A stretch of DNA of 62,661 bases, the filler included, from Sphacelaria rigidula (taxonomy: Eukaryota), in the NCBI GenBank assembly GCA_964200075.2. It is 7 parts of 7 records of this genome, joined end to end, with 100 filler letters (N's around TTAATTAATTAA, not from the genome) between each part and the next. Parts side by side here need not be neighbours in the genome. Positions count along the whole stretch, not along the records: positions 26,901 to 35,766 come from CAXNAA020009898.1; 6 more parts are not named here. One strand, written 5' to 3'. This document shows positions 1 to 62,661 of the stretch, piece after piece. The translations under genes were made by a program, and so were the position numbers. The notes below the pieces were generated by a model. The model was given only the letters and a program-made list of their open reading frames with translations, did not search any database and was not told where the DNA came from. Within the stretch, counting starts at the first letter, position 1, and every line of letters begins with the position of its first letter.

Positions 1-69
1 AAAAATCAATAAAAAAAAAATTATAATTATTATTTATTTTATTTTTGTGTTTATTAATTATTGTGTTTT

Positions 70-104
<35 letters not shown>

Positions 105-140
105 GGGTGGTAGACAGCACATCGTCCCACCGCCCATCAC

Positions 141-1381
141 TAGGCTTTAGTTCCGTATGCGCGTTTTTTTCTTGAAATTAAGCTCCGTATATTTTTATTT
201 TTATAAGCTTTTTCTTTGTTTTTAAGCCCCGTTTGAACCCTTTTTAGCGCCGATTTATGCGCCTTATTCCCGTCCTTGTTGTGGCGTTGTGGCAGTATCC
301 CCTCACGAGGCGTGCCTTGTAGCATGAGGACAAGACGACAAGCTGGGCATTCGAAGTTTTGTTGATTATTCATGATAGAAAAATGAAACGTTTCTTCAAT
401 TATTGAGTTTGGAGACCACAACCTGCATATCTACAACCTAACCCACGTGCGGGAACAACAAACGCCACTACACTTACAATACTTGATACAGCAGTACGGC
501 ATTGTCGCCTCTAGACACAGGGCATTGCAACCTTTGGCCTCTCGCCCGGCAAGCTACAGACTTCAAGCTACCACCACCCCCCCGCATCATCTACCGTCAG
601 TCGAAGTTGAAAATCTTGTCGAACTACCGGTATCGATTGTACTTCATCATAATGACTGCAGATTCGATCCGGTCACCTAACGCCTTCTCCTGCCGGGAGG
701 TCAAGCACCCCCTCGAAATCGAAAACACTCGCTCCACAGACGCGGACGATGGCTAGATAAGTACGATATCTATCGCCACGAGATACCAACTGGGGAACCT
801 GTTCTTGTTGTCATCTCAAAACGGCAGCAAAATGTACTCCGAGTGCGCGCCTGAGGCCGCGACCAAAAAGTCGTTCTTCTCGGACAGTAGGCCCGCCGTG
901 ACCTCGTGGGTTACAAACGCTGTCATCACTAGATATCGCTTCTCTCTGTTGGTGCTGCCGTTACTACTGCTGGCTGCTGTCTGCTCTACAAAGCACAAGT
1001 GTATTCTTTATTTTGTATCTAGTAACATTTTCGAAAGCAACATAGTACCGTGTGTATTAAATATAAAGTAGAGCAGTCTGCTCATCAGACCCGCAACAAA
1101 AAAGGAACACGAAACATGACCATGGAAATATAAAGTATTGAGTGTTTGAGCCTGAAGCCTGTCGGCCTGTCTGGTGACGACTTACGCCACATGGAGCACT
1201 TGCGAGCAAAATAAATCGCAAGTTTATGCGCATTTTATGCGCGTTTATGCGCGTTTTAAGCAAGTTAAGCTCGTTTCAAGCGTATTAAGTCGATTATAAG
1301 CTTTGCGCTAAACAAGCCTATTTAGGCTAAAAAAACCGAAATGAAGCTAAACTTTATGCGCGCATACGGAACTAAAGCCTA
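141..1381. mobile_element. Non-autonomous hAT DNA transposon
   Basis: Perfect 23-bp TIR TAGGCTTTAGTTCCGTATGCGCG (141-163 / 1359-1381) and exact 8-bp TSD CCCATCAC (133-140 / 1382-1389); contains a hAT transposase relic. Confidence 0.92.
624..930 (-). pseudogene. hAT transposase C-terminal dimerisation domain relic
   Basis: Minus-strand translation LPF*DDNKNRFPSWYLVAIDIVLI*PSSASVERVFSISRGCL matches the hATC W...FP..LA...L.IP.SSA..ER.FS motif; two internal stops. Confidence 0.85.
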
Positions 1382-2053
1382 CCCATCACCCCACTGCCCA
1401 CCACCCCACCCACCACCCACCACACTCCACTCACCACACACACCACACACCACACAGCCACTTGCTGCGAACCACACCGATCTGCAATATGAGCCGCCTT
1501 CAGAATTTCGGCTTTGTAAAGGGCGGTAGCGCAGAGTCTGCGGTCGACGTTTCTGCCGAACCGTTTGTATCTGTGTTTGCACGTTGCAGTTGATGATTTA
1601 GCGATATCTCGTGTGCAGAATTCAGAAAGAGAGCGAAAGAGTACCGCGGATGCCTTGTGAATGTTCCAAGTCGGCGGGAGTGTTTCGCGTGTGAGGGTAG
1701 ACAGTCATCTCTTCTCATCATATCCAGTTTTTTCTTCAAGCTTTGGAATTCTATTTCTTTCGCGTTTAGGGATCTGGAGAGTATACTTCGTTGTGTAGCC
1801 GACAATAAAAAAAAATGGTCCTGCTGCCGACTTATCCCTTGTTTGGTATGGAGAAAAGCAAAATCGAGCACGCATTTGTATTCATCTTTTTTCGCCCAGT
1901 TTCGACGTTTGGCGCGGTTATTGAATAATGAGTGTGTTCGCAGTTCGCAGCGCGCAAAGCCGAGGTAAATGCTCCAATTCGATAGAAACATGACGGAATA
2001 GTGGCCGCGGAATATACTTTGGTATATCACCGACTTGAATAACACACTATTCA

Positions 2054-2415
2054 TCGTGCATCACACCTCGAGTTGTGATCAACTACCTCTTTTGCGACTT
2101 GCCCCTTGCACGATGAACCATTTTTGTCAAACCCGAGCATCACGCCGCGTGATGTGCCGCCCCTTCGGTTTGAGTGCAAGCCTGGTCAGGCGAGAACCCG
2201 GCGTGCTCCGTCCCGGCTTTGTAGGATTGCGAGGTCAATGGTCTTGTGACTATGGCATGCATGATCATGAGTACACCCCCTTCTATGATGTCAGATAGCA
2301 AATAACAAATCACACACTGGTGCTGCTGTACTTTCATACAATCAGACGTGCACTCCGGGGCTAGGTTGCGAGTGTCAGTGTAGTACCGTGAGGTCTTGCA
2401 AGCTGTGACCCCCAC
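2054..2415 (+). repeat. Dispersed repeat; inverted copy at about 8547-8794
   Basis: ATCGTGCATCACACCTCGAGTTGTGATC...GTGAGGTCTTGCAAGCTGTG matches the reverse complement of 8547-8794; this copy carries an extra insert at 2167-2276. Confidence 0.8.
2167..2276 (+). mobile_element. 5'-truncated non-LTR retroelement (family A) with TSD
   Basis: Ends ...CATGATCATGAGTACA; TSD CCCCTTC (2160-2166 / 2277-2283); the empty site is visible in the paralogous repeat near 8680-8700. Confidence 0.85.
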
Positions 2416-3635
2416 GAGGCCCAACATGCTTCTTGTAGTAGCTTGCCACTGAGGCCCTTGAAATTCCTGAGTAGGATATCGACGTGTAGCTGTAAGCACA
2501 CGCCAGTGATAGAGACAAAAAAAAAGTACACACGGGATGAAAAATAATTTTCACGCCACCCGCTAGCTATCTCCCACCCCCAACTCGTTACGAGAAGCAC
2601 GTGCCGGTCCTGATCCGATATTCTCTACCGTTATTGCGTTAACTATTTTGCAATAACACTGCCAAGAATGAAGGTGCCTGGGTGTCGCTCATCGCGTCAA
2701 AACTTCACCTCAGTAAGATAAGTCTGACATACGTCGTGTTCCCGTTGTGTAGGCAGTAGGCACGCGTCAAAGATATCGCGCACTGTATGTTGTGTGTGTG
2801 TTGTCGTCCCATCTATTCTGGACGCCGTCCTACACCTTGAGGGCCGTTTCGGAACTGAAACGATTCATTCACTCATTGACCGCTTTTCACCCTAAAGCGT
2901 ATCCCCTACTCTTGATCTCATGAAAACATCGTTATTAGCCATGGAAAAGGCCTTCATTCTTGAACATCGCTAGTACAATGCGTGGATAACTACAACAACC
3001 TTTCTCATTTCAATCTTCATTTGATTTGTGCATCCGGCTCGTGATACGTGACCCAAGGCTCCACTGCTCCTTTCAGGCATGAGCAGCATGCAGGTGGGGA
3101 GATTTGAGGAGTGTCCATCGCTCGTTTTCCTCGAAATCCGTCTGCAAATCTGATATACGGATGTCCGGATATCCGCCACTTGCTTCAATCCGCGGATTGA
3201 TCCGGATAAGACTGCCCGAAATCCGAAATCCGCTCCGTTTGATAAATTCAAACGGAGCACAACCTTAGAAAAAGTGTCTACATACGAGATGTACCCTGCT
3301 GTGGAAATACAGTATGAAATATGGCCGACCCAGCTAGGGTGCGCAGGGTTCAGGTTGACTGCAGCTCTTTCGCATATGGTCGTATGAGATGAGAACATAT
3401 GTTTCTCTCGCTTTTCTCGAGACACGGGAACAATGCATGTCCCACGCAGGTTTCCCATGAAGAATCTCGAGCGAAAATGGTGCATCTGGCCTGTTTTTTG
3501 TTCTATTTTACATCTGCATGTCCGGTCCGAAGTGGTACCTTTTCAGGGGAAAATCTCGAAGGTGTCCCTTTTCAAGACAAGCACCCTACAGTACAGATTG
3601 GTTGCCGTAGGCGTGCCTTGTTAGGGCGTGTCGTA

Positions 3636-4128
3636 GGTGGGATGTTATGGCAAATAGGTTTTTGACCCACGGATTGTTTATTTTTTGGACATTCGACCCA
3701 CCTTTTGACTCCCAAACCAAAAAAAGAGCCAACACACGTCTCGGACACTTTGCATCACCCCACAGAGAGGGGCCTAGTCTGCTTTTCAGATTCGCTTGGC
3801 TCAAAGGTTTCGAGATTGGCCGCTGAACAAGAATTCGTGCGCAAAAATCTATACTTGCCGACCCACCGTCAGTTTGGAGGTGGGGCAAAACTGACGGTGG
3901 GTCGGCAAGTATAGATTTTTGCGCACGAATTCTTGTTCAGCGGCTAATCTCGAAACCTCGAAGCCAAGCGAATCTGAAAAGCAGACTAGGCTCCTCTCTG
4001 TGAGGTGATGCAAAGTGTCCGAGACGTGTGTTGGCTCTTTTTTTGGTTTGGGAGTCAAAAGGTGGGTCGAACGTCCCAAAAGTGAACAATCCGTCGGCCA
4101 AAAATCTGTGTGTCATAACATCCGGCCT
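3636..4128. mobile_element. Foldback MITE (about 240-bp inverted arms), possibly PIF/Harbinger-like
   Basis: About 3640-3878 is the near reverse complement of about 3887-4125; terminus AGGCCGGATGTTATG recurs at about 44601-44731. Confidence 0.75.
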
Positions 4129-4934
4129 TGGCACTTTTTTTTTCGATCGAAAAAGTGCGGTCGATTTTTTTTTCTCATCTGATGGGTCCACCGCACTTAT
4201 GTTCCTTGAAGGCTTCAACACAAAATTATAATTAGCGGCGGGCGGAGAAGAATGCAACGAGATGAAAAAACAATCGTTTTCGATCGAAAACATGCGACCG
4301 AATGGCACGAAGCGGCACTTGACTCCTATCTTACAGACCACCCCGCCAAATTACACCTGTTCACAGGACCGTGCAAACTCCGTCCAACTCATTCTCAGCT
4401 ACTACCGCAACCTTGACCGCAACCCTGCAGCATAGAGCACGAGTTGAGCACAGGGATAGATACACTGCAGTAGTCGGGTGTGCTTGTCTATTTTTTGTTT
4501 GAAAAACCTTGCGCATCTTCTCTCATGGTAAATATCAGCGACGGAACTGCGTGGTACGGTGGGCAACCCAGTTGCGTACACGCTCACGGACAGTGCAGGC
4601 AATACAAAGCTGCACGTTCTTGAAGTCATCTTTACGTCGCATTGTAAGTAGAGAGAACTGATCGTCCTGAGCTGTCTGCGCTGCCCCTTCTCTTTCATAT
4701 CATCCTGTACGAAACATCCACACACGCACTCAGGACACTCTGCTTGCAAGCAGTGCAGACAGTACAGACTATCTGTGCTGTACACGAGTGACCATGTACC
4801 GTTTTACGAATTTCACTGCCTTCTTTCGATCGAACACTTGAAAATCCATCTGAACCCAACTGCATCAAAACGAGAAGTTTTTGCTCAAATCGATTCCACC
4901 GACCCATTTTTTCGATCGAAGAGAAAAGTGCTAA

Positions 4935-5409
4935 GGCCAACTCTAATGGGAGCCGATCAAAATTCCTGTCGAAAATTGCCTTTGGAGCCTTTCTCCGTCG
5001 ATTTACGCCGGAAAAGAGGGCTACGCGGATGTTGACGCCTTGGAATGACTTGCTCTACTCGTTGAGACCCTGCTAGGGCAACTTTGCATTTTCCGCTGGC
5101 CGCACTTTTGTTCATGGCCACATCAGGCCAAACACGGAATTACAGTAAAAAAACGGTGAAGTGATCAATATTTTCCCCTGTTTTTTCATCGCTTGACCGT
5201 TTTTCATTGAAAATCCGTGTTTGGGCAAAACTAAAAGTGCAACCAGCGGGAAGTGCAAAGTTGCCCTGGAACGGCCTCAATGAGTAGAGCAAAAGCCATT
5301 CCACAGCGTCAACATCCGCCTCGCCCTCTTTTCAGGCGTACAACGACGGAGAAGGGCCAAAAAGGCAGTTTTGAACAGGAATTTTGAACGGCTCCCATTA
5401 GAGTCGGTC
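4935..5409. mobile_element. PIF/Harbinger (Tourist-like) MITE
   Basis: TIR GGCCAACTCTAATGGGAGCCG / CGGCTCCCATTAGAGTCGGTC with TAA TSD (4932-4934 / 5410-5412); internally foldback. Confidence 0.8.
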
Positions 5410-5621
5410 TAAGACAGGCCCTTGCCCACTGATATCTCTGGAAAAGTCTCTGAGAAAACTCGTCCAAAATGACTTTTCTCAGAGGCTTTTTTCAGTCCAC
5501 AAGAAGCGGCGGTAGCACGTTCGTTTCCGATCGAAAAAATGGTGCGGTGGAATCGATTTAAGCGGAATTCGATCATTTTTCTCGAGTTGAGACCGACTCT
5601 AATGGGAGCCGTTCAAAATTG

Positions 5622-7128
5622 CACACGTCGGACGAGTCATTACTCGTAGAAACGAGTGCACCCGTGGATGTCTTTTGAAAACACAACGAGCATAACTCGT
5701 GTGCTCGAGTCATTACTTTTTTTTACAACGAGCAATGATTCGTGTGCTCGAGCCATTACTTTCTTTTACAACGAGCAATGACTCGAGTGCTCGCCCCATC
5801 ATTTTTTTCAACAACGAGCAATGACTCGAGTGCTCGTCTATTAACCCTTTTGGGACCGATCCCCCACTAACACGGGGTTGACCATGTGTCAGTGAAAAAA
5901 CAAAAAAACAAGTCAGGGAGCGACCTGCCCAATCACGGCGAGGCGAAATTTATCGGACAGACCCGAACGACCAGCGCGTGGACTGTTGCCGACTGTGATG
6001 CCACAAAGATCGTGTGGGGGCCTGATCCCTGGCCCAGGTAAGCCTTACCAGGTTTCCAACGCCAGATTGCTCGGAGCATGGCTCATCGTATTACTTGCAT
6101 TAAGTACAGCATTCCCGGCATTTTCCGGGAGTTTTTGTGGGTCGCCAGCCTATACTAAAACGCAGTACTTACACTAAAGGAGGGTGGAGTGAGTGGGGAA
6201 AACCGGGCAGGAGTGCACATGCCACAATGTGGTCGTTTTCACGAGGCACGAAGCCCAGGTGGGCCGCGTAAAGACAAAAGGAGCTACCGTCATGAATTCT
6301 GCTTATCCTTCTGCCGATGACTTGTAGCACGGTGTGGACATGTATGTAGTGGGCAAGGATGAACAAGCTGTGCATAGGCAGCTGGTCTCCGTCGCTGAGA
6401 ACTACCCATAATGTGCAAGGGAGTATGCAGGGGCAGCTTCTGCTACCGTCGGAGAGGCGTACTGTACTATGCTGTACTGTTATGCATGTGCGCCGCATCG
6501 TCCATACCCTTCGAAGAGAATTTGTCGCATGCAACAAAGAAGGAAATAGCGACCCACCCCGACCACAAAGGGCTGTGTGACAAGGTGATGGGGACAATAA
6601 TATCATCCGGAGTCACAAGTGGCGGGCGGCCCGCCGGTCGCCGCATCCTGTTGAAAGCTCTCTACGGCGGCAGATACTACTTGCTCAATCAGATGTACAT
6701 TACAGTGCCTAATGCGCACCCTGAACCTGAAAATAAATTGGATGAAACTTTCGGCCTTCCTCATAACCCTGCGGTTACATACGCAGATTTTCAGCAACAT
6801 ACCACTGTTTCGTGCAGACGCCAGACACGCCATTGCTAACCAGCCTCATTGGTCGTTCTGGAGGCCCGGTCACAAAGGGGTTAATTTTCTCCACAACGAG
6901 CTATGACTCGAGTGCTCGCCCTCGTATTTTTTTTCAGAACGAGTAATGACTCGAGTCCTCGCCCTATTAGTTTGTTTCCGCAACGAGCTATGACTCGAGT
7001 GCTCGCCCTAGCATTTTTTCCTCAGAACGAGTAATGACTCGAGTGCTCGCCCTACTAATTTTGACGACCATCGAGCAGCCCAACGAGTGCGAGTGCCACG
7101 AGTCACACTCGTGCTCGTCCGACGTGTG
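5622..7128. mobile_element. MITE with CACACGTCGGACGAG TIR, 8-bp TSD and roughly 40-bp subterminal ACGAGCAATGACTCGAGTGCTCG repeats
   Basis: TIRs at 5622-5636 / 7114-7128; TSD CAAAATTG/CAAAATTC; second copy at 28536-28860. Confidence 0.8.
5845..6880. mobile_element. Non-autonomous piggyBac element
   Basis: TTAA-CCCTTTTGGGACCG ... CGGTCACAAAGGGG-TTAA; TTAA TSD and CCC termini; no intact transposase. Confidence 0.85.
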
Positions 7129-7344
7129 CAAAATTCCTGTTTCAAACTGCCTTTTTCCTTCTCCGTCGTTTTACGCCGGAATAGGGGGTTAGGCGGATGT
7201 TGAAGCCTTGGAATGACTATTGCTCTACTCGTTGAGACCGTTCCAGGGCAACTTTGCATTTCCCGCTGGCCGCACTTTCATTTTTGGCCAAACACGGATT
7301 TCAATGAAAAACGGTCAAGCGATAAAAAGTCAGGGGGAAAATTT

Positions 7345-7788
7345 CACGGAGGGATACATGACACGTGACGTTTTGACGTGACACATTCGAAAACACGTAA
7401 CTTTGGGCCATTTAACGCTACGCAAGATTTGATTTTTTGGATGGGATATATGTAAGGTAACGTGATGTAACGTGTGGTCCTTCGCATGAACCCTAACATT
7501 GCGGTTTACTTTCCAAATGTGACGAAAACTCTGCTTGCTTTCGTGAATATGTCACGTGTCACGTGTCACGTGTCACGTGTCACGTGTCACGTTAAAAGTT
7601 CACAAAAACAGCCTTTTTTTACATCTGGAAAACACCAAGAGACACCGCTCAAAGGTCCACATGTTACATCACGTTACGTTGCATTTGTCCCGTCCAAAAA
7701 CTCAAAACTTAGGTGGCGTTAAATGGCCCAAAGTTACGTTGTTTCCCGTTTTTTTCACTGTGTCACGTGTGACACGTATCCCTCCCTG
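7345..7788. mobile_element. hAT-type MITE with CACGTG-rich subterminal repeats
   Basis: TIR CACGGAGGGATAC / GTATCCCTCCCTG; 8-bp TSD GAAAATTT/GAAAGTTT; (GTCACGT)n at about 7551-7592. Confidence 0.75.
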
Positions 7789-7816
7789 GAAAGTTTGATC
7801 ACCTCACCGTTTTTAC

Positions 7817-8071
7817 CACGGTTAGGACAAATCATCACGACTCCAATCACCGAATTCACGATTTCTTCGGTCTGATTGGCCAAAAGGGAGAAAGAAGTTG
7901 ATTGCTGGTCCAAGGGGTATCAACGCAACTTTTGCGCCATTCCACGGGTCTGGGCTGTGTGTACCTGGGTTGCAACGCTGACATAAAGCCTAGGGATTGA
8001 TTCGTCACGAGTCGACTCATGATACTGAAACCAAGTGATTTCCAGACGAATCATTATTTGTCCGACCCTTG
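7817..8071. mobile_element. MITE with 8-bp TSD
   Basis: TIR CACGGTTAGGACAAAT / ATTTGTCCGACCCTTG; exact TSD GTTTTTAC (7809-7816 / 8072-8079); same right end recurs at about 8980-9021 and 53797-53865. Confidence 0.8.
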
Positions 8072-8867
8072 GTTTTTACTGAAAATCCGTGTTTGGCCTG
8101 ATGTGGCCATAAAAAAAAGTGCGGCCAGGGGGAAATGCAAAGTTGCCCTAAAACGGTCTCAACGAGTAGAGCAAGTCCTTTCAAGGCGCTAACATCCGCG
8201 TAGCTCTCTTTTCAGGCGTAAATCGCAGGAGAAGGGCCCAAAAAGGCAGTTTCCGACGGGAATTTTGAACGGCTCTCATTTCATTAAAGTTGGCCTAAGG
8301 GCGTGTCTTTCCGAGCGAATTTTCAAGCTTTCGATCGAAAGAAGACAGTGAAATTCGTGAAACGGTACATGGTCACTCGTGTACAGCAGTGTTGAATATC
8401 GATCAGAAAAAAATCTTTGACACGACATTTTCAACGTACCGACCTCAACACGTCGATGTCGATATATTTTTCGATACGCGGAAAATGGCCCGATACGTAT
8501 CGATACTCGACACTGATACTCGATACGATATGATACGGCTGTTTTGGTGGGGACACAGCTTGCAAGACCTCACGGCACTGCAATGACACTAGCAACCCGA
8601 CCCGGAGTGGGTGCACGTCTGATTGTATGAAGGTACAGCAGCACCAGTGTGTGATTTGTGATTTGATATCTGACATCATAGAAGTGGCGGCACAACACGC
8701 GGCGTGATGCTTCGGTTTGACAAAAATGGTTCATTGTGCAAGGGGCAAGTCGCGAAAGAGGTGGTGGATCACAACTCGAGGTGTGATGCACGATAGAGCA
8801 ATGCTACGGTAGGGGTGCACTTCTTTTGCGAAATTTTGTCTGGTTCAGGGGCTCCTAACGATTCTAG

Positions 8868-8967
8868 NNNNNNNNNNNNNNNNNNNNNNNNNNNNNNNNN
8901 NNNNNNNNNNNTTAATTAATTAANNNNNNNNNNNNNNNNNNNNNNNNNNNNNNNNNNNNNNNNNNNN
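8868..8967. other. Artificial contig linker
   Basis: 44 N + TTAATTAATTAA (stops in all six frames) + 44 N. Confidence 0.98.
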
Positions 8968-9374
8968 AATTACACTATAACCAAGTAATTTCCAGACGAA
9001 TCATTATTTGTCCGACCCTTGGAACTTTCTGCGCTACCAACGTCCTCGCGTTTCCAACGACAGACGCCAAATTCTGCTCAAAAAGACCGTATATGCCGGG
9101 ATTCCAACCCTTAACCTTGCGCCCCACCTGACTATTGGGGTACCATCTGAATTTATACCACCGGGGCGAAGCTGCCAGTGCCATCATATCTTGTGTGGCG
9201 ACACGCCGTGGTACGACATTCCCACAGGTGGAAAACGCAAGGTGCGGTACAGTCACGGTTCAGAGCTTCAGGCACCCCAAGGTACTCGGTACGGCAGGTA
9301 CCCCAGAAATGCAGGGTACTTGTAGGGTACCCTACTGCCCTAGCCACATTTGGATATCTTGAACGCATGCTCAC

Positions 9375-9465
9375 CTGCGCCATCCATTCCCAGCCGAGGC
9401 ATGTACCCCACACGGGGAAGAAATCTCCGTCCTCGTTGAGTTTCTTGGCGTACTCTATGGCCCAT
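9375..9465 (-). CDS. GGH: Gamma-glutamyl hydrolase exon (catalytic Cys motif)
   Basis: WAIEYAKKLNEDGDFFPVWGTCLGWEWMAQ, the peptidase C26 FPVWGTCLG nucleophile motif; bounded by AG and GTGAG; phase matches the upstream exon. Confidence 0.9.
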
Positions 9466-10569
9466 CTGTTGTCAGGTACAAGGGCATAGACAAAGCCCCA
9501 TGCAATGATTAGAAGATCGGAAACCACGCACGCATCTCTTGTACGTCGAGTTTTTTCTTTTTGTCGCACCCGTGACCCCTTTACAGGGCAAGTTTGGGTA
9601 GGTACGAGAGGAATGATGAAAGCCAGTGTTCAGATCACGGTCTCGTGGGGGACGGGGTTAATATCGTCATGGTGGTGTACGTCTCGTGCCACAAAAGGCT
9701 GCCATGCGTCTATCTAATGAAAATACATCGAACTGATTCCCTGCATTTTTCTGTGAAACAAGGACTGACTCCTTTTTTTTGCCCAACAGTGTCAGCATTG
9801 CAGTAGTAACATTCAACACCTCTCCTCCACAGGACGCATCCGTAAATCTCAAGGGGTCAACTCCCCTCTCGAACGATACTCTTCGATTTGCACTCTATTA
9901 CCGAGCATTGAGTCAACAAGCAATACTGCAGCCCATCCACTTCCATAAGGTGAGTTTGTTCGTGTCTAGTTTTTTCGTCAAACTTGCAGTTCCTCCCCTT
10001 CTTTGTATCTTCACGTGTTTAAGCACGAAGTCCAGATTTTGCTAATAAAACACCGTACAGCACCTGTCGGGATGTTAACCCTCAAGTCTACCCTGGCCGC
10101 TTTCAAAACGTGCAATCTAGCCCACGGTGGGCGGCTGAAATGGCTGGAGCATTTCCTCGGTCAGCGAGCACCACTCTCAATGACAACAGCATCCCGTGTA
10201 TTTCGCGATTTTCTCAATACCTAACCAACATACACTGTCCAACCACTGTTTTTCCTGCCAACAATAGCCAACGTGGTGTCCAGATGACAAGGTTTTCCCG
10301 TCCACTGTTTCATTTTTTCTCTTCACACTTTCTAATCCCTGCCCTTCCTCGGGACTAATCCTTGGCTTTCAAGGGATCAACCCATCTCTCTCGGGCATAT
10401 GCCTTTGCATTTTTGGTCTCCCAGGTTGGACCAGCACTACTTCCGCACCGCGTCGGCTCTCGCCCAAACGAACCCAGTCAAACAAACTCTTGTCTTGTTT
10501 GCTACTCACACCGTCACTCTTTCATCGGCGAAAATCAGATACCTTGCAATGAAAAAAAACACACAATCG

Positions 10570-10650
10570 CATCTGACGGGGGATCGAACCCGCCCTCTTC
10601 CCACCCTAACGGCGTCGCTTGTTCCATTTTAATTTACACCACCGGGGCAC
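10570..10650 (-). mobile_element. tRNA-derived SINE head or tRNA-like relic
   Basis: Minus strand GCCCCGGTGGTGTAA...GGGTTCGATCCCCCGTCAGATGC with A-box-like and B-box motifs; no clean cloverleaf. Confidence 0.5.
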
Positions 10651-10687
10651 GGCGGAAATGGAGACGTGAGTTTTCCCAAAGCATCAC

Positions 10688-10819
10688 CTGGCACTGGAAG
10701 TGATTGGCGGGTTTCCTCCTGGTAGCAACAGACCGTTGACGTTGTCCATGACGTACTTCATGACGGCGGGCGAGGCAGTATACGAAATGGGCAAGGATCT
10801 ACCCCCGGCGCTCTGCAGC
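10688..10819 (-). CDS. GGH: Gamma-glutamyl hydrolase exon
   Basis: LQSAGGRSLPISYTASPAVMKYVMDNVNGLLLPGGNPPITSSAR matches the GGH SAGAR.VPI...NG.L.PGG motif; AG/GT boundaries, phase 2 at both ends. Confidence 0.88.
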
Positions 10820-11039
10820 CTGAAGACAAACGTTCAAGGTAGAAACAAAGGAGAAAAACAAAATACTTTTTTTATTCACCACAGTGTAGCTGTAGATTAG
10901 AGGATACAACCAAAACAAATAAAAACAAAACGCAGCACAAAATAAAACAGCGCACGCACGACCACGTGCCATTACGTTTCGTTGAAGGAGATCGCGCCAA
11001 GATCTAAAACATGCGCGAGAGAGTAAACATACGCAGAGC

Positions 11040-11119
11040 TAGGCCTTTGCCCCGCAGGTTCTTTTAGGCCAAAAATCGACATGTTTTTGGCCCAACAGAG
11101 CCTGCGGGGCAAAGGCCCA
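11040..11119. mobile_element. 80-bp minimal hAT-type MITE (hairpin)
   Basis: TAGGCCTTTGCCCCGCAGG...CCTGCGGGGCAAAGGCCCA; 8-bp TSD CGCAGAGC/CGCAAAGC. Confidence 0.7.
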
Positions 11120-11501
11120 CGCAAAGCGGTTCATCCTTTCATGGCAGCGGGGAGCATCGAAAAGGGAGCCTCGACCATCGATAAAAAAAAACACCGGCAA
11201 AACCCCTAGAATGAAATCAGTTTTTGTTACCGTTTTCTTCCCTACAACTCGCAGCAAAACATGGGCAACGTGCACCGACGGAATGTGGCTCACCCGATCG
11301 CATGAGGTCCTGCCATCGGGTTTTCACAACAAAGATGGCACCCCCGTCCCGTACGCAACGTTTGAAATCTTTCGACATGTCTCTCGGGGTTGGTATTCAA
11401 CCACAGTTATATTTTTAAAAGGAGTCCTGTGTCCGATTTTGCGTGTTCCTGATTGGCTACAAGTCCTGGATACTTTTTCTGAGGAGCGACGGGGGGAGGA
11501 G

Positions 11502-12392
11502 GTACTCATTAGTTGCTGTAATCTGACCATTAACCACGCATTTCTTTCGAGACGGAGCACCGTTCCTATTCCTATTGGAGACGCCTCCAATATTTCGGCG
11601 CTCATCACGTGTCTTCCATACATTACACAAGAACCTGTTTGCAGTTCTTATGCCCTACTGTTCCGCCGTCTCCGGCCACCACCGATCTCCTCGTATAGCC
11701 ATCGGTTTCTCGCTGCTGTCAAATGTACCAAACAATTTCATGCCGCAGTCACTTACTTCCCTCATCTTTTCCTCCAACACGCCCCGTTTCTCCTTGCATA
11801 GTTCACACTCTGTCATTGTATGGGTTCCACTCTCTGTTGCTTTGGCACAAGAGCAACTCTCGGCATCTACTTCCTCTTCCACCCTTTTACTGGGATACCT
11901 CTTCTCTCCGGCAGGTCCAGGTCCCACACCCGAAATCGCAGTTTCAGCCATTTCACGTAGCCCTGCCATGCGGATACATTTTCATCCTCATCCCTTTCCT
12001 AACCTCCCATATATTTTTAGGTGCTTTTTATCGCCCACTTTCCCTTTTGGCGCAATTTTCCCTCTTATTTACACCATGTGTCTTACTTCTGTACCCCTCA
12101 CAATTCACTTATGGACAATATCTCTTCTTAGTTTTCTCCTATATTCTTCCACACGTTCTTGACTACGCTATCCTACTTTGTTCCAGTCTGCCCTATCGTT
12201 ACTTCCTCGTATACAGTCTTCTCAACTATGGGCGCCAGTCTCTTGCTCGGCATGTTCCTCACATATATTGCCAATTCAATATTCTCGCGTCTCCACTTAT
12301 GCTACGTGGGCACATTTCTTATTATGCTTCTAATTTTGTATTTCTCGTCGCTTTGAGCATCCAAGTATTTTGTTGCTTGCTTTATTTTTTCT
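11502..12392 (-). mobile_element. LINE (RTE/RTEX-like) 3' fragment, degenerate ORF2 C-terminus (family B)
   Basis: EEEVDAESCSCAKATESGTHTMTECELCKEKR (non-LTR CCHC finger), then ...AIRGDRWWPE...RFLCNVWK...NGAPSRKKCVVNGQ; ends ATGAGTAC + C-run; G-runs on both flanks. Confidence 0.8.
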
Positions 12393-12553
12393 GGGGAGAG
12401 GGGGGGGGGGGGGGGGGGGGGGGGGGTTTTTGCCCTCCACCTCCGCCTTTTTTTGGGGGGTTCCCCCGGTTTCTGGGGGGGTTTTTTTTTTTTTTNNNNN
12501 NNNNNTTTTTGTGTTTTGTTTGTGTTGTGTGTTTTTTTGTGGGTGTTTTTTGT

Positions 12554-12587
<34 letters not shown>

Positions 12588-13090
12588 CCGTATTGCGCTA
12601 CACATCGGCACTTTTTGTGGGCGTATCCCCGGTATCAGGTGACGTTGCTGATATGTTTGTGGAGTAAAGACACGCTGCTGTTACCCGAAAAAATACTCGG
12701 CGCCAAATGGCATGCGAATATTGTCCCGAGGCTCTTACATCGCCCACAGGAACACGAACTGACGCTTCCCAAGATGCAGAGAAACAGACTCCGCAAAAGG
12801 CGCCATGCGTTGACTGGCGAACACCGAGTTATTGGCTGCCAAACGACACGCGGAATATGCAAAAACAAGCAACGTCTCTCGCGCATATACGTATTACTCA
12901 ATCGGCTCGCCGCACTTGCGTTGAAAAAATCACAAAGCACACTTGGGTCGTCGGCTGAAGGTACGCTTATTCAAGGTACAGCCTCCTGTTCCGATTCCGG
13001 CAGTACAGCTTTTGAAGCACACCTCGATACCATCACGTTACCACTGTCAGTGCCAAGTTTGATGCTCATTGGGCAGTCCCCCAGCTCAAG

Positions 13091-13131
13091 TCAATGGTCT
13101 TATGACTATGGCATGCATGATCATGAGTACA
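13091..13131 (+). mobile_element. 41-bp extreme 3' end of family A retroelement
   Basis: TCAATGGTC...CATGAGTACA between 12-bp TSDs CCCCAGCTCAAG (13079-13090 / 13132-13143). Confidence 0.85.
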
Positions 13132-13231
13132 CCCCAGCTCAAGGGGCGTGCTGGATTTCGCGCCCATATCTGCTCGCACCACACACTTCGCCTTAGATCA
13201 GGTCACCCCATCACGACCTGGGGCAGCTCAC

Positions 13232-13285
13232 CATTTGACGTACGATGCCAGAACCATTTCGCATTCGCCACCGCATGCCGGACGG
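13232..13285 (-). CDS. GGH: Gamma-glutamyl hydrolase exon
   Basis: RPACGGECEMVLASYVKW (GGH ASYVKW motif); TG|GTGAG donor joins G of the next exon to make Trp; the acceptor choice is inferred. Confidence 0.75.
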
Positions 13286-15544
13286 CTGCCTCCAGCGTTA
13301 TCGAGTTTGACGCGGATGAATGGAACGAAAACCGGCCGGTACGGAGAACAAAACGAGAGGTCAGCATTAGCCTTCGAGCTCGGACGCATGCGTTTCCATG
13401 ATGATGGAAGTTTCTCCACTTTTCCACAAGAAAAAGGACAACACCAATTACGCCGAATCATGTCTTATGATGTTATCTCGCAGAGAGAGCGAGCGCCGTC
13501 TCTCTACGATGCGAAAAATCATATTTTCACCGAAACAGCCACCGGTGTTTTGGCGGTGTTATACTGCCGTTATGACAACTACAGGCGTGTACGGACCTCG
13601 CTGGACATCAACCCTTTTGGGAACCCTCCCCTCCCGTCCCCGGTTCAGATGCCTCATTATTTCAAGCGCAGATAAAGAAGAAAATATGGGGGAAAAATTA
13701 CAGACAACAACCATTGCTACGGCAGAAGGCCACAGAAGAATCCGCCGACATATTTTCATTATCGCACCAAAAATGTCACCCCGGTGCGGTCGGATTAGTT
13801 TTACCAAATGAGGGGACGCAACGGGTCAAGTATGTTCAACTTTGTGCACACAGCAAAACCCCGCACCGCGGCCACTGGATTTCATACAACAAAAACCAGC
13901 ACCATTTGTGTATTTTGTTTTTATCTAGTCCTGTGTAGCACTGCGGCACACATTTACATAGGTGACGCATCCCACCGGAGTACTGTTGTGCTGCAGTCCG
14001 GAGGTCGTACCCGCCTAACACTTGGCAAGCGTGCTAAGCCATATCACAGAAACAAAGTAATATGGCCGGGCACACAAAAACCCGTGACAACACGTGGAAG
14101 GATTGAGGTACGATACAGTGTTTACGCGATTCACCGCCAGTTGGAAGCGGTCGCGGGTCTGAAAAACACGCCTTGGGGAAAATTGTGGTTTCTTGAAAGC
14201 TGCAAACAGGGCAAAATAGTGGTCCTTGGAAGCTGCAAACAATCAACTATATGTTGTTAAAAAAAACGGCACCTCGAAATCAGCACTTTTCCATTGCCAG
14301 TAGCAAAATGATGAATTAAAACAGCCTTGAGACGATTGGCGTCGACTTAACATCATGGAAAAATGACAGTGTCATTCCTTCTGGACGACAAAACGAGCTT
14401 TGTGCTTACCGACGATACGTGTGCTGCACGTCGAAAGCCAACGACGCAGCGTTGCCCTAACTATTTCGCTGCGGTGGTCGGATGTTCCCGACAGTGGACC
14501 TCCCCGAAGGAACTCAGAAGCGAGGCATATTATATACCCTTGATGTTTAGGCAAGGATCGGTCGTGACCCGGGTGATAGGCTGTTGGGGTCGACCTGCAT
14601 CGGGTACAGAGTAGTGTGTCTCCCCAGGACTCGACCATGGCTCTTGTTGTGGTGAACTCTTTCTACCGTCGAGATCCTGCTACCTAGGGTCGCGGAAATC
14701 CGGTCGCGCAGATATGATAGTTTGGGACTTCTCGAGCAGTCCACACTTTGTCTCCGGTTTACATGTCATACAAAAACTCACCTGGCACGTAGTTTGGAGT
14801 AACTTCCACACAGGGGTTTTTTGTATGTAGAGTCGTGTCAGTTACATCTCTTATAGGGCCGTTCATAATGGCACTGGGAACGAAACTTCACACGCCGGAA
14901 CAAGGTGAGAAAGAATACGGCTTTTGCACTACTGGAGAAATGTACCAGGCGCAGGGTGGGGGACCCGTAAAAATCAGTACATCTCAAGGACTCGTTGTCT
15001 ACGCCCTGCGATGTAGGGACGAATCAAACTTGCCCCGGCAGTCGGACGAAGCTACCCCATTCAGAAAGCTGAGCTACACATGACCGAGGCTACATTATGG
15101 GGGTCCTTCTTGAACTGTCACGCCCACACCTGCGTAAAATGACCAACATATTTTCAGAGGAGGAAAAACCTGATTGGAACGTTTGCGGACGTTGGCCGTA
15201 CCAAAATACCAACAGGTGAAGGGTCGCGAGTGGCTATCCGCAAAATGCAAAGACTAGCCGTTGGTGGGTCTCTGGGAGGTGGGTTCGCGCGAGTTCGGCG
15301 AAAGCAAGCGACAGATGACCAATGATTTGACCTTTTCAAAGCACAATGCAAACCCTGACCCCAACTACAACGTAAGGCGATCCCAGTACTTGGTTGTTGC
15401 GGCAATCAGCATGCATCGAGCACGATGCTTTCAAGAAGAGGTAATTTCAATGGATTTCGGTTGGTTCTTTATTCGCCTTGTTTGTCTTGGTTTTAGGTAT
15501 AAGGGAAACTACCATATCTGAGTCCCACACATTTTTTTTGTTCA

Positions 15545-15945
15545 TAAACCCAAGCATTTTCCCGGGTTGTATCCATACCCGATAGTTGTGTAAGTTTTGT
15601 AAGCCTCCCATACCCTGGGCACTGGTATACCTTTGCAACAATACCCGGGTAAGGGTACGGTTTCGAGTACAGCACCGAAAACCGTACCCGGCAGGTCTGA
15701 AACTTTTTGTACAAAACATTAACCTTTACCCGGGGTTAGAGTATACGTTGTGGAAATACGCGGTTGAGGATACAGGCTCCTGTAAAATAATCACCTTGTT
15801 CGGCAGGTTCTGGGTAAGCCGTAATATTTTCATACCGACACCCGACAATTTTCCAAGTCCTGTAGGGCTTGTCAGCTTCTCAATAACGTACCCGGGGTAC
15901 GGGTATACCCTTGTGAAATACTCAAATGCAACCGGTTGCCCCGGT
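15545..15945. repeat. MITE-like region with repeated TACCCGGG / GGGTA motifs
   Basis: Multiple ATACCC/GGGTA(T/C) motifs in both orientations; termini not resolved. Confidence 0.4.
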
Positions 15946-16519
15946 GCTCAGGGGGGGGAGGGGGGGGGGGTATGGATATAGCTTTTAGTTGCTACAAATT
16001 CAACCGTCATGACCACAATCATATTCCCGTCTCACAGATCCACCTCGTCCACTCGAACAGCACACACACTCAAGAAAACTTGAACGTTTCTTTTGTTTCT
16101 ATTCTAAGCGAAACTAAAAGCATTGCTGTCCTGCTCGCAAGCATTGAAGGTGAAGTATAAAATCAACGCTTGCATGCGCGGGTAGCCTTCGTTCCTCGCT
16201 CTGTTGAATCCAGCATGCCGTGTCGGTGAAACTTGAAGGAGATGTGCCGTGCTCGAACATGTGCAAATGTTGCTTTCGGTATATATGTAATGAGTCGAGT
16301 TTCATTCTTGTCGTTTGAATGAATATTAATTGGTGATCAATATATTTTTTCTTTCCAATTTTGAAGAACCGTTTCCGTTTCTACTCACGCCATGCGCACA
16401 TATCAAAATGGTCATGCCTATATTGCCTCACTATGGTGGAGTTCAGGGTTCAACAGTGATCGGAGATAACCGTGCCCAATGCCTCATGCTAGTGGAGTTT
16501 AGGCTTCCACAGTGATCGG

Positions 16520-16746
16520 TCGGTTCCTCCCATCGTGTTTTTTTATCGCTTCTACAGCGAAGACGGTTCGATCTGGGGTAACCATGGTGATGGTCGAGTT
16601 AGATCATATTCTGCGGAGTCGGAGAACCTCAACTACACGCAAAGGGGATGACCATACGACGTAGTGTTTACATAGTGAGGCACCCATGAGGCATTGTATG
16701 CCGTAACTGTCACTGGAAGTGGCGATACCAGAAAATGAAGCAACTC
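16520..16746 (+). mobile_element. Family A retroelement internal fragment
   Basis: CACCCATGAGGCA...CTGGAAGTGGCGATACCAGAAAATGAAGCAACTC shared with 58600-59150 and 62590-62661. Confidence 0.7.
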
Positions 16747-17454
16747 TAGTCCTGCGCCAAAACAAAATGCACAATTTTTGGAACAAAATCTGAGCTCTTT
16801 TATTTCCTCACGCACTGTTGCAACGCCCAACTTCAGATTCAGAGACATGGGCTTGAATCGTGGTTTACATGACATGCGACATAAGTTTTCAGCACCTTGG
16901 AGCGACGACAGCGCGCGTACGACCGTGCCTCCCGCGCTGAGCATCTCTACAAGCGATACCGGAACGAATTTTCGACGACTTGTCATTATCCAGCGGGTGT
17001 GCCAGTACTGATCTATGTTTGTTTGCCAGCACTGCACCCTCCTAGGTGCTCATAATGTGGAAGTGAGTGCACCACCGTATCCAAGTATGCATTCACTCAC
17101 GGTGCACAGAATCTGGGCTTCGATATAGCTATTTTGAGGGCGTATCGACGGTATATCGGCAGTCGATTATAGTTTAATTTAATAGTTGGCCGAAATGAGC
17201 TGTTCTCCAGTGCACACGGAGCGTGTGTTGGGTCCAACTAGTGCACCAAATTTCACGGTGGTGACTTTACTCACCCACGGTCGAGAAATTAACAAGCAAA
17301 GTTTCTGTCCAAACGTGCAATCATCCTTGTATGCGGGCCAAGTTCTGGCATCCACAGATGTAGTGCGGGCATTCTGGTATACTCTTGTCCTCTTCTTTAT
17401 TTTGGCGCAGGATTGCTCGTTCGAGGTTGTCATGTATATGAAAGATACTAACTA

Positions 17455-17834
17455 CGCTTCAAGCCGAAAAATCTTCGTAGGATGCAGCTCCCTCTTTATG
17501 CTATATGCCCAACACATCACGACGCTTCGCGCTTTGAGGTGGCGAGCGTGGTCAGGTGAAAATCCGGCGTCTTCCTTCCCTGCTGTGTGGGGATGCAAGG
17601 TCAGCGGTCATATGACTACGGTATGGAAGATTATGAGCACATCCCCCCGCCCGCCCCTCCCCTTCCGAACGTCACGACACCGGTCTCTACATCTTGATGT
17701 CGGAACACCTTTGCTCGCCCGGTAACGGAGGCTGCGAAACTTCAACGTCGATCACCGGGGGGGTGGGGGGGTGGGTGTACTCATGATCATGCATGCCATA
17801 GTCATCAGACCATTGACCTCGCATCCCTACAACG
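17455..17834. mobile_element. Two family A 3' ends: 17455-17642 (+, diverged) and 17775-17834 (-)
   Basis: ...ATGACTACGGTATGGAAGATTATGAGCACATCCCCC and GGGTGTACTCATGATCATGCATGCCATAGTC. Confidence 0.75.
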
Positions 17835-17934
17835 NNNNNNNNNNNNNNNNNNNNNNNNNNNNNNNNNNNNNNNNNNNNTTAATTAATTAANNNNNNNNNN
17901 NNNNNNNNNNNNNNNNNNNNNNNNNNNNNNNNNN
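17835..17934. other. Artificial contig linker
   Basis: N44-TTAATTAATTAA-N44. Confidence 0.98.
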
Positions 17935-18329
17935 TTTGTGGGAGAAAACCCGGCAAGAGACCCACGCGCGCCGCCCGGGGGGGGGGGGGGGGGGGGGCCC
18001 CCGCGGGGGGGGGGGGGGGGGGGGGGGGGGGGAGGGGGGGGGGCGTTGGGGCTCGCGGCCTCGCCGCTCGCGGCCAATGTCCTCCCGGTTGATCGGCTTA
18101 GTCGATTGACTGGAAAACCATCAATTACTGGCCGCTGGCACGGCCAGTTTAAACTCAACTGGCCAGATCTTCCAGTTCACAGCCCTAGAAAAGTCGCATA
18201 TTAGTCCTTTTGGAACCTATTGGCGATTTTCGCCCTCGTGAATCGGCATCATTTTCAGCCATTTTAAAGTCAGAATGATGCCGATTCACAAAAACAAAAC
18301 TCGTCGATGGGTTTTCAAAGAGTTGATAT

Positions 18330-19204
18330 TAGAGTTGTGAACCCGTTTAGCTGGTCAGTAGATTGGTTACGAAAAGTTACAACCAGTTAAAGTTATCAGT
18401 TAAAACTGGCAAGGCAACGCGGTGGAGTCGCGTAAACGCCTCCCCCCCGGCTGGTGAGGGGGCTCCGCCGGAGGCAAGCAAATTACGCGATTTGGCTTCA
18501 CATCTCTTCAAAATCGCGGTAAACTTTAGCCGCCTAGCGCAAGCAATTCGAGCACGTAATCGATGCACGAAGACATACATGTATGGGGGAAAAGGAAACA
18601 TTACTGAACTTTGTTACGTGAATTCAAAAATCGAAGCGGTGAGACAGTAGTGCAGCATACATAGCATAGCGTTCCGCGTGTACCACCCAAGCGCCAGGAA
18701 CTACTTGTAGCACGACGACCTGGTAACGTTATTGGGTGTGCCTTCATCAGCTAGGAAAAATTGATGGACATCTCGATTCTTCCTCATGCTTCGGTATCAC
18801 ATTGACCAGCCACCACTGAAAGCTATACGCTTGATGCCGACGAATGAAAGCAAATCACAAACAACGACACAGCTACGAAACGCAATCTTGCTTCACATTT
18901 CAGAGGTCCGCGCCCAATCTCTATTCTTCTTGTGTTCATGATATATTGTCTACGATATTCGTGTCCCAAGTCTAGGTGTGTGCGCTGTGCCCACTCATCT
19001 CTGTGACAGCGTCCCCACGGTCATTGTAGTGCAATACTTAAGAAAAAATGCCTCGAGTATAACATATGTACACTGAACACTTGGAGTATGACACATACGT
19101 CGGGTGGAATAACTGGTTCAACTGGTTACAAATCCAATCAGTTAACCAGCTGTACCAGTTAACTGTAAGTGGTCAGTTGAACTGGCAGCCAGTTCACAAC
19201 TCTA
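18330..19204. mobile_element. Non-autonomous hAT element
   Basis: TIR TAGAGTTGTGAAC / GTTCACAACTCTA; 8-bp TSD GTTGATAT/GTTAATAT; AACTGG/CCAGTT subterminal motifs; partial second copy at about 42465-42943. Confidence 0.8.
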
Positions 19205-19602
19205 GTTAATATCGTATTCGCAAATAGTACTGTGCCCAGAACAACCACGCCTGAGTTTAATCGGATATCACATGTGCAGCGAGAGTTGCCAAACAATAAG
19301 TACCTATACACCTCTACAGCACGATGATTCATGCACGGGGGAGCAACGAGGCTGCCCGGTCAGCATTTTCATGTTGATTTCAACAGCACTAGGTACCACA
19401 CTACACTACAGTATACAGTACAACTCATCCCCCCAAAACCACGGGCCCGTCTCGGAGCCTCGCCACCAGGCGTTCGGCACAACGACAGTTGTCAGTAAGG
19501 CTAAAGCAGCAAGCACGGAGAAGAAAAGTAGTCCGTTGAGAGCACTTCATGTCCTCCCCGTTCCACGTCTTGTTCCCCCCTTCTGCCTTCCCGCACTGGT
19601 CA

Positions 19603-19861
19603 GACACCCATGAGGCAGTGTATAAGCTGTGGCTGTCTCTGGAAGTGGCGGTACCACAAAATAAAGCANNNNNNNNNNATCTTAGCAGGATGCAGCTCAC
19701 CCTTCATGCGACTCGCCGAACACACCACGGCGCTTCGCGCTTGGTGGTTTGAGTGCGAGCCTGGTCCGGCGAAAACCCGGCACACGGCGTGCTCCGTCCC
19801 GGCTTTGTAGGGATCCGAGGTCAATGGCCTTCTGACTATGGCATGCAAGATAATGAGTACA
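19603..19861 (+). mobile_element. Family A retroelement, 5'-truncated
   Basis: Ends ATGAGTACA; flanked by CCCTTCTGCCT on both sides. Confidence 0.8.
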
Positions 19862-20191
19862 CCCTTCTGCCTCCACGCCTTGGCCTCGCCTCTGGTCCCA
19901 AGTGTCCTACGTACAACGTCGGCCGCTATCTAGCAAATAAGTGAACGTGATGGTCCAAACATATATATATATATATATGTACGTGGGTGTACTCCTTTTT
20001 CGAGTAACGTGATGCAGTGTGTAACGGGGGTGCTACTTATCAGTGTCACAGCCATCGCGCTGCACTTTCATTCTTCTCTGCGCTGAACGTTATTTCTCGA
20101 ACAGTCCGAACGGTTACGAAAACGTCGGAGAACACTTTATGAACACATAGTTTCGAGACCAGAAATCACATTCCAAACTGTCTTGTATTCT

Positions 20192-20223
<32 letters not shown>

Positions 20224-20589
20224 AGGGGGGGTGAGTCTGGGATAACGGGATGGAGAGAGGGGCGGAGGGGTGTGAGTTGGGGNNNNNNNNNNTTTTTTTT
20301 ATATTTTTATTTTTTTTTGTTTTGGTTGGGGTGGGGGGGGGGGGGGGGGGGGGGGGGTAGGAAGGGTAAAGGGATGGTTCGCTGTGATAAATCAGTAGCA
20401 TATGTGATCATGGGATGTGAATTTTTTGTCGCGGTAAGAAGCGGCCTGAAAAAAGCCAATGTAATCGTGAATTTCGGGAGGGGGAGGAGGGGTCTTCCCC
20501 TCCAGGGACGATCGAAGACCAACTCCCCGTTGACAGGATTCACACAAAACAGGGCCTGGCACGTGGACGTACGTACCGGCCCTGTTCCG

Positions 20590-20830
20590 TAGGAAAACAG
20601 CAGAGCACATGCTACGTCGTGTATCAGGATGCCTCAGAGAATAACAGCGCATGCCACACTCGATATACACGCCGCAACGTTTCGTAGCCCAAACTTTGAC
20701 AACAACGCCCACAAGGGTGAGGGGTAAATGTTGGCGCATTTCTCAAGCTCCCCAACGTTTGTCATCGCCGTCCGTGGGTTGACACTCCTTCTCGGGGCCC
20801 TTTCCTCGCCAGGGCGTTTCAACGCAACCT
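20590..20830 (-). pseudogene. Possible degenerate hAT transposase C-terminus
   Basis: LEKCANIYPS..WALLSKFGLRNVAACISSVAC, then a frameshift into LFSEAS, resembling the S.ACERxFS motif. Confidence 0.4.
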
Positions 20831-22739
20831 AAAGTGATCTTTGTTCAATATTGTCGTGCTGCTGTGAGCACGTCCTTTCGTAGTAATTTTCGAACATTTT
20901 CATGCAAAATTCACCAAACTACAGAGAGGATGGCGATGGTCAGTCACTTTGGATGGCGGCAGTAGTGCATGGTCGTCTTGGATGAGGAAAGCAGTCGTCA
21001 GAAATTTCGAAACAGCTCTACAGACTTTTTGTGTGGCACTCCGGTTGAAAGCAAGAGCACCGCAGCGAAAGATACCTAAGGAGAAAACACATGTTCCGTC
21101 AAAACGTTCCAAGAGCTGTGACCTGACGAACCGATGGAGAATCAGTTAAGGTGTAGCTTGCTACGGCTAGCTTGCTACGACTTGCAACGCGACCCTCACT
21201 GTTTCCAAGGGTTAGAGCACGTCACATTCTCATGGCAGAGAAAGCATTATAAACGTTCGTCCGATGCATTATTCACTGTGCTCCTGGCCAGTGATTGCGC
21301 TGAGCGAAACCATACTCTCACTAGTCACGGCTGCTCAGACCGGGTACTATCTGCGGAGTAAAGAAGCACCGCTGAATACGGAAGGTATATTAGTCATGCA
21401 TCCATAATCAATTATACAGGCGGTGCTGCAAAACTACAAGGTCATCATCACCTTGCTCACATGTACTGGAATATACTGCAGCACTACTGCTGTGGCAGAG
21501 AGCGACGCTGTGCACAATGTTGTGCAGTACTGTACCGTACTCAATGGCGCGATACCCGCACGAGCGATCGCGTTAGAACACATTCGTTGTCCCCTCGCGT
21601 ATTCTCCACCTTGTTTCGATTCTTATTTTCTTTCAAGCGAACGTGACCCACAATACTCCACTACAGCCGCAGTTTCCCTCAGCTAGCATACCACAACACA
21701 ATACATGGTCCTTGGTTGGGCTTGGACGCACATACGTCATAGACGGAATATATCGTTAAGTCACTCGTTGCTGTCGTAGGATTCGGCTTGAAGTGCTCAC
21801 GCTCTGTACTTCCCTCCGTGTGTAAATCCTGGGAAAACTGTTAAATGGGGTGAACCTCAATTTGAGGTTGAATATCGTCTTATGGGAAAGGCTGCTGAAA
21901 GATAAAATAGTTCAGGATACTCACTTCTATGGCGGGGTCGGCCTGATATAGCCTGCTCAGCCCCAGCTCCAACTTGTCCATGTCTCGCTGGTGCAGCGCT
22001 TCTACGGCCACCCGAACCATGGGCTTCGCCTGACACGTTGGGGGAAACAACATAACCCATCAGCTGGCCAACACGGCGATTGCTCGATTGTTCCATCGAT
22101 TCATCAATTGAATGCCCTACATCAACATCAACATTTACGTGAACATTAACGTTACCTGGTCCGCTCCGAACCCAGCCATGTTGACGAAACGATCGCAACT
22201 ATATGTGAACAAATAACGGTGGTAGTCACGGAGAGAAACTTGAGCAAAAAAACAAGGAAGTAAACACAGCAGGTGACAAGAGAAGGAGAGGAAATGAAGC
22301 CGCTAAGATTGTTCGTCTGCGAGAAAAACGTGCTCGAGGATCTCCAGACAGCTTTGGGCGGCTTGCAGCTTATTCCGGAGGAGGGTGACGTCGACTGTCG
22401 TGGTGCGCTCACTGAACGGCCTGAAATCCGGGCGGCCATCCTCCAGAAAGATGGACTTTCACCCATGTCGTAGGCAGAGGGAGAAACAGCAGTAGACGTC
22501 ATGTTTTCTCGAGTACACCATTCGCTCTAGGGGAAGGTGGCCGATGATAACACCAGCGGAAATTCAATTCAATCCTTGCCTGATCCTGTCTGGCTCGGTA
22601 GGTACTCCACAACAAATGAAAACAACAGAGACAACATGTGGAGCACCGATTCCGATCCCAGAGCACACTTGAACGGCCTGCACCATGAAGACGAAATGTG
22701 AACATCCCAAAATACCGAGATATAGCTATATACCATCAC

Positions 22740-23168
22740 CTGCAGAGTCACAGCAACCATGGCAGGGCACTCCGGCGTATCGCTCAGTGTGGCGCACTTG
22801 TTCACGCGTCCTTCCAAGCCAGCCAGCGCCAAAATGTTCCCTGCAGGAACCTTGGACACGGGATGCAGCGCCGCCCCCATCATCATGTACAAAGCAATAT
22901 TCTCGTTCTCCCTCAGTCCAGGGCACTCCATATCCCGTCTTCCTCTATCCCCAACATCGGCAAACATTTCTTCCCCCTCCATCTTCTCGGACGGATTTCG
23001 ACGGCGGGTCCAAAGAAGCCCCGAACGCGGCACTTGCGCTCTTCGGTTCGCGTGGGTATGTCTTGATGACCTCGACGACTCGGCGGGGGGGACCCATACG
23101 CCTTCTCCGACGGGAGAAGCGTGCCTCCAGGATCCCGGTTTGAGGGGGTGGTACTTGGGTCCTAGCAC
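22740..23168 (-). CDS. EFL1: Elongation factor-like GTPase 1 (EFL1/Ria1) exon, domain II
   Basis: VLGPKYHP...LYMMMGAALHPVSKVPAGNILALAGLEGRVNKCATLS; 429 bp, AG/GT, phase 0-0. Confidence 0.88.
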
Positions 23169-23757
23169 CTGGGGCACGAGATGAGGCACGAATAAGGCGC
23201 GGGCGAGGACGGGGGGAGGGGGGGGATGAAACTGCCTTGTATCCTACAGCACTATGATTTGCCAATGTGCGATGTATGTGTACGGTCTAGAATTTCGCTT
23301 CCAACTATTGACACGGAGAAGCGAAGATATTTGGAGGCTACTCTCCAGTGTAACCCAAACTATGCAATAGCGAAGTAAGTCCTTCCACGATGCGTCAACA
23401 GCAGCAAGAATGGGGAACGCGCTCAATTCGTGCTGTGAAAGTACTTTACGTCATTATTATGTTCAAAATGTTTGACCCTTCGCACAAGGGGTGGGGACAG
23501 ACATTGCAGTAACTACCGCGGGCGGCCATGATGAAAACAAACAACAACTTTCGAAGGTTAAACGCACCAACACAGCAACCCGCGTCTCGCGGGACAACGA
23601 CCCCCGCTCTGTCGTTCTCTCTTTCCTTTCTCGACGCACACGCGAAAACGTATATATTGAAACCCGATCAAGTTAAAACAACAAATGCCCAGACGAAACA
23701 AACGACGAAGAAAAAAGCACTCAAACCTAGCATCAAACCCTCACGCAAGATTCTTAC

Positions 23758-24031
23758 CAGCAAGGGTGTGGACGGGGTAACGGTTCCGCTCAACACCCTG
23801 GCAAACGCCACAAACGCCAAAGAATCTGGATCTTGATCATCCTCTTCATCTCCTGACTCAACACTACCCCAATCATCTCCACCGCCCACAGGGGGGCGCC
23901 AAAGCTTGCCGTTTGTAGCCGTGATGTCTCGGTTTTTCACCGAGATCATCTTTGACACAAAGATTACCACCGGGGCAGAGGGAGAAGAGTCACAGTTAGC
24001 CACGGCCTGTCGCACCCTTTCCATTTCAGCC
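23758..24031 (-). CDS. EFL1: EFL1/Ria1 exon
   Basis: RQAVANCDSSPSAPVVIFVSKM...AFVAFARVLSGTV; CCAG acceptor, GTAAGA donor; phases match both neighbouring exons. Confidence 0.88.
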
Positions 24032-24329
24032 CTGGAAAATGTTGAAAATAAGGTCGGACCAAGGTGGAGTAGTACGATAAGCTCGGGATTGGGCGTTGGA
24101 GTTCGAGATGCGGTCGCTCACCCTAGGCGCAGGCTTCTTACAGAAGATATTTGACATCTGAGCCGGCAGACATTCAAGGGTTCAAAGAAAAGGTCACATG
24201 TTTGGTTGGGAGACAAAATACATGGGGTCCATGCTACCGTCATGGTCGATTGCCAGCGGAATTTAGAGACTCTACAGGGGAAGGCTTGGGAGGGGTCACG
24301 ACTCCAGGGAATTTTCATGACCATGGTGA

Positions 24330-24707
24330 GATTGTGCCACGCACCATACAGTTAGTTCCCAAGACGGACAGTGGATCTTTTCGTTGATCGGTTCAGAGTT
24401 CAAAGGTCTGCTTTCGGAACAACGCTCGGGGGTTCACCATCGCCGTAACGGATACCGTAGGTGCCGTCCGGAGTGTACCACCCGGGGTAATGAAAAGGCC
24501 GAATTTCGATTTGTTCCATAGCCCAGAACCCTTCCTTCCGTATGACGTCTCGTTAACCGAATGATCTGGACGGAACAATCAATGCTACAGCTGTCGACGG
24601 CGCGGCTAGCCGCCGCAGTTCACGAGGAAGTAGAGGTTCGGTTTCGTACCCTCCCGACTCCGGCGCGTTGATAGTCAAACGACGAATACGAGCAACAAAT
24701 GAGTACG
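24330..24707 (+). mobile_element. Diverged non-LTR 3' end in an EFL1 intron
   Basis: Ends GCAACAAATGAGTACG + C-run like family B; 5' boundary uncertain. Confidence 0.5.
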
Positions 24708-25481
24708 CTCCCCCCCCCCCCGCGCGCGCTGTGATACACTCTGTAACAAACACTAGGTACTACACACTAGGGCGACAAGCAGGCAACAGAGCCGCTTGGA
24801 GCAAACCGGTTGTGCTTGCACTGCGATCGTGAAATATCAACATCAATCGAGAATGAGGTATCGCGGCGATCTCCAGCACTGGTATGAAAGTCCCGCTAGG
24901 CAGAGAAATGAATGCCAAGTACTCGAGCTCGGTTGGTATTGGAAATGGTGTATCTACGTACAGCAACGCCGTGTCTCCCATTGTATTCCTGTCGTGTAAT
25001 TTTTCGGTAAGCTATCTCTGTTCTTTTTTGTTCAACGCGAGTTTTATTCACGGCCATTGTTGTTTGTCACCCTGTCAGCTCCTCCTTCTCGGGACGCGTC
25101 CGCAGGCCACAGGATTACCAGAATAGATTCATGTCGCAACAAGCCATCACACAAACGTCGGAGTTTGGGTTTTCCTGACCGGATCCAGGAACGTTCTTCT
25201 GGAACCTATATTTGGTCACCTCGGGCGACTGCCGGTTCCGCCACTAGAGACTCGTCATGAACCAAGAAGAAAAGTCGTCTGGTTGAAATTGCACCCTCTC
25301 CTCAATCTCACCCATGTCCTTCGAACACAAGAACTAACGCACAGGTGTGTTGCGGTGGCTCACGTCTGCGCCCTACGAACACATCACCCGGCAAGCGGCG
25401 GGGCAGCACATGTAGGTTCAGTCGTGCCCGTTTTCTAGGAAAAGGAAGGCCTCCTCTGAAACGACTTTTTCCTTCACTCAC

Positions 25482-25720
25482 CTCGTGCGATTCACCTGGG
25501 CCTCGACCTCCTCGGCATTCTTTTCCCTGCCCTCCTCGCCCCCGTCCCTCCCCTCCTTACCCGTCATCCTTTCCAGCCCAATCGCTTCCTCGTCATCTTC
25601 ATCTGTCTGCGGCCAGAGCACGGTGACTCTTTCAGACTGCGCCGCGGCTGGGGAGGGGCCTTGCTCCACTACCATCCGAAGCACTGCTTCTGATAGCGGC
25701 AACCATCTCTTCATCACCGA
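25482..25720 (-). CDS. EFL1: EFL1/Ria1 exon (end of G domain)
   Basis: SVMKRWLPLSEAVLRMVVEQGPSPAAAQSERVTVLWP, the EF-2-family WLP...PSP..AQ..R motif; AG/GTGAGT boundaries. Confidence 0.88.
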
Positions 25721-26800
25721 CTGCCGAGGTCGCGGGGAGGGGGGACGGGGGACGGGGGGTAAGGGGAGGGGAGGGGGTTTCACACTGCACACACTCAAAT
25801 GTATTGATGACTGTTAGGAGTGTTGAACTTGAAGTGGCTCTCGTAGTTTTCTTGGTCCCCTATGCTACTTTGTCCAACGCATTTTCATATATGGTTGCTT
25901 CTCATAGTATACTCTGTGGCAGTCGATGCGGAAACAGTCGGGAGTGTAGATGGACTTGTTATTCTGTACTACTACTTTGCCAAGCACACTTTGAATGGTC
26001 AGTATCCTTCATTTTTCACCCCTGTAGGAGTAACTGCGCAAACAATCGTGAGCGACGACATGGGGAGCGTCTACTCTTGTAGTGGTTACAGTCCAAACGT
26101 TGCTCGCACGCGAGAACTAATGCTGCCGCTGACCGTGCAATCGGCACTGTGTTTGCCCCCACAGCACTCGTCTGGTGGCTGTGTCTCCGACACACCTACA
26201 GCACAGTCCCACCGACGAGAACCGTGCTTTGGCTGCCTCCCCAGGCCGCGATGGCCCAGATGACCACCTCATGACAGTAGTGGCAAGCGATGTAGCAACA
26301 TACAGGGTGCTTGCTGCAGGCTAAGCATTTCCAGATCACGCCGTTACTGCTTCGTCCTCATGCCGCGGACAAGTGCAGGCTACGATGGACGGTGCGCAAG
26401 CAGTACTACGATAGCTACTCGTGCTTATACAATGTTCTGCCAACAGGCGGCGTGGCTATTGCACTATGAAAGTGCGAGCTGCATTATATTGTGACCGGCA
26501 AATGTGTACGAACTAAATATCGCGTTAAACCTATTGTTTCCTCGGTGATTTCCCGTGGTATTAGCCATCACCCGCCAGCGAACACCGTTGGACGATCTCT
26601 TTTCGGGCAGCGGTTGCTCAAGGGCAACACAACATACAAAAATTGTATGACCAGACTACAGTCGTGAAATTCTAGCGCGAGATCTACTTCGACCTCAACC
26701 CCCTCGCACACCCGACTGCCATCGAACCCTGATTGTTCCATTACTCTAATACCTACCCAAGAGAAGACGGGTGCACACGCGGAGGGGTGGGGGGTGGGGG

Positions 26801-26900
26801 NNNNNNNNNNNNNNNNNNNNNNNNNNNNNNNNNNNNNNNNNNNNTTAATTAATTAANNNNNNNNNNNNNNNNNNNNNNNNNNNNNNNNNNNNNNNNNNNN
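26801..26900. other. Artificial contig linker
   Basis: N44-TTAATTAATTAA-N44. Confidence 0.98.
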
Positions 26901-27209
26901 CTCTTTTCCAGCTCATTTGCCGTTCACGGTCGCCACAACGACCACGCCCCTTTCTCCCCGGAGATGGTTCCCGAGTCTCTCCGCATCGACAAAATAACTG
27001 GACTCACAACCCACAACGCGTCGGTCTTTTGTGATACCGAGGTTTGTGAAACACCTTACTGTTCTGATCTCGGGGCTGATGTCACCGTCAAGCTAGGCTC
27101 TTCCGTTTCGAACGGGCGGTTGTCACCTCATCGATGGTTGGTTCAAGCAACGGATACAGTACTCGCGGTCAGGCATGAACTGCAATCCATACTGCTTGAT
27201 ACATCACAT

Positions 27210-27418
27210 GTACGTCACCTAATGCGCAACCCACCCGAAAAACAGTTTATATCTGCACCTTGAAATAGATTGGATGAAACTTTCGGTCTTCGTCATACCC
27301 CTGCGGTTACATACGTGGATTTTCAGCAACATGAAGGCTCTGTTTGGTGCAGACGCCAGACACGTCATTTCTCACCAGCCTCATTGGTCGTTCTGGAGGC
27401 CCGGTCCCAAAAGCTTCA
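27210..27418 (+). mobile_element. piggyBac right-end fragment
   Basis: ATTGGATGAAACTTTCGG...CAGCCTCATTGGTCGTTCTGGAGGCCCGGTC shared with about 6737-6871. Confidence 0.75.
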
Positions 27419-27776
27419 ATAGGAGAATCCACAAGTGGTCATGTCTGCTTTGGAAAGCCATTGACTAAATCATTCATTTGATATGGCTTATGTACGGTGG
27501 CTCGTCACTCCATATGGATTAACAACAGTAGACTGTCTCACAAGTACATTGATTTTCGCCTCCTTGTAAAACTCAAGATATTGCAAATTACGGTCGAACT
27601 CGTTCGACCTTGAATGGGTCTCATGAGCTCGGAACACTGCCCCACGTGTCACAACAACAATCCTTGTTTCGGATCAGTATCCTCAAGCCGCAATGATTTT
27701 TAACAGCACCGCCTGGTGCCATGAATCATGTAGACCTAAAAAGAACACTCCTCGTAGTCTTGCTCTTCAGGGTATA

Positions 27777-28395
27777 CTTCCTCTGTCACATAAGTTAAGA
27801 CCGAATTTCGGCGCAGATCGTATCTTTTCAACGGAGGCGCCCACGATGCTATAATTAGTTTCATCGAGAAGATAGTTTTTACAGCTAACTGATGCAAAAA
27901 AAAAAAAAGATTTGCGATTTTATTACATCTCAAATTATCGGCCAAAAAGTCCCCAAAATTGGCCAATTTCGGCTACATTTCGAGAATGTTTTCGATAACG
28001 TTTTTGAGAATTTATTGTAGAGCACCCCGGGGTATCCGCGCGGCAGAGGGCGGGAACGTTCGAAAGGATAGTCACGTACGACAAGGAGGCCTTCACAAAG
28101 GCTTGGGACTATCTGGCATCAAGCACGAGTGATGGAGAGGATGATTTTTTTCCCATGTTTTTTTCCTTTTTCGGCACTTTTTTGTTTGAGGAAAAGGGGT
28201 AAAAAACGGCTTTTTTTGGACCGACATTTTTTTTTCTGGCCGCCACTCCACCTGGAAAGATGCGAATTGAAAAAAAACAAACATTGTACTTGACTAAAAA
28301 AACGCCAAGAATTCAATAAAAGAAACGAAAACAGCATCGAAGACCGTTAAGGACGTCTGTGAAAAATTCGATCCTGACTTATGTGACAGAGGAAG
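27777..28395. mobile_element. Stowaway-like Tc1/mariner MITE
   Basis: TA-CTTCCTCTGTCACATAAGT ... ACTTATGTGACAGAGGAAG-TA, a perfect 19-bp TIR. Confidence 0.85.
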
Positions 28396-28535
28396 TAGGC
28401 CACAAGATCGCACAGATTTATAGCCATTGACGTTTACCCGTTTTGGTCAGTTCACCCGTTTCGGCCAAACAAATCGTTTCTAGATGCAATTTGGTTCACG
28501 GGGACCACTCCTACTACACTCATCCTCAAACCTTC

Positions 28536-28860
28536 CACGCGTTGGACGAGCACGAGTATGACTCATTGCACTCGCATTCGTTGGACTGCTTGTTGACCGG
28601 TTTTGGAGGCCCGCGAGCACTTTCCTCGTTGTGGGAAAATTATTAGGGTGAGCACTCGAGTCACTGCTCGTTGTGGGAAAGTAAACAGGCCGAGCAATCG
28701 AGTCATTGCTCGCCGTGGAAATAACAACAGGGCGAGCACTCGAGTCGCCGCTGTTTGTGAGAAAAACCACTAGGACGAGCACTCCAGTCATGCTCGTTGT
28801 GTTTCCAAAAGCATCAACGATTGTACTCGTCTCGACGAGTAATGACTCATCCGACGTGTG
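28536..28860. mobile_element. Second copy of the CACACGTCGG-TIR MITE (opposite orientation, no piggyBac insert)
   Basis: CACGCGTTGGACGAG ... CTCATCCGACGTGTG; TSD AAACCTTC/AAAACTTC. Confidence 0.75.
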
Positions 28861-29649
28861 AAAACTTCCCGCAGGGTCTAGAGGCGGATTCTGAAAAATC
28901 GTACATGTGCACTTCGAGTCACCACGTAGCTTGCCGTCGATAGTGTGTTTCAATTTCCTTCCTTTCGCCGGTTTCCAGGGTTCCTCGGGTGATGGGAGAT
29001 GTTGGGCGATCACATGACGTTCTGAGACTCCCGATAACAGGCAAATGCAAAAGTCGGAGAATCTCGTCGTCAGAAGGTCGTAATGACGTGAAGTACATGT
29101 GTCCAATTTTCAGAGTCCAAGTCCAAAACCCTCTGTGAACGAGCGGAGCAACTTCGGAAGTTGTCGACAATCTATTTCTTTTCCTTATGGAGCACCAATA
29201 CCTAACGAACTGCCAAGTTTGAGGGTGATCAGAGCATCGTTGCGACATATGCAAGCGAAAGCATCATGAGGCTTTTCATCAGCAGAAATCCGACGACGGT
29301 ATAACCACACATCACAGAGATGTGACGGGTTCGAGTACTCGATCCCGTAGTTACCGTTTCCGGATGTATTTTTTCCATTGATATTCCGAAGCTGATGGTT
29401 GATGCTACGAACTGGAGCACGTGAATAGTAAGTAAAAATTGGATCTCATTTATGTACTTGCTGTTTTATATGTCGCACTCCAACCCCCCACTCCCCCCCA
29501 ACGTGCTCGGGACGAGCCTGTGGCCTCAGGAGTTCAACTCATTCCTCCCTAGTGCACGCCTTGCATTGAACAAAACTCCGGCCATGTCACTCTCTTCATT
29601 TGTCCATGGACAGTATGATGCCATGTACGCAAATGTCCGATGAGGGCTG

Positions 29650-31400
29650 CGAAATAGATCTGCTGAGGAGTGTATTTGGGGTGTCAATCTTGAATCGGCC
29701 TGTACGACTTGTCCTATGCACTAGTCCTGGCTAACCACCAAACATTTGTTTTGTTCTTCAATGTGGGTTTGTTCACATGGTGCGAGCGAGTCGCCAACCA
29801 CAGGTTTCCCTGTGCTCTCTGTTTGACAGTGATGGTTGTAATGATGAATGTGCACGTGGCAGCGCGTGTTTTATCTAGCATGTGTCCGGGAGCATACTCA
29901 CCCACCGACATTCCCCCCACCCACAGACACAGTATTTCCGTAAGAGCAGCTGGAACATGTCTTGCGACAGAAGCCACGTGGAAAGAGTAGTCAGCGATCA
30001 AGAATGCAACAGTCGTAGATCCGGACAAATTGAGAAATATCTCCTGGACATTCCAACACCAGTATGCGGGACTACTGTAATAGTCGTCGGAAGGTACCAC
30101 CTTCACCATGTAGCCGTGGTTCTTGAACGGAGTCATCGATAGACAGCAAGTGGGACTGGGTATATGTTCACAGCCTTTTGAAAGTATGATGTACTTTATC
30201 GGAACGCAAAGTACGTACACGGCACATGTGATTGTAGCCGTGCATGGACCCCGCCCTTGTGATGGGGGCACATCGCACATAAGGGTTTGAGGTTTTCACA
30301 GTCAAACCTTGTTTACTGTATGTGCCATTGTCAGGCACCTGGCAAAAACAAAAAGTCATACAATGCGTGATGGACAGGTTTTCATATGGACAGCATTTCA
30401 TGCGTATCTTTCTCACGCGTCTACGTTCCTGAAGCGGTGCAGCAACGGTCCTGTGAGATGTTCACTTTTGCCGTCCGGTTAACAGACGATCACTCGAGAC
30501 GTGTGCCCGCCTGAGGGATGGTCACGTGAGAGCTTGCCATGCGCGTCACATGGATTCACTATTTTCATGCAGTTCGATGTCTCATTGAGCACCCTCGAAA
30601 TTCGCTCAAGTGGATGTGCCCAGACGAAGCAAAGCGTTATGTTGTTGGCGACGGAACATTACAGTACACAGGTTAGCACACGCAGGAAAGCGTTGGCAAG
30701 CGTCTCTGCAAACGATTGTGTTTGATCGAAATGTCCTTGCGAGTGCACGCCATTTAGTGTACCGAGAGTATGCGTACCACCATTCCCCCCTCAAGTCAAG
30801 GCCCTGAAACACCATGTACCGGTCGTGCTGCGAGTGGGCATTTTTCGGCCTTGAAGACACAGCTGCTATGGACCACATATGAACGAAATGGAGGGTAAAT
30901 TGTTGTGTTTTGCCTGACCGTGGGTCCGGATTTGCGATTTTTCACGGGAGAACCACACCATTGTCAAGCGTGCGCTGGCGCACTGCTGGTCGATTCCATG
31001 CACACCTTTGCACATGACATGCTTGGCGCACACGTGAAGAGTGCTTGGAGGGTAATGGGATGTTCGTCTGACTAGGATGATGGAGAAGGCAAGTGCAGCA
31101 TGTCACAGGAATTTGGAATGGAATCAGATGTCACAGTAACAGTAGATAAACGGCAGGTTTTTTAATCTGCTTGGGCACTTTCTTCGTCAACTGGCACCAG
31201 ACAACACATGCTGACCTCGAAGTACCACCACGACAAGAACCCACGCGTTGGCCACGACAGGACATGAAACACCTCCTCACTTGAGAGCGCATGTGCCGCA
31301 CATATGTACAATACCTGGTTTCTTCCGAACGTCTGTGCCCAACTAACGTAGCATACCCATTTATGTAGCACTCATTTTCGCGAGATGTAAAATACGTGTT
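29650..31400 (-). pseudogene. Heavily degenerate coding relic, possibly a KDZ (Kyakuja-Dileera-Zisupton)-type transposase
   Basis: Broken frames include TIVCRDACQRF, GSMHGYNHMC (HxxxHxC-like) and a Cys-rich upstream part; recalled motif similarity only. Confidence 0.3.
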
Positions 31401-31619
31401 CATTCAAGAGAGCCTGTGTTCGATGCACGTGGAAACGTACTTCCTCTGATCGCCAATTTAAGCAAGGTAGGGAAATTCGTAATTTAAACAAGGTTTGTAC
31501 TATATACTCCATGTAGGCACTGTTGGACGTCGGGTGAACTCTGTATGTATCACCGAATAAGGGAAGGAAACAGAAACATTCAAAACGGGCGGGGATGATT
31601 CGTTATCAACCCCTGGTTG

Positions 31620-31646
31620 CCTAACCCTAACCCTAACCCTAACCCC
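31620..31646 (+). repeat. Interstitial telomere-type (CCCTAA)~4 repeat
   Basis: CCTAACCCTAACCCTAACCCTAACCCC. Confidence 0.8.
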
Positions 31647-33926
31647 AACACGAAGGTGCCAGCAAGGAGGTACCGAATCACTTTCTCTTGCCCAGACTTG
31701 TTGAGATTGTTGCGCTCTGGTCCTTGGACTGCACACCCAGCAACAGGCATGCCTCATCGCACGATGGGAAGGGGTGGTGATGTCGAGCTACTTCTGGTGG
31801 AGTAAGATAACCCTTTTTCGGAGGGAAATATGGAAACATCGGTTCTAGTTGTTCTGAATGAACGCGGAGAAACCGTGAAAGAGAACAGTTCGCAAAAACA
31901 CTATCCTGGAGTCGAGTTAGACCGCGTGTTGTCCTTACCTTCGTGATATTCGCGATCAGAGGGAGTACATGTTTACCGTACGATGTGTGCCCGACACAGG
32001 CTGGATGACACCTCAATAGGCCAAATCGTACGTCCAACAATGTAGATATTGTAGTAGTCTAGAAGATATTTTCCCAACGTTTAATCAGATATCAGTGCGT
32101 TTCGAATATTTTACACTTGAACACGGCAGTTTATAGGTGAGGGGTGGTTCTCATTTGGGGGATGGACAACGTCAAACGTTGGACCGAAACATGCAAAACC
32201 TATTTCGGGGTATCCGTACGAACTGACAGGTATTGTAAGCGGGTTGTTAGTTGCACGTTGGATTGAAATCTACCCAGACATGGAACAGAATCCAATCCTA
32301 TATATTTTTATGTACATGCGTGATCTCATAACCTCCAGTAGTTTTCATGGGCCCCACGACGTCCCGAGCAGATCCAACGGCGAGTTACGATTGGAAAAAA
32401 ACGAATCCAGAAACAAAACGCACTCACCCTAAAAACCATCGTTACACGGATGCAAGGGACGTTATGCATTCGTGCCATCCGGTCGGATCGCAAGTACAAC
32501 CGATGTCCTCCCACGGACACTTTTCATTGACTACCTCGACGTGGTCTCAGGCTTCCCATATCTTACTGTCAATACCCACCATGGAGGTTGCTTCCGCGGC
32601 CCGGCACTGGCTCGCGTCGCTGCCCCCGCCGCCGCCCCTGAACGCCCTCCGAAACCTCGGGCGACTATCCGACAAGTGAAGAAACAATCTTTCCAGAGAT
32701 TCGCTTTTGCACTTCCCAGTCCAACTTTTGACGATGTCCATCTCCTCAATAAATCTGTCCCCCATCTGAAGAAGTTGTCAGGCGTCTGCCGGTTTCCACA
32801 AGGGCTGTAAAGGGAAGGATGTTTACGGTGAAGATTACCGTCATGTCGGCGTCATCTGGAATATTTGCACCAATCGTGTAGAGTCGTGATGTACTCAGCC
32901 AACAGATGTGCAGTGCGCTGTACTGAAGGCCTTGTTTTATTTCCCACCACTTTCGTGGCCCGCCCAGCTTCAGACGCTTTCCTGACATGACACTTTGACC
33001 CTGGCGGCAATAAGCATGTACTACCATGCACACCATGTAGACGCGATACGAGCCGAAAATTATGACTTGGAAGTGACTAAAGCAAGCATCATGTAACCCG
33101 ACATGTGAATTCAACTGTGGTTGAAGTGGAAACTAGAACAATACATTACTGTTGGTTCCCTCGGTACCCGATATGACAAGAGAGATGAAGATCTTCAAGC
33201 ATAGGAGCAAATGTGCGCGTGTATTACGATTCGGCGGATATATATATATATATATATACGTTTTGTGCGTGTACACATACCACGTTTTGTATCGAAATTG
33301 ATACAACTTGCTTTCGACGGTCACTTGTACCGCTGTTGAGAACGAAAGACATCCCTCTTCTATTTATATGTTGTAGCCGTGAAATAGAACAGGATCGAAC
33401 CAGGCCAGTAGCTCGGAACGTGATCAGGCATCTTCGAGTTCAGGATGATTTCCTTTAAGTTTGTTGGTGTATATGATCTCCTCCAACGTTGTCAGGTATT
33501 CTGCCGGTGTAGAATAGCTTCCCAAGATGTTGGCAGGTGTTCTACAAGCCTTGAGTTGTGTAATACTGCATGTATCATGTCCGGTGAATCATGACTTGGT
33601 ATTATCCGTTCAAGCTCGTCTGCTTTCATTCACCTCTTGTATCATATTAATGCTAAATGTACTTCAGATCCATACTGCCGTGTTGGTGAGGAAGTCCCAT
33701 GCGCTTGAATTACCTTGGGAACTAGAGTTGTAGTCGTGGCGATCAGTTTATGTAAAGCGTTATTCCAGTAGGTGCAGGTAGTTCCTGTTCTTCCCGTTGA
33801 TGAACGACGATAGTGGTTTTTTCAACTCGCATTCTGCTGCAGATGACACGAGAATCCTCCGGTGTTTTGCCACTTGTACTGCCGCGAAATGTTACTTCTC
33901 TTCAGAAACACCGCGCGACAGAGCTG

Positions 33927-35766
33927 ATGGCCCGCGTGTCAAAAAGAGAGTGCATCAATGAATGCTGCTCGAAGCGGCCGAGATATGGTGTACCGGGAAG
34001 CAAGAAGGCCGAGTTCTGCTCGCAGCATGTCAGGGCGGGCATGGTTGATGTGGTGAGGAAGAAATGCGGCGACGAGGGCTGCATCAAGAACCCCTCGTAT
34101 GGTGTAGCGGGAAGCAAAAAGGTGGAGTTCTGCCCGAAGCATGCCAGGGTGGAGATGGTGGATGTGGTTGACAGGTTGTGCGGCGACAAGGGCTGCTCGA
34201 AGAAGCCGTCGTATGGTGTAGTGGGAAGCAAAGAGGCAGAGTTCTGCATCGAGCATGCCAGGGCGGGGATGGTGGATGTGGTAAACAGCACGTGCGGAGA
34301 CGAGAGCTGCTCGAAGCAGCCGTTGTATGGTGTAGCGGGAAGCAAGAAGGCCGAGTTCTGCTCCCAGCATGCCAGGGCGGCGATGGTGGATGTGGTGAGC
34401 AGGACGTGCGGCGACGAGCGCTGCTCCAGAAGGCCGTCGTATGGTGTAGCGGGAAGCAAGAAGGCGGAGTTCTGCTCTCGGCATGCCAGGGCGGGGATGG
34501 TGGATGTGGTTAACAGGACGTGCAGCGACGATGGCTGCTCGAAGCAGCCATCGTATGGGACAGCGGGAAGCAAAAACACGGAGTTCTGCTCTCAGCATGC
34601 CAGGGTGGGGATGGTGCATGTGGTGACGAAGAAATGCGGCGACGGGAGCTGCTCGAAGAAGCCGTCGTATGGTGTAGCGAGAAGCAAGAAGGCCGAGTTC
34701 TGCTCTCAGCATGCCAGGGCGGGGATGGTGAATGTGGTAAACAGGACGTGCGGCGACGAGCGCTGCTCCAGAAGACCATCGTATGGTGTAGCGGGAAGCA
34801 AGAAGGCCGAGTTCTGCTCCCAGCATGCAAGAGCGGGGATGGTGAATGTGGTGAGCAGGACGTGCGGCGACGAGGGTTGCTCGAAGCAGCCATCGTATGG
34901 TGTAGCGAGAAGCAAGAAGGCCGAGTTCTGCTCGAAGCATGCCAGGGCGGGGATGGTGCATGTGGTGACGAAGAAATGCGGAGACGAGGGCTGCTCGAAG
35001 CAGCCATCGTATGGTGTAGCGGGAAGCAAGAAGGCGGAGTTCTGCTCTCAGCATGCCAGGGCGGGGATGGTGGATGTGGTTAACAGGACGTGCGGCGACG
35101 ATGGCTGCTCGAAGCAGCCATCGTATGGGATAGCGGGAAGCAAAAACACGGAGTTCTGCTCTCAGCATGCCAGGGTGGGAATGGTGGATGTGGTGAACAG
35201 GACGTGCGGCGACGAGGGCTGCTCGAAGAAGCCGTCGTATGGTGTAGCGGGAAGCAAAAAGACGGAGTTCTGCTCTCAGCATGCCAGGGCGGGGATGGTG
35301 GATGTGGTGAGCAGGACGTGCGGCGACGAGGGCTGCTCCAGAAGACCATCGTATGGTGTAGCGGGAAGCAAGAAGGCCGAGTTCTGCTCCCAGCATGCAA
35401 GGGCGGGGATGGTGAATGTGGTGAGCAGGACGTGCGGCGACGAGGGTTGCTCGAAGAAGCCATCGTATGGTGTAGCGGGAAGCAAGAAGGCGGAGTTCTG
35501 CTCCCAGCATGCCAGGGCGGGAATGGTGAATGTGGTGACGAGGAAATGCGGCGACGAGGGCTGCTCGAAGCAGCCATCGTATGGTGTAGCGGGAAGCAAG
35601 AAGGCGGAGTTCTGCTCTCAGCATGCCAGGGCGGGAATGGTGCATGTGGTGACGAAGAAATGCGGCGACGAGCGCTGCTCGAAGAAGCCATCGTATGGTG
35701 TAGCGGGAGGCAAGAAGGCGGAGTTCTGCTCTCGGCATGCCAGGGCGGGATTAACGGCTGTGGCAG
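33927..35766 (+). CDS. EsV-1-7 cysteine-rich repeat protein, 16 tandem 38-aa repeats, 3' truncated at the contig end
   Basis: Uninterrupted ORF of units C-x4-C-SK[KQR]PSYGVAGSKKAEF-C-x2-H-ARAGMVDVV (114-bp period); ATG at 33927 is the assumed start. Confidence 0.9.
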
Positions 35767-35866
35767 NNNNNNNNNNNNNNNNNNNNNNNNNNNNNNNNNN
35801 NNNNNNNNNNTTAATTAATTAANNNNNNNNNNNNNNNNNNNNNNNNNNNNNNNNNNNNNNNNNNNN
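35767..35866. other. Artificial contig linker
   Basis: N44-TTAATTAATTAA-N44. Confidence 0.98.
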
Positions 35867-36030
35867 ATGCAGCCCACCCTTCATGCGCCTCGCCGAACAC
35901 ACCGCGGCGCTTCGCGCTTGGTGATTGAGTGCGAGCCGGGTTCGGTGAAACCTGGCATGCTCCGTCCCGGCTTTGTATGGATGCGAGGTCAATCGACATA
36001 TGACTATGGCACGCATGATCATTAGTACAC
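35867..36030 (+). mobile_element. Family A retroelement 3' end
   Basis: ...ATGACTATGGCACGCATGATCATTAGTACA + C-run. Confidence 0.8.
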
Positions 36031-36147
36031 CCCCCCCCCCCAGCTGGTGATGTAAAATATAATGGTACAAGTGAAACCAGTTATGGAACAAGAAGGCGGG
36101 GTCAAATATCGGCAGATTCATTCATTCGGGAGGAGGGGGGGGGGAGG

Positions 36148-36545
36148 CGTACTCATCCGTTGCTTGCCTTAGTCGTTGCATCATTGACCACGCATCTCTT
36201 TCGAGACGGAGGGGGGGGGGGTTGCTCTGAAGTACTGTATCTGATGTCCGTCCTTCGAACCTCGAGGACGTGAGTAGCAATGACTGCTTCACGAGACTTA
36301 ATTCTACGCGGTGCGCGGGAGTGCTGGTGCAATCCACCATGCCGGAATATAGGGGGTATACCCCCTGGGAGAGAGATTGTCTGATTCCTTCAGAACATGG
36401 ACTCGTTCCGAGGAAGGCGAGGGGGTGAGCGTGTGACAAAAACAACAACAACAACAACAACAACAACAAAAGGGGGGGGGGGCGTACTCATTTGTTGCTT
36501 GCCTTAGTCGTGTGACCATTGACTACGCATCCCTTTCGAGACAGG
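36148..36545 (-). mobile_element. Two roughly 60-bp family B LINE 3' tips (36148-36210, 36483-36545) inserted at G-runs
   Basis: CGTACTCAT..GTTGCTTGCCTTAGTCGT..CATTGAC.ACGCATC.CTTTCGAGAC, each adjacent to G-runs; (CAA)n at about 36443-36469. Confidence 0.75.
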
Positions 36546-37691
36546 GGAGACAGGGCGGGATTCATCAGTTATACAAACATGAAGAAGTACGGAAAACGAT
36601 TCGTGAAAACTGCCTCATGGACTGAGATCCCCGAGAAATAGAGGCTGGGCCGCCTAAGAAGCGGATTTTCCTTCAGCCGATTCTGACTGACAATCTATCG
36701 CGAGTTGTGCTTACTGTGACACATCGTGGTAATCTGCATACCAACACGCGTCTTTCACTTCACGTAGCACTGCGATCTGACAAGTAACGAAATACCAAAC
36801 GGCAGTCAGCTGTCAGCTGCAACGTGTAGAGAGTTGAGGGTGGCATGTGCGGCGGAATTAGGGGGAGGAAACGGCTGAAATGGCATTTACGGTTACAGTC
36901 AGTTGTGCCGCGGCCGCAAAATGATGGTGCTGCACGAGTTGTGGTTGAGCAAGGCATGACGTACTGTAGGCGCGCAGTGTCTGAGATGGCATGCAGACGA
37001 GACCTCCAGCGCGCCAAGGTGTCGCACTTGTAGAAAACGTTCAAGTCCCGGCTGAGGTTTTTGTACTCTAAAAGCAAGTAAATCGGTTCTCGACGGGAAA
37101 ACGCGATTTCACTGCTCAATTTGAAGTTGTTCATGAAATTTTGACACGATTTACATAGGGTGTATGTGGAGCCCCTACTGTTGCGCCTCGTCTTGGTTTT
37201 TTTTCCTCGTATGTTATTGGTGATCCAATTTTCGGAACATTTTGACACGATGTACAGGATGTATGTGCAAATACGCCCCCATTTGCCCCGTACATTTACC
37301 TTTCCATCTCCGTGAGACATCGGCTACCAAACATTTCAGAAGAGTTTTTTCGGAACAGAATCGTGAAAAACCAAGAAAAACCAAGAAAAAAGGAAAAATG
37401 TATGGGGCAGATGGGGCCGTCTTTGCACATACGTCCTGAACATTGTGTCAAATTTAATGGAAAATGACCCAAATTTCAGATCCCTGTCCGCGTCTTGGGC
37501 GGCCCAGCCTGTACCTTCCACGTGATTCAACCAACAAACGGCTCTGTTTGACAAACACGAGGCGGGGGTGGCTGCCTGGACTTCAGCGGAGGAGCACAGG
37601 CACGGCATGCTTTGAATATCAGGAAAGCATCACTGCTGCAGTACAGCGAACACTCGATTGACGCCCTTGATAGGGTACAATGATTCGACAG

Positions 37692-38897
37692 CAGGTCGAC
37701 TAGAGTATATCCGATTTTCTGTATTTTCTAAAGTCATACCCTTAGTACTCAATTTTTGAGTAGAGTATTTGAGGTCGTACTCAGTCTCAAAATTTGAGTA
37801 GAATATCTGAGGCCATACTCAATCTACTCTAAAATTGAGTAGAGTATTGAGGTCATACCCATGTTAATTCATATTCTATACTCAAGTTTTTCTGAGAGTG
37901 CTTACCCACAATTTGAGTAGAGTAAATAAGGTCATAATCTACTCAAAATTCGAGTAGAGTATTTGGGGCCGTACTCGACCTAATCAAAATTTGAGTAGAG
38001 TGTTCGAGGTCATTCTTAATCTACTCAAAATTTTAGTACCGTGGTGGAAGTCATACTCAATCTACTCAAAAATTGAGTAGAGTATTATTATAACCGTCAT
38101 GCCCAATCTACCCGAAATTTGGTAAAGTATCTGAGGTCGGACCCGATGTACCGAAAGCCTTCTGTATGACTTCGACTCTAGTATTCAAGTTCGTACGCAA
38201 GATACTCAAAACTCTCATTCCAACACATCTCGGCTGGTGTCTCGCTCCTCACTCTCATGTCGTGCCACCACCGTCGTCCGCCCTAGATTTCAAGAATGTA
38301 CTGGCATGGGTGGGGGCAGCTGAGCTGCGGCAGGTAGTTTCGTGTGCCTGCACGCTTTTTTTGTTTTTTAGGTGCCATTATTCGCTCATACACATTGTAG
38401 CCCGTGACATATCGCCACTCATTCATCGATGGCCATCGTTCGCCCATGTATTCGAGACAGTCTATGAAGTGACGTCACGAAGTAGCTGGCGGTCACGGCT
38501 ACCTATCATACCCAATGAGACTCTCTACCTCGGTACTACTGAGAGTGCTTACTCAAAATCTGAGGAGAGTATTGAAGGTCGTACTTGACCTACTCAAAAT
38601 TTGAGCAGAGTATTTGAGATCGTATTCAGTCTGCCCAAACTTTGATACGAGTATTCGAGGCCGTACTCGACCTACTCACAAACTGAGTAGAGTACTGAGG
38701 TCATGCCCAAGTGATACTCTATACTCGAGTATTACTGAGAGTGCTCACTCAATATTTGTAGAGTATTGGATGTCGTACTCGATCTACAAAAACATTTCAG
38801 ACGAGTATTTGAGGTCACACTCAGTCTACCTAAAACTAGAGTAGAGTACTCGAGGCTGTACCCGACCTACTCAAAAGTACATACTCTACTCGACCTG
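37692..38897. mobile_element. TIR element with two arrays of roughly 40-bp subterminal repeats
   Basis: TIR CAGGTCGACTAGAGTAT / ATACTCTACTCGACCTG; repeats of TACTCAAAATTTGAGTAGAGTATTTGAGGTC at about 37740-38150 and 38540-38880; no TSD found. Confidence 0.75.
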
Positions 38898-41734
38898 CAC
38901 TTTAATGTTCTGTGTGTTGGGTTGCACGAGCAAGAATTCAGAACCGATCCGCCATGCATACACTCTGCTTTTGGGTGCTTCACTCCGCATCCAGCTATTT
39001 TGTTCATCGCCTGTTCACAATGTGGCGACAGGTTCTTGGCTCGCTACTTTTCAAATTGGTTGTCTCAGGCTATTCCACATTCGGCATTGGATTTCTGTGA
39101 CAGAAAACTGTTTCGTTTTTTCAGAGTACTTTTCAAAAAACGAGCAGAACATTTCGAAAAACTGCCCAAAACGTGCCCCCAGTATATGGAGTACAGCGTA
39201 CTACACTGAACACACCACAATCCTGCAGTGTTGTTTAGAACCTGAACACGAACTGCATACCGTATGCATCAGCTAGTATGCATCAGCTTACGAACCTGGA
39301 CACGGACTGTATACAGCTTCTCTCGTTGCAAAACTCCCAGCTACTGCTGCTGTACTACTACGGAAGCACACGCCCTCGAGGTGCCACCCCACGTTTACCG
39401 TCATCGCGAACATAAGACAAGAACACGAACTGCAGCGGTCGTGGCCGCGACTTCTCTAGCTGCAAAATTAATATTGGGCAGCTGCTGCTGCTGCTGCTGC
39501 ACTGCTACGGAAGCACACGCCCTCGAGGTGCCACCCCTTGTTAACCGTCATCGCGAACCCAACAAGACACATCAACGTTACTGCAGTGAAACGTGTGCCT
39601 GAACCGACGCCACCACAATTTTGGCGTTTCTTCTTGTTAGCGAAAACTTGGGCGTCTAGCTTCGTGACAGGGTCCACCGACTGAGCTGCGTGTTGGGGTG
39701 GGCGATCGAATTGCATACGCGCTCATGCACAGTAGAGACGAACTTTTCGAAAAACTGCTCAAAACGTGACCCCATTATATGGAGTACAGAGTACTACACT
39801 GAACACAGCAATAACGTTTTCAGAACATGTTGTCAAACGAACAAGGCGCTTCCCACACCCATCGTTCATATGCTGTAGCTGTCGCTGTGCTGTCATGCAT
39901 TTGAACATTTTACGAACATGGTGTGATGTGCGCTGGAGAGTGCCTGCACAGATGTAGTGCTGCATGCGGTGTTCCGGTCTGCACAGAAGTGGGGTGAGAT
40001 CAAAATGTTGTACACTAGCTACTGTCTGTACACAAAGGTGAAACGATGAACCGATCACGTGACGACTCTGCAGCTGTCTGTTCCGTCTCCGTCCGTACTT
40101 CAGTTATAGTCGGGTGCTAGGATCGGAGAAGACACGCAAGGCGGACGCGTGCACGTTGAGGCGAACAAAGTGAGCCAGCACGGAGCTGCTTTATATCCCA
40201 AGCGTTTGACGACAGGAGCTGTCTGCCTTGATGTTCGCGTAAAAAGCGGAATTATGGCCCAGCGTTTGTAAACAGCCGTTCGGCCAAAGTCGAGCTCATC
40301 CGAAATCAGGGGAAGAACTATCGCATGGGACACGTCCTATATTACTGTGCTGCAGCACAAACATACTCATGTACTGTCTTTTGTGCTGTAGCTGTCGCTG
40401 CGCTGGAGTGTCTCCAGGCCTTTTCGAAGACGGTTTGGTCTCCGCTGGGACTGACTGCGTGAGTTGTTTCGTTACTGTCGTGGAGTTCGTCTCCTCGAAA
40501 AATCATGCTGTCAACACGTAATGCCCTTTAAACACGGTTCCTGTTGACAACTTCATGATGTGCTGACTATTTCGCCTCGAGTCGAACGAACCAGGCGCTT
40601 CCTGAACCCACCATTTATATGCTGTAGTTGTCGCTGTGATGTTGTGCATCCGAAGACTCTACGACGATCACGGTGCGATGGGCGCTCGAGAGTACCTGAA
40701 CAGTTGTAGTGCTGCATGCGGTGTTTCGGTATGCACAGAGTTGGGGTGGCACCAAATTATTTATCGCCTTTTGGAGGAATGATACTTGGTTTGGGACTGA
40801 ACACGGATAATACACTTTACAATACAACCTACTACTCTCTGTTACTCAGAGCTTACCTGGATGCTCCGCAAATATAGAGAAGATCGAAAGGAGAAACCCT
40901 CACGACTTTACACCCATCCGCACTCAAGTGCGGACAAAGTCAGTTGTTGTTGTCTTCACATTTGAAAGTATCAGTTGTACATCTTCGCTGGACTCAGCAG
41001 CAACAAACAGCGAGCGTGCATCGTTCTGCACTGAACACAGTCTAATGCAACACGACAGTGTGAAGCGATGTTGGCAACACAAGAGGGGTCAGGCAGGCGG
41101 CAAAGACAGGCCACGAGTAAAAAAGAAGTCGCTTGTGACCATGTGATTCATAATTTGTGATCAAAAGGATTCTTTTGGTCTGCAACAACTTCTGTGCAAA
41201 CCGGATACACGTCACATAAATCGCTGTCTGTGTCAAGTTATGCTCGAAATACTATTTCTTTGTGCATATGTTGCTGTGCCGACCTCAAAAGAACACCACG
41301 ACCACACCATCACCCGTTGATTCGCCGTGTTCTGGGCGTGTGCTCTGGTGCTTGCGCGAGCAGCGAGGTGATGGTTGTGGTGTGTGTTGTCGAGAGGATG
41401 GTTACACGTTACACGTCACGCCTGTTGACCAGTAGCATCTCCTATTAAAAGTCCAAACCGAGCGAAACGTAACCATCGGACTCTGCACTGACTTTGAACT
41501 TCGGGGGGAATTACAAAGTCCAAGTCCTGACCCGAATTTGGTCTTCGCAAACACCGTCACTACTGTACTCTCTGCGATTGCAGAATACAGCCTGTACTCG
41601 GACAGTGAAGGTGGACAGAGCACGCACATAGTTCTCATGGAACACAGCTACACGCATAGAGAACATGCTCAGCGGGCAGGGTGTACTTGTAACCTTGTAC
41701 TACTGCATGTTCGAATGCAGGCTGTGCTATCACA

Positions 41735-42340
41735 ATATTTGGCCAAGAACGAAACTGTGACCTACGCGAAACGCAAAGGTGCTTTGGAACGGCCTCAGCG
41801 AGTAGAGCAAGTCATTCCAAGGTGTCAACATCCGCTGAGCCCTCTCGTCGGGGCAAAAAATGACGGAGAAGAGTAAAACAAGTAGTTTTCAACAAGTTAT
41901 ATTTTTCGATACAAAATATGTTGGAAAGTGCATTTTTGGCCGTTCCTTATCATTTTTCTTCCGAAAAGAGGGCTAGGCGGATGTTGAGACCTTGGAATGA
42001 CTTGCTCCACTCGCTGAGGTCGTGCCAGGGGAACTTTCGCATCTCCCGCTGGTCGCACGTTCATTTTTTACCAAACTTGCTCTTCAATTACAGAGGTCAA
42101 GTTACCAAAACAAATGTCAGTTTCCCCCCTGTTTTTTTATCACTTGACCGTTTGTGATTGAAAATACAAGTTTGGCCAACAACGAAGCGGTGACCTGCGG
42201 AAAACGCAAAGGTGTTCTGGAACCGTTTCAGCGAGTAGAGCAAGTCATTCCAAGGTGTCAACATCCGCCTAGCCATCTTTACGAGGGGAAAACGACGGAA
42301 AAGGGCCAAACATGCCCTTTTCAACAAGTTTTATTTTTTG
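41735..42340. repeat. Cluster of three alternating arms related to the Harbinger MITE family
   Basis: GAGTAGAGCAAGTCATTCCAAGG.GTCAACATCCGC motif in +,-,+ orientation, as in 4935-5409. Confidence 0.65.
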
Positions 42341-43477
42341 ATAGACAAGTAGTCTAACAAAGGAAAAGTAAAAAATAAAATTGGAAGCGCGATGCATAGC
42401 AGAGCAACATATATATATATATATTCATATCTAGAGGGGAAGGGAAATATCACTGGGTTTTGCGACGTGAATTCAAAAACCGAAGCGGTGAGGAAGTAGT
42501 GCAGCATACATAGCGTTCCGCGTGTATCACCCAAGCGCCAGGAACTACTAGTAGCACGAGAACTTGGTGACCCTCGTGCTTTGATATCACATAGACCAGC
42601 CACCACTGACCGCTTATATCGCTTCATGCCGAGAATAAAACGAAGAACATACAACAACGCTGCGAAACGCAATTTTCATCAGATTGTCTGCGATATTCGT
42701 GTCTGCATCAAGGTGCGTGCGCTGTGCAATCATTTACTATCCTCTGTAACAGCGTCTCCACGATCATTGTAGTACGACAGTACTTTTTGACTGAGTATGA
42801 CACATGCGCACCCAGAACACTTTGTAGCATGACACACATATCGGGTGTAATGACTCGTTCAACTGGTTTCAAAACCGATCAGATAACCAGTTGTAACAGT
42901 CAACTGTAACTGGTCAGGTAAACTGGTAGCCAGTTCACTACTGTACAAAATATTGTATCGAAGCGAGGCCCAGCGCCCGAACATTTCACTGAAACGGCGG
43001 TTACTGTTCACGAGAATGATTTCGTGGCCGATAAGGATGGAACATCTGCCCTGAACCAAGCATAATAACCAAATGGCTTGAACCGCCAGAATTCTTTTTG
43101 TTACAAGGCAATCCTCGTTTTCTTGTGCCGGTAAGACTACTCAAAGCGGAAGAAAACCCTCGACAGTTATGGTCGTGGGTGTCAAGTCGTTCATCGTTTC
43201 ACGACCATGTTTTGTATACCCAGGGGGCAGCTTGGAGAATTTTTTCGAACATGTTGCGCTCCCCCCCCACCTCCGAAGGGCATTTTTTCGAACATTGTGT
43301 TTCCTTGATTTTTTTGTGTCAACTCCCTTGCAAGAAATTGGTCAATCGAGACTATTTTGCTCATCTTTCGTTAATTTTGATTCAAAAAATTGATCAACAC
43401 ACACTGAGCAACACCGGAATGTCGAGGGCTTTGCGTGTTTCGTATATGTGCTTCTACTCCTTGCCCGCTCTGTCCCG

Positions 43478-43690
43478 ATTGTAATGCGTGAGAGAGCCAC
43501 GTGCTTATTGAACCGCGTTTTAGTTCGAAACACCCCAAGATCGACGTTTTTCGAAACCAATCGGGCCAGTTTCTGCACGGACTACGCCCCTGACCCTAAG
43601 CCCGCAACACTAACCCTAACCCCTACCTAAGGGATATTCGAATTTCCATGCGATTTCTCGAAGCACGCCGTCCTCTAACGCATTTCACCG
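43478..43690. mobile_element. MITE containing degenerate CCCTAA repeats
   Basis: Ends TGTAATGCGTGAGAG / CTCTAACGCATTTCAC; reverse-orientation homologue of 56932-57138. Confidence 0.7.
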
Positions 43691-43974
43691 ATAACCTCCG
43701 ATGCGGAAGGGCATGTTTTCGAAAATTGTCCTGATTTTCTTCATTTTTCGTTGATTTGGTTGCAAGCAATTGATCAATAAACACTGACATAATCGAAAAG
43801 CCCGGTGGACTTTGCGACGTTAATTTTTTATTTGCTTTTGCTCCTTGCCCGCTCCATCCCGATGGCCTCAGGTCTTTATGCCAAGGATCTCTGTCCATGG
43901 CAGCTGACCGCATCCGCCACCGCTTCGGCAACAAACCAGGGGACATCCGGCTCGGTGTCCCCCCCCCCCTCCAT

Positions 43975-44519
43975 GCTCCGGCGAGAACCCGGCGCACTCC
44001 GTCCCGGCTTCTTAGGGGCGGACCCCCGATGGGGTTGGCGGTTGGCGATGACGCTATTGAACGCGCCACTTACTGCGTAAGCTAGGCAACCAGATTGCCG
44101 TTTTTTTGCGCGCTCGCGTTTTTTTGCGGTTATCATGAGGGTAGTCGAGCTAGATCATGTTGTGCGGCGTGAGAGAACCTCAACTCCGCACAGTGGGATG
44201 GTCGTACTACGCGGTGTTGGAATGGTGGAACACCCATGAGGCAGTATATAAGCCGTGGCTGCTTCTGGAGGTGAAGATCCGAAAAATAAAGCAACTCATC
44301 GTAGGCTGGAATCCAAATGCAAGACAATCAGTAGGCTTGGGGCCGCGAGCAATCTTAGCAGGATGCAGCTCAGCCTTCATGCGACTTGCCAAACACCCCA
44401 CGGTGCTTCGCGCTTGATTATTGAGTGCGAGCCTGGTCCGGCGAAACCCCGGCGTGCGCCGTTCCGTCATTGTAGGTATGCGAGGTCAATGGTCTCATGA
44501 CTATTGCATGCATGAGTAC
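43975..44519 (+). mobile_element. Family A retroelement, long copy
   Basis: Collinear with 58600-59150; C-runs on both flanks. Confidence 0.8.
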
Positions 44520-44731
44520 CCCCCCCCCTCATCCCCTCAACGACTAAATTTTTTCGTAAATTTACGCTGCCCCCTGGTACAGCCACGAAACATGGCACTG
44601 AGGCCGGATGTTATGGCACACTATGTTTTGGCCCACGCATTGTTCACTTTTGGGACGTTTGACCCACATTTTGACCCCCAAACAGGGAAAACCGCCAACA
44701 CACGTCTCAGACACTTTGCATCACCCCACAG

Positions 44732-44831
44732 NNNNNNNNNNNNNNNNNNNNNNNNNNNNNNNNNNNNNNNNNNNNTTAATTAATTAANNNNNNNNNNNNN
44801 NNNNNNNNNNNNNNNNNNNNNNNNNNNNNNN
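44732..44831. other. Artificial contig linker
   Basis: N44-TTAATTAATTAA-N44. Confidence 0.98.
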
Positions 44832-44899
44832 GTACTTTCTCCACGCTGTAAGCTCACAGAGTCGGTAAAATGCGCTGAAGAAGTATCTACGCGATCGAG

Positions 44900-46678
44900 G
44901 GGCATTAGGCCGACAAGAAAGTCATTGGACACCATTGCTGAAAGCGTGGAGAAAGTACTGTTTTGAGCTCGAACATCATTTCATTGATGAAGCTCATTTT
45001 GTAGAATCCTCTGTTCTTTGCTGGACAATGAGGGAGTTCCGGTGGGATGTGCGGCGGGCGCTGCTCACGTAAAGTGGTATCTATATCTTCACCCGTCGCC
45101 AGCCTCGTCGCGAGTAACATCGGTATTCCCCCGCGCCCCCCTTTCTCACCATCGTTGCCCTGTCGTCATGGTGGTAGTGGTCTGGCTGTGGAAGTCGATT
45201 GGATGATGGAGGTGAGGTGTAGTGGGGGAGATGTTCCGTGTTGGTGGTAGGCTGCGGCTGCAGTTGATGTTGGGAGGTATGGTATTGTACTGTGTGGGCG
45301 TAACCGGCGTTGTTGAAAGTATCGTCCTCATAGACAAAGTTTGCAACGGTCTCATGGTGCTGGTAGGCGGGATCAGTCTGCTGAACGGTGTTGGCTTGTG
45401 GTGGATGTTTGTGGATTTGGTGTTGTGGATGCGGGTAATGAGATTGTGGTGGTGTATGGTTGGTTGTGTGATTGGACTGTTGTTGGTGGTGGGTTGGTTG
45501 ATGTTGCTGGGAAACTGGGAGTTGCTGGACGTTGGCATGCTGCGTGTGATACTGACGAGGAAGGCAGTTGGGACAATTAAAAGGGCAACTGGTTTGGTAG
45601 GTTCTATGATTTGGTTGGTGAACCTTACCGCGGCCTGGTCCCGAATGACTCCATGGACTGTTTGGTCGCCATGGCTGCTGTCTCGGGGAATGTCATCCCC
45701 CTCGACCACTATGGCCACTGTTGATGTATTGCTGTGAGCCATGGTTGGTATGGAACTTGCGTCGATGTGGGTTAGGAGGAATGTGGTGGTTGTGGTGGTC
45801 GGGTTGGTTTTGCGGATTGTGGGATCTGCGGTTTCCCCCGTCCTGCCTTCTGCCAGGTGATTAATGGTCCCTTCCACAAATACTAGAGGCGGAAAGGGCA
45901 TGGTTGTAGGTCGTCTCCTACCTTTTTTTCAACAGCTGTGTTTCGGCATACGCATTACCTAGCTGCCGCATTACCTTATCTATGCTTATTTCTCGTACAG
46001 CTAGTAGATTCCTACGCTCGCGCTCGTACTCTGATGAAAGACATCTAGCAATATGCCTGTTCGCTTTACAGTCCGAGAGAACTACATCGAATTCTTCACG
46101 CTTTGTACGAATAAACTGGGCCCGCGAGAGAAAGTTCATTGGCAATTCACCGTCGGCCATCTGCAACGTTTGCCAGTCGTGTTCCAACTTGGCTTTCTCT
46201 GTGGTTTCTGGAATCCTGTAGTACTGAACGATATAATTCCAAGCTTGACTTGGGCCCGCAAGCATATCAATATGTCTCACCAAGGGAGGAAAGGTCACTT
46301 TATCGAGTATTATCCTCATAGCCCTTTAGGCCTTATCGACTGCTTCGTTTCCAAAACTTGCTCGTAAATTGTCCTCGTTTTCACGGTGTACCCTGATGGG
46401 GTTATCAACTAGCAAAGCGTCATAACAGTTTCATCCTTGAAATAGGCGCACATCTGGATGTTGATTATCTCGAACCTAGCTTTTTCATCCCAAGGAAGGA
46501 TGTTTTTGTTGTTGCGAATGCAATGAGAGTTGGGGGCGTGAGGGGTGTGGAACGGTGCTTGCTGTGCTGTATTAGCATGCATCACCGGTGTGTTGTTCAT
46601 TCCCTGTTGCATCCTACTCAACTGTTCAGTCAAAACTCTTACTTGCTCTTCCATTGTGGGGTGTTGGTTCTCTTCCAT
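44900..46678 (-). pseudogene. Ty1/Copia gag relic
   Basis: PSQAWNYIVQYYRIPETTEKAKLEHDWQTLQMADGELPMNFLSRAQ...ARCLSSEYE resembles Copia Gag (UBN2-type); broken by stops and frameshifts; possible LTR at about 46700-47082. Confidence 0.7.
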
Positions 46679-47329
46679 ATTAAAACCTAGTCAAATTATC
46701 AGCCTTGCTCAACCTGTACTCAAACCTGACAACCTTCATACCTCTCTCGTAAGTACTCCTCGACTCCAGCTCTGCTCTTGCTCCAACTCTCTCCGAACTC
46801 AAACCCTTCTGCACCGGCGGTGACTCTTAACGCTAGCGTAATCGACCGCTCTGATGAGGAGCAAACGTTCACAGACCTCAAGTGGGTGAACAGCAGTAAC
46901 ACCTTGGCTCACGCAAATAGTATCAGTTGAAGATGTTTCCAGAACACGTTTGTTATTTTCTCAATTCACTCTGTTCACTCTCCTAGACTCCAATCACCTT
47001 CAATCAGACAATAGCACACGCTCAATACCCCTCTCACTCCGTACCACGCACTCATAGACTCACCACATACACTGATATTAACCCCCAGAGCAAGGCAGGC
47101 AGTTGGCACCCGAACCAAGAACCAAGACGAACCAAGATGAGATGATCGATAGGGGCGATGGGAAATCTAGCTGCTCGTGCCGCACACGTGACTGTACTCG
47201 CATAACCTACGTCATTAGACATAAGTCATCTGGTTGGTTACCAAATCCTCCGCAATCACAACATACATGGTGCATGTTATTTGTGCTGCACTGTATCCTA
47301 CATCAATCTTTGTTCATGGCAGAGCGTGA

Positions 47330-47911
47330 GCACAGTCAATTCGATTTGTCCGCCTTAATAGATCCATTTATGGACTGAAACAAAGTGCCAGACAATTCTA
47401 CACACTGTTAGTGTCGAGGCTCGTAAAAATTGGTTTCGAACAGTGCCTGTCGGGTTATGCATATTGCGATTGCTAGTGGATGGTAAGTTGGTAGGAGCAG
47501 TCGTTCTGCATGTAGATGATATCATTTTTGGAGGGGCAAGCAGTGTGGGTAAGATAGTGGTGGAAGCACTAAGTAACACGCTGACAACTAAGCTTCTAGG
47601 TGATCTCACAGTATACATGCGAGTGGGGTACAAGCGTGACAAGGAGAACAGGGTTATCAAGTGGTCAAAGACAAGTCACATTAGAAGCGTACTTGAACGT
47701 TTTGATATTTGCCGCTCCAGCCCTCTTCCCGCCTCTACTTCTATAAATCTCAGGTCCGTGAATGACGACAAAGGTGTCAAGGATGTGCCGTTTCGCAAAA
47801 TGGTGGGTTGTTTTATGTGGATTGCCAATCAAACCGGGCCTAATATCCCCAACGCAGTGAGAGCCGTGGCGCGACACTCGCACGACCCGAAGGAAACCCA
47901 CTGGAAGGCAG
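47330..47911 (+). pseudogene. Ty1/Copia reverse transcriptase fragment
   Basis: VVLHVDDIIFGG...LGDLTVYM...VLERF...PFRKMVGCFMWIANQTGPNIPNAVRAVAR...PKETHWKAV (RVT_2 motifs). Confidence 0.88.
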
Positions 47912-48338
47912 TGTGATCGCAGATATCAGTCGCTTACATAGAAGGCGTTCTCGATGTGCGTGATATGGGCGATATGTCGTATTCCAGCCGTACGTTAGGG
48001 ACGTTATATTCCAGTCTGGTCTTGCAGTATCGCCCCAGGCTGGTCACTCATTTAGCTACCTATCTAAGACTGATTAATAACGGAGCTATCAGCCACCACT
48101 TGGAGACATCTGGCTTGCGAGCAAGGTAAGAGCACCTCTTCTGCACGCGAAGGTGAGTCCCTGCTTGCTTTATGGTGCAGTACTAGCCGGACTCGAGGGT
48201 CTGCTACTCACGAGTTCAAGGGGTCATTCCTCTCGACTGCAATTGTTTACCATAGCCAGCCTCTGACCTCTTGTCACCCCTGGCCTAGCATGTTCTTCGA
48301 GAGTGAAACCAATATCACCACGTGATCAGACCACGACA
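47912..48338 (+). mobile_element. Putative 5' LTR inserted into the Copia RT
   Basis: Begins TGT exactly where RT homology stops, ends ACA, and is followed directly by PBS-like TGGTGACCAACCG (48339-); the partner LTR is not in the contig. Confidence 0.55.
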
Positions 48339-49405
48339 TGGTGACCAACCGCGAAGATAACCAGTACTGCTTAGTCGCATCACTGTAGAGCTGTCCTGTT
48401 TCACGTTGTGCTTGCATACAGTGTAGAGTCAGGCTTTCTGCTCAAGCTTGGAGTCGGCCAAGCACCGGCCAGTGTCTTTCGGCCAAAACCATGGTCGTGC
48501 CGTTTCGTTTCTAGAAGCAACCATCGAGCCGGCCAGATCACAGCTGTCTTGTGCTTTGATAGTTCCCACGCCAAAGTAGCACTGTAAGTATATCCTGTCG
48601 TGTACCCTCATACACGGTCCTGCGTGTCCACGGCGTGGTAATCCACGCACTCCATCGCTACGACAGAATGCTGCAGACAGCAAGCGTTCGCCTGTGCACG
48701 AGCTTGCGCTGGAAAACGAGCGAATTTTGAAAATTCTGTTCCCACGTCTCAGGGCAGTACGCATTCTTTTACAGGAAGTTTGGTTGTTACTGTACAGCAC
48801 AACAGGTGCATTGTGTACTCAGTGCTTTGTAGGCCGCAGGTGATTGCTATTGTCCCATTATTAGGAAATGAAGTGAAGTGGCCTGAGACGGTAACCGGCG
48901 AACATGCGTGCGAAGATTACACATGGCCAGCAGTTGAGGGTGAAATCCATCTGGAGGTAAGCATATGCACAGGCTGTTGATTGCGTGCGAACAGTCAGAT
49001 ATTGGGAGACCGCGCTTTGTGTGCAATGTGCGCAGTTCAGAGGTGTCTTTCATGTAACGCTCCCATCAGATAAGGTGCAGCGGTACCCACCATGCTAGCC
49101 AGGTACGTGATCGCATGGTGTTTGCACTGTACTCTGTGCTGTGGCAGCGTGTTTACACTGTGCAACTTTGTACCAAACAGGACTGCTCGAGCAGTTGTTC
49201 GGACTAGTCTGTGTGAGTCCGATTAATTTTCTGACCAACATACGGGGCTTCTATGCTGGAGTCATCCTGGCGGCGAAACATGTCCAACGCCCGGCAAATG
49301 ACGAACGGCCCCTAGTATGATTGATTGATGTGTGGCATTGTGGAAAGTCATTGCACGGGTCAACTCGTATGAATTCGCTTCCGCTCCACGCCACAACATG
49401 TCGCC

Positions 49406-49537
49406 ATTACATGGGATCGTCACAACACTACATGGGATCGGGACAACACTACATGGGATCATCACAACACTACATGGAATCATCACTACACTACATGGGA
49501 CCATCACTACACTTCAGAGGACCGTCACTACATGGGT
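49406..49537 (+). repeat. 21-bp tandem repeat (about 6 units) upstream of gag
   Basis: CTACATGGGATCATCACAACA units. Confidence 0.85.
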
Positions 49538-50246
49538 TCCTTCACGCCGGGAAATCGGGGGCAACTAGTGCCGTTGCTCGGCAGCAGTAGATACACCGAT
49601 GATATAAGTGATTATACGCGGGGCTCATGCCTTGATTTTGTATTGTCCACCCTTTCACTACTGTAGTGCTCCATCGTGTCCGGTTCCCCCCTTCGCAGTG
49701 ACCTATGGTTCTATTCTAATTATATTTTTTCTACTTTCGTTTCGTTGAGTTTTTTTCTTTGAGAATAATTTCGTGTATCCCATTTGTTTTTGGTGCAACG
49801 GCCCCTATTTACTTGATTGATGGGAGATTTGATTCGTTACGCCCGGTTATATTTTTCCGTGTTTTCCCGCTACTATCACACTACATATATCTGGGTGTGT
49901 TTTCTTTTTTTTCGCTACAGTCCTTTCGAAAACAACAACTTCCATGCGGCACGTGAACATCAGACGATCCCGCACTAACAGTACGTTCCCCCGTCCGCCC
50001 TTGCCGCTTTCGCTGTTCGATTTTGCTCGTCCCGTACGCACCTGCGCAATGCTACGACTCATATCATGGTCGTCGGTGTCGCACCGTATCGTGTCAATGA
50101 CTGGGACCTTCCTTATCGCCATCTCGCATGTGTGAACACCCATGTGTGTATTTTACCATTCTTATGATTGTTTTTCTCGCACAACTTATTCATGTTCCGC
50201 TACCTCTACCCTTAATCACATGCCGCTCTTCGACGATTGATAGAGA

Positions 50247-52489
50247 TGTCTGCTCCCAATAGCCACTACGATAACCATGGTAGCAGCACCAACGCCGCCT
50301 CTGCAAACAATCCGCAGGACAGCGACCCCCACCGCCTATCCGCAGATCGAGCAGGTGATCTAGGGGCTGTTGCGCCCCGCCACCCCTATCACCTACGCAG
50401 CGGCGTGCCCCCCAACATCCAGGGGACCGGCAGTGGCGGTGGTGCTGCCGGGGGCCTCGACCCCCGGGCGTCTCTCCCTAGCACCGTGCACCACGGAAGC
50501 CACGAGGATCTCGTTCGTCGCTGCCCATCAACGCACCACAGGCAGGATAACGGGGATACCAGACCCTCGACTTCCCGCTCTCGGAGCCGCCACCGCTCTC
50601 GCTCCCGTGCACGGGCAGAGCGCCGTTCTCGCTCTCGCCCCCGCTGCCACCGCTCCCGCTCCCGCTCCCGCTCTCGCTCTCGCTCTCGCTCCCGCCGCCG
50701 CCGCTACCGCCGAGGAGCACGAGATCCCGGGAGCGTTGCCACTACCGGAAGGAGCACAGGGCGTACCAGCAGCAGGTGGATGCCGGTTGGCTAAGGCGCT
50801 GGGGGTTGTGATGCACCAGGAGCAGCAGCTGGAGCTGCGGTCCAAGGTCTGGAATCCAACCAGTTGGCGAAGGTGAGCGAACGGGTACGTAGGCGTATTA
50901 CGCGTGGTCGACCATGCCCAGTGTACGCAGGACCAAGTGCAAGGGAATCATCGGTTGTCAACAGCGCTGTCGTACTGCAACACCAGATATGGTCGACGCT
51001 GCGTGCAATGGGCCAAGGGATTTTGAAAATGCCGGAAAATGAATACGTCAACGGTAAGTGGGTGACACAAACAGATCAGTACTCCGCCCGCCGGTGCGAC
51101 CTCCTGATTGAGGTGCTGGCAGAAACCAGCGGTATGTTTACGTCCTCAACCGCAGCGGATCGGGTAGACGTCTATCGAATCACGGGCGAAACTGACACCG
51201 TCCCACATGAATCCGTTACTATGACCGACTGGCTACGGATCCTCGTCCGTGAAGAAGTGATGACGAACGGAGTTACTAAGTTTATACACGCTGCACTAGA
51301 CGCCATCACCTTAGGTCCCAACGAGTCGTGGAGTGCGGGGGCGCAACGGGTGTTGCTGGCATTTCGCGCGAGGTTAGTCAACCCAGACCGGCCATACAGT
51401 ACCGAAGCCACGTACCTCTGGCGATTTGTCACCGCCCGGCAGGTAAGCAAGCTTTACGACCGTATTATCCGAGTCATTCTGCCTAACCCTGTTGATAGGC
51501 TAGGTCTACAGTCGATCCTCCACGAAAAGACACACGCAATCTGGGCCAGGCTGGAGCCTCTGAAAAGCGAGGGGCACAATCCTATGGGGTTAGCAATGCA
51601 AAGAAGGGGGGACGTAGCCAAGAGTCTTTACGAGGATTTCATCCGTACCGTGTGCGCCCGCAACGCAGTATACAGCGATGACAGTCACGCCCGCCCCCAA
51701 ACGCGGACTAGCAACCGCGGCGCGGGACCTGATAGACTATTTTCACTTGAGGAAGTAAGGAACTTGCTACAGTCGCCCCCGGGGGTCGCGGCAATGCTCC
51801 GGCAAACTAACCCGGAGCCACCTCTCTTCCCCGAAGTGCCGCTCGTCCTGTCAGCCCCTGCTGCGCCCTCTAGTTCTCAGGCGTTAGCCGGCCATCACTC
51901 GGCAGGACCTTTCGTCGCGGCGTTCAACAACCACCTGGCGGTCTCATCGGGCTCATACGGCGTGCCCTTCATGCAGCAAAGTTCCACACCCATGAACCCC
52001 GGTTCTCGCACCACGACTCCGGATCATGCCGTCGCACCCCGCGCGGCAGATTTGCAGCACAAACCCCCGGCACCGCCGTCTGGCAGCGCTTCGCCGCCAC
52101 CGACACCCGCCACATCCGCCCAACCAGTCTGTCCGGCCTCTACTCCCGAACCATCCGCACCGCCGATTTCCGCGGGACGCGGCGTAGTGGTTACCTTCTT
52201 ACGTGATCGTAAAATCTGTTTCGGTTACGCATTCACCGGCTCGTGCCGTCACCGGGGCAACACCCCCTGCCCCTGGATGCACGGTGTCATCCCCGCCGCA
52301 CACTACAGCGGCCTACCGGCCCGCCGCAAGACGGCCATTCCCCAACGCCGGCTAGCCGTGCTTACGCAGGCGCAATACTTGGCGGCAATCGACCTGGGTC
52401 TCATCGGCGAAGACGACGACGACGGCGAGGATATGCTGAGCGCATCCGTAAGCGAAGCTGCAGCTGGAGACACACGAGCCGACGCGTGA
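50247..52489 (+). CDS. gag: Gag-like protein of a Ty3/Gypsy-like LTR retrotransposon (5' part frameshifted)
   Basis: 541-aa open frame 50864-52489 with a C-terminal CFGYAFTGSCRHRGNTPCPWMH finger, directly upstream of the protease; upstream low-complexity part lies in two other frames. Confidence 0.65.
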
Positions 52490-53696
52490 AGGCGCGCCCC
52501 AGGTGAAATTGACCTGGGGAACCTCCGCCGACCCAGCGCCACCACAATATCCCGGCGTCGAGGAAGCCAACTTTGGGCGACAGGCGAGATGTGGCACCGA
52601 CGGCGTCTCCGTCGGCCGTGGCCGATAGAAGTCTTGCTGGACACGGGAGCGGGAGGGGGCAACCATATGTCTGGAGCGTTATGGCGCAGCTTACACAAGG
52701 CCAACATCCTGGACGATACGCCAAACCCTGACGCGGCAGGTGTTCTCTGTGCAGCTAACCCATCCCAGAGTAAGGTTCCCCCTATGCGAATGATCGGTTC
52801 CGTAACAGTGCCCTTGCTTTTGACCTCCGACTCACGGGTCCGTAATGTACCAGTGCGAGTAGTCGAGGCCCTACCGTACGGCTTCATTTTAGATGCAGAT
52901 CATTTTCGGTACAATAACAGTATCCTAGATTTCGCCCCAGGAAAAGGGTTCCGCCCCTCGCCAGCGGCACCATGGATCCCGTTCCTGACGAGCAAAACTC
53001 CTACCTACCACATTCAAGATATATTAGTAGCCCTGTACACCGCGACGGAAACCACCGCCTCCCTAGCTGCGCTCGCTTGTCCGTCCATCCACAACTACCC
53101 CAGCTACCGTGACATAGCTTGGGAAGACGACAGTACCCTAGAGTGGAAGCTGCGCTTGGTTGGACAAACGATCACGCTCAGCGGTTTCGTCAGCGCCGCG
53201 ATAGAAACAGCCGCGATCGGTCCTCAACCGCAAGATAAGCAGCTTGTGCTTGTACTTCCACAAGCAAAGTTCGACCTGGACACGGGGGCAGAGGTGGGGA
53301 TCGCGAAGGGAGTATCGTGGTGGCAGCCGGGATCGCCGGTGTACTGTAGACTTGTAAATCGAAGTAAGGAGCAGATGACGGTGAAACCCACTGGCACGGT
53401 CGCGCGTATGATAGCACTAAACGTACGCGATCCCGCCAGGTTTCACTCACTGTTCGACCCCCATCCGTCTACGACAGACCCCCCCGTGGACCCCCCACCC
53501 CGCGCCTCACGTTCAGACAGTAGTTGCTCGGCCCAACCAAATCATAAGGTCAACGTGCAGGACGCCAATATGGGCCAGCTTGGAGCAGCGGAAAAGAGAG
53601 AGCTGGTAGACACGCTGCTGAGCTTCATCGAAGCTGGCCTGTTCCCCACGGACCCCAAGCGGGTTCCCGCTTGTATCAACGGTGAGCTCGAACTCC
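52490..53696 (+). CDS. pol: Pol N-terminus: retroviral-type aspartic protease and spacer, truncated before RT
   Basis: IEVLLDTGAG catalytic motif and VVEALPYGFILDADHF (ILGxDF-like); open to the contig end; same frame as gag. Confidence 0.8.
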
Positions 53697-53796
53697 NNNN
53701 NNNNNNNNNNNNNNNNNNNNNNNNNNNNNNNNNNNNNNNNTTAATTAATTAANNNNNNNNNNNNNNNNNNNNNNNNNNNNNNNNNNNNNNNNNNNN
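53697..53796. other. Artificial contig linker
   Basis: N44-TTAATTAATTAA-N44. Confidence 0.98.
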
Positions 53797-53865
53797 CGTC
53801 ACGAGTCGACTCATCATACTAAAACCAAGTAATTTCCAGCCGAATCATTATTTGTGCGACCCTTG

Positions 53866-54011
53866 AAGGTTTTTGTGTAATGTGTGGAAGAAACGTAATG
53901 AGCATCGAAATGTTGGGGGTATCTGTATTATGAATCGGAACGGTGCTCTGTCTCGAACGGTATACGTGATCAATGAGTCAAATGACGAAGGCAAGCAGCA
54001 AATGAGAACTT
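53866..54011 (+). mobile_element. Family B LINE 3' end
   Basis: RFLCNVWKKRNEHRNVGGICIMNRNGALSR; ends CAAATGAGAAC(TT) + C-run. Confidence 0.75.
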
Positions 54012-54737
54012 CCCCCCCATCGTGGGATAAATCAAATCCCAACTCAAGGCTAACCGAGGACTCTCGGTTAGGAGGGTCGGAGGATGTCTCAGGGGAAGTG
54101 TGCGCTGGCGGATCTCAAATATGCTCAGAAGGGGTCGGTTTGAGCCAAAATACGAGCAACGGACCCTTGACAAACCCTTGAAACTATGAACATCTCAAAG
54201 GTCCAAACGTGATGGCCCATGCTGAATACGGCGACATTATACGTTTCAAACACGGTCCTCTCTCGCCGAGTTTCCGTTCATTCTACCGGGTGTGGTCCAT
54301 CCGAAGGGGCCTGGCTCTAAACGAGCGAACAGGTCTCGTTCAAGCGCTAATCCTTTGAACACCCACACGTGTGTTTATTCATCGAACCGGCATCATCTTG
54401 AGTCGGCGATCAATCTCAGCTACTCATCAAAATTCTCAAGCGAAGAGATAAGGAGGCACAGGCTCCATCGTGCCCCCCTTCACTCATCAGTATGCTACCG
54501 GATAGTTGTGGTTTCTTTCATCAAGATATCGCTCATCCGCACAGCCTTGATTTTATTTCAGATCGAATGACGGGCAACCGCACTTATTGTTGTTGAAATC
54601 TTCTGCGTAGGTATACTGCGCACCCTTAAACTGCCCATTTTACGTTTACCCTAACAGTTTCCACGCCCCGCTTCACCCCCCCCCCCACCCCCGCGTGCGT
54701 CAACCTCCCGCCGCCACCCTCCCCACGTCACGGCCAG

Positions 54738-54830
54738 CTCTGCCACCAGTACTGTGATGCACGTTCCTCCGCCTACATGGGTCTGCAGTACGGCCACGAG
54801 TGCTGGTGCAGCAGACGGGGCACGCTGGAT
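54738..54830 (+). CDS. WSC-CAP protein exon (WSC domain)
   Basis: LCHQYCDARSSAYMGLQYGHECWCS; CAG/GT boundaries. Confidence 0.85.
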
Positions 54831-55516
54831 GTGGGTTTATTGCGATAGTCAGTCATCTATGACTGGATCGAGTTTTATATTTTTGGACACTCTACACCTC
54901 CTGTGATGTATACACAGTACGATAAATTGAGCACCCGATATGGAACGCCAACGTTGATAGATGGATCAATGCTTGACCGTAATAGTCAACTCCTTGTCTA
55001 CTTTGTCGTGTCAGACGCCGTATTTAGCGACCGAACAGACTGCGTCAATTTTATTAGCGCAGACAGACCGCCTCGCAACACCTTCGGGCGAGTGTACCCA
55101 GTCGACTTCGCTCATCGACCCAGCCTAATCCTGCTCAGGGCAAGGATCGAGTGAAAATGTCTAGTTGGGGTCAGGGTTGGTGTCGAGGCTGGTGGTGAGC
55201 GACAAAGTACAACTGAAATTTGCGCAAGTTCCACAAATGTCGGGTTTCGTCTGACCAAAATCGACACGGTCACCGCATCCATAGGCGGCGTTGCCTGCTG
55301 TGTGGATGACGTGGACAATGGTGTACGAGTTGCAAGCGGTACAATACCGCATACATGTCTCGCATGGTTGGGCAGAAATAATTACATATGACAGTAATAC
55401 AAAGACGCATTGATGTGAAGCATCGGACGACGTTTACACTCACGGAATTCTGAAGCTGCCTCTGCGCCACGGTTGACTCATCATGCCTCGCCATTCCCTC
55501 ATATCCACGAACACAG

Positions 55517-55783
55517 TTCGAGCGGCACGGAGTCGGCGATGACGGGCAATGTAACATTACCTGCGCAGGCGATCCTGACACTACGTGCGGCGGGTACTAT
55601 GCATTCGACCTGTACCAACTGGAGTGGGCGGAAGCTCCGACCAGCGAGGAATACGTGGGATGCTTCGCGGACTCGAAACACGACCGCGTCATGTTCAACA
55701 TGATGGTCTCCCAAAATATGACCGAGACGGTGTGCCGCGACCACTGTGTAAATATCCCGGGCACACTTTACTACGCTACCCAG
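55517..55783 (+). CDS. WSC-CAP protein exon (end of WSC1, start of WSC2)
   Basis: FERHG..QCNITCAGDPDTTCGGYYAFDLY...YVGCFADSKHDRVM...MTETVCRDHC...LYYATQ; AG/GT, phase 0-0. Confidence 0.88.
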
Positions 55784-55929
55784 GTACTACAGTACGTACC
55801 GCCAACCGGTATTCGAGAGGGAGTGGCGCAATGACGCCGGCCAAGATAGAGCGACAGTTGCGTTGCAGTCTCTGTTGCGTTGGTCTTGGCAAATGTTTCG
55901 GGTAGCCTGGTGTTATCGTGAAACCCCCA

Positions 55930-56250
55930 TACGGGATATCATATCCATGTGAGACGCCCGTTTCGGATGTCAATGTCCATCTGGGATGCCCATCATGAAC
56001 ATCATATCCATCTGGGATGTCTATCTTGAGTGAAGACTTTCATGTGGATATGCAATTCCATCTGGAATATTGACATATATCTGGAACGTCCATCTGGGAT
56101 GTCTTTATCCCAGGCGGATACGATGTATTTCTCCGAGGTATTCACGTCCCAGATGAACATTCCAAATTGATCACATGTTCCAGATGAACGTCCTAGATGA
56201 ATATTATATCCTAGATGGATATTCAAATTAAACGCCCATATCCTGGATGG
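55930..56250. repeat. Intronic MITE-like repeat (CATCTGGGATG / CCAGATG motifs)
   Basis: Motif repeated forward then inverted. Confidence 0.5.
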
Positions 56251-56552
56251 AGGTTCCACTATAGTGCAAGGCCGCGAAGGTTTGGAGCTGAAATTGCGTT
56301 TCTCCCAGCTAGTGCTTAGCGCTAGCAACGTTCACACGTCTTTGCCACACTATGCTTGTGCTTATTGCTAGCAGTGTCCACTAGTGAACGCTGCTATATA
56401 CAGCTGTACACTCTATGCAGCCGAAGCAGGCGAGAAACGCCTTCGTGCATGCTTTTGCCGATGCCTCATGATTTTCACCCCCCTGTACCCCGTGTACTTT
56501 CTTTCATGTATCGCGGCGGCACCTTTCCACGTATGTGCTGTGGACGGTCTAG

Positions 56553-56661
56553 TACGGAACCGAGTGTTTCTGCGGTCATTCTTCCAACCCTGTCGACTAC
56601 GAGATTCATGGCACGGGAGTCTGCCACATGGAGTGCGGGGGCGACCCCAGCGTGGCATGCG
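56553..56661 (+). CDS. WSC-CAP protein exon (WSC2)
   Basis: YGTECFCGHSSNPVDYEIHGTGVCHMECGGDPSVAC; TAG/GTAAGA. Confidence 0.88.
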
Positions 56662-56931
56662 GTAAGAGTCCACTCCATGTTGGCAGTCTCTCTTGATTAC
56701 AATGTTGGGAATATTGCTGCTGCCACCGGATATTCTTCTTGGGCTCCCGCTGAGTCATGTACCAGTCGTACTGTGGTAGGCGGGGCAGATCTTAGTAGCT
56801 GGTCGAAACAATACCAGTCTGGCGAGTTGGCTTGCAGCACTACAGGACACCAGTCCTACATTGTTGGTATTGCTGAACCACCGTTGTTCCGTTATGCCCA
56901 CAAACCCACCCCCGACCACTTGGGATCAGCT

Positions 56932-57138
56932 GTGTAATACGTGAGAGGACCGCGTGCTTAAAGGACTGCATCGGGATTCGAACATCCCCATGGTTAGGGT
57001 AAGGGTTAGTGTTAGGGTTATGGTCGGGGGCGTGGTACCTGCAGGGACTGGCCTGATTGGTTTTGAGAAACATCAATCCTGACGTGTTTTGAACTACGGC
57101 GCGGTCCTCTAAGCACGCGATCCTCTCACGCATTACAC
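56932..57138. mobile_element. MITE containing TTAGGG-like repeats
   Basis: TIR GTGTAATACGTGAGAGGA / TCCTCTCACGCATTACAC; possible GCT TSD; internal GGTTAGGGTAAGGGTTAGTGTTAGGG. Confidence 0.75.
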
Positions 57139-57264
57139 GCTGTCGCCTCCGACACACATCCACCCTGATATTCTTGCATTTCAACCAATCTCTCGTGCTG
57201 ACGTGTGCAACCTCTCCATTTCTTCTCCATGTACACACATCCCGCCTTGTCATTCTCCATACCT

Positions 57265-57266
<2 letters not shown>

Positions 57267-57303
<37 letters not shown>
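57267..57303. repeat. (TA)n microsatellite
   Basis: Perfect AT dinucleotide run. Confidence 0.9.
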
Positions 57304-57307
<4 letters not shown>

Positions 57308-57342
57308 CCTCGATGCGTGCCACACGCCTCCCTGTTCCCTAG

Positions 57343-57570
57343 GCGGATACGAGGCCTTCAATCTCTACGCACTAACTAATGAGACTCAGCGATCGGACGA
57401 CGATGATTCATCCCCGCCATTGGCGCAGGATGACTGCCTCAAGTCTAGCGATACCGATGGTTATGACGACGATTATGCCGACGATCTGTGCAAGGGCATC
57501 AATCAGGCGTGCCTCGGCAACTCCGACTGCTGTTGTTCATTGGATTGCTCGAGTATTGCTGGCGAACATG
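57343..57570 (+). CDS. WSC-CAP protein exon (end of WSC2, acidic linker, Cys cluster)
   Basis: GGYEAFNLY...DDLCKGINQACLGNSDCCCSLDCSS; phase 1-1, TAG/GTGAG. Confidence 0.82.
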
Positions 57571-58599
57571 GTGAGACATTGTCCTAACTAATATGTACAT
57601 CAGCACTAAGTTTCACTAAACTTGTAATGGTTTGCTAGCTCTGCGTTCCTCGTAAACACATGAGTAAGCTCATTTTCCCAGATCCCTTTGTGATGTCAAC
57701 TGGCATTAGACATCGTGTACAGGATATGTTTCGGAAATGACAGCCGATCATCAAAATTGAGGATGGAGATTTTCGTTGAGGATGACGAAGCCCCAGAGCC
57801 GCGCACGCAAAGGGCCCATGTATTTGTTTCACGAAAATACTTCGGTAGTTCTTGAATAAAAATGCGAGTTTGACAAAAAAAACTGCGGCCAGCGGAAAAC
57901 TCAGAGGTGTCCTGAAGCTGTCTCGAGTTTATTTTGATCCGACGGACCGCTCGAAACTCCAAAGCGGGCGTACCCCTCTTCACCATTCTTTATTACCCAG
58001 CTGGCCTCTGATCATAACTGTTCCTATTATTTCGTATTGAAATCGGCCACTGAGAAACAATGCTGTATTTGCACTGAATCAAACCTGAAATCCAAGTTCG
58101 AAAAAGCGTTTTTGTTCGTTTCAAATTCAACTTCAGGTCCTGACCTGCATTTACATAAAAAAAAACTATCCTGGCCAACAGGCATGTATGGCACAGCCAT
58201 TTGAGCGATTCAGGTGGACCCTAAGAACTCGAATCTCACTTTGCTGCTCTTTTTATGCCAACCTTTCGGGGAACGGACTCTTCTGGGGGAAAATATATGG
58301 GTACTTCTCGCGCGCCGTTCCGGGGTTTCCTTATCCTCAATGAAAAAGTCCATCCTCAATTTTGATGATCGGCTGTGATATCTGAAAACCATGAAAAAAT
58401 GTACTTCGACGTATTTGTTTGTTAACCATGCATATCAGTTCTGGTGTCCTGGCATCAGTATATTGGGGTCTGCGCCAAAGAGCTATATACGCGAGATCTA
58501 GAACTGACAAATGTGTGAAAAGGTCATTCCTCGACGGACACTTTTTGGAAATTTGTCCTTTCTATGTGGTGGTTCTCACATCAAGCCCCCGCCCTCCTT

Positions 58600-59150
58600 C
58601 AGCCTGGTCCGGCGAGAACCCGGCGTGTTCCGTCCCCGCTTTGTAGGAGCGGACCTCCGATGGGATTGGCGTCGGTTGGCAACTACGACACTCACTGCGT
58701 AGGCTAGGCAACCACGTTACCGTTTTTTTGCCCGCTTGCGTCTTTTTTGACGGTAACCATAATGGTAGGCGAGCTAGATCATGTTGTGCGGCGTGGGAGA
58801 ACCTCAACTCCGCACAATGGGGATGACCGTACTACGTAGTGTTTGAATGGCGAGATGCCCATGAGGCAGGGTATAAGCCGTGACTGTCTCTGGAAGTGGC
58901 GATACCAAAAAATGAAGCAGCGCATTGTAGGCTGTCATCCAAATGCAAGATAATCGGTAGGCTTTGGGTCGAACAATCTTTTTGGGATGAAGCTCACTCT
59001 TCATCCGACTCGCCGAACACACCACGGCACTTCGCGCTTGGCGATTGAGTGCGAACCTGGTCCGGCAAAAACCCGGCGTATTCCATCCCGGCTTTGTAGG
59101 GATGCGAAGTCAACGGTCTCGTGACTATGGCATGCATAATCATGAGTACA
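58600..59150 (+). mobile_element. Family A retroelement, long copy (intronic)
   Basis: Ends CATAATCATGAGTACA + C-run. Confidence 0.8.
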
Positions 59151-59328
59151 CCCCCCCCGTTCATGAAACTCTTGGAGGTTTTGTCACGTCTGCTAGCGGT
59201 TGGACTTTAAATTCACATATCTCCTACGTGTGTTGGGACCCCAACCAACAGTCGCCGCAGGAAATTTTCCGTGAGGTTGTGAACTCTTCTTCAAAGGGTA
59301 TCCACCATTTTCTTGCTTTCACCATTTT

Positions 59329-59400
59329 GATGGGAACCGGGATTTGAACCCGGGACCTTCTGTTCGTGAAGCGTACGAGCTACCTCATGGTGTTGCCAGT
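59329..59400 (-). mobile_element. tRNA-derived SINE head or tRNA relic
   Basis: Minus strand ...AGAAGGTCCCGGGTTCAAATCCCGGTTCCCATC: T-arm/B-box intact, 5' half degenerate. Confidence 0.5.
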
Positions 59401-61251
59401 GTGAAAAGGTGATCCCTTGACGGACACTTGTGGGACTTTTGTGAAGAGGTTTTTCCTCGACAAACACATGTGGGAATCTGTCCCTTTTATGTGGTGGTTC
59501 CCGCAAATGGATATATATTACAAGAGTTCCGGTGGCTATCGCCGCTACGCTGAATGGCTCGACACCCAAGATACACGGGCACCGGTACTACTCATGTGCG
59601 TTGCGTAATGGTACATGGCACAGTTTGGCAAAGCCGTAGCAGCTCATGGGCTGAGCACGATAGTCCATCTGGATCATGCATTCTTTTATTTAGATAAATT
59701 GATGCCGTTGCAACAGATGAACTACTTTTCTCGCCGTCAAAGGGTCGATGGAGAGCGGCGGGACATGATTGTCGTGACTTCTGATCGTCATATGAGCATG
59801 GTGCTGGTTCGACTTTCACGTGAAATCGACGCCGATTCCACAAACGACTTTTTTGTTTCGTTTCCAGCCCGAAGAGGAACATCGATGACGTACGTACGTA
59901 CGAAGGCTCAACACAACCCATCACAATCGAAGGGGAACCTGAGGAATTGATTGCTCCAGAAAACCAAGAACACATATAGTGGCAACGAATTTGACCATTT
60001 GACCGTCCTGGTAGGTTATCTGTTGAACCGGCATCACTTGCACTTGGAAAAATACTGCGTAGCCCAGATGATCTCCCCTACCGGTCGGAGGATTGAAACA
60101 GTAAAAATGAAGTGAAGTCGAGACGATGCGATATGCATGCATGACAGATGTGTGAGTTACGTGTCACGCAGGAGGAGGCCAGCACAGGAGTTTTTATCTT
60201 CTGATTTGTTGTAGGTCTCCACCTTTCTTCTGCAGTGCTTGCCTTTTTCTATATTTTCGCGAGAGGTGTTCAGCGGTCCCTATCCCTCGTCAACCGTGAA
60301 GTCGAATTTTGCCTCATGATAAAGAGACGCATGTACGTCAGAGTAGCAGCAGCAGCTACAACAACAGCAGTCCAGAGACAGTAAAAGGGAAGTACAGTCG
60401 AGATGATGCGACATGCGGGCAAGATCACGACGTGCTCGAGGTGTGCCCCGAGAGTTGAGCGGAGAGCGATGGCACGCTGCCGTTTCGTACAGTTTCGGTT
60501 CAACTAAGCATGATGACGATCCAAGTATCAAGTGAAAACGATGTGTGGTCGTTGTGGCGTTCGTGATTGGCAAATGGGCGGGAAAAGTATCGAATGTGTG
60601 GGCACCATTCCGCCGAGGGGGGGGGGGGGTTGCATAGGTGTCAGAAATTCCAATCTACGGGAGCCCCTGCCCTGTTCTGAAAAGTAACAGATTTCCGTCG
60701 TCGAAAACGAGAGGAAGCGAGAAGCACGAACACTTCTTCTTTTACCGAGACTTTGTGTCACGTGAGTCGATGCGGTCCGAGAGTGCTGATCTAATTCGCG
60801 ATACTAAAATGCAAGGCGTGTACCGGGGGATAGATCGTTTGATCCCTTGACACTCCGGATTTCCCCCCCCCCCCCCCCCCCGGAAGGGGGGGGGTATTAA
60901 ATGTGCCAAAAAAGCAAGACTGTGTTCTCGCAGTGAAACAACAGCATTATTCTTCAGCGGAATAGTGTCGTATAGATCAGAACCTTTACCTTTACCCGCC
61001 AGCCCCATGTGCTCCTATGCTCTACCATTGCATGACCTGCGTGGACAACGGTAGGTGGCGCACGTTTTTTCGGCTTCCAGCGCTCACTCCCCTGTTGTTA
61101 ACGTGCTGTTGCAGGGAATGCGTGATGCAGGGCGTATTCACGTATTCACTGGACTTGCCGCCTCGTCTGCATTCATTGAAGGCGTCCTCTCCTGTTCCAC
61201 CCAACCGCCATTCGGTGCATTGCTGTATCCTCCACGTGCCCGTTTTGGCAG

Positions 61252-61690
61252 TCTGTCGAGTGGCGAACGTGGCTGCTACTAACCAGCTTGGAGCCCCGGA
61301 ACCCTCTACTCCCGGGCCAGCAGCTCTTACGCCCACACGGATAACTCCTGCACCCGAACCGGTCGTTTCTTCTCGTGCACCTGCCAGTGACACGCCCAAC
61401 CCGATAGCTCCTACACCCACACCGGCAGCTCCTACGCCCACGCCGGCAGCTTCGGTAGCTCCTGTGCCCGAACCGGTAGCTCCTACGCCCGGACCGCTAG
61501 CTCCTACGCCCGGACCGCTAGCTCCTACACCCGGACCGCTAGCTCCTACGCCCGGGCCGCTAGCTCCGACGCCCACACCGGTAGCTCCGACGCCTACACC
61601 GGTAGCCCCGGTAGCTCGTACATCCCCGACCCCGACGGACGATGATGCTGAGTACTATGAAGACCTTCTCAATCTTCACAACCAAATCAG
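61252..61690 (+). CDS. WSC-CAP protein exon (Pro/Thr linker, start of CAP domain)
   Basis: VCRV...(APTPGPL)n...[13 protein letters not shown]; the acceptor is inferred from phase-1 compatibility. Confidence 0.75.
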
Positions 61691-62057
61691 GTGCGTGGAC
61701 GTTGAACACACGTATGAGAAATGACAGAGAAAAATCTATACAAAAAAAAAGCCGTCTGAAGGTTGGTAATCCTGCTTTCGCATGTCGTCCGTAGCACGAG
61801 ACACACATGCTGATAGCGGTACATGAGTTCCAGTAGTGGAGTGGTCGGGAGGTGTGAAGAAAGTGGCTGCGAGTAGTAACAATGGCTGAGCGGGTGCAGA
61901 CCGTGGTCCCGCTTACGCGATAGTTGTGATGGCATGGATAGATTTTACACCCGCGACATGTTGACTCTTCTGGTCCAAAGGAGGCTCACCGCGATTCTGG
62001 CCCTCTCTTCTCCCCTCATCCCCACGCTACTCGGTGTCTATTCAATGTGCTATTCAG

Positions 62058-62115
62058 GTGCATCCATGGAACGGGCCCAATGTCGTGGGACACCACGGTG
62101 GCCGCGACCGCCAAG
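62058..62115 (+). CDS. WSC-CAP protein exon (CAP/SCP domain)
   Basis: Splices to HNQIR-CIHGTGPMSWDTTVAATAK, the CAP HN..R..HG...L.W...A..A motif; CAG/GTACGT. Confidence 0.82.
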
Positions 62116-62589
62116 GTACGTCAACGCCCAGTTTTTCACTTGTGTCCATACACGTTCGTTCTTCTTGAACTGATATCGGCAAATATGACAATCTTCAAGC
62201 TGTATATTCACAAACTGAAAACTACGACTATACCATTCGGTGACAATCTGAAACCATGGTGACATACATATCAGGTTACCCGCAAGTACTGTCTAACCGG
62301 GTATAAAGATGAGCGAATACCTTGCTCAAGCGGTCTTCTTCATTTTTCTCACTTTCGCAAGCGTCCAGTTTATGGGATTGGCGTCATGCCATGTCATGAG
62401 CAACGAAAAGCTACCAAATGAAGAGCGATGCAGCGTCGTTCTCACATATCCAGCAAAGATAGAGGGACACATGCGACACAGCACAACAACCGGCAGCACC
62501 ATCATCATAGCCTAGCAGGGTAGTCGCGCTCCCCACGAGCACGGGACACTGAACAGCGAAATCTCTTTTGTTGGGATCCCCCCTGTGGT

Positions 62590-62661
62590 GACGCACCCAT
62601 GAGGTAGTGTATAAGCCGTGGCTGTCTCTGGAAGTGGCGATACCAGAAAATGAAGCAACTC
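62590..62661 (+). mobile_element. Family A retroelement fragment at the window end
   Basis: CACCCATGAGG...GAAGCAACTC preceded by a C6 run. Confidence 0.75.

Follow-up and report, generated by a model that had tools for sequence, protein, structure and literature searches.

A single frame on the plus strand starts at the ATG at position 33927, is open for 1,840 nt to position 35766, and encodes a short leader followed by 16 units (Table 1). It lies on the piece CAXNAA020009898.1 of the Sphacelaria rigidula assembly GCA_964200075.2, which occupies positions 26,901-35,766 of the window. The window, that is, the whole 62,661-nt stretch of DNA analysed, is made of seven pieces of ~8,866 bases (~8.87 kb) with six spacers between them (one per ~8,966 bases). 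The units start every 114 nt from 33951, each is 38 residues long, and the pattern C-x4-C-x16-C-x2-H is present in 16 of 16. TRF gave a period of 114 with 15.5 copies and 87% matches. A degenerate DNA pattern of the unit matched all 16 units exactly (the chance expectation is 2.5 at the two-mismatch setting), and no convincing further unit was found with it across the rest of the window. The closest named paralogue, P0003 of Sphacelaria rigidula, starts in a similar way, with MTSVAKRE and then CINEGC. The sequence-only reading had described an array of 16 EsV-1-7 units of 38 residues; the frame, TRF, Pfam and the ligand pattern bear this out up to the end of the piece.

Table 1. Features of the repeat locus (window positions)
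Feature	Position	Strand	Remarks
ATG and 8-residue leader MARVSKRE	33927..33950	+	Directly precedes unit 1; sequence lacks a hydrophobic signal-peptide-like N-terminus
Units 1-15, 114 nt / 38 aa each	33951..35660	+	C-x4-C-x16-C-x2-H; from TRF, Pfam and unit alignment
Unit 16	35661..35766	+	Regular through C-x2-H; divergent past codon 30; ends at the piece end, codon 35
Higher-order block A, units 6-10	34521..35090	+	93.5% identical to block B over 570 nt
Higher-order block B, units 11-15	35091..35660	+	Duplicate of block A
Antisense open frame, 599 aa	33939..35738	-	By-product of stop-free periodic sequence
Artificial spacer N44-TTAATTAATTAA-N44	35767..35866	.	Joins two unrelated pieces; non-biological; construct present six times

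Past codon 30, unit 16 reads G-LTAVA (...HARAG-LTAVA) where the other units read G-MVDVV. The summed word depth falls to 5.7-117 in the last bin (35707-35766), which means that the 3' end of the array is not family-repeat sequence. No match was found for the exact 34-nt 3'-terminal stretch among metagenome contigs. The frame had been described as an intact, intronless one of 1.8 kb. It is indeed open throughout; however, it has no stop codon and runs into the artificial spacer. Therefore, "16 units", "intact" and "intronless" are valid only up to 35766, and the number of units is at least 16. The antisense frame was rejected as a gene, since only the plus-strand frame from 33927 matches the family and shows purifying selection. 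It should be mentioned that further frames across the array are likewise open, over 111-242 aa.

Pfam recognized 16 stretches of the EsV-1-7 repeat in the protein (PF19114, EsV_1_7_cys; E 5.9e-255, score 823.2 bits, cut-off 25). Among 8,000 candidates scored, 464 relatives were obtained at E <= 0.001. The best named matches among these candidates are from Sphacelaria rigidula (up to 78% identity), and other best named matches are from Ectocarpus, Pylaiella, Ascophyllum and Scytosiphon. In an exhaustive HMMER search, 6,298 representatives reached E <= 0.001, and 1,026 of them E <= 1e-30. Across the 62 rows aligned with MAFFT, the Cys and His columns are invariant or at least 90% conserved. The motif takes its name from a phaeovirus gene, EsV-1-7. 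A curated set of 2,018 members from 31 genomes has been described for the family, which possibly forms a novel class of zinc fingers (10.1101/2024.02.19.579948); in another source, EsV-1-7 proteins are the largest orthogroup across brown-algal genomes, and no Ectocarpus EsV-1-7 gene is reported to have another Pfam domain (10.64898/2026.04.27.720984). The assignment to a family common to phaeoviruses and brown algae is supported by Pfam, by the relatives and by this literature. The locus is a genuine protein-coding gene of the brown-alga type, with at least 16 near-identical EsV-1-7 units.

This number of units is to be compared with a median of 8 in the 221 relatives retrieved, of which one has 16 and one has 15. 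The mean pairwise amino-acid identity among the units is 77.8%, against a median of 54.6% (95 matches). The array is thus at the top of the length range and is the most uniform long array among the relatives retrieved. A search for longer proteins gave six matches, each with at most 10 units. IMMEDIATE UPRIGHT (IMM) of Ectocarpus is a genetically proven developmental regulator of the EsV-1-7 family. Its repeats, about five in number, are C-terminal and follow a unique N-terminal domain, by which the Phaeoexplorer authors defined orthologues. The array gene is set apart by this description and was ruled out as an IMM orthologue: its repeats begin only 8 residues past the Met, and there are at least 16 of them.

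The surroundings of the array had been read as an otherwise decayed contig. The window, however, consists of several pieces and is not one contig. A Pfam scan of 19 of its 47 ORFs of at least 130 aa, two of those scanned being in the same piece as the array, gave no match; such a result is expected in an intron-rich eukaryote and is therefore not evidence of decay. An Rfam search of the window also gave no match. An integrated giant-virus gene (a phaeovirus EVE), or a decaying and non-functional expansion, would be an alternative to a host gene in use. The phaeovirus name of the motif is in line with this, as are the viral affinity argued for the family in 10.64898/2026.04.27.720984 and the GC content of the array, which is 57% against 47-49% in the flanks. 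On the other hand, none of the 19 ORFs scanned carries a viral or any other Pfam domain, and the closest relatives are annotated Sphacelaria host proteins. A pattern scan of IMG/VR viral contigs with a single-protein query gave three matches, none of which was confirmed by tblastn, so that no viral relative was found there. Likewise, none of 65 protein-pattern matches on metagenome contigs was confirmed by tblastn. Decay is opposed by the dN/dS values described below (approximately 0.3 over the units and 0.08 at the scaffold codons). A viral or decaying gene is considered highly improbable.

The units themselves may be real while short reads from the many paralogues of this very large family were assembled into a wrong number and order. 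The 10-N gaps present within the window suggest a scaffolded short-read assembly, and units 8 and 13 are 98% identical. The word depth reaches thousands to ~42,000 in units 5, 10-12 and 14-15, against ~20-700 per bin in the unique flanks; this means that the k-mers of these units are common to many other loci. Of the 12 sequencing runs listed, 11 contain part of the stretch; they come from four studies, and no RNA run is listed among them. Among the contig pieces listed for runs X1, X2, X4 and X6, none extends over more than ~170 nt of the array, let alone its whole length. Against mis-assembly, the unit junctions at 33929-34070, 34097-34207 and 34481-34644 recur in independent runs from two studies with 0-2 differences, and none of the 16 units interrupts the frame or departs from the 114-nt spacing. 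In addition, the divergence of 6.5% between the 5-unit blocks should allow paired short reads to tell them apart, and the unique pieces in units 1-3 have a contig depth similar to that of the flanks (12-13.5 against 13.4-23.2 in X1). A partial artefact of this kind seems fairly unlikely.

A joint 34052->35709, which skips 1,656 nt, was seen in three runs. It was rejected as a deletion allele because it joins codon 34 to codon 17 and so breaks the unit register; its side of 20 letters is under the guideline of 30, and it was taken as a paralogue or k-mer path. In run X6, which we guess to be an RNA run, cover is present from 33881 on and absent from the bins before it.

At the DNA level, any two units are 69-98% identical. 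Divergence is greatest in units 1-3, whereas units 4-15 form a homogeneous core. The core includes a duplication of five units. The identity of blocks A and B exceeds that of 5-unit blocks at other offsets (80.7-91.4%); between A and B, pS is 0.113 and pN is 0.052, with a dN/dS of 0.44. The residue pairs preceding the conserved Pro (unit positions 8-9), for which all 16 units agree with the sequence-only reading, are KQ KK RR KQ KQ in block A and KQ KK RR KK KQ in block B. The linker types noted before are also present and recurrent: DVVNRT and HVVTKK three times each, NVVSRT and DVVSRT twice each. In the four-gamete test, 45 of 171 informative site pairs fail, through exchange between units or recurrent mutation. 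The mosaic recurrence of variants claimed earlier is real as recurrence, but it is largely the result of the 570-nt block duplication plus inter-unit exchange. The array would have grown recently within the gene by tandem duplication, including this 5-unit event, with exchange between units. Since then, selection would have held the units alike as protein while synonymous sites drifted.

The dN/dS values are consistent with such a history. The pooled value between units is 0.29-0.36, which indicates purifying selection; the pairwise comparisons pooled here are mutually non-independent. The 14 scaffold codons give a value of 0.08, and a further 13 codons, frozen here yet free to vary in the family, give 0.14 (pS 0.233 against pN 0.039); the 11 variable codons give 0.45, with no signal of diversifying selection. 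The frozen and variable classes were defined on the array itself, so that their dN/dS values are partly circular, whereas the whole-unit and scaffold values are independent of this. The best reading is that the array is young and selectively maintained.

Most of the entropy is found at eleven unit positions (4, 5, 8, 9, 19, 20, 25, 33, 36, 37 and 38), and in the core units 4-15 variation reaches 15 of the 24 non-scaffold positions. The scaffold here means the 14 family-defined positions, which were set aside before dispersion was tested on the other 24. The minimum number of changes per non-scaffold position was not over-dispersed (variance 1.22 against a mean of 1.67, P = 0.82). The earlier statement that variation is concentrated at a few positions therefore holds in that eleven positions dominate the entropy, but there is no excess of clustering outside the scaffold. 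The charge of the array (K+R-D-E) is net +46 with a pI of 9.29, in agreement with the basic character proposed before, and ranges from 0 to +6 per unit. Charge toggles at 10 of the 12 variable positions examined. The residues that differ seem to be tolerated, mostly charge-toggling swaps (Q/K/R, D/N/H, NRT/TKK, G/R), which would sit in loops and linkers adjoining the zinc ligands.

The sequence-only reading had proposed a modular recognition code like that of TALE, PPR or zinc-finger arrays. In such a code, each unit would read one base or epitope through positions 8/9, 33 and 36-38, and reshuffling would re-program the target, as in TALE, PPR, Pumilio or C2H2 proteins. The units do differ chiefly at certain positions, either next to the zinc ligands or in the linker, and the variants come from a small, recurring set (KQ, KK and RR; DVVNRT, HVVTKK, NVVSRT and DVVSRT). 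The rest of the unit is kept uniform by selection at the protein level despite a synonymous divergence of ~0.23, which formally has the look of a fixed scaffold with variable readers. The basic charge would also suit a code. In near-orthologous pairs of other family members, the units are collinear in six of seven, and the non-scaffold conservation is 0.76 between orthologous units against 0.26 between units of one protein. However, an old and diverged repeat protein of any kind would show this pattern, which singles out no reader positions. Even spread of the variation had itself been named beforehand as speaking against a code, and the spread over the unconstrained positions, which fit a uniform model, is no more uneven than chance. 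The proposed check by entropy and dN/dS, run on the units of the array, gave a dN/dS below 1 even at the variable codons. Discrete specificity positions standing out from the background of other surface positions were thus not found (P = 0.82; dN/dS 0.45). The recurrence of variants tracks the block duplication, by which four of the five pairs before the Pro in a block were inherited, and most variants merely toggle charge. The family has no known ligand, and no rigid repeat-on-repeat packing is predicted for the units (pTM 0.40). The idea gained no support from the selection, dispersion, duplication or AlphaFold2 tests, and such a code is regarded as quite unlikely.

In the AlphaFold2 model of units 8-11 (mean pLDDT 79.7, pTM 0.40), the predicted secondary structure consists of short strands (unit positions 12-14, 22 and 31-33), without any helix. 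The units in this model look like small β-rich knuckles in a string without a rigid superhelix. The Cys-Cys-Cys-His set of each unit most likely holds one zinc ion. A Foldseek search with this fold gave nothing significant (best E 1.5). Its weak rows, all with E >= 1.5, are mostly small zinc modules, and the glucocorticoid-receptor DNA-binding domain is among them. Several of these zinc modules are presumably protein binders (LIM, PHD, FYVE). A VIA-align search found no chain with Z >= 2 among 48,161, a PDB sequence search with a four-unit fragment gave no match, and an ESM Atlas search excluding PF19114 gave no usable match. The PDB matches of the multi-unit profile were discarded as low-complexity rows, and those of the single-unit profile as spurious RecA rows. 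Of 62 rows scanned, 12 have EsV-1-7 units that overlap with matches to Pfam PF24906 (Zf_WRKY19, a model of 24 positions). The cut-off of this model is exceeded in P0019, with 35.3 bits, and in P0121, with 41.6 bits, over the first 11-13 profile positions only; PF24906 gave no match to the array's own units at E <= 1.

From these features, the basic protein would likely act as a multivalent binder, probably in the nucleus, whose ligand is polyanionic or periodic, with DNA, RNA or chromatin as the most likely candidates. Many near-identical weak sites would sum to avidity, rather than each unit reading another base. Two observations point circumstantially to a nuclear or nucleic-acid role. First, six Sphacelaria-type paralogues have a C-terminal tail with RG[TA]KRKRA, which we take to resemble a nuclear localisation signal; the 3' end of the array gene itself is cut off. 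Second, there are sub-threshold matches to the SBP domain, discussed below. In addition, the DNA-binding domain of a transposase usually occupies an N-terminal position in transposases of the type concerned, and one such transposase has been published as having acquired an EsV-1-7 domain N-terminally. This acquisition and the resemblance to the first zinc site of SBP are the two leads to DNA binding, both weak. No measured zinc, DNA, RNA or protein binding was found for any EsV-1-7 protein in the accessible parts of the literature. The explanation as a whole, namely a host EsV-1-7 gene of zinc modules that has grown recently and encodes a basic, multivalent, probably nuclear binder of nucleic acid or chromatin, is held to be somewhat probable.

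The zinc modules might instead be protein-protein adaptors of the LIM, MYND or PHD type, which would act by multivalent clustering or in condensates with no contact to nucleic acid. The dominance of small zinc modules in the weak Foldseek rows (all E >= 1.5) is consistent with such a scaffold, and in the relative P0121 an EsV-1-7 array is fused to a ubiquitin hydrolase (UCH) with DUSP and MYND domains. The lack of other Pfam domains in Ectocarpus EsV-1-7 genes, as reported in 10.64898/2026.04.27.720984, also fits. The DNA-binding glucocorticoid-receptor domain in the same Foldseek rows, the strong net positive charge, the N-terminal EsV-1-7 domain of the transposase and the sub-threshold SBP matches point the other way, none of them being decisive. 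We consider a pure protein scaffold unlikely, though it deserves some weight. It should be mentioned that the P0121 fusion fits a protein-binding role and a nucleic-acid role equally well.

The locus leaves the picture of the EsV-1-7 family, which is large and already described, unchanged. The array is a convenient natural substrate, being long and made of near-identical units with few and mostly charge-toggling differences. It would suit the study of zinc stoichiometry, of the unit fold, and of the scaling of binding with the number of units or with their variants.

Among known systems, TALE, PPR and Pumilio proteins presumably share with the array a unit of 34-38 residues, highly uniform repeats with few differing residues, and growth by unit duplication. 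They are, however, all-helical solenoids with two defined code positions, whereas EsV-1-7 units are predicted to be β-rich and similar to zinc knuckles. In the array, the variation extends over about 11-17 positions with no excess of replacements, and there is no sequence similarity to these proteins. A more far-reaching reading would make EsV-1-7 arrays the third kind of programmable polymer reader, this one based on zinc, in which one unit contacts one step of a nucleic acid (or of another periodic ligand) through loop residues adjoining the zinc ligands (positions 4-5, 8-9 and 25) and through the linker (33 and 36-38); we give this only a very small chance. If it were true, the locus would be a natural near-isogenic series, with a scaffold that selection keeps uniform against synonymous drift and a small alphabet of reader variants.

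The DNA-binding domain of SQUAMOSA promoter-binding protein (SBP; PF03110) offers a likeness at the level of one unit. Its first zinc site presumably shares the C-x4-C-x16-C-x2-H spacing of the EsV-1-7 unit, and unit positions 1-34 align ungapped in length to SBP positions 1-34. This N-terminal site is described as Cys3His in PMC8399725. Of the 62 rows scanned, 14 have an SBP match, the best with E 2.5e-4, and all of these are below the Pfam cut-off. SBP also has a second zinc site (C2HC) and a basic C-terminal part, both absent from the unit; it is a single domain, whereas the array is tandem. Membership in SBP was therefore rejected (18.6 against 27 bits, 34 of 75 profile positions aligned, four ligands per unit). 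Neither the sequence-profile search nor the fold search found an SBP structure.

A classical C2H2 zinc finger (C-x2-4-C-x12-H-x3-5-H, β-β-α) differs from the EsV-1-7 unit, which has CCCH ligands with another spacing. No helix is predicted in the units, which means that there is no equivalent of the recognition helix. This identity was rejected on the ligand pattern, the lack of a predicted helix and the lack of a Pfam zf-C2H2 match. As whole arrays, the two are nevertheless alike. The good local but low global confidence of the predicted model is, we presume, similar to that of free zinc-finger arrays. Both tandem C2H2 arrays and the EsV-1-7 array are small zinc modules arranged as beads on a string, basic, and shaped by duplication and exchange within the array.

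The frame of the array encodes MARVSKRE followed by 16 units, the starts of which are spaced by 114 nt from position 33951. C-x4-C-x16-C-x2-H is present in all 16 units of the translated frame, and PF19114 (EsV-1-7 cysteine-rich motif) matches the array in 16 stretches with an E value of 5.9e-255. TRF gave a period of 114, 15.5 copies and 87% matches. A degenerate DNA pattern of the unit fits 16 of 16 units with 0 mismatches; in the rest of the window it gave only three matches, each with two mismatches, against 2.5 expected, which is the level of chance. The GC content of the array region (57%) is above that of the flanks, and the G-over-C skew is strong relative to them. The near-identical zinc units described in the sequence-only reading are borne out up to the piece end. 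The residue pairs it listed before the conserved Pro are exact in every unit, and the linker types it named are present and recur.

The window is split by artificial spacers into seven non-contiguous pieces of about 8,866 bases, so that any feature reaching the end of a piece is cut off artificially. The term "otherwise decayed contig" is not applicable to such a composite. The array stops exactly where piece 4 ends (35766), and the next piece opens with unrelated sequence. This means that "16 units", "intact" and "intronless" hold as far as this cut but not beyond it, as no stop codon precedes the piece end. Unit 16 is regular up to Cys-x2-His and divergent afterwards, with G-LTAVA replacing G-MVDVV. 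Since a divergent last unit is also typical of the paralogues, the natural end of the array may be near unit 16. Among named paralogues the closest is P0003 of Sphacelaria rigidula. It has the same style of start (MTSVAKRE and CINEGC), and this likeness speaks for the ATG at 33927. P0003 has 7 units and then a tail of ~220 aa, and RG[TA]KRKRA is common to the tails of six P0003-type paralogues. It should be mentioned that 33902-35818 contains further open frames on both strands besides the coding one, including a 599-aa antisense ORF. These were rejected as genes, being a by-product of stop-free periodic sequence that ORF callers could mis-annotate.

Several unit junctions were recovered exactly in contigs from four runs of three studies. 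Among the contig pieces listed, none spans the array, and all are at most about 170 nt. Many array k-mers also occur at very many other loci. The units are real; their number and order are provisional, as given by the assembly. The 10-N gaps in the window suggest a scaffolded assembly.

Features of the window
Feature	Position	Strand	Remark
EsV-1-7 array	33927-35766	+	single frame open over 1,840 nt (ORF scan)
Artificial spacers, six identical	8868-8967, 17835-17934, 26801-26900, 35767-35866, 44732-44831, 53697-53796		N44-TTAATTAATTAA-N44
10-N gaps, three	12496-12505, 19669-19678, 20283-20292
Overlapping ORFs, 137-314 aa	11211-14260	+	frames shifting
Tandem repeat, period 38 nt	37748-37858		TRF; 2.9 copies, 79% matches; piece after array, unrelated to array
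ORF, 541 aa	50864-52489	+	one of the two largest other ORFs; no Pfam match
ORF, 369+ aa	52589-53696	+	other of the two largest; no Pfam match

The bulk of the entropy lies at eleven unit positions (4, 5, 8, 9, 19, 20, 25, 33, 36, 37 and 38). The proposed concentration of variation at a few positions is therefore visible, but the changes themselves are not over-dispersed. The scaffold of 14 positions was set independently, on 622 units of the family. At each non-scaffold position of units 1-15, the minimum count of amino-acid changes was taken; these counts had a variance of 1.22 and a mean of 1.67 (P = 0.82; the same P for units 4-15). What looks concentrated is the frequency of variants, inflated through unit duplication. 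DNA identity among the units is 69-98%; units 4-15 form a homogeneous core and units 1-3 are the most divergent. Identity is maximal at an offset of five units, at which units 6-10 (block A) and 11-15 (block B) are 93.5% identical over 570 nt, as against 80.7-91.4% for five-unit blocks at other offsets. Before Pro, block A has the pairs KQ KK RR KQ KQ and block B has KQ KK RR KK KQ. This near-identity means that one block duplication accounts for most of the "recurring mosaic": the variants do recur, but their order is mostly that of the duplication. The four-gamete test was failed by 45 of 171 informative site pairs, and the remainder of the mosaic is due to exchange between units or recurrent mutation.

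Pooled dN/dS between units (Nei-Gojobori) was 0.29-0.36, and 0.44 for block A against B. In units 4-15, pS and pN were 0.168 and 0.014 at the 14 scaffold codons, 0.233 and 0.039 at 13 codons free to vary in the family yet frozen in the array, and 0.398 and 0.217 (ratio 0.45) at the 11 variable codons; the frozen and variable classes were defined on the array itself, and the pooled pairs are mutually non-independent. Drift at synonymous sites amounts to about 20-25% with the protein held, so the likeness of the units is not simply a matter of youth. An excess of replacement changes is absent in every codon class of units 4-15. The variation pattern is explained through recent duplication and exchange within the array under purifying selection.

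A word-indexed search gave 464 relatives at E <= 0.001 among 8,000 candidates scored, the best named being from Sphacelaria rigidula (identity up to 78% across 44% of the query). Exhaustive HMMER gave 6,298 representatives at E <= 0.001, 3,624 at 1e-10 and 1,026 at 1e-30. By a relaxed motif, the median among 221 relatives retrieved was 8 units; the longest had 16 (P0167, 37-aa period), 15 and 13, and a search aimed at longer proteins added nothing above 10. Mean inter-unit identity is 77.8% in the array, with a median of 54.6% in 95 relatives having at least 4 strict units, where the highest value was 81.8% in a 6-unit protein. Of 30 proteins having 8 strict units or more, the most uniform have 8-9, and the two long arrays measured reach only 33-36%. 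By these sequence comparisons, the array is at the top of the sample for length and the most uniform long array in it, and not different in kind.

Seven near-orthologous pairs were compared among other members of the family, and reciprocal-best units were collinear in six. Orthologous units are 78-90% identical, against 31-63% for units inside one protein; outside the scaffold, residues are identical with a chance of 0.76 (42 unit pairs) and 0.26 (148 unit pairs), respectively. Ordinary EsV-1-7 arrays are therefore old, with units differentiated by position. Unit-specific roles would fit this, but so would any old repeat protein.

The accessible parts of the family literature describe a possibly new zinc-finger class (10.1101/2024.02.19.579948), massively expanded and frequently in tandem gene clusters, with Ectocarpus IMMEDIATE UPRIGHT as the sole characterised member; no ligand is reported there. 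Among the papers listed for EsV-1-7 and for immediate upright, no title or abstract deals with a structure, ligand or recognition code. PF24906 (Zf_WRKY19, named for a land-plant protein) is above cut-off in the family proteins P0019 and P0121, overlying EsV-1-7 units, and at E <= 1 it is found in 12 of the 62 rows. This hints that the two Pfam families might be linked, despite the absence of EsV-1-7 from land plants stated in the accessible part of 10.1101/2024.02.19.579948.

AlphaFold2 prediction of units 8-11 with a 62-row alignment (mean pLDDT 79.7, pTM 0.40) gave short strands at positions 12-14, 22 and 31-33 and no helices. The model suggests small, locally defined modules, with an inter-unit geometry that carries no confidence. 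Searches of the PDB gave nothing similar to the units in sequence and no significant structural match: the best E from Foldseek was 1.5, and VIA-align had no match at Z >= 2. The weak Foldseek rows, largely small zinc modules and disulfide-rich repeats, may be taken as a hint only.

Elsewhere in the window, the two largest other ORFs lie in a stretch of 55-59% GC. The first terminates in a Cys/His-rich patch, and the second has LLDTGAG close to its start, which we take to be the retroviral-type aspartic-protease motif. Together they look like a gag-protease remnant of a retrotransposon, cut at the piece end. Six ORFs of the overlapping run gave no match in Pfam; the run could represent a gene broken up by frameshifts or introns, or else a mobile element.

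The array is a genuine gene that belongs to a known family and is maintained by selection; its length and uniformity are notable. Charge is toggled at 10 of 12 variable positions examined; net charge per unit is 0 to +6, and the whole array has +46 and a pI of 9.29. Its product would most likely act as a multivalent, basic, zinc-stabilised binder, the ligand probably being nucleic acid or chromatin. The tails of paralogues carry a basic KRKR motif. An EsV-1-7 domain has reportedly been acquired N-terminally by a transposase, and in transposases of that type the N-terminal part is usually DNA-binding. In P0121 (2,055 aa), 10-12 units of 37 aa are followed on the C-terminal side by TPR, DUSP, MYND and UCH (ubiquitin hydrolase) domains, through a true fusion or because gene models were merged; the fusion with UCH, DUSP and MYND counts against a purely nucleic-acid role of the arrays. 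A modular recognition code like that of TALE, PPR or zinc-finger arrays is a hypothetical possibility; discrete hotspots and replacement excess, both predicted by it, are absent in the array.

A further lead on function comes from the Pfam SBP DNA-binding domain, whose first 34 profile positions align with 34 residues of the unit. The match recurs in 14 of the 62 rows scanned, with a best E of 2.5e-4, and lies below the cut-off every time. The Cys/His spacing of the first SBP zinc site is presumably identical to that of the EsV-1-7 unit. This first site is Cys3His according to the accessible part of PMC8399725, as is the Cys-Cys-Cys-His of the EsV-1-7 unit.
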